A stretch of DNA of 64,000 nucleotides from Octopus vulgaris (lineage: Eukaryota): the NCBI GenBank assembly GCA_951406725.2, contig OX597820.1, positions 118,916,001-118,980,000 of the forward strand, given 5' to 3'. The notes under the pieces are model-generated. The model searched no databases. It was not told the origin of the DNA and saw only the letters and a list, made by a program, of their open reading frames with translations. The position numbers were made by a program, and so were the translations under genes. This document shows, piece by piece, positions 1 to 64,000 of the stretch (its first letter is position 1; each line of letters opens with the position of its first letter).

Positions 1-18
1 AATTGTGACGTAATGTTG

Positions 19-420
19 CTATGTGTACCGAGTTCGATTTTTGTAGTGGGCGTATAGCACGGAGGGGGAGGGGGCAAGTCTCGGATGGATCTTAAAATCG
101 ATACCAACACAGATGGTGTAGCGCTCCCGGCGGCGTTGGTGAGAGTAGAGATTGAGTTTTTCTAGTCGACCCCAATAATCAATGCCTCTCATGCAGTCTA
201 TCTTTCTAGTTATTGACCTCTGCAGTGCTTCCACTTTCATAATAAGTTACTTCGTATGGCGGGACCACAGTGGCCAACAGTATTTAAGGTGGGGTCTGGC
301 AAAAGTAGAGTAGAGAATGTGATGGTGTAGGCATCTCTAGACCGGAAACTTCTCAGAATCCAGGAGCACATTTTGCGGGCCAAGTCCGTTTAGCTGTTTA
401 CGTGAGAACTCCATTTTAAA
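19..420 (-). mobile_element. Degraded CR1-group LINE ORF2 C-terminal fragment
   Basis: Minus-strand translations ILYSTFARPHLKYCWPLWS and KVEALQRSITRKIDCMRGIDYWGRLEKLNLYSHQRRRERY fit the post-RT LYxxxVRPxLEY..W / LExVQR..Y.ERL..L.L.SL..RR pattern; frameshifted. Confidence 0.8.
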
Positions 421-470
421 TTGTTATCAACAATTACTCCAAGGTCGCTGGTGTTGCTGGATGACACTAG

Positions 471-806
471 GGACACACACACACATACATAGACACGGAC
501 TCACACACACAAACACACACATACATACACATACATACATAGACACGGACACACACACACAAACACACACACACATACACACACATACATACACACACAT
601 ACATAGACACGGACTCACACACACAAACACACACATACATACACATACATACATAGACACGGACACACACACACAAACACACACACACATACACACACAT
701 ACATACACACACATACATAGACACGGACTCACACACACAAACACACACATACATACACATAATAAACATAAACATACACACACACAAACACACACATACA
801 TACACA
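471..806. repeat. CA-rich minisatellite, 114-bp period, about 3 units
   Basis: Marker AGACACGGACTC recurs at 491, 605 and 719. Confidence 0.9.
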
Positions 807-1147
807 CGTCGGTGTGTAGGTATACGTGTGTATGTGTGTTGGTGGGGTGGGTTCGTTGTGTTCGTATTTGATCTCACCCCCGATTAACAACCAGTGCTGG
901 TTTGTTTACGTCCAAGTAACTTAACATCGTACACTATAAGTTCTAGACACTTAGAAATAAGTCCTGAGGTTTAATTTGTACGAAGAAACCCCTGAACCCT
1001 GAAACAATTTAAAAGATAGAAGTATATACATAAAAGAACACACACACGCGCGTGTGCGACCTTGCATTTACTTATGCCGGTCTGCAAACATACACGTAAA
1101 CCAGTTTATATAATCCGGTATCGAGTTTCTTTCAATTTTATCTGAAA

Positions 1148-1548
1148 CTAGCCCTATCGCCCGGCGTTGCTCGGGTTTGTAAGGGAAATAACTATATAAG
1201 CATTTTTAGAGAGTTATAGCCAAAAAATAGCAAAAAAAATGCATTAAAAATGGGAAAAAAATGATGGTAAATTTTTTTTTAAATCGTTGACTCACTGTAG
1301 ACATTTTTAGAGAGTTACTCCCCTTATATAATAGCGAAAAAACTGCATTAAAATGGAAAAAAATGATGGTAATTTTTTTTTAATCGTAGACTCATCGTAG
1401 ACGCGCGCTAATACCCAGAAGGGCTCGATATGAATCACGACTATAAGATACCCGGTTTTGGTTACACTGCACCGCAAAGTGTGGGAGTAGTTAGGAATCT
1501 AAATCGTAGGAGACAGACAGCACACAACCTCACTTTTATATATAAAGA
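1148..1548 (-). mobile_element. Non-autonomous Helitron copy H1, with internal ~100-bp tandem duplication
   Basis: Minus strand starts TCTTTATATATAAAAG and ends with hairpin CCCGAGCAACGCCGGG followed by CTAG|T. Homologous to 23352-23747 and 28797-29095. Confidence 0.85.
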
Positions 1549-1587
1549 AGATATGTAAATTAGTTATTCGATAGCAACTAATATACT

Positions 1588-1784
1588 ATTTTTAATGGAT
1601 TTTTGGCATATATAAGGGAAGTAACTCTCTAAAAACATATTAAATCTCAGAACGTAAAAAGCTACAGTAACCTCCCCCCTTTGCGGTTAGCCATATTGAG
1701 ATGGCTATTATACTTTACATCTCTAAAAATGCTTATATAGTTATTTCCCTTACAAACCCGAGCAACGCCGGGCGATACGGCTAG
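1588..1784 (+). mobile_element. Helitron copy H2 (3' half only)
   Basis: Matches the 3' half of 23352-23747, including the captured MITE segment; ends CTAG|T. Confidence 0.85.
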
Positions 1785-2204
1785 TTTCAGATGAAATTGA
1801 AAGAAACTCGACACCGGATTATATAAACTGGCTTACGTGTGTGTTTGCAGACCGGCATACGTAAATGCAAGGGCGCACATGCGCGTGTGTGTGTTCTTTT
1901 ATGTATATACTTCTCTCTTGATCAGCTAATATTGTTGAAAGCCGTGCTTCAAGATGACCACCCCTAATGAGGAAAGCTAGTGAAAGCCTGCAGAAAGAAC
2001 TAAGGAAGGAAACGTTTTAAATTAAAGCAAAGCGAATTCCACGCAGCTTATCTGCAAAGCTGTCTCAATGCATTTAACATTCGTATTTTTCATCTTCATT
2101 TGTAATCTTTATCCTCCATAAACTTATCGCTTGATTCCACTGAATAACATCTCGAAAAGAACTGTAAAAATCTTTCAGCCTTCACTCACAGACAGACTAT
2201 CAAC

Positions 2205-2207
<3 letters not shown>

Positions 2208-2270
<63 letters not shown>

Positions 2271-2314
2271 GAGAGAGAGAGGGAGAGAGAATGAGAGAGA
2301 GAGAGAGAGAGAGA

Positions 2315-2357
<43 letters not shown>

Positions 2358-2430
2358 GGAGAGAGAAAGGGAGAGAGAGAGAATGAGAGAGAAAGAGAAG
2401 GAATCAGAGAGGGAGAAGGAGAGAGAGAGT

Positions 2431-2472
<42 letters not shown>

Positions 2473-2690
2473 GATAGAGAGGGAGAGATAGAGATAGAGA
2501 GAGATAGAGAGAGAGAGGGAGAGAGAGAGAGATAGGGAGAGAGGGAAAGAGAGAAAAAATGAGAGAGAGATAGGGAGAAAGATAGGGAGAGAGAGAGAGG
2601 GTGAGAGAGAGGGACAGAGAGAAAGAATGAGAAAGATAGAGATAGAGATAGAGAGAGAGATAGGGAGAGAATGAGAGAGAGAGAGAGAGG
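2208..2690. repeat. (GA)n / polypurine tract, about 480 bp
   Basis: Directly visible GA/GATA/GGGA repeats. Confidence 0.95.
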
Positions 2691-3080
2691 TATTATTTGT
2701 TGTTATTTTGTTTTCTGTCTCTCCTCCCTTTCGCATTTCTGCCTCGTTTCTCCCACCTTTTTTTAATTTTTTTTTCCTCATTTTGTTGTGGTTGTTGTTG
2801 CTACTTTCTCTTGGCAAACTGCTCCTCCTACACCTACTACAACAACGACTGCTGCTGCTACTGCTGCTGGTGATGCTTTGACTGTTCTTGTTGCTGTTGT
2901 CACGACTGCTTCCCCCCTCTTGCCCTGCTGCCGACGCCACAGCAGCTGTAGCTACCGCTGTTGCTGCTGCTGCTGTGGAGTTTCTGGATTCTTTACTGAA
3001 GCTTTCGAAAGAAATACAAATAGCGCAAGGCATTTTTTCGGATGCTCTAGCGAGTATGCATGGGGCTTGTACCACGGTCT

Positions 3081-3307
3081 CGAGCTGGCAGAAACGTTAG
3101 CACGCCGGGCGAAATGCCTAGCAGTATTTCGTCTGCCGCTACGTTCTGAGTTCAAATTCCGCTGAGGTCGACTTTGCCTTTCATCCTTTCGGGGTTGATT
3201 AAATAAGTACCAGTTATGCACTGGAGTCGATATAATTAACTTAATCCGTTTGTCTGTCCTTGTTTGTCCTCTTTGTGTTTAGCTCCTTGTGGGTAGTAAA
3301 GAAATAG
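3081..3307 (+). mobile_element. SINE family A (tRNA-derived)
   Basis: A box TGGCAGAAACGTT, B box GAGTTCAAATTCC, central GTCGACTTTGCCTTTCATCCTTTCGGGGTCGA..AAGTACCAG, tail GGGTAGTAAAGAAATAG. At least 9 copies in the window. Confidence 0.9.
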
Positions 3308-3321
3308 ATAACCTATGTTAC

Positions 3322-3540
3322 CTATTTCTTTACTGTCCACAAGGGGCTAAACACAGAGGAGACAAACAAGGACAGAAAAAAGGATTAAGTCGATTACATC
3401 GTAACTGGTACTAAATTTATCGACCCCGAAGGTATGAAAGGCGATGTCGACCTCGGCGGAATTTGAACTCACGTAACGGCAGACGAAATACGGCTACGCA
3501 TTTCGCCCGGCGTGCTAACGTTTCTGCAAGCTCGCCGCCT
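3322..3540 (-). mobile_element. SINE family A, tail-to-tail with the previous copy
   Basis: Reverse complement of family A; candidate TSD ACCT(A/G)TGTTACC on both sides. Confidence 0.9.
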
Positions 3541-3891
3541 CTAACGTACCTGTGTTACCACAAACAGACGCAAACATCTCCTGAGCCCCGCTCACCTATA
3601 ACCCTGCTGAATAAAATGTACTGAAATGATGTATTTTACTCAAGTATCCAAAGTAGTCTAGGAATCGAAATCATCACAAAATGATTGTAATTGCAACTCT
3701 GGTTGTAGGTTTTGTATTGGTTAGGGGTCCCGTTTATATTCTTATTTGTGCGACAAGTCCCCCGGGAGATGGGTAAATGGACAATTATGCTGTAGACATA
3801 ATCTGTTTCCCTGGGAATCGCGGCAGACTCTAGGGTTCCGTGTAACATGAGTGCTTTTATTTTATTTTATTTTTTTCAGATTTGATTTAGT

Positions 3892-4050
3892 GGATCTTTT
3901 CGGTTTGAACGGCAGTTTTTAACATAATTTCTAGATAACTAAAAAATTGTAAACTTCGTATACTAGTAGAATGTGTTTATAAAACATCTCTTTCTCTTGG
4001 CTTTATTGAGAAAATTCTATAGTTTGTAAGTTATTTGTTGTTTTTTTTCT
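3892..4050 (+). mobile_element. MITE family D, left part only
   Basis: Begins with TIR GGATCTTTTCGGTTTGAACGGCAG as in the full copies; ends at an RTE fragment. Confidence 0.85.
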
Positions 4051-4052
4051 CA

Positions 4053-4270
4053 AACCATGGCAGCCCACGCACGACGGTCCTGCGCCAGTTCACTGGAGAT
4101 AGCGAGCCAGTCACGGTTCCATCGGCGCAGGCCGACCACCTGCGGTCCGGTGAGTACAGGGAGGTCCTCCTTGATCGCCGTAACCCAGGTCTTCAGCTGC
4201 CCGCCCGCACGTTTCCGCCAGTTGGGAAGTGGAGTTGGGAGAAGGACATCACGGCTCAGTTCACCCACTG
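4053..4270 (-). mobile_element. RTE-clade LINE C-terminal fragment
   Basis: WRKRAGGQLKTW..IKEDL...GLRRWNRDW....AQDRRAW is the RTE terminal R.RG...W / A.DR..W pattern. Confidence 0.85.
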
Positions 4271-6039
4271 GACGCCTACATTATTGTTTCTATTCGCCAA
4301 TGAGTGTATCGGTGTGGATACAGTTTGCAAACAGTTTACTTACAGATTCTCGTATGAATATCCAAGGCTTTATAGAATCGAAACTAAGACAAGACAACTA
4401 CTGCTGCCATCGTGTTTCAGTCACCGACACTATTTTCCATCTCAACAGCACCTATACATTTTACGTCATGCAATTATGAAACGGATATACCCTTCGCCAC
4501 CCCTATTTGACACCTTGTGTCTATGCTATAAAGAAATATCGTTGAAGAGAATAATGTTATTTTTTTTTATTTCAGTTTATTCTTCCGTTGAGTTAACATT
4601 TCCCCCAGGGACAAAATTGCATTTCCCTCGATTTTCGGCGGAGAGTGTATCCATCAGTTATATTCTAAATTAATGGCGATTCAATTTGTATCGTTGTAGA
4701 AAATCAATACTATTTAGAAGGGCATGAATGTCGCTCAATCTCATTTCCGGTTCCTCCCCACCGATTATCCACGTGAGTTCTTGTTCATATATACGAAATG
4801 AATACATCAAATTAATGCCACCTTCATATTTATAGATATAGATGACCTCAAAGAATGAACGCACAACTGCAGCGGTCACATAGACATTCATTCACACAAC
4901 ACACACAAATGAAAGCATATTAATAGACACACACACACACACACACACACACTTACACCTCCGCATACATTCCAATCAATGCATCTAGAATACATTGTCA
5001 ATACAAGGAACGGAAGCAATTTAACGCATCTTCTTACGTACACAGAACATGATTCGAAGCAGCTATAAGAGTTATGAGGCGGATATCGGGAATTGAAACC
5101 ACTGATAAACGTTATTCAAGCAGTAAATCAAAATGTTTAGCGGTTCGGCGAATGAGGATTATGAAAATTGTACGTAAAGTAAATACTTTACTATTGGCCC
5201 TTATCCTAACAATTTACGAGCAGGTTTTAACAGCGTCGGAGACGGAACACACACGTCCATAACCACACACACACGTCCATAGCCACACGTATATGGAGTT
5301 ACACACGAACATACATACAAGCAAGCAAATTGTATAAAGCTACACGTAAAAACACACACACGTACGCACCTCATACATACACACATTTAATCATTAAAGA
5401 TACAGATAACCATAAACATTTATACACCTATTCTTATTCCATTTGAAAGCTTGTTTCTATAAATTGTAAATAATTTATTTTGTAACAGGCAATGTTGAAA
5501 GATTTTCATCCGGTATAACTTTCGAATGGGAAATAGCTCTTGAAACCAGCTTCCCATTTCCATTATAATTATCCTCTTAAATGGTCCTAATTGAAAACCA
5601 GGCCCTGATATACATTAAGCTTACGGCAAATACTCCGAAATTGCGATTTATGTTTATATTTTTCGGCCTTTCAAAATAAAGTGAAAATTATGTTCTGCAA
5701 CTTCCAAAGGTACTTTGCATTAGCGGATTCAGAGAGAGTGGACAGCTTGATCAAAATATTAACTGCAATTTAAAGCTATTACATATGCATGTATATCAAT
5801 ACGCAAGTATGTACGTAGGTATATGCATATGTATTCATGAATGTTTATATGTATGTAAATACGTGTATGTATGTATACGTATGCTATATATTTGTGTGCC
5901 TATGTATGTGTATATATGTACATATATGTACTTGTGTGCGTATGTGTGTTTGTATGTCTATGTAATCACCGTATGTATATAATTATATGTTGGTATTTAT
6001 CTCCGTATACATATATGTATATATGCTATGGGCATAAAG

Positions 6040-6124
<85 letters not shown>

Positions 6125-6146
6125 TGTATTTATATGTATATATATA

Positions 6147-6196
<50 letters not shown>

Positions 6197-6751
6197 GTAC
6201 ACATAGATTTGTGTGTATGCTTTTATTTTTTTTAATTGTTCTCCAGTTGAGATATAATCTCTAGCCGCCCGCAGATCATGACTTTCCCATAACAATTTAA
6301 ACAGCATCACATGGTAACTATATATACAGGTATATATACATGTAAACATTCAGGTAACAGCAAATGTTTTTATCTATGTCTATATAAGCTGGCATTTGTG
6401 CATCTTAGCGAATATTAATTGGCTTACTTATATATCTTTATATATACACAAACAAATATACATACACATACACATACACACACATGTATATGTATGAATA
6501 TGGACATGTATGTATGAATGTATTCCATAAATTATGTATATTTGGTCATGCTACAGGCAATACTTCTACAACCGTTTTCGATATTTTTACATTTCCTTAA
6601 CTCGATTGTAATTACACTTTCATTTCCAAATTTATACAAGTCTGATCTCTGTTGTAACATCTTCCTATTTTAATTTTTTGAATTTATACCATAAACGAAG
6701 GTATTTTCTGCAAAGAATCAAATCTCTATCATTACAAATTAGTTGACAAGA

Positions 6752-7083
6752 GTCAAGTGTCTTCTGCTATAGCCCCGGGCCGACCAATGCCTTGTGAGTG
6801 GATTTGGTAGACGGAAACTGAAAGAAGCCCGTCGTATAAACGTATATATATATATATGTGTGTGTGCGTGTATGTTTGTGTGTGTGTGTTTGTCCCCCTA
6901 GCATTGCTTGACAACCGATGCTGGTGTGTTTACGTCCCCGTTACTTAGCGGTTCGGCAAAAGAGACCGATAGAATAAGTACTGGGCTTACAAAGAATAAG
7001 TCCCGGGGTCGAGTTGCTCGACTAAAGGCGGTGCTCCAGCATGGCCGCAGTAAAATGACTGAAACAAGTAAAAGAGTAGAGTA
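6752..7083 (+). mobile_element. SINE family B (5'-truncated), with internal TA/TG microsatellite
   Basis: Homologous to 42342-42750; tail GGCGGTGCTCCAGCATGGCCGCAG..GAAACAAGTAAAAGAG. Confidence 0.9.
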
Positions 7084-7178
7084 AGTGTTACATATAGTAT
7101 TTCAGAAAAACCTTGAGTGTTTTTGCTTGATGCATATCAGTGAGGGTGCACTAAGTAAGCATAAAGTAAATACATATA

Positions 7179-7212
<34 letters not shown>

Positions 7213-8223
7213 ACCATCCTCTCACACCGCCTCCGATGAAAAGATATAATTAATAAATCTCCTCGAAACAGCTGTAAGATCTTCTATCTATAAATGTTCT
7301 AAAATCTACACACCCTTGGTTTTTTATCTCATTACGCACAAAATTCTTATATATATATATATATAATATACATACATGTACATACATGAATAAGGAGTGA
7401 GAGAGAAGGGGGAGTGTGACATGTGGGCAAATATTTAGAGTATTAAATGAGAATGGACCCAGGAAAGAATGGACAAGTTACGTATGAGAGAACCTGCACA
7501 AATTCTTTGATTACTCAAAGTAATAATTTGACACTTGGTTCATGCTGCGTGACGTTTCGTATAGTAATCTTCCATTCATCGAGTATACTTATCTGCGTAT
7601 GTGTGTGTGTGCGCATGTGTATGTGTGTATATATACATATACATGTGCAAGACATTCACAAGAAGAATAGAGAATTATACACCTCCAAAATTTGTTTATT
7701 GCTGTATTATTCTCATGAATTTCACATCAGATTTCAATCCGACACGTGTTTATGCTGCATGTTTGAATGTCTCTCATGTAGCATTCAAAACACATGATAA
7801 GTCATTAGCACACGAATGCATCGGAAACACGCGTCGGGTTGGAATCTGTTGTGAAATGGATGTGATTGATACTGGAATAAACAAGTTCTGAGGATTCGTC
7901 ATTCTTCTTTATGCTGCCTTCCTTATATATTTGTCTGCTCGATGAAATCTAATAATGTGACGTATTATTGTTTACATTATACAATTCTGTACGTTCCCTG
8001 TTATTCAATGTGGTTAGCCAGATCTGGATTGTATCAATGTTAACGTACATGCCCTATTCCTAGACGTCATTTTCTTATTGTCGTTACACACAGACACACA
8101 CGTACGCACACACAGACACACACGTACGCACACACACATACACACTTACATAAAACATACATGCATATCTATCTATCCATCTATCTATCCATCCATCTAC
8201 CTATCTATCTATCTATCTATCTA

Positions 8224-8280
<57 letters not shown>

Positions 8281-8294
8281 ATCTATCTATCTAA

Positions 8295-8727
8295 TGGCAC
8301 CGCGAGTGTCGCGTTGCTCTCAAGCAACTCTGCCGTCCCGGGTCGACCTTGAGTGACTCCAACACAACTCAAGCATTCTATAGGGGATTAGTGGAGGGGA
8401 AGTACGACGACGAGCTCGGGGCGAACCTGGACGTCGACGAGGAATACCTGACCCGCCTGTTCAGGACGACTTTCGGGCCAGGGCCCATGGAGAACTTCCA
8501 GAGATCCCTGGCCTGGCAGTGCTACCGAGAAGCGCTACCCGTTCGGGATAAGCTCTACAGACACGGTTCGAGAAACACGGGGCCGACCTGCCCGAGATGC
8601 GGTCAGAGCGACGAAACCATTCTGCACGCACTCGTGCAGTGTCGAGCAATTTCCGACCTGTGGGCTTGTGTCGAACGACTGCTGTCACGTGTGGGACGAG
8701 TCGGTTTATCAGCCGAGTGTAGCGTTT
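8295..8727 (+). mobile_element. Tx1/L1-clade LINE ORF2 zf-RVT fragment
   Basis: Open frame WHRECRVALKQL...[17 protein letters not shown]...[23 protein letters not shown] (CxxC..ET..H...C zinc knuckle); a GC-rich island between (TATC)n and (TG)n. Confidence 0.9.
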
Positions 8728-8799
<72 letters not shown>

Positions 8800-9104
8800 T
8801 TCGCTATAGCATGCAGCAGGAAGTTATACATGTACTTCATACTTGAGATGTGTATCATTTCTTTCATCGTTTCCTTCATCTTCTTTCCTTTTGATAAACA
8901 TTTCACTCGAAATGTCAGTCTTCCTTTCTCTCTCTTTTTTTTTCTATTGTTTTCGGGTTCTTTTAATTTTTTATTATCAATGTTCTATAATGTTATTTTG
9001 TGCGTCACTTTTCGAAATTTTGTGTACCTGTTGTATCCTCCTAGGTTGTCCATCTCTCTCCTCTTGACCTCGTTCTATTTGTGCTATATCACTTCTGTAT
9101 ATAA

Positions 9105-9166
<62 letters not shown>

Positions 9167-9269
9167 ATCATCATCATCAAAATAAGCAACAAGGATATCC
9201 AGAGGTAATGCAGTACGATCGTTTCATGCGACTATATATATATAAAAATGTGACCTCGTGTGTACCGTT

Positions 9270-9452
9270 GGCGATTTTTTTCCTCTGTCTTCCCTTCTCT
9301 GGATCTTTCCTTCTCCTATGTTTCCGACGAAGAGCTCCACTCGAAACGTTAAACCCTCCTTCTTTCCTTCTTTCTGGGCGTCCAATAATACTATATTTGT
9401 TCCACGTCCTCGCGTTGTGTTTTTTTTTGTGCTTTCTTGTTTGGATTAACAA
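9270..9452 (+). mobile_element. Penelope-like terminal-repeat fragment with minimal hammerhead-like motif (9320-9354)
   Basis: GTTT-CCGACGA-A-GAGCTCCACTC-GAAA-CG-TT-AAAC. Homologous copies lie on the minus strand at 14020-14149 and 26329-26475. Confidence 0.7.
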
Positions 9453-9479
9453 TATATATATATATATATATGTATGTAT

Positions 9480-9697
9480 ATGTTTGTGTTGTGTGTCTGT
9501 GTTTATCGCCCCAACATTACTTGACAACCGTAACACTTGGTGTGTTACGTCCCTGTCACTTAGCCGTTCGGCAAGAGAAACTGATAGAATAAGTAGTAGG
9601 CTTACAAATAATAAGTCCTGGTGTCAATTTGCTCGGCTAAAGGCGGTGCTCCAGCATAGCCGTTGTCAAATGGATGAAACAAAGAAAGGAATAAAAG

Positions 9698-9700
<3 letters not shown>
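9480..9700 (+). mobile_element. SINE family B, 3' half
   Basis: CTTGACAACCG...GGCGGTGCTCCAGCAT..GAAACAAA homology. Confidence 0.85.
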
Positions 9701-9740
<40 letters not shown>

Positions 9741-9853
9741 TATACATACACACACATACACATACACATATATATACATATATACATTCATACATACATA
9801 TATATGTATATACCTACATACATACATATGTAAATATATATATATATATATAC

Positions 9854-9950
<97 letters not shown>

Positions 9951-10897
9951 ATATATATATTATATACACAGTTGCAAAGAGGGAAAAAGTGAGAGAGGAG
10001 GTGGCGAAGGGAAAGATTAATATATAGTATCTCCAGAGCTTTTGTTTGTTGTAGCTACATGTGTTCATTGGTTAACAAACACGTGTTTCTACCAATAACC
10101 AATCTTTCTATTCATTTCGTTACTTAAATGTTTCCAAGGGGCATAAAGTGAAGTGAAACATATGCGAGCGACGAACGAGATTCCTTGGAGCATTTTACGA
10201 AGTTGCTCAATATGCAAATAACCATGGAGGAGATTTCGGTTTCCTTATTGCACACGCTGTATAAAAGTGCCACTTTAGTTTCCTTAATATTTTGTTTATT
10301 CATTTAATGTAGAGCTAACATCACAATTATAATGGCCCCTGTTTCTTACGGCTACGATACACTCATAAGTAATATGCTAGCAAAATGAAATTGCTTCATT
10401 TTCATATATGTTAATTATACGCTGTATCCCCAGCCTATTATTAGGCCTTGCACTGCATTATGTCGCAGGAAGAATGCATAGACAGCCACCAGGAATATAA
10501 CGGCCATCTTTCACACTATCTTTCGCTCCTTTCCAGCCTACACGCATCCTTTCTTTCACTTTCCTATCTCAGTCGTATTTTCCCTCTCTTTTGGGGTACC
10601 AATATGTCACCTGCTTATTTCATAATCCACTACCACAGCCCCCGTAGCAAATTATACTCAATTATCTCTCTCTCTCTCTCTATCTCTTTATCTGTCTGTT
10701 TCTCTCTCCCTCTCTTCTCTCTCTCCCTCCCTCTCTCTCTTTTTGTCTGTCTTTCTTTCTTCAATAGCTTTTCCCGCTGCGCCAACGCCAACACTCAACC
10801 CCATTAACTATTAAATACGATTCCGTCGTCTCACTTTTCTCTGTTCATTTAGATATTTTAACACGAACGCACATCACGTTTGCACATATCTCCTCCT

Positions 10898-10958
<61 letters not shown>

Positions 10959-11045
10959 TTATATATACATATATATATATATATACATATATATATTTAT
11001 ATATGTATGTATATACATATATACATATATAAATATATATATGTG

Positions 11046-11086
<41 letters not shown>

Positions 11087-11366
11087 AAATATTTATATAT
11101 ACACACACACACATATAAGTACACAAACATGAAGTCACATGAACGTGCAAGCACACACACACATATGTGTACGTGCGAAGGGGGTGTGCGCGTGTGTGCG
11201 TGGGGTGTGGAGGTGGTGTACGGAATTCAGTGCATTACATCAAATGCTCCTAAATGTCTAAATTGCGTCCTGTAATCGCTAACACAACCAATTAAAAACA
11301 ATGAGATTATCAGGAAGAGCTCAAGGTCATTTATTCACGCATACGTATATACATACGTAGAAAAAC

Positions 11367-11368
<2 letters not shown>

Positions 11369-11427
<59 letters not shown>

Positions 11428-11449
11428 TATAATAATAATAATAATAATG

Positions 11450-11495
<46 letters not shown>

Positions 11496-11549
11496 TAATA
11501 ATAATAATAATAATAATAAAATAATAATAATGATATAATAATAATAATG

Positions 11550-11583
<34 letters not shown>

Positions 11584-11635
11584 TGATAATAATGATGATG
11601 ATAATAATAATAATAATAAAATAATAATAATAATG

Positions 11636-11672
<37 letters not shown>

Positions 11673-11709
11673 TAATAATAATAATAATAATAATAAAATA
11701 ATAATAATG

Positions 11710-11772
<63 letters not shown>

Positions 11773-11882
11773 TGATAATAATGGTAATGATAATAATACT
11801 AATAATAAAATAATAATAATAATAATGATAATAATAATAATAATAATAATAAAATAATAATAATGATATAATAATAATAATG

Positions 11883-11952
<70 letters not shown>

Positions 11953-11990
11953 TGATAATAATAATAATAATAATAATAATAACGATGATG

Positions 11991-12028
<38 letters not shown>

Positions 12029-12040
12029 TAATAATAATAA
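11369..12040. repeat. Long (AAT)n/(GAT) trinucleotide array with higher-order repeats
   Basis: About 670 bp; the interruption AAAATAATAATAATGATATAAT recurs near 11518, 11695 and 11851. Confidence 0.95.
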
Positions 12041-12100
12041 TATATATATATATAAATTATAGATATACATGTATATAGAGTATATCGATAGGTATTAAAC

Positions 12101-12283
12101 AGGCGCGGTGGTGGCTGTATGGTAAGAAGCTTGCTTCCGAACCACATGGTTCCGGGTTCAATCCCACAGTGTAGAATGTTGAGCAAGTGTCTTCCACTAT
12201 AACCTCAGGCCGACCAAAAACTTGTGAGTGGATTTGGTAGAAGGAACTGAAAGAAACCCGTCGTGTATATATATAGCTATATG

Positions 12284-12343
<60 letters not shown>

Positions 12344-12553
12344 CATATATATAAACATATATATATACACAAATATATATATACATCGCTTGACAACCGG
12401 TGTTGGTGTATCTACGTCCCCGTAAATTAGCGGTTCGGTAAAAGACACCGATATAATACAAAGAGTAAATCCAGTGTATAATTTCTTCGACTAAAAGGCG
12501 GTGCTCCAGCATGGTCACAGTCAAATCACTGAAACGAGTGAAAGAATAAAAAA
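12101..12553 (+). mobile_element. SINE family B, full length, with expanded internal (TA)n
   Basis: A box TGGCTGTATGG, B box GGTTCAATCCC, TTGAGCAAGTGTC, family tail. Confidence 0.9.
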
Positions 12554-12576
12554 ATGTGTGTGTGTGTATGTGTGAA

Positions 12577-12870
12577 AGCGCGTGGTATAGTAGTTACGGG
12601 GTTGTACTTATGACAGCTACATCCTGGGTTCGATTCCCGGTCAGGACCGTATGTTGAATTCTTGAGCAAGGCGCTTCATTTCACATTGCTCCAGTTCACT
12701 CAGTTGTAATTTCGTAACCCTGTAACGGACAAACCTTCCGATCCGGTGGAACTGTGGGGTGGGGGTTCATTGGCCTGCTTGCCAAGCCAGCTGGGTGGCA
12801 TCATTTGAAATCTAATACAATGCAAATCACATTACGATGATCGATGACTGACGAATCACGTGATCACGCG
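12577..12870 (+). mobile_element. Older tRNA-derived SINE family E
   Basis: B box GGTTCGATTCCC, CTTGAGCAAGGC..TTTCACATTGCTCCAG, tail ATCACGTGATCACG. Relatives at 40318-40595 (-) and 58028-58306 (+). Confidence 0.7.
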
Positions 12871-13237
12871 ATACGTATATATGAATATGTATGTGCATAC
12901 ATACACACATACATATACATACATACATACATTCATATATGTATGTATACATATATATATACATATACATTTATATATACACACACATATATATATTTAC
13001 ATAAATATTCACATACATGAAGGTGTAAACATATATATATATATATATATATTTATATACACACACATATGTGCATATATAAACGTAAAAGACTGTCTCA
13101 CCTTCCTGAGCGTCAAAATAATACACCTGCTCGTTGTTTATACACTTGTCTACGTCTTTTGCTTTTCTTTAAATTTCAACTATATATATATAGCAATAAT
13201 AAATCTCTGAACGAGATATAAACACTAACTGCTCGAC

Positions 13238-13395
13238 AACGTAAAGTATACTAGCCATCTCAATATGGCTAACCACTAAGGGTGGGTGTTACTGTAGCTT
13301 GTAGCCCCAGGAGATCATCGTCTCCAGCTGGCTTTAGGTACACTTTCCGTGCCCTTATGGTATTTGCCATATTGAGATGGCTAGTATACTTTACG

Positions 13396-13397
<2 letters not shown>
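13238..13397. mobile_element. 160-bp MITE-like element with perfect 32-bp TIRs
   Basis: AACGTAAAGTATACTAGCCATCTCAATATGGC (13238-13269) and its exact reverse complement (13366-13397). No clear TSD. Confidence 0.85.
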
Positions 13398-13491
<94 letters not shown>

Positions 13492-13802
13492 TGAATTCGG
13501 AGGTACTGGTTACTGGATGTATGTTCAAATGTTTAGAGTGCCCTCAACTTAAAAATTTTGAAGTGGAAATGGGGTTTTTGCATTGTTCATATCTATCTAA
13601 CTCCGAAACGCGTCCACAGGTAATCTAAGTCGAATGAATTCGTTATTTTTTCTCTGTGCCTACGTGAGATGTTGAGTATTGTTGTCAGGGAGATTTTCTC
13701 ATGGTAGATAAATAGGTAGTTTTGGCTGCTATTTCTAAATTTCGGTATGTGGTGAGGCAAATCTTTTACTTAATCCTAATTATAATTATACTCATAATTA
13801 TA

Positions 13803-13866
<64 letters not shown>

Positions 13867-13973
13867 ATATATGTGTCTATGTGTGTGTGTGTATATATAA
13901 ACACACACATGTATACCTACATCTATATATACAAACACACATGTATACCTATATCTGTCTATCTATCTATCGA

Positions 13974-14015
<42 letters not shown>

Positions 14016-14019
14016 TAAA

Positions 14020-14146
14020 GTTAATCCAAACATAAAAACACAAAGGGAAACACAACAACGCAAGGACGTGGAACAAGTATAGTGTTATTGGACACTCAGG
14101 AAAGGAAAGAAAGAAGGAGCATTTAACGTTTCGAGCGGAGCTCTTC

Positions 14147-14149
<3 letters not shown>
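14020..14149 (-). mobile_element. Penelope-like terminal-repeat fragment (same family as 9270-9452), truncated in the hammerhead core
   Basis: Shares GGACGTGGAACAA..GGAC.CTCAGGAAA..AACGTTTCGAGCGGAGCTCTTCGTC; flanked by (TA)n and (TC)n. Confidence 0.7.
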
Positions 14150-14195
<46 letters not shown>

Positions 14196-14253
14196 GATGT
14201 AATATGCATGTATATATATATATATATATATAAAAATATATATAAATAAATAA

Positions 14254-14289
<36 letters not shown>

Positions 14290-15257
14290 GCATTCATGCA
14301 GGCGGGTATGCACACACACACACATCTGTGAGTGTGTGTAAATTCCTCTTAACCATTATTTATTGTTATTTTTAACTATTTAAGATGTGCCATAAATCAT
14401 TGCTATGATACATAACTCGTTATTACTTTACAGATAAGTGCAAATGACTTATAGCGATAGTAAGAGTTAGAAGTACAGAACCGTTCATAAACAAGGGATA
14501 AACCAATAAAATCTAACCTTTATTAGATATTTTATACAATATTTTCTTTCTTATTTTGTCATATGCTTTAACTTTTTAGTTATGTTTAATATTTTTAAAT
14601 GTTTGTCTGCGATAAAATATAATTTGGTGCGTAAATTTTGAAGCTACAATTTAGTTACCACATTCCGACAGAAACGAGAAATGGCAACTATAAAAGCCAG
14701 CCTGCTACAACATCGTAAATTTTGAAGAAAAAAAAATGGAATATTTGGTAAGGAGAACAAATGGAAGGGGATATCATAAGAGAGTGCAACATGAGGAAGA
14801 AGATAGAATCAAAATGGCCATGTAGATAATATATTGAATTATCAATTTATTGGTATTGCGCTTGTTATTGTTGGTGTTTAACCCCTGGTCATCTCTTATC
14901 GAATTACATTGTTCAACGTAATTTGCTATTTTTTCTGTAAGAAAATATGGTGTCATAGGAAGGGAAATGGGTGCTTATGTCTAGCAAGTGGCAAGACACC
15001 GTAAACATGCCATCCTTGCAGATATTTGGTTTCTGTTCTTTACAAGATACAAAATTATAAGTGATTATATATATACATGTACTTTCAGGCGTGCTTACAT
15101 GCAAGTACACATATACACGCACATGCGTACATACACACGCAAATCCGTATATACATTCATACATACGTAAATCGGTACACACATGCACACACATACATAC
15201 ATACATACATACATGCATACATACATACATACATACATGCATACATACATACATACA

Positions 15258-15291
<34 letters not shown>

Positions 15292-15313
15292 CATACATAC
15301 ATACATACATACA

Positions 15314-16461
15314 TGGACCAAGCATGGTATGCGTTTGCAATCTAGGAACAGGAAATATCAACCAAGAACCTGATGCACAAAAAGGAGAGAAATGCAGGAA
15401 AAGCAGTAAAATCTGACAACCGATGCAGACTTTGTGGAGTTCACACTGAAGATATCACCCACATCATAAGCTGCTATTCGAAAATGACATCACTGTATTA
15501 TCTACCGAGGAGACATGATACTGTAGCTAGGACACTCTATAATGAAATCTGTCGGAACGATAATCCCGAGGACAAAGAAATAAGAACACACAATATATAA
15601 TAATAATAATAATAATAATTGTGTACAGTGCTCAGGTGCACTACAACTCATCTAAAGTGTATATATAATCAGGTGTAGTTTCGACGGATTTCGGAAAGCA
15701 TGAGGGCCTTAAAGGATGCAGTGTCATGGCAGTCAACAACTGATGCAGGCAGTTTATTCCACGCTTCAGCAACCCTGAGCGTGAAAAAATGTTTCCGAAA
15801 GTCATGGGAGCTGTATTGTTTTCTGACTTTGTAGAAGCCATAGCTACTCATAATAATAAAAAGGAATACTGGTGGAAGGTCCCAGTGGAGACCTCAATAA
15901 AATGTAATCACACCAGACCTGATATAATGATTTGGGATAGAGAAGAGAAACTGTGCACAGTTGTGGAAATTAGCTGTCCAGTGGATGTTAACATAAAGCT
16001 GAAGATCAGTGAAAAAGAGCACACCTATGCTGAACTATTGAGTTACTCTATCCAGATTGTAAGTTCAGGTTAACTCTATCCAGATTACAAGTTCAGGTTT
16101 ATGCCTGTAATTATTGGGGCCCTGAGATATGTAACACACTGCCTAAATACTAATCTTGAGAAACTAGGCTTCGCAAAACCAAAAAGGAGAAAGCAAATTC
16201 GAAAGCTACAAATCCAAGAATCACTGGAACTGTAAAAATCTGTAAAACTTTCCAGAAGTTAATCATTTAAATATATATTAGTATGTCTAGATACGCAACT
16301 ATATGCATGAGAATACATACATAAATTATACAAATTTGTACATACAAACATTAATACATACATGCATACATACATACATACATGCATACATACATACATA
16401 CATACATACATACATACATACATGCATACATACATACATATATACATACATACATACGTAC

Positions 16462-16492
<31 letters not shown>

Positions 16493-16526
16493 CGTACATA
16501 CATCCATCCATACATACATACATACA

Positions 16527-16558
<32 letters not shown>

Positions 16559-16671
16559 AACAAAAATACCATGTTGTTGATGTTGAAATTCCAATGAAGG
16601 AGCTTTGGATCCAGGTTAGAAACCGATTCTCTCTCTATTGGCAAGAAATTTTGAAATAAACTAAACAATGA
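15314..16671 (+). mobile_element. R4/Dong-clade (RLE) LINE, 5'-truncated, with 3' UTR
   Basis: CRLCGVHTEDITHIISC, RRHD.VA, YWW, RPDIMIWDREEK.C.VVEISCP (PD..E restriction-like endonuclease). Has stops, a 28-bp tandem duplication at 16045-16100, and a nested CR1 insertion. Confidence 0.9.
15598..15832 (-). mobile_element. 5'-truncated CR1-type LINE 3' end nested in the R4/Dong element
   Basis: RKHFFTLRVAEAWNKLPASVVDCHDTASFK fits the CR1 terminal FF..RV...WN.LP..VV.....FK pattern; (ATT)n tail. Confidence 0.85.
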
Positions 16672-16772
16672 CATACATACACGCATGCATGATTATTAAT
16701 ATACATTCGTATAATATAAACACACACATATAAGTAAATAAAAATGTTTTGCTTTCAAATATGTTCCTCTTC

Positions 16773-17110
16773 TTTTATCATTTATTAGTTTCATTGCGAG
16801 AGTTGTGGCCATGCTGGGGCATCACCGTAAGCTTTGCTACGCTTTCACTATTTGAAACCTACTTTGATATGTGGAACTTGTGAATGAGGGAGTTTAATGT
16901 TGCTGCCATCATATGCGTTTCCTGCCGAGTGGTAGGTTCATCGCGAACTCTATAGGAAGAGATATAATTTTGTTTTTGAGACATCTACCTCCACCGCATA
17001 TAGAACTCTCGTACTTTTGGCAAGGATATTGAAGAGCTGTGGGCCCTTGAAACCCATGCTGTTGCAGTGTCTGGTCCTGTTTCCTGATGGCGATGTACTT
17101 TCTTAACGCA
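16773..17110 (-). mobile_element. CR1-group LINE 3' end whose tail matches the SINE B tail
   Basis: TRHCNSMGFKGPQLFNIL...VDVSKTKL.LFL / V.DEPTTRQETHMMAATLNSLIHK, followed by GGTGATGCCCCAGCATGGCCACAAC..TGAAACTAATAAATGATAAAA. Confidence 0.8.
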
Positions 17111-17270
17111 TAAAGCACGACGGGTCACGATCGTGGCCGCCAGGCACAGGTCGAGAGGCCACGATTGTGGCCTAGATACATGCATTTAATTTATGGCCAT
17201 TTGTTTGGGTCTAATGTCACTCAAATGCTCCGATACTCCCCAGAATGCAAGAGGACTAAATATTTCAACT

Positions 17271-17656
17271 GGGGGAAGCACTCCGTCGGTTACGACGACG
17301 AGTGTTCCGGTTGATCCGGATCAACGGAACAGCCTGCTCGTGAAATTAACGTGTAAGTGGCTGAGCACTCTACAGACACGTGTACCCTTAACGTAGTTCT
17401 CGGGGATATTCAGCGTGACACAGAGAGTGACAAGACCGGCCCTTTGAAATACAGGTACAACAGAAACAGGAAGTAAGAGTGAGAGAAGGTTGTGGTGAAA
17501 GAGTACAGCAGGGATCACCACCATCCCCTGCCGGAGCCTCGTGGAGCTTTTAGGTGTTTTCGCTCAATAAACACTCACAACGCCCGGTCTGGGAATCGAA
17601 ACCGCGATCCTATGACCGCGTGTCCACTGCCCTCACCACTGGGCCATTGCGCCTCC
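17271..17656 (-). mobile_element. SINE family C, full length (tRNA-derived; possibly related to octopus OR-type SINEs)
   Basis: Head GGAGGCGCAATGGCCCAGTGG...GGTTTCGATTCCC; 16-bp TSD ACTAAATA(T/G)TTCAACT at 17255 and 17657. Confidence 0.92.
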
Positions 17657-19399
17657 ACTAAATAGTTCAACTAATGAGTTTTAAGATGATGTAAAACTTG
17701 CGACCATTGTATACTAAGAAGATATACTAACTATTGTTTGTGTTTTTTTTGTGTGCATGTTTGTTTCAGTTTCCTAAAATGTGTTCAGCAGTGTTTTATG
17801 GGTTAATGATACACGTTTAGTTTGTGTCGATGTCGTTTACTACCTCACAATAGGAATGTTTATAACATAGGGAAAACCCCAAGCATTGGGGCGAACTGGC
17901 TGCCACTTATATAGCATACAATACTTTACAAGTTTATTTTATCGATTTGGACATGATGAAAGCAAAGTCAACTTCAACAGAAGTTAAACTTTAAACCTAA
18001 TGAGACGCTACTAACTACTTGCAAGGAATTTTGGTCGACACATTAAAGATGCTGCTCATCTGATGCATCAGATAATGATTTCTAAATTAGGTAGAGTGCC
18101 ACAGATTTTACATTTAACCTTCGCAGGATTTTAGGTTACAATTGGTCGGATTTCAACCAAAGTTTTATACTCAGAAACTGGAATGAGTTCTGTTATTTGT
18201 ATGGTTCGTGGGTGCCAGTTCAAACGTTTTGGCTATGTTGTTCAATTTTCCGAGTTAGACTCTGCAACGCGATGCAACGGCGCATTTCCCCCCACACCTA
18301 ACCTGACAGCCGTTGGAATATTTACATGAAAAATGTATTTTTGAGCGCGAGAAATCAGAATGTAGCATGTTTTAGATAAATTTTTATTGCAATTCTTAGG
18401 GACCATGTATAGGTAGGTGTCCCTCTAACTATTCAAATTGAGACGGCTGTTCTGCACATTTGGTGCTTAGCTGTTAATCAACGTTATAAAGAAGAGCAGA
18501 TTAGAGAAAGAGAGTGAGCGAGGGGGCAGAGAAAGCGGAAGGAAGAGAGAAGTAAGAGAAAGCGGGGAGAAGGGTATATTTCAGACGATTTCATTCTTTT
18601 TAAGGAAGAATTAATTCCAAGAATTTAGCTTTTGAACTGGAATATTAACAGTGAAAATGAAGTGAAAAGGAAAGAATGCATCAATGGGAGGTGATGGATA
18701 GAGAGAACATTACGGAGCAGGTAAGCAGGGAATATTGTGTTTACGGTAGAATAGACAACGAAAAGAGAGTAAGCTGCTTTAGAGCCAGTATCATCTGGGA
18801 TGATGATATTGAAAAAGAAAGCAATTCTTGGTTGACAGAGCAGGGTTTCTGTCACAAATGCGAAAACTGCATTGCTTTTCTCAAAGCTCAATGAAACGTC
18901 ATTACTGTTTAATACTCTGCTTTCTATAAGTCTAAGGCTCTTGGTTACGTGACATATGATACGACAATTGTCATGCTGATGAGGGCTGTTGCGACAGAAA
19001 CATCTTCGCACGACTGTCCTTTATTCCCAGACCATAAGGGTGTCATATTTGGAAATTTCTTGAATCTTGACATTATCTCCCCTTCTCAAGTGCAGGTGGT
19101 CATAATCACCATTTGGTAATTATGGTACATCCTCTAGAGGCGGTAATAATTTTAATATATATATATACATATTGTCCTTGTTTTGTATACATTCGAAGCT
19201 TTCTTCCAAGGAATCTAATGCGCTTAGCTTAAGTTTTTCCTTGGGGCTGGCCAGATTGGAGCAATCCCAAGATTAATCAGCCGAATTTGCGAGGATGATC
19301 CGGTTCTTGACTGAAGATTGAAGGCTTCGAATGTCCCGTCCGTGTTTTTTTGTATCGTCTTCAAAATGTTTTGCGTTCTTGTCCCAGTTTGTATTTTTT

Positions 19400-19475
<76 letters not shown>

Positions 19476-19613
19476 CGGAGATGTACTCGCATAGCAAATA
19501 ATTTGATCTGAGATCGTGTGCTGAAACGAAAACAATTGCAGCGTGGGAGGTGTTTATAAGCCATTTAAGAAACACACAAAAGCCGTTCGATTCACTCCAA
19601 CATTTAAGTTTAA

Positions 19614-19663
19614 TTTGTCAAAATAGTTTCGTCGCTAAAATCCGCGACCTGTTCACTGACAAA
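19614..19663 (-). ncRNA. Minimal type I hammerhead-like ribozyme with G3-C8 core variant
   Basis: TTTGTCA-GTGAACA-G-GTCGC-GGATTTTA-GCGAC-GAAA-CTAT-TT-TGACAAA: 7-bp stem I and 5-bp stem II. Lies in insert 19471-19676 between (TA)n runs. Confidence 0.7.
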
Positions 19664-19672
19664 AATCCGGGC

Positions 19673-19736
<64 letters not shown>

Positions 19737-20390
19737 TATGTTGCTTATATATTTTAAATTACTCACCAAAATGTATGTATTTACATATCTCAGTGTCTTT
19801 GTGTAATGCGTGGGTGTACAAATTCCTGATTTTTAAATACCTTAAAATGTGCTTCCTTTTGGTTGTAAAATATCAGAAATTATCATATGTAGCAATAACG
19901 TCAGAAATTTTACTTCTACGATTAAATAGCAAATAATTATCTCCTGCTTGCAGAAACGCAAATAACTGAATAAATAGCGAACGGGACACAAACGTAAATA
20001 GGCTGAATAAACCATGAAAGCTATACAAATAGATAAACAACGGAATATATACAATATATTTATCTTTACCGAATATTTTTATGTATTTTAAAGAATAATA
20101 AGTATGCAAATATTTGGCAGGCAAATATTTAGACGTATATTTAGACAAATATTTTGAAAAATATGTTTTATGAATTTCTGTATGTTAAATTTACAGCGAC
20201 AAACTTTCATATTCTGGTTGAGAAATCTCGCGAAAGAATTGTTGATCGAATACATGATGAATTGTTTAATGGAATTGTGAATCAATGTGGCTATTTTGGT
20301 TTCAGTATGTATCACAAAACATCCTAGCTAATACCTTATAGAAATATGACATTTTCTCATCGCTGCCTGATACCAATGATGTCATTTCTA

Positions 20391-21050
20391 AGACGGTGAG
20401 CTGGCAGAATCGTTAGCACGCCGGGTGAAATTCTTAGTGATATTCCGTCTGACTTTACGTTCTGAGTTCAAATTCCGCCGAGGTCGACTTTGCCTTTCAT
20501 CCTTTCGGGGTCGATTAAATAAGTACCAGTTACGCACTGGGGTCGATATAATCGACTTAATCCGTTTGTCTGTCCTGGTTTGTCCCCTCTATGTTTAGCA
20601 CCCTGTGGGCAATGAAGAAATAAATATTGGTTGCTCAATCTAACGCGGCGAGCTGGCAGAAACGTTAGCACTCCGGGCGAAATGCTTAGCGGTATTTCGT
20701 CTGCCGCTATGTTCTGAGTTCAAATTCCGCCGAGGTCGACTTTGCCTTTCATCCTTTCGGGGTCGATTAAATAAGTACCAGTTACGCACTGGGGTCGATA
20801 TAATTGACTTAATCCGTTTGTCTGTCCTTGCTTGTCCTTTCTGTGTTTAGCCACTTGTGAATAGTAAAGAAACAAAGACAGACACACGGATTAAGTCGAT
20901 TATATCGACCCCAGTGCGTAACTGGTACTTAATTTATCGACCCCGAAAGGATGAAAGGCAAACTCGACCTCGGCGGAATTTGAACTCAGAACGTAACGGC
21001 AGACGAAATACGGCTACGCATTTCGCCCGGCGCGTTAACGTTTCAGCTAA
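20391..21050. mobile_element. Cluster of three SINE A copies (+ 20391-20622, + 20645-20872, - 20870-21050)
   Basis: Near-identical family A bodies; the second and third copies are inverted with almost no spacer. Confidence 0.92.
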
Positions 21051-21135
21051 TGTAGATATCCATAAGTCCGCCAGGTTAAGCTCCAAAATTTTGGACAGCT
21101 TAATATAAATACAACACATATTATATGCAATGATA

Positions 21136-21543
21136 GGATCTTTTCGGTTTGAACGGCAGCTTTTAACATAATTTCTAGGTAATTAAAAAATTGTAAACTT
21201 CGTATACTGGTAGAATGTGTTTATAAAACATCATTTTCTCTTGGCTTTATTGAGAAAATTCTATAGTTTGTAAGATATTTGTTGTTTTGTTTCTTCAATT
21301 TCTGCAATTTCAACCAATCAATGACGTCCATTGAGGTAAACAACATTCTGTGCCGTATGAATATGTCCCTCGTTTAAGAAACAGATTGAGTTTATTTACA
21401 TTTGTGAAGAAAAAAAAGATACCCTTACCCTAACCCTAACTAACCCTATTGAAATGCAATAGATCGATTCTAGGGTCATAATTATGGGTGACAATTTCAT
21501 ATGATACCGCTTGAAAAAACTGCCGTTCAAGCCGAAAAGATTC
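21136..21543 (+). mobile_element. MITE family D, full copy
   Basis: TIRs GGATCTTTTCGGTTTGAACGGCAG / CTGCCGTTCAAGCCGAAAAGATTC; internal CCCTAA repeats. Confidence 0.9.
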
Positions 21544-21563
21544 TAAATACAACACATACTATA

Positions 21564-21796
21564 TATTTCTTTATTGCCCACAAGGGGCTAAACATAGAGA
21601 GGACAAACAAGGACAGACAAACGGATTAAGTCGGTTACATCGATCCCAGTGCAAAACTGGTACTTTTATTTATCGGCCCCGAAAGGATGAAAGGCAAAGT
21701 CGACCTCGGCGGAATTTGAACTCAGAACGTAACGACAGACGAAATACCACTAAGCATTCCGCCCGGCGCGCTAACGTGTCTGCCAGCTCGCCGCCT
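21564..21796 (-). mobile_element. SINE family A
   Basis: Full reverse-complement copy. Confidence 0.92.
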
Positions 21797-22816
21797 TTAA
21801 GTAACTGATAAACTTGCGTACAATGTTAATGGTCAGTTACTTGACATTTGAACCTGCCGTACGACTCCTATTATCATTTAGTTCGGCTGTTCGTCTGAAA
21901 CATTCTTCTATTTCATTGATATTTTTTGCTTAAAACAATAAACAATTAAACAACACGAATGCTACTTCATCTTGTTTTGATTTTAAATAAAGTATAAATT
22001 CGTGATCTTAATGTAAAATAATTGGGTTTTTTTTCGTTTGATTTTAAATACAAAATAACAATTATATTTCCTTGTGTTATATATCTAAATACAAAATAAC
22101 AACGTAGAAAGACTGAAAATTAATTTAATAAGTGTCCTGACATATTTTTATGTATACGCTTTCACAAAATGTGAGAACATCGCTACACCTCTGCATACAT
22201 ACATGATAAATATACTAATATATGCAATTTCTTTATTTTTTTTAATATTCATATCACTTAACGCAAAATGCCTTTTTTCTGGCTTTGTTTTTGGTTTCTT
22301 CACACAAATGAATTGCATTTAGTGTGATAATTGGATAATTAGCATGCAGAAGAATGAATGCTGATTGATATAAAAGAACTTGAAATGAAAGTCTTTTATA
22401 ATAGTTTTAAATTTCGTCCAATTTTTTTTCTGATTTCAAACACAACGCAACCGCTTCGATGCCTTTACATCACAGTTGGGTTAATTAAATAGAAAACGCA
22501 GTGATATATTATCTATCAAGAAAATGAAAAAAAAAAAGACAAAAAACAGTTACGTCTCCCAAAAGAAAATAGATAAAACATAAACAGATACTAGTTCAGA
22601 CGCGCTTACATGTTGTGTGTATGGGCGGTGGTGGTCGTGGTGGATAAGGTTGTGTGAAAATATAAACTATGGTACAAACGAGTTTATCGTGGACAAATGT
22701 AAAGGCAGGTAGGTCGTTATTGTGAAGAACGAAATATTTTGAGGGTACAAACATTTTTCTCTCACATTTACTGGAATATGGGTCGTAGGACAACACCCCA
22801 TACATACATACATACA

Positions 22817-22850
<34 letters not shown>

Positions 22851-22852
22851 CA

Positions 22853-23044
22853 CATTATTTACTTTATTTATATTTGATGGATATTTGTCCTCATCTTGTT
22901 TGTTAACACAACGTTTCGGCTGATATAACCTCCAGCCTTCATCGGGTGTCTTGGGGAAACTTCGAACCTAGGTTCCCATTCCTAGGGTATTTTTTGATGT
23001 TGTTGTTGTTGTCATTATTATTATTACTGTTGTTGTTGTTGTTG

Positions 23045-23109
<65 letters not shown>

Positions 23110-23197
23110 GTTATTATTATCATTATTCAGGTCACTGCCTGGAGCCGAACTCGGAATATTGGGGTTAGTAGTCCATGTTCTTAATCACTACGCCATT
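22853..23197 (-). mobile_element. tRNA-headed SINE-like element with internal (TAA)n and 3' hammerhead-like motif (22905-22950)
   Basis: Minus strand: TGGCGTAGTGATTAAG..GAGTTCGGCTCC head, (TAA/CAA)n, GACAC-CCGATGA-A-GGCTG..CAGCC-GAAA-CG-TT-GTGTT, then an AT-rich tail. Confidence 0.7.
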
Positions 23198-23274
23198 GAT
23201 ATAATGATTGCATAACTTGGTGCTTCAAATTAAGTACCTAATTCAACTGAATCTCAATTATTTCTTAGATATAT

Positions 23275-23351
<77 letters not shown>

Positions 23352-23353
<2 letters not shown>

Positions 23354-23747
23354 TTTATATATAAAAGAGAGGTTGTGTGCTGTCTGTCTCCTACGATTTA
23401 GATTCCTAACTACTCCCACATTTTGCGGTGCAGTTTAACCAAAACCGAGTATCTTATAGTCGTGATTCATATCGAGCCCTTCTGGGTATTAGCGCGCGTC
23501 TACGATGAGTCTACGATTTAAAAAGATATTTACCATCAATTTTTCCCATTTTTAATGCATTTTTGGCATATATAAGGGAAGTAACTCTCTAAAAATTTAT
23601 TATTAAATCTCAGAACGTAAAAAGCTAAGGTAACACCCCCCCTTTGTGGTTAGCCATATTGCGATGGCTATTATACTTTACATCTCTAAAAATGCTTATA
23701 TAGTTATTTCCCTTAGAAACCCGAGCAACGCCAGGCGATACTGCTAG
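23352..23747 (+). mobile_element. Non-autonomous Helitron copy H3 (full)
   Basis: A|TC...hairpin...CTAG|T with no TSD: canonical Helitron termini and AT target. Confidence 0.9.
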
Positions 23748-24608
23748 TATATAATAACAACGAAAAATACCTTAGGAATGACAACCCAGTAATTGTCTAT
23801 AAAGGAGGCTGGGTAGGGGAAGACCGTAAATCAAGATGTTAGTTACCAGTTAAAGGGTCAAGACGCTAATAAAATCTATGATGTTATAACAGAGGAATGT
23901 TTCAAGGGGTACAATGGATGAATGTATATAAACAATATTATTTTGTATCAAAATACAATTTAAGATTACTAAAAATGATAGTAAAACCAAAATCGATAAA
24001 CTGTGTATATATACAAATTTTCAACATTAGAAAAGGAGGATTACATAGAATTATTCTAATATTCATTCCTGTACTTAATTATTTACTTATAAGGTTGGTT
24101 TCTATAAAGATTGCTCTGGGTATTTACTTATGTGATCCTGGGGCGTTAAATCTTGCTATCTTTATTTTAGTTGTAAGCTAAAAATCAGAAAAAATTGGAA
24201 AATAAGTTGTGCACAGACACATACACATATTTAACTATGTGCATACATTCAAATATCCACAGATATTTGTACTTCATTATGGGTATGTTAGAATCATCTC
24301 TTCTAGGCTTACGTAACTAAAAAGTTTATATTTCTCTATTAGAGAAATATATATATATATATATAGTAGAAATATGTTACGAAAAGAAAATATAAAATAC
24401 ACGCGGAAATGTAAGGGTAAAATATGAAAAATCAACGAAAATGCATATTGCAAATAGAAAAAGGCTATTTATGACAGGTAGTGACAAATATATACATTTA
24501 GATTGACTGAGGTAGTAATACGAGTCATAAAAGTCATTATTATAAAATGATAATAAAGTAAGAGGACAAAACGAACCAATAGTTTACGCGAAGGTTATTC
24601 ATCGTTTG

Positions 24609-24639
<31 letters not shown>

Positions 24640-24699
24640 TATATTAATAAATAAAACATATGCATATATATACATATATGTACGAACCTACCTCTACAT

Positions 24700-25130
24700 G
24701 TATATAAACACGCATATATGAGTACAGGACACAAAAAAAAAAGCCGAACACAATGAGAAACGAAAACATAGACACAAACCCAAGGAACTGGACATTTTTC
24801 TTAAACAACAAAAAAATAAATAAATAGAGTACAGGACAAATAACACAAGGAAAATTCCCCTTCTTCAGTCGCCATGGTTTCATTTACTCTACGTTTCGAA
24901 GGTGAAGGCGAGACGTATCTTCGATAGAAACTTTCCTTCCTGCGAAAAGCAAATCAAATAAAATTTGAGATCTTTTTGCAGAGGGGTAAAAATGGTAACA
25001 AAAACAGGACAGTAACGACAGTACAAAATATAAGCAGTAAAAGACAGGACAAGGAAAATAACAAGACAAGAAGGGCTGTAAACGCCGAACGAAAAATGTA
25101 TTACGAACGATAGTCATTTGGAGTCTTCCG
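24700..25130. mobile_element. Unclassified (TA)n-associated repeat fragment, probably Penelope-related
   Basis: Same layout as 34855-35290 (A-rich run, CCCTTCTTC...TTTCGA, AAATAAAATTTG.GAT...GAGGG...GTAACAAAAACAGGACAG). Confidence 0.45.
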
Positions 25131-25808
25131 CTGCAAGTAATGGTGGAATGAAAAGCTGGATAAGCAGTAATGAATAGAAGTGGAAGCAGATAATCAGATA
25201 GTGATTCAAACGGATTTACGTCGACGTCTGTTGGCCACAAATAGATTCCTCTCATTCATGTAGGTTGAAATTTTGTTTAGTTAAATTGAACAGGTTATAT
25301 GCCTTGTACTTATTTCATCGATCCTGGAGCGATGCAAGAACAAAGTTACCCCTCTTAACAGAAGTAACTAAATAGAAGAAGGAATTTGCTATTTATTCAG
25401 AGTTTTAATAGGCCTCATACAACACCGCATTAAATTGCATGTTTACAAAATATGTTTATAAAGATTAGTACATTAGTGTGTTGTGATTTAACAGTGTCGA
25501 GCCAGATTAAATGGAAAGTGAACCCGACTGATGCAGGATTAGAAGTGTAAACATAAAGCGAACCTTCTATACACAACACCGCGTTGATTTTTCGAGTTCT
25601 TGAGAATTTCTACGTCTTCACCGCATTAAGAATGTGTGAATTGAAGTTCAATGAAATGAAATATTGCAGACTTATTTCAAATTTAAGGAAAAACAAATAT
25701 ATCGATATGTAAACATACACATTGCAGGAACATTTGCATACAAATTGATGATTGATAGATTAATAGATTGATTGAAACAGAGAGAACCATACGAGATAGT
25801 GAGTGAGA

Positions 25809-25882
<74 letters not shown>

Positions 25883-26007
25883 GCGAGAGGTAGGCGGAGT
25901 GGAGAGTAAGAGATAAAAATTGCCAGAAATGCGTAATGAATAATATAAGCGCTAGATGTTAAACAGAAAAGTAGAAAGTGGCAATAATATATGGTGTAAT
26001 TGCTTAG

Positions 26008-26041
<34 letters not shown>

Positions 26042-26173
26042 TTAAATCTGTAAGTAACAAAAGAGAAACAACTAGGAAGTAAGAGAAAAAGAAAGTGTTA
26101 TTATTTGTAGAGATCATTAAATGGAGATAAGAAAGTACGTCGCGAACATGTACGTGCATGAATAGGATACAGT

Positions 26174-26220
<47 letters not shown>

Positions 26221-26328
26221 TATACTTATATATATATACATATATATATATTGTATATATATATTTATGTATGTATATATATGTATACATATATGTATGT
26301 ATGTATATATATATATATATATATATAG

Positions 26329-26472
26329 TTATTCCAAACAAGAAAGCTCAAAAAAACAACACAACAACGCAAGGACGTGGATAAAATATAGTATTACTGG
26401 ACGCTCAGGAAAAAAGGAAAGAAGGAGGGTTTAACGTTTCGAGCGGAGCTCTTCGTCGGAAACATAGGAGAA

Positions 26473-26475
<3 letters not shown>
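26329..26475 (-). mobile_element. Penelope-like terminal-repeat fragment with hammerhead-like motif (26429-26463)
   Basis: Minus strand GTTT-CCGACGA-A-GAGC-TCC-GCTC-GAAA-CG-TT-AAAC; (TA)n on both sides. Confidence 0.72.
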
Positions 26476-26533
<58 letters not shown>

Positions 26534-26704
26534 TCAATATAGGGTGGCAAAAAACATAGAATTTTTTGCCACGGCTAGTGGATAGTCATAGACCATTTAT
26601 AAATTCAACATCACAATCAGGAACGGCCATAATATATATATATATATATATATACGATATATAATATATATCTAAACTATATTTTTTTATATATGTTGCT
26701 TGCG

Positions 26705-26745
<41 letters not shown>

Positions 26746-26750
<5 letters not shown>

Positions 26751-27394
26751 ACCTTTCCATGGCTCTTAGAGCCGTTACCAGTCTCTGTTCTTCTGTCTTT
26801 GTTGTAACCCATGTTTCGCTACCATATAACATTGCAGGTAGAACTGTACTGATGATGAGGTTGGCGCGGGTTGTCCTGTCCAACCTTCCCTTGAGCACAT
26901 CCCTTATGCCATTAAACGCCTTCCATCCGGCCCTTTCTCTCCGTGAGATCTCCTTTTCGATATCTCGGCACATATTCACTTCCTGTCCCAGGTAGACATA
27001 TTCTTTTACCTCCTCTATTTCATCACTGCCGAACTCCATTTGATCTGTTGGTACATTGTCTCGTTGAGAGAGCACATAAGTAGCGTAATCATCAGAAAGA
27101 AGTCCGGCGTGAGGGATGTCATCGCAGAGTATACACGCAGCAAGTATAGATGGGCTGGACACGTCGCCCGGCTCACCTATAATCGGTGGATCCGTGCAGT
27201 TGTCGAGTAGTACCTGCGCGAGCGGAAACGATCACTCGAAAGGCCTCCACGACGGTGGAGTTACGATTTTAGGAGAACGATTGGGATCACATGGATGAGA
27301 TAGGTGCGATCCAGAGAGGGGTGGACAGCGTGCCGTGACCAGCGGTGTCAAATGGACGCCTGATGGACTGGTCGGACAAGATGATCAAGGTGAT
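26746..27394. mobile_element. RTE LINE insertion with 5' inversion (- 26746-27057, + 27058-27394)
   Basis: Minus: EIEEVKEYVYLGQ...VLPAMLYGSETW...RAMERSL. Plus: SLREHI..IRKKSGVRDVI...KYRWAGHVAR..NRW...RPPRRW; tail (CAAGRTGAT)2. Confidence 0.92.
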
Positions 27395-27826
27395 ATACAT
27401 ACATAAAATATATATATATATCAATTTTTTTAAATATTTTCCCAAGATTTCCCTTGTAAACTGTTTTTAACAGGTTCTTATTATTATCAAAGAATGTATA
27501 TATATATATTGTAATATTTTGTGACAACCAGTACCTAACACAACAAAGCTTTTACATGTTACTTTTGACAATCTTTTTCTAAAATAGTGAAACCGGTCAA
27601 GTAAATAAACATCTCTTAAAATTGCATTTTCAAACCTTCTTTCATATATAATTCCACTCGTGCGGTATCTTACAACTCCACTTTTTATACATACACACAC
27701 ATATATATATATACATTCATATATATATATGTATGTATATATGTATATATATATATACATACACATATATATATATATTTACATACACACATACATATAT
27801 ATGATTATATATACATACATAATGCG

Positions 27827-27898
<72 letters not shown>

Positions 27899-28796
27899 TC
27901 GTGTATGTATGTATTTATGTAGATGTATATACTTGTAACACACAGTGTATGTATCAATATCTCGTTTCAATATATTCGATTTTCAACATAAAAGCACAGA
28001 CTAACAGAAGCGCCATACATGTGTGTGCGTGTGTGTATGTGTGTGTGTATGTGTGTGCACGTGTGTGTGTGCGTGTACGTGTGTGTAGATTGAAACAAAA
28101 AAGATACGTTGAAAAGTAAATTGAAAACTATCGTAAAACACTACTATCTCATCAACAAGAACTTTAAAACCGACAACAACAATGAAAACAAAAAAAAAAA
28201 AGAAACCAAAGACAAACTTATAACAAATACGAGAACGCCATTATATTTGGAAGGGAGCTAACTCTGGACAGAGGTTACTTTTTTTTTTCAGTTAACGACA
28301 ATACAGTGAAATTCCCCGAACTCTAATAAATCAGTTTCGAAACATCAAGGCTTGACATTTATATCTCCCAACACTACCGATATAACTCTATTTCTTAATA
28401 CAAACTACACTAATATTGCTGCTGCTGTTGTTGTTATTGTTTTGTTATTTATTTTTGTCTCAAGTTCTTGCTGCAGTTCTTGTTCGACCAGGAATATTTA
28501 TCTCAAATTATTTTAGTTGAAACTAGAAAAAACGAACTTTATGAGAGAAGCGTCATGATGTCCATTTAACGTACATACTCGCTGTTATATCCTATTGTTT
28601 TTTGTTTTGAAATTGTGTTAAATAAAAATACGCATTAAATTATTTCATCGTATATGTGAGACAACCAACAGGAACCCCTTTTCCAGTATAACTTCTTTAA
28701 GGAATAATACAGCAGACTACTAACGACCAGTTTGTCGATGTCCACCGATATATGACTCATAGATAATAATATAAAACAAAGTAAAAATAAAGTAAA

Positions 28797-29095
28797 TCTT
28801 TATATATAAAAGTGAAGTTGTGTGAGTGTCTCCTACGATTTAGATTCCTAACTACTCCCACATTTTGCGGTGCAGTTTAACCAAAACCGGGTATCTTATA
28901 GTCGTGATTCATATCGAGCCCTTCTGGGTATTAGCGCGCGTCTACGATGAGTCTACGATTTAAAAAAAAATTTACCATAATTTTTTCCCATTTTTAATGC
29001 ACTTTTTTGCTATTATATAAGGGAGGTAACTCTCTAAAAATGCTTATATAGTTATTTCCCTTACAAACCTGAGCAACGCCGGGCGATACTGCTAG
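28797..29095 (+). mobile_element. Non-autonomous Helitron copy H4 (short form)
   Basis: A|TC...CTAG|T; lacks both the tandem duplication and the MITE-derived insert. Confidence 0.9.
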
Positions 29096-29194
29096 TTATG
29101 TATAAAATGTATATTATGGAGATGTACTTGCATAGCAAGTGACCTGATCTGAGATCGTGTGCTGGAACGAAAACAATTGCAGCGTGGTAAGCGT

Positions 29195-29245
29195 TTTGTC
29201 AGTGAACAGGTCGCGGTCTGAAAGCGACGAAAATATTTTGGCAAA
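29195..29245 (+). ncRNA. Second copy of the G3-C8 hammerhead-like motif
   Basis: TTTGTCA-GTGAACA-G-GTCGC-GGTCTGAAA-GCGAC-GAAA-ATAT-TT-TGGCAAA; palindromic AAAATATTTT at stem III. Confidence 0.7.
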
Positions 29246-29956
29246 TTAAATTTAAATATTAAAGTATATTTAAAATTCAATAAAAGGCTACACGGTGGTG
29301 GCCAGCTGGCAGAATTGTTAGGCCGGGCATAATGCTTAGCGGCATTTTGTCTCGCTTTACGCCCGGAGTTCAAATTCCTCTGAGGTCCGCTGTGCCTTTC
29401 ATCCTTTGGGGTCGATAGAACGAGTACCTGTTGAGCACTGTAACTACCACCCCAAGAAAAAAATTACTGGTCTTGATAAAAAATTTGAAATCAGTATAAC
29501 AACCAGTATTTATAATGCAAAATATTATGGAAATGAAAGTATGACTAAGATATACAACACGAAATGTTTGTGGTTAAGAAAAAAGTAAAACGAAAAGAAC
29601 TATTAAGATCTTAGAGTCCCCTTATCGCAAGGTCGATGAACAAAAATATTTCTGTAATTTTAGGCCGGAGTATTTGGCTTTTCTTCATTGTTATATCTTC
29701 GAGGCCACTGGATGGTGTTTGTAACAATGAAGCAGGAATAATAGCCGGAGTGACAGCAAGTAAAACAGTCGGAAAATACCAACAAAATTAATAGACATTT
29801 TTTTTTTTGAGAGAAACAACATTTTGTGAAATATTTTTCTTCTACATATTTCTCCGTACATTTTCGTTGATTAAATGAAGTGTGAGCAATCAGTTGGAGA
29901 AGAAATGAAATAAAGCAGATTTATAAAATGACGCCACCATATGTATGACCACTAAT

Positions 29957-30282
29957 TGGAAGCACTCCGTCGGTTACGACGATGAGGGTTCCGGTTGATC
30001 CGAATCAACGGAACAGCCTGCCCGTGAAATTAACGTGCAAGTGGCTGAGCACTCCACAGACACGTGTACCCTTAACGTAGTTCTCGGGGATATTCAGTGT
30101 GACACAGAGAGTGACAAGGCCGGTCCTTTGAAATACAGGTACAACAGAAACAGGAAGTAAGAGTGAGAGAAAGTTGTGGCAAAAGAGTACAGCAGGGATC
30201 ACCACCATCCCCTGCCGGAGCCTCGTGGAGCTTTTAGGTGTTTTCGCTCAATAAACACTCACAACGCCCGGTCTGGGAATCG
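29957..30282 (-). mobile_element. SINE family C, 5'-truncated
   Basis: 12-bp TSD ATGACCACTAAT at 29945 and 30283. Confidence 0.92.
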
Positions 30283-31514
30283 ATGACCACTAATACGACA
30301 AGTATCAACGGTGATCGCCCTTGTATAGGAAAACAAAACACAATGAAATATTGTTGAGCCTGACTTGGGTCATAATCGAAACCCTAGGACCATGTCTGGA
30401 ATTTCAATTCAGCTTTTATAACCTACTGAAAAATTGAATCTTGTTATATATATTAGTTTTAACAACGTTAGTCTGTTGTTCTAATCAACAATACTTTATT
30501 ATTTTCTTGTGAACTCAATTTTGATAAACGACTGAAATTAGAGTTTTCAATTCAATTTGATCTCAAATGTTATTTCTGAAGCTCGTAGAGGCTACGTAAC
30601 TACGTTTGATCTTTCGTAAAAAATTCTTTCTGTTTATGGAATATACAGAATAGTTTTCGCCTCGTCGATATCGAAGTGAAATCTTAACCGTTCGACTAGG
30701 CTTTTCATTCGACCAGCTTCGATAAAATAGGTATCAATAATATACTGATGATGATGTAATAGATTACAGCATTCTTTTTCCATAATTTGCCTCATGCTAA
30801 AGTAAGGAATCTGTTTTAGAGAAACTTGCATTTTATATGTCTATGTGTTCAAGTTTGTTTCTCATAACACTTTCATTCACATTATGTATGTCTTTATTCT
30901 GATGCTTATCATTCTAAATATTGCCATATATCAAGAAAGTTATGCACTAAGACCTCATATCTATAAAGTATAGAAGGGTGATCTCGTAAAACAAATCCTA
31001 TCTAATGCCAACATCAACAGAAGAAAACGTCCACAGACGACGCCACCCTCACAAACGGTCCCGCGTATCTGCAATGATATACGGTATGAGTGCATATTAA
31101 AAATATATTGTTATTTGTACGTTCTACAAGAGTTAACAAACCATTATAAACCAACCTACCCATCAATAAAGCAATATTTAACAGGAACAACTTCAATGCA
31201 AACCATAACTCTTAGCAATCCACCTTTCACACATACCCTCCAACACCAATGCCACTACTACCGCAACTACGATCAGCCCCACCATCATCATTATCACCAG
31301 CAATAAAATTGGCGGCTCGGCGAAATAAACGTCTCAACCATCTTCGCCATGCTCAATATAAGTATATCATTCTCCATTAATCATTTCGAATCTTGAAAAA
31401 GATCAGCCTCTAGGTTATTAACCAGTGTTTTCTATGTTCATACGGAAGCGATATTTAGGGAGAAATACAGAAGAGAGAAGAAAATAGAGAGACAATAAGG
31501 GGGAAACGATTGAT

Positions 31515-31567
<53 letters not shown>

Positions 31568-32130
31568 AAAGAGGAAGGAAGGGGAAGTGGAACGATATAG
31601 AATATGAGATATATTCATTTGTGATAAAAGAGAAAATGAAAGGAGTAAATTCCAAACAAGCAGGATAAGGGAATAATGTCGGTGTTGTATAAACAATATA
31701 AGCGATCATTTCTTTGTATTTATGCACAGGATACTTTAGGCTCTCACTTGGCCGCGAATAGGTGATGCTGGCTTCCAAATGCTGATGCCTCAACCGTGAA
31801 CGAATTGACCGCTCAACAAGCTAACAGAGAACAATGGATGAATAACAAGAGGAAATGAATAAATAAGCCGGGCATTAAGCATCAGACCAATATTCTACAA
31901 TACGCTCGCAAACATACGATGTGAGGTTTCTTGCTCGGAGTTAAACTGTTAGTGAGCTATCCAATTCAAATTTTTCGCATTAAATTAATGCATTTATGCA
32001 AAGCAGTTCGTTCTACTTTACTCAATTGTAATTACCCTATACTTTCAGATGAATATGGTACCTAAGTTGAGGCAAAAGAATTTAGTTCGGTATTATCCAT
32101 ACAATTTCAAAATAAGGTAATTAGAATCGA

Positions 32131-32414
32131 AATAAGCAACAAGGATATCCAGAGGCAATGGAGTACGATCGTTTCAAGCAACTCTATTTAATTGAACAAT
32201 GCAACCATTACATCAATATAAATGCAGCTTAAAATCAATATAAATTCAATTTAAATCCTCAGCTGCATAAAGACATAGATTTTAATTAAATTAAAACAGA
32301 TGGAGACATTAGTATAATTTTACCTCTGCTTTTAAATTGATGTAATGGTAGCATTGTTCAATTAAATGGAGTTGCTTGAAACGATCGTACGGCATTACTT
32401 TTGGATATCCCTGT

Positions 32415-32415
<1 letters not shown>
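32131..32415. mobile_element. Inverted-repeat element (~85-bp arms) containing a hammerhead-like motif on the minus strand (32158-32268)
   Basis: Arms GGATATCC..TACGATCGTTTCAAGCAACTC..ATTACATCAAT and its reverse complement. A half copy lies at 9181-9233. Confidence 0.7.
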
Positions 32416-32449
<34 letters not shown>

Positions 32450-32516
32450 ATAGGACAACAAAAGAATGAATGAAACCTTTATATTTTGTAATTAGAGGAA
32501 TTTATCTATAATTATA

Positions 32517-32706
32517 ATATGTGCCAATTAGTTGGTTGTTATTATAAAACTCAGAGTTTGGATGTCGGGGCTGATGTCTGTTCCGGCACCTCATCAGTTA
32601 TTAATTCAAACCAGGGTGTTTGTCTTAATAACTGATGAGATGCCGGAGCAGACTTCATCGCCGGCATCTGAAACTCTGAGTTTTATTATGAAAACCAGTT
32701 AATTGC

Positions 32707-32712
<6 letters not shown>
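32517..32712. mobile_element. Inverted pair of hammerhead-like motifs (near-intact plus copy 32626-32688)
   Basis: TAATAA-CTGATGA-GATGCCGG..CCGGCATC-T-GAAA-CTCTGAG-TT-TTATTA. The left arm is its diverged reverse complement. Confidence 0.78.
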
Positions 32713-32796
<84 letters not shown>

Positions 32797-33350
32797 TACA
32801 TAAAACAATGTTGGTTGGATCGCCATGATCGAAGTACTATTCCACCTTTTTGACATGATATACTGGAAGATAGTGGATTGTATGCCATGATGGAATTAAT
32901 ACATCAGTAAAATTTTGTGGAAATATTCGTAAATTTTATATCCTATTTGCGTTCTCTTGATATATATAATTATACACACACGTGTGTGCGTGTATTTCGC
33001 TTTGAATTCCTGGCAGAATCAATAATAGAATAGCATGATAAATATTCAACTGAAATCCCTTCGGATAGGAAAAGTGGAGCGTTAGTCATCTTTACGAGTG
33101 ATTTGACTGCTTCTCTTCCAGGTAACTCTCGACTTACTCTATAGAAAGCGGTTTTTGATTTCGATATTTGCATGGCATTATTTATAGATTTATCTACCTC
33201 GAACTCAACCGTCAAGAATAAATTAATTGACATCTCTCAACGTTACTAAATTCCTATAGCGTCCAAAACTATTCATACGCACACACATACACACACACAC
33301 TTACACACATATATATATATGTATGTATATATATATACATATATATAAAT

Positions 33351-33423
<73 letters not shown>

Positions 33424-33424
<1 letters not shown>

Positions 33425-33546
33425 GAGAAATACACCTTAATCAATAATCAACTACCAGATTATACCCATTCACATAATTTATTAACCAACTACTATGTGA
33501 ATGGGTATTATCTGGTAGTTGATTATTGATTAAGGTGTATTTCTCC
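33424..33546. repeat. Near-perfect hairpin: 53-bp arms, 17-nt loop
   Basis: 33424-33476 versus 33494-33546, with one mismatch. Confidence 0.92.
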
Positions 33547-34738
33547 ATTTTCTTATTTTGTATTATTAATTTGTAGTAAAACATTTTACCTTCGCCCATA
33601 TAATACAGTAAATGAATTAATTGCATCGCAATTCTTAACATTTATGTATTAACTTTGTTGGGTGCTTAACTAGCAGTATATTGGATATATGTTATCCCAT
33701 GGTGGGTTGCACTCACAACCCCCTATCTCAATTTGTAAATTTATATATATGTATATATATATGTTGTGTGAATGTTTTGTTTGTATGGTCAGTTATAACA
33801 ATAATTTAAAATTAATTTGGTGAGTTACTCTATAGTTTTGTGCAAATTATTATTCTAAAACTAGAATACTATTAACCGCCAGCCAATTTATCATCCGATG
33901 ACGGCTTAACTGGCCGACACTTCGAAGTCACAGTCAATAATACTGTTATTTAAGAATAATGAATGAATGAATAAATATATATATCTTTATGTGTTTATGT
34001 ATGTATATGTATATCATGGGTGGGTGTATGTAACGCTATGAAAGCATGAAAGTGCAATGACACAATGGTCTAGAGATTCATACCGAAATCATTTTCAGAG
34101 CAGGAAATGGGGAGTGAATTGTTACAAAATAGAAACGTGTACTCCCTAGATTGCGGTACCTTTCGGTTGAAAATGTTATAACTTATGCATTGAAATACAT
34201 ATCTGTCATTTGTAGAACCGAGCGTACACAGACATATATCTCAGTGCCAGTTCTTTGAATTCAAAGCATGTAATCAGAAAAATATAGAATTTGCTTGAAA
34301 TTCTATCGAAGCCGAGATTTGTAAGAGAAATCGGATAGATGCAAATGATTTTGGAAGGCTCTGCAATAGATTTCTAAAGGGATTTCCAAATTCCCGCCTT
34401 GTCACACTCTATACACGCATCTGATTAAATCTGAGAGCATTACACGAAGCGGGTACATGAATCGGTGGAAGAATCTGCCAGTCGGCGCGTCATTCAAAGA
34501 ACAGGTATTTGGGGTTGATCGAAGAACTTAACACAAAGTATTGAACCCAACGGCGAGCCAGTTTCTGGCCCTCAAAATTTTGCCAAAGGAAAACAAGGAT
34601 TGCTTAACGATATATCTATACATATGTATACACGCATACATGTATGTACACGAATATGTGTGCGTATGAATATACTTACTTCGAAACTCGATAGAACTTA
34701 CTTGGAAATGGATGCGGAGCGCTCAATCATTTAATAAT

Positions 34739-34811
<73 letters not shown>

Positions 34812-35731
34812 CGTATATGCACGAATTTACATATATACGTATATACATATTCATATGTGGGCACAGGACGTCACAGAACGTAAACAACATAAAATACGAA
34901 AACATGAAATATGAAATACGAATACATGGAATACGAAAATGTTTTTGCAAATAACGAAAGAAACAAATGGTAAACAAGACAAGCAACACAAAGAATGACC
35001 CTTCTTCTGCTGTCGGCTGTTTTCTAATCCGTATTTCGAGCTATTCACGACAAGATAACAGTAGCTCCCGCAAAGCAAATTAAATAAAATTTGGGATTTC
35101 GTGGAGGGTCAAAATTAGTAACAAAAACAGGACAGTGAAAATAAACAAGAAGGGCTGCTAAGCCTAAACGAGGTTGTGGTGGCGAACGCGGGGGATTAAA
35201 CTTGGACAGGAGACAGACAAGAGTGCGTCTCATCTCTCCAGCTGGGTCAGAAGGAAAGAAACACAAGTTAGGCAAAGAAATAAAGATGGCTTGTACAGAT
35301 ACGTATGTATATATGCATATATATATATTGTTTATATTATTATATGATTGAACACCACGCATCCATTCCCAAATAAGTTTTATCTTAATAATTATGATGC
35401 GACACTTCTTTTCTATTCTGTTACTCTTTCGTTTTCTCTCTTCCTTTCTCTAATTCTTTCCATCTCCACTCCTCTCCATCTCGTTTTTTACTCACTTATC
35501 CTTTCTTTCGTTCTTTCCTCTCCCCTTCGCCATTCTCTGTCTGGCATTCTCTCTCCCTCACTCTTCCTCCTTTGCACTCTTGTTGCTCCCCCGTGGCCGC
35601 GAGCCATCTGTAAGGTTAGAAATGTAGTGTATATCTTATGATATACTGAGAGACGGTGCAGAAACATGACAACTACCTATATTGGAGAGACTGTACAACA
35701 ATATAAAATGATATATATACAACAATATAAA

Positions 35732-35777
<46 letters not shown>

Positions 35778-35994
35778 ATGATAACTAAATACATGAAGAC
35801 GTGTTTATAAGCGTTATTTAAATACAGATATTTAAACTCATCAAAATGTGTGTGTATGTGTGTGTTTGCTTGCGTGTTTGCGCATATACATATATATATA
35901 TGTGCACCTTTATATATGCATATATATCTACTTGTATGCTTACATCCATCCCTCCATTCTTCCATCAATTCACCCATCCATACATTTGTGCGCG

Positions 35995-36027
<33 letters not shown>

Positions 36028-36052
36028 GTAATATAAATTTATATATGGCTAC

Positions 36053-36253
36053 TTATTTCTTTATTACCCAGAAAGGGCTAAACACAGAGGGGACAAACAA
36101 GGACAGACAAACGGATTAAGTCGATTGCATCGACCCCAGTGCGTAACTGGTACTTAATTTATCGACCCCGAAAGGATGATAGGCAAAGTCGACCTCGGCG
36201 GAATTTGAACTCACAACGTAACGCCCGGCGTGCTAACGTTTATGCCAGTTCGC
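36053..36253 (-). mobile_element. SINE family A (internal deletion)
   Basis: Reverse-complement homology to family A. Confidence 0.88.
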
Positions 36254-36616
36254 CATGGCTACCATTATCCAAATGCTGCAACAATGGAACGAAGCGCTTT
36301 GTGACCAGCGGTTTATAACTACATCCGATAATCTGGCCAAATAAAGGATACAGTAATATACATCCGTATATTACCCTATCATCTCTCTCGCTCTCTCTCG
36401 CTCTCCGTGAGTACATATATATATATATATATATATATATGATATTAAATTAGAGATAAAACCACTATTAGGCAAATCAAACAGTGAGAATCATAAGCCA
36501 ATACATAGGAATAAAATTAATTAAAAAAATATAAAATATAGAAAATATAAAATTCCAAATTAAAATATTTAAATTAAAGTTAAAATTTTAAAAAATTATT
36601 TAAATAATTTAAACTC

Positions 36617-36657
<41 letters not shown>

Positions 36658-36797
36658 GTATTATTATTATTTTATTTTATTTTATTTATTTATTTATTTA
36701 CTTTTATTATTATTATTATTATTATTTTTTTAATTTTTAAACAATTTTTAAAATTTAAAATTAAAAATTTTTTTTTTTATATATATATATATATATA

Positions 36798-36836
<39 letters not shown>

Positions 36837-36929
36837 ATATGTCTAACTAGAGAGTGAGAGACAAAGGGTAATAAAATAAATATATTTTTACATTCCTACA
36901 TATATATTTATACATGCATGCTCGTGGTA

Positions 36930-37230
36930 CGTTCACGTGGACACATGTGCATATACATGTATATAATCAATTTTGAACCCGGCATCCTTGATTATGAGTC
37001 TTTCGTCCGCTCCTTCTGAGCCACTACCAATCCCTCCAACAAAGCAGTCTATAGTTATATCGAAAAAAGCCTGGAAGTGAAAACGTCCATTTTGAGTTTG
37101 AGCGAGCAAGTAATGAGATAAGGCACGTGGTTTCACTGCCCGGTCACGTGCTCGCGTTCCGCCGTCATGACGTACCGCGTGATTTGGAATCTCGGTCCGA
37201 TTGCCTGTCACCTGTGTTAATTGCGTTGGT
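36930..37230. promoter_or_regulatory. CpG-rich unique stretch with clustered E-boxes and a CRE-like site (candidate enhancer or promoter)
   Basis: CACGTG at 36934, 37124 and 37145; TGACGT at 37168; CACCTG at 37209. Confidence 0.3.
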
Positions 37231-37508
37231 CTTTTATTCAGTACCAACACTTTGAATCGCTGCCAAAAACATTAGCTGCCCAAAGACTCCTTGTAAATAC
37301 CCCAACGTCTTGCACATACAAATATTCTTCATTTGTGTGTGTGAGAGTGTCTGCGTGTGTGTATGAGAGTGTCTGCGTGTGTGTGTGAGAGTGTCTGCGT
37401 GTGTGTGTGCGGGTGTGTATTTGTAAGAGTGTGTAAACCTAATATATGTGTGTATATACGATACATACACATTATTTGTCGAATATAGCTATACAAGCAT
37501 ATAATACA

Positions 37509-37648
<140 letters not shown>

Positions 37649-37724
37649 TATATATATATATGTATATATACATACATATATATACACACATATACATACA
37701 TATATATATATATACGGATGTATG

Positions 37725-37804
<80 letters not shown>

Positions 37805-37922
37805 CATAGATATACCCTTACACATATATACAATAATTATAACTAGATTTGGCTCTAGTGCAAACATACAAACAGCTGGATGCACGAAAATTGAATGTGT
37901 GTGTGTGCTTGAGCGTGTGTGT

Positions 37923-37960
<38 letters not shown>

Positions 37961-38073
37961 AGCAGACGCAGTCACAACAGACACGCATATATACATACAT
38001 AAAAGTGTGTATTTGTATGCATTTATAAAGATGTTTGTGTATTCATCAACTTGCTTATTTTTCATTGACATCA

Positions 38074-38111
<38 letters not shown>

Positions 38112-38366
38112 CCACCCATACACACATACATACATATCACATTTAGCCACCCACCAAGTCGCGGAAACAAACTTCTCCACTCCGCCCCACCAAACACAGC
38201 TAGCAGTTCAACCAACCAACCAACCAACCAGCCAACCACGCTGTAAGCTTCTTTATAAGAAGGACATTCTATAAACAACAAATAAAAAAACTAACAACAG
38301 CGCAGAAGCAGATTAAAAACACGACCGAACATAAAGCAAATCGTAGTCTCCAACAATAGCTCTGAT

Positions 38367-38566
<200 letters not shown>

Positions 38567-38782
38567 TTATACATATATACATGCATATACATACATATAT
38601 ATATATACACACGTACATATACATGCACATATATATATATATACACACACACATACACACATATACATATGTATGTATGGATGGATGGATGGATATACAG
38701 GTATATTTTTTTATGTTTTTGTATATATGTGTGTATGGCTATATATGTTTAGTTCGTCTGTATATATATGTATATATATGTA

Positions 38783-38859
<77 letters not shown>

Positions 38860-38862
38860 ATC

Positions 38863-38893
<31 letters not shown>

Positions 38894-40317
38894 TTGTATA
38901 TACACACACACACACATACACACACATATATAAATATCTACACGTGTACAAAGACCCCCGTCTATATAATAATAATATAACTTTTGAAATTGCAAGTTTC
39001 GGAAGATGTTTTTCCTTTGCTGGATTTCGCTGCTAATCGTTTTGCCGTTCTGCAACCGGCGTTGCTTCTTATAATGGTCTTTTAGTCAGAAAAGGTTGAC
39101 AGCTTTTCATGGGAACTCTTCCAACAATTAACTGTCTGCTGCTGCTGCTGTTAGATGTCAGATACGGATGTTTCCTATTTTATTTACTCCCACGTCTCTT
39201 TCATTCATTATTTTTTCTTTCCTTCTCTTTTCGTTTGTTTGCCTTATTTTGCGCTTTTTTTTTTTTTTTACTCTTTGGTCCGTGGTAGCTTTTTTTTTAC
39301 CTTTTCTCGTTGTTGATGGCCTCAATCATTATGACTCACTTTTGCGCACTCTCTCTCTCTTTATTAAGTTTTTATTTGTTGGTGCATTTTTATATAATAC
39401 ACTAGAGATAGAGGGGTCAGGTTGTATCGTTGTTATATTGTTGCTGCGTTGGTTTATTGTTGTGATGTTCTTGTATCTTTGACGCACAACTGTAGAATAT
39501 TTTTATTTCGAGTTTGGAATCATTTTAAAAATTTGTTTTGCAAGGTTTTGACGTAAATTCGAATTAGTTAATATTCGTTTCAAATTTTGGCACAAGGCCA
39601 AGAATTTCAGTCGTGGTCGGGTAAGTCGGTTACATGGCCTTAGTACTTAACTGGTACTTATTTTATCTCATCGACCCCGAAAGGTGGAATTTGAACTCAG
39701 AATGTAAAGACGGACAAAATCCCTCTAAGCACTTTGTCCGAGATACCAACGATTCTGCCGGCTCACCGTCTTCCTCCCTTCCTTATATTGGCTTCAAATT
39801 TTGGCACAAGGCCAGCAGTATGGTGGTGGGGTGGGGGCTAAGACGATTCCATCGGCTCCAGTGCTCAACTGGTAATTTATTGAGCCTGAAAGGATGAAAC
39901 GCAATGTCAACCCCAGGGGCTATTGTCCTTATATCAATAACAGAAGAGAAAACCAAACAGTGTGCGTGTGTGTGTGTTTATTGGCATAATGACTCTTTTG
40001 TATTATTATCATTTGAGAGTAACACGTTTTAGAAGCTTACAGTTTGCAAATCCACTCACCTTCTGGGAATTTCCATAAAATGATATTAAAATTATTAACC
40101 TTTCATTATTCTTTTCAGCTTTTTACGTCCTCCATTCAAAGGCCCGACATAACATTGAATATCTTGTCCATCCAAACACGTGTAATCTATCACTTTAATT
40201 ATATTACGCAATGTTTGAGCAATTAGATTGGAACACGTGATATTAATCATTTCGTTTCCTTTGTAAATTAAAATTCTAGACAGTGTAACTTCTAATTTTT
40301 CTAACTCCCGATACAAT

Positions 40318-40595
40318 AATCCCGTGATCACGTGATCGGCCAGACTATCGGATGTTGCAAGGCATCGCTGGTGAGAATGCATTTGCATCGTGTTAGTTTA
40401 CGAAAGATGCCACCCCGCTGGCCAGAAGGGCATGTCAACATTGCCACCCGATCAAAAGGCTAGTCCGCTGCAGGGTTATCTATTTCCATCTGAGTGTACC
40501 GGAGCAATGTAAAATAAAGTTCGGTCCGGGATTCGAACCTATGATCTGGAAATCGTGAGTGCGACTACCTAGCAACTAGACTACGTGACTTCACA
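40318..40595 (-). mobile_element. SINE family E
   Basis: Minus-strand B box GGTTCGAATCCC and tail GATCACGTGATCACG. Confidence 0.7.
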
Positions 40596-40658
40596 AGTCA
40601 ATAACACTTGTTAAAATTATGTAATTGAGTCAATGAGCAATATGTCATTACATATTTG

Positions 40659-41077
40659 GGATCTTTTCGGTTTGAATGGCAGTTTCTAACATAATTTCTA
40701 GGTAACTAAAAAAATTTAAACTTCGTATACTGGTAGAATGTGTTTATAAAGCATCTTTTTCTCTTGGCTTTATTGAGAAATTTCTATATTTTGTTTTTTT
40801 TCTTCAATTTCTGCAATTTCAACCAATCACTGACGTCTATTGAGGTAAAAAATATTCTGTGCCGTATGAATATGTCCCTCGTTTAAGAAACAGATTGGGT
40901 TTATTTACATTTGTGAAGAAAAAAAGATACCCTTCCCCCCACTCCTAACCCTAACCCTAACTAACCCTGAGCCTAAAACTGATTGAAATGCAATAGATCG
41001 ATACTAGGGTCATAATTATGGGTGAAAATTTCATATGACACTGCTAGGAAGAGCTGCCGTTCAAACCGAAAAGATCC
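40659..41077 (+). mobile_element. MITE family D, full copy with 8-bp TSD
   Basis: GGATCTTTTCGG...CCGAAAAGATCC flanked by CATATTTG at 40651 and 41078. Confidence 0.93.
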
Positions 41078-41831
41078 CATATTTGTGACCTGATAAAGAT
41101 AAAGATTTATATCTGCGATCGGTGTATCAACGGGAATGCTATGATGTTTCTTCTCATGATTTACTAACATCTGCAGAAATGAACACAAACTCGTTTGAGA
41201 CATTTTGGCGTCGCTGTTTCGGCGCTGGCTTGTTTAGACATCAGGCGTTTTAATACTTCTCTTGTTTTACTGTTTCTTTCGTTTTATCCTTCCATCTCTC
41301 TACATCTCCCCACTCTCTGCCTTCTCCCTCCCTTCCCCACTCTCTGCCTTCTCCCTCTCTTCCCCATCTCTCAGTTTATGTTTATGAACATTTTTATATT
41401 TATGTTAATGAAAAGAAGTAATATGTTTATTTCTTTCCATCTCAAACTCTCTATCTGTATGTATATATTTCTGCGCGTGCGTGCGTGTATGTTTGCCTCC
41501 AGTGCCAAAAATTACTGTTTCCAGAACCGGCTGAATGCACCTTCACCCGTGCCGAATCATCAGCATCCAAACAGCTGCGCCCAATCGTCTCACATCGATA
41601 CAAGCCAACAATTAACACGTTGTGCAACCATTTAAATGAACTTCAGTAGATCATTGTTAATTAATCTATAGATTTACAAATTCGATCAAAGCGAGGTTGC
41701 AACGCTGAAAGCAACAATATTGTAACAAGACGGGACAAAACAGTTCGTTAGACATTCTCCAATTCGTGGTAATTAACTTTCCTTCGATGATATAAATACC
41801 ATACACTGAACCGTGCCTGGCATGATATTTA

Positions 41832-42215
41832 AGGAAGCACTCCGTCGGTTACGACGACGAGGGTTCCGGTTGATCCGATCAACGGAACAGTCTGCTCGTG
41901 AAATTAACGTGTAAGTGGCTGAGCACTCCACAGACACGTGTACCCTTAACGTAGTTCTCGGGGATATTCAGCGTGACACAGAGAGTGACAAGGCCGGCCC
42001 TTTGAAATACAGGTACAACAGAAACAGGAAGTAAGAGTGAGAGAAAGTTGTGGTGAAAGAGTACAGCAGGGATCGCCACCATCCCTACTGGAGCCTCGTG
42101 GAGCTTTTAGGTGTTTTCGCTCAATAAACACTCACAACGCCCGGTCTGGGAATCGAAACCGCGATCCCACGACCGCGAGTCCGCTGCCTTAACCACTGGG
42201 CCATTACGCCTCCAC
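41832..42215 (-). mobile_element. SINE family C, full length
   Basis: 13-bp TSD GGCATGATATTTA at 41819 and 42216. Confidence 0.93.
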
Positions 42216-42341
42216 GGCATGATATTTACTTCAACGACAAATATATCTTTAAAGTGTAAAATCGCCATTATCTTTTAATGCTCTAAAAAGATTGGCATTG
42301 CCCACGTGCAGGTGTAAAAAAAAAAATAGTAACACATACAT

Positions 42342-42750
42342 AGGCGGAGGAGTGGCTGTGTGGTAAGTAGCTTGCTTACTATCAACGTGCTTTCGGGTTC
42401 AGTCCCACTGCGTGGAACCTTGGGCAAGTGTCTTCTACTATAGCCTCGGGCCGTCCAAAGCCTTGTAAGTGGATTTGGTAGACGGAAACTGAAAGAAGCC
42501 CGTCGTATATATGTATATATATGTGTGTGTGTTTGTGTGTCTGTGTTTGTCCCCCCAACATCGCTTGACAACCGATGTTGGTGTGTTTACGTCCTCGTAA
42601 TTTAGCGGTTCGGCAAAAGAGACCGATAGAATAAGTACTAGGCTTACAAAGAATAAGTCCTGGGGGTCGATCTGATTCGACTAAAGGCGGCGCTCCAGCA
42701 TGGCCACAGTCACATGACTGAAACAAGTAAAAGAGTAAAAGAGTAAAGAG
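42342..42750 (+). mobile_element. SINE family B, full length
   Basis: tRNA-like head, CORE-like CCTTGGGCAAGTG, internal TA/TG microsatellite, (GTAAAAGA)n tail. Confidence 0.92.
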
Positions 42751-43124
42751 TATACATCATCCATGAGCATACATAAATATAAGTTTTCTGGTGTTTTCCG
42801 GTTATCGTAAATTTCGACGTAAAAAAATAGTTCGGAAACGCTTTGAGAGAAGAAAATCTCAGCTGTCGCTGTGGCTTCATTGTTGCAATTTATGGAAGTT
42901 GTTTGTATGTGTGTCATGGTTTTGCACCTCACTTAATGACCGGTCACCGGGGCAAGAATGATTGGAGCTTGAATAATTCAGGACTCGAACCATTAAAGGA
43001 AATCAATGAGATTTGGAAAAGTTTCAACTGCGAATACTTTTTACTTTGACAGAAAGTGTTCGTATATGTCGAATTTATGTCCTTTATTTTATATATTTAT
43101 GAGAGAAAAATGTATTTTATAGGG

Positions 43125-43277
43125 GTGGGGGTGGGGTAAGAAGATGGCTTCCCAATCACATGGTCCCGGGGTCAGTCCCACAGTGAAGAACCTTGCGCGA
43201 GTGTCTTTTACTATATCTTTGAGCCGACCAAAGCTTTGCAAATGGATTTGGCAGACGGAAACTGAAAGAAGCCCTCG

Positions 43278-43336
<59 letters not shown>

Positions 43337-43535
43337 ATTTGTGTTTGTCCCTCACCATCACTTGACAACCGGTGTTGGTGTGTTTACATCCCGTACTTAG
43401 CGGTTCAGCAAAAGACACCGTTAGAATAAGTACCAGGCTTTGAAATATAAGCATTGGGGTTCAGTTCGCTCGGGTATAATTCTTGAAGGCGTTACCCTAG
43501 TATAGCCGCTGTCTAATCATTGGAATGATTTTAAA
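43125..43535 (+). mobile_element. SINE family B, diverged
   Basis: Colinear homology with 42342-42750. Confidence 0.85.
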
Positions 43536-43762
43536 GATAATGTTTTCACATGTGTGTTTACTTTAATCAATATAAGAACAGTTTATATAAGCGTGTGTGC
43601 GTGTGAGGGTTTAATGTTCCCTACAAGAAAACACCCCCCCCCCCACGCCTTCCATTTTAGTAATGGTTCCGTTTTTGAATGTTTCTCTAAAATGCTCGGA
43701 GGAAATTAGTTTGCTAGCACAAAGCTCAATTTCCCTCAATTTCCGAGGAAAATAAAATTAGG

Positions 43763-44040
43763 AATGTTCTCTATATCCTGGCCAAAGTGCATCATTGGTT
43801 CGATACCAGCCTAGGGTTCCTACGCAGCTGCCTTCATAATCCGCCTTTCTTCGACATGTTCTTGGAGTAGTTAATGAATGACACCCAGGAAGATCTTGTG
43901 ACCATAGTCAGCATCAGAGAGAGGAGTATCACAGATTCTAGATTTGCTAATGACAGTGACGAACTGGGGAGGGCATGAAGAGCAGTTGATTGAATTAACG
44001 AAGCACCTTCACAGCAATTCCGCCAATGATGAAAATAGAA
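43763..44040 (+). mobile_element. Old RTE-type reverse transcriptase fragment
   Basis: HWFDTSLGFLRSCLHNPPFFDMFLE*LMNDTQED...VSIRERSITDSRFANDSDELG is a decayed WF....GVRQGC.LSP.LFN.FLE..M / I.G..I..LRFADD motif. Confidence 0.75.
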
Positions 44041-44105
44041 CGGGCCCTGTATATAACAGAGATCTTAGTTCTTCCAGTTCTATATTTAAGAGAAGCGGAA
44101 TTATA

Positions 44106-44532
44106 TACATTATTTACATTATTTACATTTGAGGGATATTTGTCCTCATCTTGTTTGATGTTAACACAACGTTTCGGCTGATATACCCTCCAGCCTTCAT
44201 CAGGTGTTTGTACTCTCTGTGTTTAGCCCCTTGTGAGTAGTAAAGAAATAGGTATTTCGTCTGTCGTTACGTTCTGAGTTCAAATTCCGCCGAGGTCAAC
44301 TTTGCCTTTCATCCTTTCGGGGTCGATAAATTAAGTACCAGTTACGCGCTGGGGTCGATGTAATCGACTTAATCCATTTGTCTGTCCTTGTTTGTCCTCT
44401 CTGTGTTTTTACTACCTTGTGGGTAGTAACAAAAATAGGTGTCTTGATGAAGACTGGAGGGTATATCAGCCAAAACGTTGTGTTAGAACCAAACAAAATG
44501 AGGACAAATATCCGTCAAATGTAAATAATGTA
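44106..44532. mobile_element. Inverted pair of hammerhead-SINE 3' ends (intact motif 44163-44208, minus strand) with a SINE A (44214-44440) at the centre
   Basis: Minus: AACAC-CTGATGA-A-GGCTG-GAGGGTATAT-CAGCC-GAAA-CG-TT-GTGTT. Right arm 44444-44532 is a mutated plus copy. Both end in (AATGTAAAT)n. Confidence 0.85.
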
Positions 44533-45437
44533 TCTTAGTCCTTGTCCTCGAAGGAGAAATCTTGAAATTCCCCTTGCTGAGATTTTGAACTCAGAATGTA
44601 ATTATTACCTTAAAGATATTTTTTCTGATGATGTAACGATTCTGCCATTTCAGCGACTCGGGGTAGCGTGTTCACACAGGTACTTCATCTCATATCTCAG
44701 TAGTTTAGTTGAAGCCATAGTGTTAATAGAGATGGTGATAGTTGAAAAAATAATATCCACGTTGCAGTATACCACAATTGTCTCATATTATTATACCGTA
44801 GAAACCTTTCATTGTCACCGTTGCATTGACCAGATCCATCATTTTAACCATTTATATGTTTTTTTTTGTGTGTGTTTTGTTTTTGTGTTCTAGGATAAAT
44901 GATGGAGATGAGGTTATTTTATTCTTCCGACTTTAAAAGCTATGGTGTGTATTTAAGAAGGCGTATAGAAAGATGCTTTGAGTATTCTAGGCTGCTATTT
45001 CATGATTTGGTCACGAGAGATGTAGTAGAATCGCTTTAACTTAACGAGGTATGTGCATGCTACAAAGTGACCCACGATGTGTAATTTTCTTCACCACAAT
45101 TCCTACGTAGGGTTGTTAAGATTGATGAGGTGGGTTTATAAAAGTATAGCAACTGTCAAATTGAACGGGGAAGAGAGGTACAGGGAAAGAAAGAAAGAAA
45201 GAAAGAAAGAAAGAGAGATAATAGGGAGCGAGAGGTGAAGGAAAGAAAATAAGGAAAAATAGGTTTAAAGCTGCGGAAAGTGAGAAACGATAGAGTTACA
45301 GGTACATATAGACAGACACATATACATGCACACACCCACACGCAGGCCTGCGCGCACGGGCATACACGCACGGGCATACACACACGTATATGTGTGTGTG
45401 TGTGGTATGTATGTGTATATGTATGTATGTATGTATG

Positions 45438-45548
<111 letters not shown>

Positions 45549-45549
45549 G

Positions 45550-45580
<31 letters not shown>

Positions 45581-46488
45581 GTATATATATACGTATATAC
45601 ATACATATATATATACTCACAGATATATGTGAATGCGTGTGTGTGTGTGTATATATGTATATATATATACACACACATATATGATTGTGTGTGTGAAAAG
45701 TGGCCGTAGATAGAATTTCGAAAACGTAAGATTGATGACGTGACTGTAAACAAATATATAGAAAATGTAAAACAGGTTGAATGAAAAATAAGGTGAAAAG
45801 AGACAGAAACAGACGTAAAGAGAAATATGGAGAGCGGTGGAAGGGTGCATATAAATAGAAGTGGAAATAATATATACGTATAGGGGTAGATAAATGTGTA
45901 TTGGTAGATATATAGATAGATATCTTGCGGTATAATGAGAAAGAGGTAAAGACGAGCAGACAGAGAAGGGGAGATAAATATGAACATTAGGAAAATTGAG
46001 AAATTAACAGAAAGCGAAAAATGAATAGAATTGGATTAGAAGATATTTGTATGATGTTTATAATTTTTCCTTTATGCATTGATGTCTCCCACTTGTTTTT
46101 CTGTCTCTGTATTTACCTCTGCTTGTCTACCTGCTTTCATGATGTCTATCTTTTCGCCGAAGGGAGAGAAGTGGGGTGAGAGAGAGAGAGAAGGGGAGAG
46201 CCAACGAGAGGAGAAGGTAGAAAATATACGAAATGGTGTTAGCATAAAATGATAAAACGGATATAAAGTGAAACACACTTCAAACTGTATGGCGTGGATG
46301 AATGTGCATACAATAGAATGGTTGGCAGCATTTCGTATGGCGTCAGGTTCTGAGTTCAAATTCCACTGAGGTCGACTTCACCTTTCATACTTTCAGGGGC
46401 GATAAAATAAGTACCAATTGAACACTGTCCGATGTAATGGACTTATCATTTGAAACCATTATTATCATTATTATTATTATTGTTATGA

Positions 46489-46519
<31 letters not shown>

Positions 46520-46566
46520 TATCATTATTATCATTATCATTATCAGCATTATTGCTATTATTATTA

Positions 46567-46601
<35 letters not shown>

Positions 46602-46622
46602 GTTATTATTATTATTGTTATG

Positions 46623-46671
<49 letters not shown>

Positions 46672-46674
<3 letters not shown>

Positions 46675-47291
46675 GTTTGACTTTGGCTTTACATTTTCAC
46701 AAGCTGGCTCCAAGTCTCACCCAGAGACCTCAAGAGACAACAAGTTGGAAGTTCATATTGGTGTTATGCCTAGGGTGCCATATATTTGGTTTTGTACTTA
46801 GTGTTGTACTAGTGAATGTCTAAAAGACCATACGAAAATTATGTTTGTTTTAAAACTTGAGATTACAAAGAAAGTATTTTGCGTAGGATATGACCAGTTC
46901 CCATGAGCACTATCTTTTGAATTTCTGCCATTTTGGGGTTTCCTGGTATCTGAATTAGGTAGCCATCTGCCCCTTTTGCTATCATTCCCAGGGTACCTAT
47001 GACAAAAGGTATTGCTTTAGTCTTCAGGTTCCACATTTTGCTGATTTCTATTTCAAGATCTTTATATTTGCTCAGTTTCTGGTAGGTCTTGACAGATACG
47101 TTTATATCGATTGGGGCAGTCATATCAATGAAGAGGCATATTTTTTGTCTGAAGTCTTTCAATATGATGTCTGGCCTATTCGCGTCTATCTTTCTGTCAG
47201 TTTGGATGGTGAAGTTCCAGAGGAGTGAGATGTGGTCATTTTCAAGGACTGGAGGTGGTTTGTGTTCCCACCAGTTTTTGTCATGGGGCAA
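46672..47291 (-). mobile_element. R4/Dong LINE 3' fragment inside a (TAA)n array
   Basis: Open frame WWEHKP..VLEND...LLWNFTIQTDRKIDANRPDII...IDM..P.D.N......KLSKYKDL..EI..MW...PFVIGTLG...ILRKIL*; (ATT)n arrays at 46458-46670 and 47292-47550. Confidence 0.93.
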
Positions 47292-47371
47292 TATTATTAT
47301 TATTATTATTATTATTATTATCATCATCATCATCATCATCATCATCATTATTATTATCATTATTATTGTCG

Positions 47372-47424
<53 letters not shown>

Positions 47425-47898
47425 TCTGCTTTTATTATCATTGTTTTTATTACTATTGTTGTTGCTGTTGTTGATGTTGCTATTATTATTATTATCGTTA
47501 TCTTCATCATCATCATCATCATAATCATCATCATCATTGTCATCATTATTATGATTCATGTATATTATTAAGAATATCAATCAATAGATACATGAATAAT
47601 TTATTGAATTTCAACAAATCTAAGATTTCTCTCTGTTTTTCATAAATTCCTAACTGTATTAACACACTATTTACGGTAGAGTGTGGAGGTCACGTGCCTC
47701 TCTCCAAAGTAATAAACCGTGTCAAGAGACAAACATTATCTTTTTTACCAATCTCTCATTCACTTCCTTATTTTAATTTGATTCAGTTCTCGCTGAGTTT
47801 GTCTGCTCTCCACGCTGTTAAAGGGTTTCAGTCTGTTTCTTTACAAAAACCGGAACAAAAACCCACACTTCTACATAATTACATATCTAGATATCAGA

Positions 47899-47947
<49 letters not shown>

Positions 47948-47996
47948 TATATATATATACATATATATATATAACACATATATATATATATGTATA

Positions 47997-48085
<89 letters not shown>

Positions 48086-48599
48086 GTTATACATAAACAC
48101 ACAACACAAACACACGCATGAGCACACATACACACACGTACAAAACACACACACATGCATATATATGTATGAATACATATATACATGATGGTATATATAT
48201 ATACATATTTACATATGAGAGGGATGTATATACATACATACATACATATATATATATATGTATGTATGTACGTATGTATATACATATATAGACATATATA
48301 TATATATATATACGCACATAAATATATATATATAGATATACGCATATATATACATACACACATATACACACACCACACATGTACACACACCTATATGTGC
48401 ATGTATGAGTCATCGTATTTCTTAGTATTTACATCAGTGAGAACTGCCATTGAGTGACAAGGCTCCATGAATCCTAAACGGCTAACATACGTATTCCTAG
48501 CTGCCTCTGCCCCTCCCCAAGTACAAACATTCTGAATGTTTTTGCATTTGAAATCTATGCAAGACTCTGTAAAGATGTATACGAGTAAACAAATACGTA

Positions 48600-48916
48600 C
48601 CTACACACATGCAGACATGTATACATGGGTAAACACACACACAGATACAAATATATATATATGTATGTATATATGTGTGTATGTATATATACAGACATGT
48701 AAACATGGATAAACACACACACAGATACAAATATATATATATGTGTGTATATATATGTATGTATATGTGAGTGTGTGTATATATATATATATATACACAC
48801 ATATGTATTGATATAAGTGTGTATATATATATACGCATATAAATATGTATACACACACACATAATATATATATACAGACATATATACATGGATAAACACA
48901 CACACAGATACAAATA

Positions 48917-48960
<44 letters not shown>

Positions 48961-49066
48961 CATATTTATATATATGTATATGTGTGTATGTATATATACA
49001 CACATATGTATTTATATAATTGTGTATATATATATATATATACGCATATAAATATGTATACACACA

Positions 49067-49070
<4 letters not shown>
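48600..49070. repeat. Complex microsatellite-derived minisatellite
   Basis: CAGACAT....ACATGG.TAAACACACACACAGATACAAATAT occurs three times, and a second block twice. Confidence 0.8.
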
Positions 49071-49120
<50 letters not shown>

Positions 49121-49527
49121 TACATGTCGACAATGATGTAGTGTGTTCGTATATGTGATCTCTCTAATTATGTTTACTACGAGCGATGCTATATTTAGTA
49201 GTTATTTAATGTGTTTATTACCTGCCACCTCTCTCGCCTTTCGTCTTCCACCTCTCTTACAACCGATGAAATTATGGCAGAGATGTGAAGAGACGATGAA
49301 TAACACATATGAATCATAGAATCATAAAATTAAAGTCTACCTGATAGAATGTGTTGCTATGTCTCGATGCAAGACAATTTGCATTCATATTAGAAAATGC
49401 CATTCCATTTAGTCTGGACATTTTTGAAATTGAAAGAAGTGAGAAAAAAAAAATCAAAGATCAATACATGTACGTATATATATATATATATGCATGTATA
49501 TATATGTGTATAAATATGTACATATAA

Positions 49528-49593
<66 letters not shown>

Positions 49594-49594
49594 G

Positions 49595-49734
<140 letters not shown>

Positions 49735-49924
49735 CATACTTTCGTAACATCGGAGCGTGTCATTTTTGCAAATGATTGAAGAACGGGTGAAAGTGAAATT
49801 TGTTTGGATTGAAAAATATAAAAAAAAGAAATTGTATATATGAATAATACATAAAGTTGTAGAAAAAAAATTGTTTGCTTTCTGATGGGAAAAAATAACT
49901 ATACACACACACAATCACACACAG

Positions 49925-49972
<48 letters not shown>

Positions 49973-50268
49973 GTGTGTATATACTTATACATACACACAC
50001 ATACACGCACACAGAGAGAGATATGTATATGTTTGTATATATGTATGCACGCAAAGAGCCTGAAAGATAAATAAAAAGCGAGACGAAAGAGAAACGAGGT
50101 ATGAGTAAGGTAATGAAAACAATATAATAATATTTTGGTGTTATTACTTTTCAACGCTGTTGTAATATCGTATTCTATGTTACAGCAAGACAGAATTCTA
50201 GCCACCATAATGAAGGTAAATAGAATATTTTTTTTATAAAACTATTTAACTTGTGGACAGAAAACATA

Positions 50269-50303
<35 letters not shown>

Positions 50304-50357
50304 GCACACAAGATACATGCACAGACACACACAAGCACATACACAAATACATATGCA

Positions 50358-50391
<34 letters not shown>

Positions 50392-50821
50392 CATATCAAC
50401 AAATGGTAGCGGACAGAACATACACACATACAGATGTGTTCGTATAATTTACATATATGTTTGTGTATATTAGTGTCTGTTTATATTTTGAATATGATGT
50501 ATATATACACGATATAAAGACAAGAAACGAAAGAGATAGATAGAGAGAGAGAGAGTGAGAGAAAGGGTGGGGGAGAATTCTTATTGGAATTGAAGATTTT
50601 CACAAACTATTACTAACAGATTCAGGTAACCAAGTGCCGCATTGGCCATTTCTGCTTTTGTTTAGTTCTGACGGGTCATTTATAACATTTTGTGTTTCTG
50701 CTAATATCTTCAAAACAGTTGATTGTTCATCTTAGTGAAACAACAACATATATTTAGTATTCAGCACTATGGCGGCAAACAGCAAAATTAACCCTGCTTT
50801 CAATGCTTACTTGCTTAAGGC

Positions 50822-51200
50822 AGTCCATCTTGAGAAATGGCATCATCTTTGATCCTTAGGGGTTGTCTTGATGGCTTTGGCAAGCCCTCTCGTGGCTGAA
50901 AAGACCGATTCTGGAGGCACGCGTCAGATTACACTGAGAACAGCGAAGAGGGCTCCGACGAAGATGAGCTCGTCTAGGACACCACTTTTCTTCGCGAAGT
51001 CTTGTCCGTTCATCCTCAAAATGTTGCATACCAGTTTTGACTATACACCTCCAGATAGTACGATCTGTGGCCAATATTTCAATTCACCGGGGGTTGAGGT
51101 TGCAGATCTTCAGGGATTTCTTGAGATGATCTTTATATCGCTTCTTTGGACTTCCGTGCGGTCGGTTACCGTCTGCTAACTCCCCAAACGGCCGGAATAT
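50822..51200 (-). mobile_element. RTE LINE C-terminal fragment with terminal zinc finger
   Basis: GELADGNRPHGSPKKRYKDHLKKSLK..ATDRTIWR..VKTG...FE..R...CSQCNLTRASRIGLFSHERAC. Confidence 0.9.
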
Positions 51201-51534
51201 ATCCACGGAGCTGTTTGCCTCTCTATACCCTTAATAATCTCATGGGCTCATGCCATGAGAAGATTTGATCCTCTATAAGAAACTTTCTGTACATACCATG
51301 AAGGAGATCTTGATGTCCTTTCTCCGTAATCCATATCTGGGTGCCATAGAAAATGAAAACACTCAACGCAAGCGCAGTCGATGTCGAGTCTTGTTTATTA
51401 CTAAATATTTGGAAGTTTGTTGCAGGAACTTCACGGCATTATGGAGGATTTTAATGCATGGACTACCATATACTGTCCAGCTTCCAAACATACCACCTTA
51501 AATTCAAGAGAGAAAAAATTGTACCAGGCTCGTA

Positions 51535-51790
51535 TTTTCAGGTCCTCAAATGTTTATCTGTTTACCTAAGGAAATCAGAACTATAAAAGGGGTCGCTAAT
51601 GAAACAATCAAGAAAAGATATTGGATAAACTCTTAACGAAGATACCGGACCAGCGAACCATTCATGGATACACTCAGAGATGATCAGCCGCTACAAACTC
51701 GATCACGGAGAAATTTCCAGCCATAAAGGGGCAACAAAACAGGACAGGTAGAAAATAAAGGCCATAGTCCAGCAGGACGGTAGTCGTATG
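51535..51790 (+). mobile_element. Old CR1-group LINE 3' end
   Basis: GPQMFICLPKEIRTIKGVANETIKK / LDKLLTKIPDQ.TIHGY...SAATNSI; same pattern as 16773-17110. Confidence 0.65.
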
Positions 51791-52511
51791 CCTTTAAGAA
51801 TTGCTTCATGCAAATTGTCTCTTTGCACAAAGTTTCATGCATTTTCATGCATGCGTGGATGACTTGGCGTTCACCTCTGGGACTGGAGATTCTGATCTCA
51901 TCATTTTTCTTCTAAGTGTAAGGACCTGTGATAATAGAGATCTGACTCGGTGGAAGCGATTTCAGTCCCGTTAATTAGATGGGATCAGTATAAGGGAAAA
52001 GTGTATCACGGAGCAGAGTTATAGTTTGGAGGTTTGAGGTAAGCGTGTAATTGATTTGTATTTCCGGGACGAATGACCATCAACTTTCTTCGTAGGTAGA
52101 ATAATTGAAGAATAGGTGAAACCTGTCAGTTTGTTTCCTCTATAAATCTTCTTATAGAAACTCACTAGTTGTATGTGGAAAAGAGTATTATTCTACATGA
52201 TGAGTGTAGTGTTAGGGGGATTTAATGACTTGCTGCTGTTTCTTCAGAAAGTTAGGGATTTTCCACCTGGATTATTGTCAGGAATTTTCAAACTAGATTA
52301 TTGTTAAAGAAGGGATTATCGTCAAGATTTACTGTTGCCTAGCTCTTTTTCCTTTACAAAGAAGCAAATTGAAGTGCTGTATCTAGGTATGGAGACGCTG
52401 GTCAGTAGTTTGCCCCCAAATCAGATCACTGGCCAGTTTGCTCGGCGTTAAATTTCCTTAGAGATTTCTAGACAGCCTCAGGATTATATCCATTGAGGAT
52501 GCTGTCGCATT

Positions 52512-52915
52512 CTCTTACTCTTTTACTCTTTTACTTGTTTCAGTCATTTGACTGCGGCCATGCTGGAGCACCGCCTTTAGTCGAGCAAATCGACGCCAGG
52601 ACTTATTCTTTGTAAGCCTAGTACTTATTCTATCGGGCTCTTTTCCCGAACCGCTAAGTTACGGGGACATGAACACACCAGCATCGGTTGTCAAGCGATG
52701 CTGGGAGGACAAACACAGACATACAAACACACACACACATATATATATACATATATACGACGGGCTTCTTTCAGTTTCCGTCTACCAAATCCACTCACAA
52801 GGCTTTGGTCAGCCCGAGGCTATAGTAGAAGACACTTGCACAAGGTGCCACGCAGTGGGACTGAACCCGGAACCATGCGGTTGGTAAGCAAGCTACTTTC
52901 CACACAGCCACTCCT
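52512..52915 (-). mobile_element. SINE family B, full length
   Basis: Reverse complement of 42342-42750. Confidence 0.92.
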
Positions 52916-53901
52916 TTCACCTTTGAACATAATGTAGGCTTCTAGAGCTTCAGTATTCGTTTAGTATTCCTAGAAGATCTACGTCGGTGTTTCTGCGTTG
53001 TCTACTTTCTTCGTATCCTCTCCAACTCTTCTTATCTCCTCATTTGAAGCAGAGTCCAGTGTCTTCTTTTCTTCTGTTGCTAATGTTTAGGCTGCCATAC
53101 ACGACACTACTATTCGTCTTCTCAACCCTCACAATCTTAATCTGTCTGTGGTGGCGTCCTTTTCTTGAGGTAAAAACCACCTGATATTTTTCCCCAGTCG
53201 ATTTGTTTCACTCAGTTTCCGACTGCTACTTTTAATTTCTTGCGGTAAACTATCTGAAATATGCATAAAACAATTATTTTCTCAGACGTAATAGATTCAA
53301 AAAAGTTATAAACACGCAAAGTTTTGTAAACTAAAATGCTGCGATTCTATTCGTTCAAGTCTGAAAACAAATTTCAATCCAGAAGTGTTGAGACAAATTT
53401 ATATTGTACCAAGTATGACATTAATACGTACACACGCACGTACACACACACTCACACGCACGCATACATAAATATTTACACGTGTTTATGTGTGTGTGTG
53501 TGTGTATGTGAATGTGAGCGTGTGTATGTGTGTAGTTGTTGTTGTTGTTAAACAACAAGACGGGTAAGGGTGATTAGGTGATGGTCTAGGGCTTAGGGGC
53601 GGATGACCCTTGGAGAAAAAAACTTTGGTCGTCTTGTAATCGAGGGCTCTTCGTTGACACCCGACACCACTGGGAGGTGGACCTCGAAGTCGCTGAAAAT
53701 GGAGATCTCCAGGTCCAAATTCTTGGACGGCTGTATGTGTGTATGTGAATGTGAGCGTGTGTGTGTGTGAATATGTATGTAAGCGTTTGCGTGTGTGTGT
53801 GTGTGTGTATGTGTGTGTTTGTGAATGTGAGTATTAGTATGTGTGCCTCTGTGTGTATGTGTGTGAACGTGTCTGTGTGTATGTGTGTGAACGTGAGTGT
53901 G

Positions 53902-53951
<50 letters not shown>

Positions 53952-55383
53952 CGTGAGTGTGAGCGCTCTCGCGTGCGCATGTGTGTGTCTGTGCGTGTAT
54001 CTATACACGAGATTCCATATCAGCGACATTTCCTCTATGAATGCATGGCATGTGTTGAATGCCCAACTGTTTAAATAAAGAACGAATCCCTCGAGAGTCT
54101 GCAAGAAGATCACGTAATATTATGTATCGTCTTCCAATTATATCTTGAGTTCTATTCTTGCATTCTCAGGCTTAAATTTCAGGAGGAATTCCTAGAGTGC
54201 TCGTTGAAGTATGTACAAAAAATAAATACGAAATTAACTGGTTCGTAGAAGAAGGGGAGATAAATCTGTGGCAAAACTTTCAGATTTTGGAATTAGAATC
54301 TAATATGCAGACAGTATGTTCCTAGCAGAGCTGCGAGAAATAGCTCTCTCTCTCTCTCTTTCATATTGTACTCCGTTATTCCAAGAACGGTTGCAGTAGC
54401 TAATATGGTCACCTATAAATTAAGTACCAGTTGCGTACTAGGGTCGATCTTATCGACTGGCACCAAAATTTCGGCGCCAAAATTTCGGGACATGGGATTA
54501 GAGTAGGAAAGAATATGGTCTCCTGTGTCCTGTGTTTATGGTTATTGTCAGTTTCTGTTGCAATTTATCGAAACAAACACGATAACGAACAATTATTTAG
54601 GACCAGAATTTAAAAAAACTATCGAGGTTGCCCCATGTCTGTTAAGAACCCAAAGAATTATAAAGCGGGGGCTTTACTCGGTTTCCATGATTTATTAGTG
54701 TCTGAGATTACACCTCCCCTGAACGGGACAACTGTCTTCCTAGCTATTATTGGAATTCATTTACATCTGGGTGGACTAAGGACTAAGAACACAAACCACT
54801 AACCAATCTGGGAATCGAAACCACGGTCTCACAACCGTGACCGCAACATCTCTAACCGATAGGCCACGTACATCCCAGCCATCGAGGTAGGTTTAGCAAA
54901 TATGCAATTTATATCTGAGGAAGCTGAAGCTTTTTAATGTATATTTGCCGCGAGAAGTGTAAGTTTTATAGTTTCATATTTTATCTTTTGTTGTAGAGTG
55001 AAAAAAAACACAGCCCGACTTTTAAACGGATTTCAGATTTTAGTTTTTAATAAGATTTTAAATTTTCTACCTTAAAAAGCTGGTAGCTTAACGGAATCGC
55101 AGTGGATTTTAACACCTAACTCATTGAGAAAATTAACCCGAGGCTAAACAGCAACTGTAACGAGTTATTCTATGGATACGAAATATAAACACTTCGAAAA
55201 TTTTGTCATATAGAATTAATTTAATGCATCATGTCCGTTGATCAGAAATATATTTGGATCGAATTGGAAAATAAATAATTTTCTGAAATCCAATTTTAAT
55301 ACATAACATTGAGTTGCTTTAATATAATTATGGAAATGAATCTAAACATAGCATAACGGACATTGCAAGCGCACACAAACACT

Positions 55384-55439
<56 letters not shown>

Positions 55440-55440
<1 letters not shown>

Positions 55441-55596
55441 ACATAGAGTTACATATCTCCAAACACACAACATATACGCAAACACACAACATATACGCAA
55501 ACACACAACATATACGCAAACACACAACATATACGCAAACACACAACATATACGCAAACACACATACCCATACATAGACTAACACAAGCACGCACA

Positions 55597-55637
<41 letters not shown>

Positions 55638-55816
55638 AGACAGGGTTTCATATCTCCAAACACACAACATATACGCAAACACACATACTCATACATAGAC
55701 TAACACAAGCACGCACAGACACATACACACACACACACATAGAGTTACATATCTCCAAACACACAACATATACGCAAACACACATACCCATACATAGACT
55801 AACACAAGCACGCACA

Positions 55817-55881
<65 letters not shown>

Positions 55882-55985
55882 AGACAGGGTTTCATATCTC
55901 CAAACACACACAGTGTCACATATCTCCAAACACGCAATACATCCGCAAATACACATAACCATACATAGACTCACACAAGCACGCG
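55440..55985. repeat. Higher-order CA-rich minisatellite
   Basis: 19-bp AAACACACAACATATACGC x5 (55461-55555) within longer units alternating ATAGAGTTACATATCTCC and AGACAGGGTTTCATATCTCC. Confidence 0.9.
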
Positions 55986-56537
55986 TAAACACCTAATATA
56001 ATTTTGTTTGCATTGGTGAAATTTTCATTCTAGATTGAAAATAACTTATTAATATTCATTACAAAAGAAAATAATAATAATTCTGAAATATCCGCATAAT
56101 TCTCTCTGCACATATTAGCTGGTAAAAGTTGACAAATAAGATTTTATTTAAAAGTAAGTCTACAGGGTAAACCTTACGTCATCTTAATTCCATAAAATTT
56201 CATTCAATGTGTGTGTGTGTGAGCGCGCGTTCATGTGAGTGTGTACGCACGCGCGTGTGTGAGTACGTGTGTGTGAGTACGTGTGTGCATGTTTGTGTGT
56301 GTATGTGTGTGTACATGGGTATATGTAAATACGCACAGCGAGACACACACCTATTAGAAGAAAGATGAAGAACCTTCAGTTGCTCAATCAATTGAAACCA
56401 CTGCTCCTAATACCACGTGTGCTTGGCTGAGTACTCCGCAGATAGTTGTTGCATTTAGCTTATTCTCAAGCAGTGTGTGACACGGCTGTGCCTCATGAAT
56501 TCCAAGTCAATCACAGACAAAGGGTCGACTCGAGTTA

Positions 56538-56702
56538 AAACTCGGCAATGACACCCCGGTCTCGCGCCATGTCTGCTCTACTGGTTATTCACTACAACAC
56601 CTGTCTGTGTTCGAAATGCCTTTGCACAGGGGACATCCGGACTCCCGCCTCCGCAGTGAAGGGGAATTAATCATCTCTCTTCGCTTCTTTGTGCCACATG
56701 AG
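56538..56702 (+). mobile_element. Penelope-like element GIY-YIG endonuclease C-terminal fragment
   Basis: [20 protein letters not shown]....[25 protein letters not shown] fits the PVA.HF...GHS...L.V.....R...E..LI..L....P.GLN pattern. Confidence 0.75.
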
Positions 56703-56753
56703 AAACAAGGAGAGAAAAAAATATCTATAGTGGCTACCGATCTATCATGGCGA

Positions 56754-56798
<45 letters not shown>

Positions 56799-56822
56799 GT
56801 ATATAATGTGTATGTATATGTA

Positions 56823-56864
<42 letters not shown>

Positions 56865-56881
56865 ATGTGTATGTATATGTA

Positions 56882-56975
<94 letters not shown>

Positions 56976-57399
56976 AATATATATATATAGTGATGAGGAA
57001 AACATTCCAAACGTGGCCATTTCGTATATTTTAAGGATTTTATAGGCACATTTCTTATACTTGAACGGTATCCAGTATTGCCAACAAGGATAATCTGCTG
57101 GTAAGATATTCGGGTATAAGATAATAATCTCGAAATATCAATAAAATCTAGGATATAAGTAGAATATATGAACATAAGAAGAAAGTGAAATATTTATTCT
57201 GGGGACTTGTTTACAAATAAGGCCATACACACGGAAGGCAAATGAAAACATGTTTCTAAGTAAACATAAATTTATCGCCTATATATCGCCTGATAAAGAT
57301 TGTGTGTGTGTGTGTGTGTGTTTGTGTATGTGTGTATGAGTGTATATGTACCGCTGAAATCTATAAGTTTTTCACTCTCTCACTTTGCTTATTTTATCC

Positions 57400-57533
57400 T
57401 ATTCCTCTCTGTTAAAGAGCGTAGGCTCGAAACTTAAAAGATTTTTTTAACTTTTTCCGAGCGTCAAATCAATATATTTGCTTCTTTTTCCTCCACCTGT
57501 CTCCTTCTTTTGCTTTTCTATAAATTTCAACTG
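57400..57533 (+). mobile_element. Penelope-like terminal-repeat fragment with decayed hammerhead
   Basis: CTGTTAA-A-GAGC-GTAG-GCTC-GAAA-CT-TA-AAAGA; a truncated relative lies at 13080-13181. Confidence 0.5.
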
Positions 57534-57543
57534 TATATATATG

Positions 57544-57590
<47 letters not shown>

Positions 57591-57593
<3 letters not shown>

Positions 57594-57652
57594 GGTGCCC
57601 CAGCATGGCCACAGCTCATAAGCTGAAACTGGAAAAATCAAATCAAAAATCA
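57591..57652 (+). mobile_element. Isolated LINE/SINE-B-type 3' tail in (TA)n
   Basis: GGCGGTGCCCCAGCATGGCCACAGCTC..GCTGAAACTGGAAAAATC. Confidence 0.75.
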
Positions 57653-58027
57653 AAAAAATATATATACATATATATATATAAACGTCCACACATATTTCAA
57701 GATGTACTAACTGAATGGAAAACAGGAATCTCCAACGATAACAGAAAAGGGTAAATTGCAAAACCGGGTCGAAATAAGGAATAGAAACTTCGCCTTCCCT
57801 CACGTTTACGCATCGATCATCAATGATCTATTTTTTTAAATCTCTCTATAACTTCAAATTCTATAGAAACAAGTTCTTTCATATATAGTACCGTGCTAGA
57901 GTTTTATTACCGCGTTAAAAATGCGTATTTTATTGTTGTAATTAGATTTATCTTGTAGCTATTACTTTGTGATAATATTATAAGTAATTATTATGTATTG
58001 TAAGTATTAATTTACATATATTATGTG

Positions 58028-58306
58028 TGAAAGCGCATGAGTTGGAGGTTTGGCATATTACAATCATGAGTTCGTTGTTTCGATTCCCACACTTTCGGCC
58101 AAACGCATCATTTACTGTTGCGGCAGTCCACTGAACTACAAAAGAGTAACCTTGGAACGGTCTAGCCTTCCAATCAAGGTAACAGTTGGCCTGCTCGCCC
58201 AGCCAGCGAAACGGTATCAGTCGTAAGCTAAAACGATGCAAAGCGCACTGTGACCAGCGATGTATAACGACATGCAATAGTCTGCTCGATCACATGATCA
58301 CGTGAT
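58028..58306 (+). mobile_element. SINE family E, diverged
   Basis: GTTTCGATTCCC B box, GGCCTGCTCGCC.AGCCAGC, tail GATCAC.TGATCACGTGA. Confidence 0.65.
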
Positions 58307-58464
58307 AATTATTATGTAAAAAAGAACTATTGGTCTCCTTCCACCCCGTCGTGTTTGGCTGCAGAGCCTCTAATATGTTGAAGTTATATAAAGTAGAGTT
58401 GAATAATAACATTGCTTGGTTATCTCAGCATTGAAAGCTTTTAATAATGTTTGCAAATATTGTG

Positions 58465-58693
58465 ACTGTTGGGTAAGAACTTTGCCTCCGAAATCCATGA
58501 CGCAGGGTTCAGTACTACGGTGTGGTACCTTCGGGAAGTGTCTTTTACTATAGCTCCGGGTCGACCAAATTCTTGTGAGAGGATTTGGTTGGCGGAAACT
58601 GAGAGAAACCCGTCGTATATCGTTTTTCTTGTTTCAGCTCAGAGCTGCGGCCATGCTGATGCACCGCCGTTACATATATATGTTTATATATTA

Positions 58694-58735
<42 letters not shown>

Positions 58736-58742
58736 TATATAC

Positions 58743-58807
<65 letters not shown>

Positions 58808-59072
58808 ATATAAACATGTATATATATGTGCATATGCATGTATGTATGTATATATGTGTGTTTGTGGCAGTGCTTGTCTTTCCTGCCACCGCTTGAGAAC
58901 CGCTGCTGGTGTACATACGTCTGCATAACTTAGCGCTTCGGCAAAATATTCCGATAAAGTACCCGGTTTAAAACAAATAAGTACATGAGGTCGATACATT
59001 CAACTAAATACTTTTCAAGGCGTTGCCCCAGCATGGGCACAGTCTAATGATTCGAACAGAAGACAAAAGATA
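58465..59072 (+). mobile_element. SINE family B (diverged) with nested inverted tail at 58622-58669
   Basis: Family B colinearity; insert TTGTTTCAGCTCAGAGCTGCGGCCATGCTG.TGCACCGCC is the reverse complement of the shared tail. Confidence 0.82.
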
Positions 59073-59367
59073 AATATCTGTATAAATATTCGTGAGAAAT
59101 CGGGTGAAATACCGTCTCTAGCGACGTCCGTATTTCGGGGATTTTCCTGCCAAGAAGAATCCCATGATCCCCAGTGATATTCTGCACATGGAATTTCTTC
59201 CTCTTTATGGGAACTTTCCAGAATTTTACGAAGCGTTAACATTAAAGTCCCTTCATGTGATACGACACTATCGAAATTGCTAAAGGTTGCTCGTAAAGTT
59301 TTGCTTCGACTTCACACACACACACACATGCACAGTCAAGCACAACCATATACATATGTGTTCATGC

Positions 59368-59416
<49 letters not shown>

Positions 59417-59737
59417 TGTATATACATATACATATTTGTGTATATATTTATATATATATATATATACACCTGCATGTAAATATGCATGTATATGTATATG
59501 TATATATATATTTATACATATATATATACATTCATATATATGTATATATATGTATGTATATATACATATACAACTGCATGTATAAATGTATGTATGTATA
59601 TAAATATGTATATATATGTATATATGTATAAATATATATATATATACATATATATATATAGATGTAGATATATATATATACATATATATACAAATATACA
59701 TATATAAATATACAAATACACAGACACACACACACAC

Positions 59738-59788
<51 letters not shown>

Positions 59789-60706
59789 TGCATAAATATG
59801 AATGCTGGAGTTATTGTTTCGGCACTGATTCCGATGTGATGTTTATAATTGCGTAGAAATGGGACAACAGGCTCTCAGGCAAGATTCCACTCTAATTTAA
59901 TTAGTCTCTTTGCTAATGTGATTTAGATGTTTCAAATAATGTTCAATAGTAACGAAGAATAAATGGAAAATAAATCCTTTGAAATTAAATGAGATTTCAC
60001 TTAATCTAACTAACACTGGAATATCTTTTATTTAGTTAGAGAGCAGAGCAGAAAGAGATAATGGCTTTGATATTTTTAGGCTCTCTTAAACTGCAGAGGA
60101 CATCATTATTGCTTAAAGTTAGCACGTTTGAGCTTTAGACTTGATCTGATGCACTTTAGTAATTACAAACCAGATATGGAAGGTTAGGTTCTTCATAGGA
60201 AAGAGAAAACATTGAGATGAATGCTTCGAAGGTTTGGTAAATGTTTCAGTCATTACTTGGGTGGTGGAACCATATTTATTACCTGTCTATTAGATTGTGC
60301 TACTGGTGTAAACGTTTGGAATGAAATCCAGTTCAGGTGCCGGGTTATTGCTATGTATTTCATCAGCAAATGTTCAATTTTAAAAGCCTTAGTTTCAGTA
60401 GACATTCTGGTATAACTCCTAAACCATTTGTTGTATGAAATAAATGCCGAGGGCAACTACAAGGAAATATCTATTTCTCTTTCAGTTAAAATTTAAACCA
60501 GATGTTGTCCATAGCCTCTAGAATATCCTTCACTGCTTTCGAACACATTTACGTATGCTTTGTTGACTGCCGACATCAGGTTGAATATCACACTGTAGAA
60601 AAAGAGAATATCATATAACTGATACAATGGATGTTTAGTTCCAAACAAGGAACAATAATATTTTGAAAGAATCTATTCGTGTGCAAGTTGAATTGCACGA
60701 TAAACT

Positions 60707-60784
<78 letters not shown>

Positions 60785-60919
60785 CACACTCACACACGCA
60801 TACACATACACATAAATACATACATACATATATATACACATGTAACTATGAGACAGATCTGTACATGCACTGACAGCAAATACCTGCACATATACACACA
60901 GGCAAACATGTATAGCCAT

Positions 60920-61045
60920 CCTACTGCTGTTGTTGAAATTCCAACGAAGGGACCTTGGGTCGAAGTTAGAAACTGGCTTTTTCAGCATTGGTAAGAAATT
61001 TCAGAAAGAGAAAAAAAACAACTAAATAATAACGTACGCATACAT
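60920..61045 (+). mobile_element. Diverged 3' UTR end of the R4/Dong family at 15314-16671
   Basis: TGTTGAAATTCCAA.GAAGG...TTGG.TC...GTTAGAAAC.G....ATTGG.AAGAAATTT matches 16572-16671. Confidence 0.75.
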
Positions 61046-61219
61046 AAACACATCACACAGTGTAAACGTTTCTGGTCAAATATGACATCATCAGTAAAAT
61101 TTTGTGAGACTGCATGCAAAACTAGCGAAAGGAAAATCATTGTTGGCTGGTGGAAACTCATAAACCTGTTTAAAACTTGCTGAACGCAGAACTTGATGTT
61201 CCAGATTAGCTGGGTATTG

Positions 61220-61659
61220 GGATATTTTCGGTTTGAACGGCAGTTTCTAAAATAATTTGTAGGTAACTAAAAAATTTTAAACTTTGTATACTGGTAGAAT
61301 GTGTTTATAAAACATCTTTTTCTCTTGGCTTTATTGAGGAAATCCAAAAGTTTGTAAGATATTTATTGTCATTTTCTTCAATTTCTGCAATTTCAACGAA
61401 TCAATTACGTCTATTGAGGTAAAAAAACATTCTGTGCCGTATGAATATGTCCCTTGTTTAAGAAAAAGATTGGGTTTATTTACGCTTGTGAAGAAAAAAA
61501 GATACCCTTCCCCCCACTCCTAACCCTAACCCTAACCCTAACTAACCCTAAGCCTAAAACAGATTGAAATGCAATAGATCGATACTAGGGTCATAATTAT
61601 GGGTGACAATTTCATATGACACCGCTAGAAAAAAACAGCCGTTCAAACCGAAATGATCG
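61220..61659 (+). mobile_element. MITE family D, full copy
   Basis: TIRs present; TSD GGGTATTG / GAGTATTG; (CCCTAA)n at about 61519-61550. Confidence 0.9.
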
Positions 61660-61948
61660 GAGTATTGCACATACAAAGCTAGAGTCTATGAGGAATGCAA
61701 CGCGTCGAACAAACTATAGTTTCATGTCGGTCTTAAATGTTATTGCTTAAGCTGTTGCTTGAATGCCTTTGTGCAGATTGACCACGTGACTGTGATTATG
61801 CCCGTCTTAGCAGTGAACGCTTTGTTAGAGCTCTTTAGTTTTGCCAGAGATAAATGATAAGGTCTGCAGAAAAGAGGAAATTTAAGTTACCCATACACAT
61901 CTGCCGATGATCTGAAGTTGTGTTTAAGTAATATTCATGTTACCAAAA

Positions 61949-62254
61949 GTGGGGGCACAAGTCCTAGTGTTTAGAGCAGCGGACATGCGGTCGAGGGATG
62001 CGGGTTCGAATCTCAGACCGGGCGATGTGTGTGTGTTTATGAGCGAAACACCAAAGTTCCACGCGGCTCCGGCAGAAGGTAATGGCGAAACTTCTGCTGA
62101 CTCTTTCGCCACAACTTTCTCTCACTCTTTCCTCCTCCATCTTGCAGCTCACCTGCGACGGACCGGCGTCCCGTCCAGGTGAGGAACCTATACGCCAAGG
62201 AAACCGGGAAATCGGCCCTTATGAGCCAGGCTTAGCTCGAGAAGGAACAAACAA
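61949..62254 (+). mobile_element. SINE with family-C head and a different 3' half
   Basis: First ~200 bp align with family C (GAGCGAAA.CACC.AA..TCCACG.GGCTCCGGCAG..CCACAACTTTCTCTCACTCTT), then diverge; TSD ATGTTACCAA at 61937 and 62255. Confidence 0.88.
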
Positions 62255-62973
62255 ATGTTACCAAGAAATTGAGCTGTAAGTGTTCAGTCAAAATAAGATT
62301 ATTGACCATATAAAGAATACGGATATCAATGACCTTTCCTGAGAATGCTACAACAAACAAAGATTGGCTAAGAATATTGCATCTGTTAATGCTGAGATTA
62401 AAGTTAGCCTGGCAAAGAAATTAGCCATCAGACTTCGGAATGTAAATCTGTCAGCATTCAATCTAACCAAATCCCATAACACCTTCTTAGTACAATTCCA
62501 AATGAGAAAATTGGTTCTGATCGCCTGGATATATGAAACGATCAGCAGTTTATTTGTCCTGGCAATGATCTTGATTACCACAGAACCTAGATATTTTACC
62601 TTTCATATGTTATTTGTTTCAATTAATAAACCTTAGCTATGCTGGAGCACCGCCTTCAAATATTTTTAGCCGATCGAGCGTCCTTTGGTGTCTGCCTACC
62701 AAATCCAATCGCAAGGCTTTGAACGTCCCGACGCTGTAGAAGAAATGTTGTTGGGAAGAAAACGTCGTACAACAGCGCCACATCTACGCTTGGACATGAA
62801 TAGAAAACGCCAGCGGGAAGTGCCACAACGACAGTGATATACGTACATCAGGACTATGTTAGGTGTAGTGATGAATCCACAAAGTCCCACTCCAAACAAC
62901 CTTCCCTACCCAGACAACTTTTCTCTGTCTCTAAGACAAAATACTGAGTAGCAACAGGGAGAAAGCAACATAC

Positions 62974-63203
62974 CTATTTCTTTACTACCCACAAGGGGCT
63001 AAACACAGAGGGAACAAACAAGGACAGACATAGGTATTAAGTCGTTTACATCGACCCCAGTGCGTAACTGGTACTTAATTTATCGACTCCGAAAGGATGA
63101 AAGGCAAAGTCGACCTCGGCGGAATTTGAACTCACAACGTAACGGCAGCCGAAATACCGCTAAGCATTTCGCCCGGCGTGCTAACGTTTCTGCCAGCTCG
63201 CCG
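62974..63203 (-). mobile_element. SINE family A, full length
   Basis: Reverse-complement copy; TSD GCAACATACC. Confidence 0.92.
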
Positions 63204-63204
63204 C

Positions 63205-63310
63205 AACATACCACATGAACACTCATCAGTGAAAATAACAAATTGAGAGGAGATGTTATTCTGAGCTGACAGTTGTTCCTGTGAGTCAAGAATGGTTTAA
63301 CTAGTTTGGA
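63205..63310 (-). mobile_element. Possible decayed Tc1-type transposase fragment
   Basis: VKPFLTHRN and, in another frame, FVIFTDEC resemble Tc1 KP.LT..H...R and VIF(T/S)DE motifs; both are very short. Confidence 0.3.
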
Positions 63311-63775
63311 ACACGCTGGAACTGAAAAGAGAAAGGTTCATTATATCAGGAAATATCTGTGATATCAAAATTGTGGATATGAAGTGTAGTCCTGTCTAGA
63401 TCTGTCTTAGACTCATTACCTGCCGTAAAGGAGAGTGTAACTTCGTTATTTAGACCCAGCTCAGGACTACATTATAACTGGTGAATACCAGAGATTAAGG
63501 TGCGTTTACACCTGCAAATTCTATATAGAAATAATTAGTGTAGAAGATATTCCCCCCACCATTCCTTCAAAATATCCTCATATGCTACTCAGCCTTATCA
63601 TATGCAATGACTTTCAAACAATTTATAATGAGATCTACAGGAAGGATTCAATACAAGTGTCATAGATTTCAATTATGCTCTTCTGTCTTTCTGTGACTGA
63701 AAAAAATCACAACCAGCAAAATATGATTCCTTCTTGAATTTTATCAGCAGTATTTATTAATATCATATACACATC

Positions 63776-63806
<31 letters not shown>

Positions 63807-63818
63807 CATATATATTCA

Positions 63819-63877
<59 letters not shown>

Positions 63878-64000
63878 GTATATGCATATGTATATATATA
63901 AATATATATGTATGATTACCATAATATAATATAAACGTGCACACATGAGCACACGCACGCGCATGTTAAACACCGCATTATTTACAGTTGTTTTAATTTC

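Follow-up and report, generated by a model that had tools for sequence, protein, structure and literature searches.

A natural G3-C8 core in predicted minimal hammerhead ribozymes of an octopus Penelope-like retrotransposon

Two hammerhead motifs with a G3-C8 core

The sequence analysed here (the window) is a 64,000-nucleotide stretch of Octopus vulgaris contig OX597820.1. A sequence-only reading had placed in it two hammerhead motifs with the core GUGAACA, at 19614-19663 (-) and 29195-29245 (+), and both are present there. The two motifs, together with a canonical comparator, comprise the following features.

19614..19663, minus strand: hammerhead copy 1, minimal type I, with core GUGAACA, an inserted G and loop 3 CUAU (AUAU in the family)
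19663-19657 with 19620-19614, minus strand: copy 1 stem I, 7 bp
19656-19650, minus strand: copy 1 core GUGAACA
19656 (G3) and 19651 (C8), minus strand: copy 1 flipped tertiary pair G3-C8, assigned from sequence
GUCGC/GCGAC, minus strand: copy 1 stem II, 5 bp
19630-19627, minus strand: copy 1 GAAA
19622-19621, minus strand: copy 1 U16.1-U17
Between 19621 and 19620, minus strand: copy 1 predicted cleavage site, 3' of U17, by hammerhead numbering
29195..29245, plus strand: hammerhead copy 2, minimal type I, of an older loop-2 type
29202 (G3) and 29207 (C8), plus strand: copy 2 flipped pair
29232-29237, plus strand: copy 2 palindrome AAUAUU, intact
29237-29238, plus strand: copy 2 UU
44163..44208, minus strand: comparator, a canonical C3-G8 minimal hammerhead of another repeat family, with an inserted A, palindromic A-CG-U and UU

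In both copies stems I and II are closed, G10.1-C11.1 is formed and the topology is type I; the core positions U4, G5, A6, N7, A9, G12, A13, A14, A15.1-U16.1 and H17 are all present. The literal consensus CUGANGA, with C3 and G8, is replaced, while a Watson-Crick 3-8 pair is itself retained. The copies have stem II (GUCGC/GCGAC) and the core in common, and the register of positions 3 and 8 in copy 1 is fixed because sister families read CUGAAGA within the same stems. The stems, GAAA and UU described by the sequence-only reading were recovered; left unmentioned were an extra G between A9 and G10.1 in both copies, one G.U in the 7-bp stem I of copy 2, and a stem III that consists in both of A15.1-U16.1 alone around a 4-nt loop. 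Also missed were the Penelope-like element (PLE) described below and a dimer palindrome, AAUAUU, formed by A15.1-U16.1 together with the loop, which is found in the family consensus and in copy 2 and is broken in copy 1, where a C replaces the first loop-3 A.

Copy 1 folds into both predicted stems at -14.7 kcal/mol (z -3.3) and copy 2 does so at -13.2 kcal/mol (z -2.0), and the hammerhead fold persists in a 140-nt context. A type I descriptor allowing any Watson-Crick 3-8 pair found three sites in the window, the third being the canonical C3-G8 motif at 44203 (-), against none in 100/100 approximate dinucleotide shuffles (n=100). The comparator motif is present also in loci L099 and L102. Rfam covariance models reported no hammerhead family at copy 1, copy 2 or the 44203 comparator at E values up to 10, and for the whole window they gave microsatellite miRNA noise among the 150 matches listed of 300. 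It had been suggested that searches built on CUGANGA would miss the whole family; such descriptors indeed cannot find it, but Rfam misses the canonical-core motif as well, so that this failure stems from the minimal architecture and not from the G3-C8 swap.

The missing Rfam match at either copy is what might be expected of hairpins arranged by chance in an AT-rich repeat. We regard such an origin as extremely improbable, since no shuffle yielded the descriptor, the same stems flank CUGAAGA or CUGAUGA in homologous repeats, the motifs lie where PLE hammerheads lie, and a canonical-core motif escapes Rfam too. Chance resemblance was rejected on the evidence of the C3-G8 sister family.

The motifs belong to a dispersed repeat family

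The two copies are 87% alike over 67 nt and are evidently members of one transposon family. The earlier proposal that their agreement amounts to covariation is consequently not borne out: the copies share descent, and their agreement is not independent evidence. A 17-base core pattern had 6,746 exact matches genome-wide, with each head-to-head pair counted twice, and its reversed control had one. Patterns with one more 5' base fixed returned 236 matches with another base at position 3 and 400 with G3 and another base at position 8. G3-C8 is the family state, found in about 91% of the counted cores.

The repeat is about 210 nt long (212 nt in the reference). In 63 arms from loci chosen by core alone, 3' ends fall near reference position 205-212 in 32, near 150 in 23 and elsewhere in eight, and a TA run stands behind 28 of the 63. 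A tail delimited by a pair of favoured 3' ends, together with truncated arms in inverted orientation, marks PLEs (PMC8557442, PMC11167929), and the same combination can be read here as a Penelope-like signature. In the window, the family is represented by the following features.

19471..19677, minus strand: short solo copy, from the youngest subfamily, of the PLE terminal repeat with its pLTR 5' part, hammerhead and tail
19471..19533, minus strand: PLE tail, the stretch between the two preferred 3' ends
29112..29190, minus strand: inverted tail-bearing arm of the copy 2 insertion, an 89% match to reference 128-212

The copy at 19471..19677 (-) sits as an insertion in a (TA)n run, with TA arrays at 19399-19473 and 19676-19739 flanking it, and shares 96.5% identity over 201 nt with the repeat that follows the open reading frame of locus L210. 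The arm at 29112..29190 (-) stands head-to-head with the hammerhead arm at 29191-29260. Across the loci, repeats occur solo, head-to-head or joined to an ORF, an arrangement other than that of non-LTR retrozymes, whose non-coding units, each bearing a type I hammerhead, stand head-to-tail in tandem. Three same-strand copies at C2:17908125-17908491, with a spacing of 166 nt, possibly form a retrozyme-like tandem. At L140, both arms share a two-base core change (GUGAGAA), which arose before or during insertion or by conversion between the arms.

The parent is a Penelope-like element with RT and GIY-YIG domains

We traced the parent element by walking upstream from rare longer copies of the repeat, which led to GIY-YIG and reverse transcriptase (RT) fragments. 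A protein search for the parent frame gave 150 scored matches, and the repeat lies downstream of the GIY-YIG match, in the same sense and within 1.5 kb, at 18 of the 30 loci examined. L210 carries a 5'-truncated open frame of 839 aa, with RT and GIY-YIG domains, whose end is about 1 kb upstream of the hammerhead. Identity to L210 is 98% in five other long copies and 72-88% in older ones, and an inverted 5'-truncated copy lies upstream in five of ten long loci.

The L210 frame has the motifs DKSG (134), YVDD (455), VYQIKC (731) and YIGET (748), a CX3CxxC linker at 710, two cysteines between VY and YIG, and an EH 763 and QH 780 region in the endonuclease; the CCHH endonuclease motif and the CX2-5CxxC linker of Neptune and Nematis are therein both represented. 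Pfam and PDB sequence searches of this frame returned no match, and Pfam searches of 24 aligned related proteins identified RVT_1 in five and GIY-YIG in four. An alignment-based structural model reached a pLDDT of 86 (32 for a single-sequence model), and its top three fold matches are telomerase RTs, at modest TM scores of 0.28-0.32. The nearest named homolog is a protein labelled Octopus vulgaris, at 54% identity. Judged from these motifs, the host is a young EN+ Penelope-like retrotransposon with one frame that joins a telomerase-related RT to a C-terminal GIY-YIG domain, and the linker points to the Neptune or Nematis clade.

Another candidate for the parent, the GIY-YIG frame beside L016, was rejected: it lies on the opposite strand, and the family of which it is a member has a U3-A8 hammerhead of its own. 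A 3.4-kb triple on C2 is a tandem duplication with no PLE frame of at least 150 aa.

The 3-8 pair differs among sister families

To find relatives of the G3-C8 family (family A), we left positions 3, 7 and 8 free and fixed the end of stem I, UGA, A9 and the 5' strand of stem II. The 18 matches comprise two of family A and 16 of three relatives, and the family counts below include loci from two further searches. Family D, an older sister with C or U at N7, a shorter loop 2 and a 2-nt loop 3, has C8 in all seven members, as G3-C8 in four and A3.C8 in three. Family B is C3-G8 in five of seven, with one U3.G8 and one G3.G8, and family C is U3.G8 in six of nine; in the family C loci L044, L045, L223, L235 and L236, U3.G8 is apparently the usual state. 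In family B (L047, L225, L230 and L234), stem I pairs only with a 3-nt bulge beside its first pair, a possible tertiary contact site. At L174, the repeat behind a 48%-identical PLE frame combines U3-A8 with stem II GUUGC/GCAAC, a double change, and this old copy has A at position 12.

On a tree inferred from 27 rows with positions 3 and 8 masked and L042, L231 and L232 left out, families A and D, which are about 60% identical, group together at 96/94, whereas the root and deeper order are weak. Downstream of the hammerhead, A and D are 70% identical over 107 nt (E 2e-11). Over 31 rows, the 3-8 pair is standard in 22 (GC 11, UG 6, CG 4 and UA 1), against 43% when shuffled and at most 39% when slid, although the rows are hand-picked and related and the comparison thus gives no probability.

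Outside the octopus, two homologs on metagenome contigs (L240 and L242, with 47% and 36% protein identity) have C3-G8, the inserted G and UU. A metagenome scan yielded 66 loci, six of which have a hammerhead by descriptor, all C3-G8; L240 and L242 are the only close ORF homologs among these loci. The metagenome contigs L294-L297, with only weak RT similarity, carry canonical type I hammerheads with a palindromic loop 3. A second, large and unrelated GIY-YIG family of PLEs in the octopus has a U3-A8 hammerhead about 240 nt behind its frame (L094, L102, L103, L104, L106 and L107), with 6,971 first-look candidates, and its copies L082, L083 and L097 have C at position 4.

Since the other relatives carry C3-G8, U3-A8 or U3.G8 and the outside homologs C3-G8, the G3-C8 swap is probably derived and probably arose once. 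The pair was kept between A and D while N7 and both loops changed. Real covariation at 3-8 is seen only between sister families, and for G3-C8 it is weak, as probably a single event.

Mismatched cores have probably transposed and nearly all copies run through the predicted cut

Among the 100 matches listed of the 400 with another base at position 8, 39 have G8, 44 U8 and 17 A8, and among the 100 listed of the 236 with another base at position 3, seven are C3.C8. One older subfamily (n=100) contains 75 G3-C8, nine G3.G8 and one C3.C8 core (9 vs 1, p 0.02). The G3.G8 copies are spread among older G3-C8 branches, with none in the youngest clade, and the youngest loop type is found in 0/20 retrieved G3.G8 loci. 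G3.G8 occurs in both arms of four insertions (L033, L308, L314 and L315), which indicates that such cores probably transposed, copied from RNA. Single mutants at 3 or 8 are dead in a PLE hammerhead in the available part of PMC11167929, and by that analogy the G3.G8 copies should be inactive. A role of G3.G8 as ancestral intermediate of the swap was rejected, given this scatter over older branches, its absence in the youngest and the C8 already present in sister family D; partial reversion is the more likely origin.

Frequent copying from cut RNA would leave a cluster of 5' ends after U17. We therefore classified by eye all 38 matches with a non-T before the start of the predicted product: nine are point changes, 17 clean junctions, six ambiguous junctions with microhomology to the inverted arm, and six internal rearrangements. 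At a control site 9 nt downstream, about 16 of 92 matches are junctions, so that the predicted cut shows no excess of 5' ends over this control (p 1.0 or 0.34), and nearly all copies run through it intact. Together, transposed mismatched cores and the lack of a genomic trace of cutting count against strict selection. The missing excess matches the anole element, whose insertion uses mainly uncut RNA and persists in hammerhead mutants (PMC11167929, available part), and would be compatible with cleavage followed by decay or re-ligation.

These counts bear on two rival readings. The first holds that the motif is a fast monomeric ribozyme in which tertiary contacts between loop 2 and the flank of stem I drive constitutive cutting of the element RNA. 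The 7-bp stem I, extendable by flanking pairs, the 8-9 nt loop 2 and the persistence of the fold in its 140-nt context are consistent with this, but it is hard to reconcile with a one-pair stem III, a loop 2 that varies freely between subfamilies and copies that nearly all run through the site, and we consider it very unlikely. The second holds that the motif descends from a hammerhead whose cleavage is no longer needed and now acts as a folded handle for the element protein or for translation, with 3-8 drifting and nothing but folding, or hitch-hiking on successful source elements, preserving G3-C8. The excess of transposed G3.G8, the A3.C8 and U3.G8 states of sister families and the lack of a 5'-end pile-up argue for it, as do the unaffected insertion in vitro of hammerhead mutants and the success of Naiad PLEs without canonical hammerheads in the parts of PMC11167929 and PMC8557442 available to us. 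Against it, the dominant state is Watson-Crick in families A, B, D and E, though three different pairs occur; GAAA, the palindromic loop 3, UU and the 3' strand of stem I, which the search pattern did not fix, persist in family D while N7 and the loops change; and none of the 20 retrieved G3.G8 loci carries the youngest loop type. On balance, we consider this non-cleaving handle unlikely, although a serious contender.

Short copies share a 5' end and inverted arms can differ in subfamily

Among 76 arms selected by core, one extends upstream of AG-AUGCAGCAC and 29 stop there; the other 46 start nearer the core or belong to sister families. Of the 16 short arms that keep the AG, ten show a preceding G at a position occupied by C or U in long copies (p 0.0002, background 20%). 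Copying of the cap as an extra G is known for LINEs, and we infer that the common 5' point is the start of a capped transcript at that A and that the extra G represents a copied cap. In L210 this start lies at 6421 and the predicted cut at 6479, 58 nt apart. Alternatively, the point may be the 3' end of an intron, as in Drosophila Penelope, where an intron ends at a comparable point (PMC2377424, available part); a branch-point-like CUAAC, a pyrimidine tract and AG stand just before the common 5' end at L210:6398-6422 and in the long copies L142-L175. Among the 100 matches listed of 141, no shared upstream sequence other than the unspliced one was found that might represent a spliced first exon.

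The arms of inverted pairs were compared in 45 rows, with L122 counted twice and 11 unclassified. Three of the 34 classifiable pairs have clearly different subfamily loops, four differ by one diagnostic base and 27 agree. At L013, L028 and L228, the arms of one inverted insertion carry different loop-2 subfamily sequences. Arms with different subfamily loops suggest that a single insertion complex likely brings two RNA templates together, as a palindromic stem III requires. The intermolecular stem III alone contributes only -0.2 kcal/mol, and in the most favourable two-strand fold the strands exchange stems I and II in its place.

Comparison with known hammerheads and Penelope-like elements

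Published work is cited here for the portions of each source available to us. The octopus family resembles the minimal hammerheads of PLE pLTRs described by Cervera and de la Pena (2014, PMC4209133) in its type I topology, the insert between 9 and 10.1, G10.1-C11.1, the lack of a real stem III, the palindromic loop 3, the U-H site, the thousands of dispersed single or inverted copies and the position behind an RT-EN frame; all the minimal-hammerhead features given there are present save the identity of positions 3 and 8. It differs from them in its G3-C8 core, in the inserted base (G in the octopus family, L240 and L242, against a consensus H) and in a stem I of 7 bp against 3-5. The 56 motifs of Fig. 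S3 in that source, which include no cephalopod, comprise 53 C3-G8, two U3-A8, one U3.G8 (from Saccoglossus) and no G3-C8, which its descriptor could not have found.

The same swap has been made in the laboratory. Frangieh et al. (2024, PMC11167929) engineered the C3G/G8C double mutant in the hammerhead of PAc, a Poseidon PLE of the anole; it regains part of the cleavage activity and depends on protein, in line with the partial rescue stated by the sequence-only reading. PAc also has two 3' ends bounding a tail, AT-rich targets and uncut RNA as template, but there the swap is man-made and the clade Poseidon, whereas the octopus swap is natural and belongs to an element with a CX3CxxC linker. 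Compensatory change at 3-8 is known in nature from U3-A8 covariants (Perreault et al. 2011, PMC3088659, the only natural variant that its text reports; Schistosoma Cercyon PLEs). U3-A8 requires two transitions and can be reached via U3.G8, whereas G3-C8 requires two transversions, in which purine and pyrimidine trade places, with a mismatched intermediate.

The EN+ elements Neptune and Nematis (Craig et al. 2021, PMC8557442) share with the octopus element the order of RT, CX2-5CxxC linker and GIY-YIG domain, the two histidines and two inner cysteines of that domain, copies that are inverted and truncated, a tail and microsatellite targets. Unlike them, the octopus element has about 1 kb of microsatellite-rich 3' sequence ahead of the hammerhead; the clade likeness is one of motifs, not of a reference tree.

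Engineered G3-C8 hammerheads occur in PMC11167929, PMC8495972 and PMC3884650. No natural G3-C8 was found in the available parts of PMC6765202, PMC6155905, PMC7229834, PMC7761336, PMC11014351 and bioRxiv 10.64898/2026.07.22.740005, which does not establish its absence from print; the comparison does not extend to Lunse et al. 2017 on variants of PLE hammerheads, where an earlier report would most likely stand, or to Arkhipova et al. 2017 and Przybilski and Hammann 2007. In the literature compared, the swap is thus described only as a lab-made rescue; natural U3-A8 is known and natural G3-C8 was not found. The motif is not a new ribozyme class, and its chemistry was anticipated in vitro.

A slow, gated ribozyme is the probable reading

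Given the fold, the family state of the core, its place behind an RT-GIY-YIG frame and the core variants of sister families, we think it probable that this minimal type I hammerhead with a flipped core cleaves slowly after U17, gated by dimerisation through the AAUAUU palindrome and by protein; that cleavage is selected we infer. Minimal hammerheads cleave poorly in vitro (PMC4209133, available part). The swapped pair would retain the geometry and the 2'-OH of position 8, at a reduced rate. With U17 and a swapped pair combined, cleavage is possibly slower still.

According to this model, transcription likely starts about 22 nt before G3, and two element RNAs would pair via AAUAUU and be cut slowly after U17, probably with the aid of protein. 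A cut in the upstream repeat would remove a 58-nt capped leader, and one in the downstream repeat would release the unit from read-through RNA. Short copies would arise as cDNAs whose synthesis is primed at the tail and passes an intact hammerhead up to the RNA 5' end, most copies being reverse transcribed from RNA that was uncut or re-ligated at the site. Cleavage would then likely be late or regulatory and not required for each insertion.

A bolder version, which we hold only tentatively and think more doubtful than the model itself, is that this is the first natural catalytically active G3-C8 hammerhead. Its lineage would have passed through a valley of inactive mismatches and, over some 40% of divergence, held on to the pair as a switch 58 nt from the cap that is slow by design, gated by protein and triggered only if two element RNAs share one RT complex. 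If true, a clade that samples C3-G8, U3-A8, U3.G8 and G3-C8 would be a natural mutational series for the role of PLE hammerheads in vivo, and a population of GUGANCA hammerheads would lie hidden in animal genomes.

The role of PLE hammerheads is an open question in the portions of PMC7761336 and PMC8557442 available to us. What serves biochemists as a rescue control is, in this young element, the natural core, and related families of the same genome add other pairings along with some mismatches. These natural core variants in one genome are therefore ready constructs for asking whether selection acts on cleavage rate, on dimerisation or on fold alone. Hammerhead surveys limited to CUGANGA or UUGANAA miss thousands per genome.

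Other repeats and frames near the insertions

The window also holds two tandem 252-nt SINE-like units at 20387-20851, a repeat that is frequent in the retrieved loci, and a further SINE-like copy lies at about 29290-29450, downstream of hammerhead copy 2. At L019:1571-2116 (+), an uninterrupted 182-aa frame, which we take to resemble a dCMP deaminase, directly adjoins a repeat insertion.
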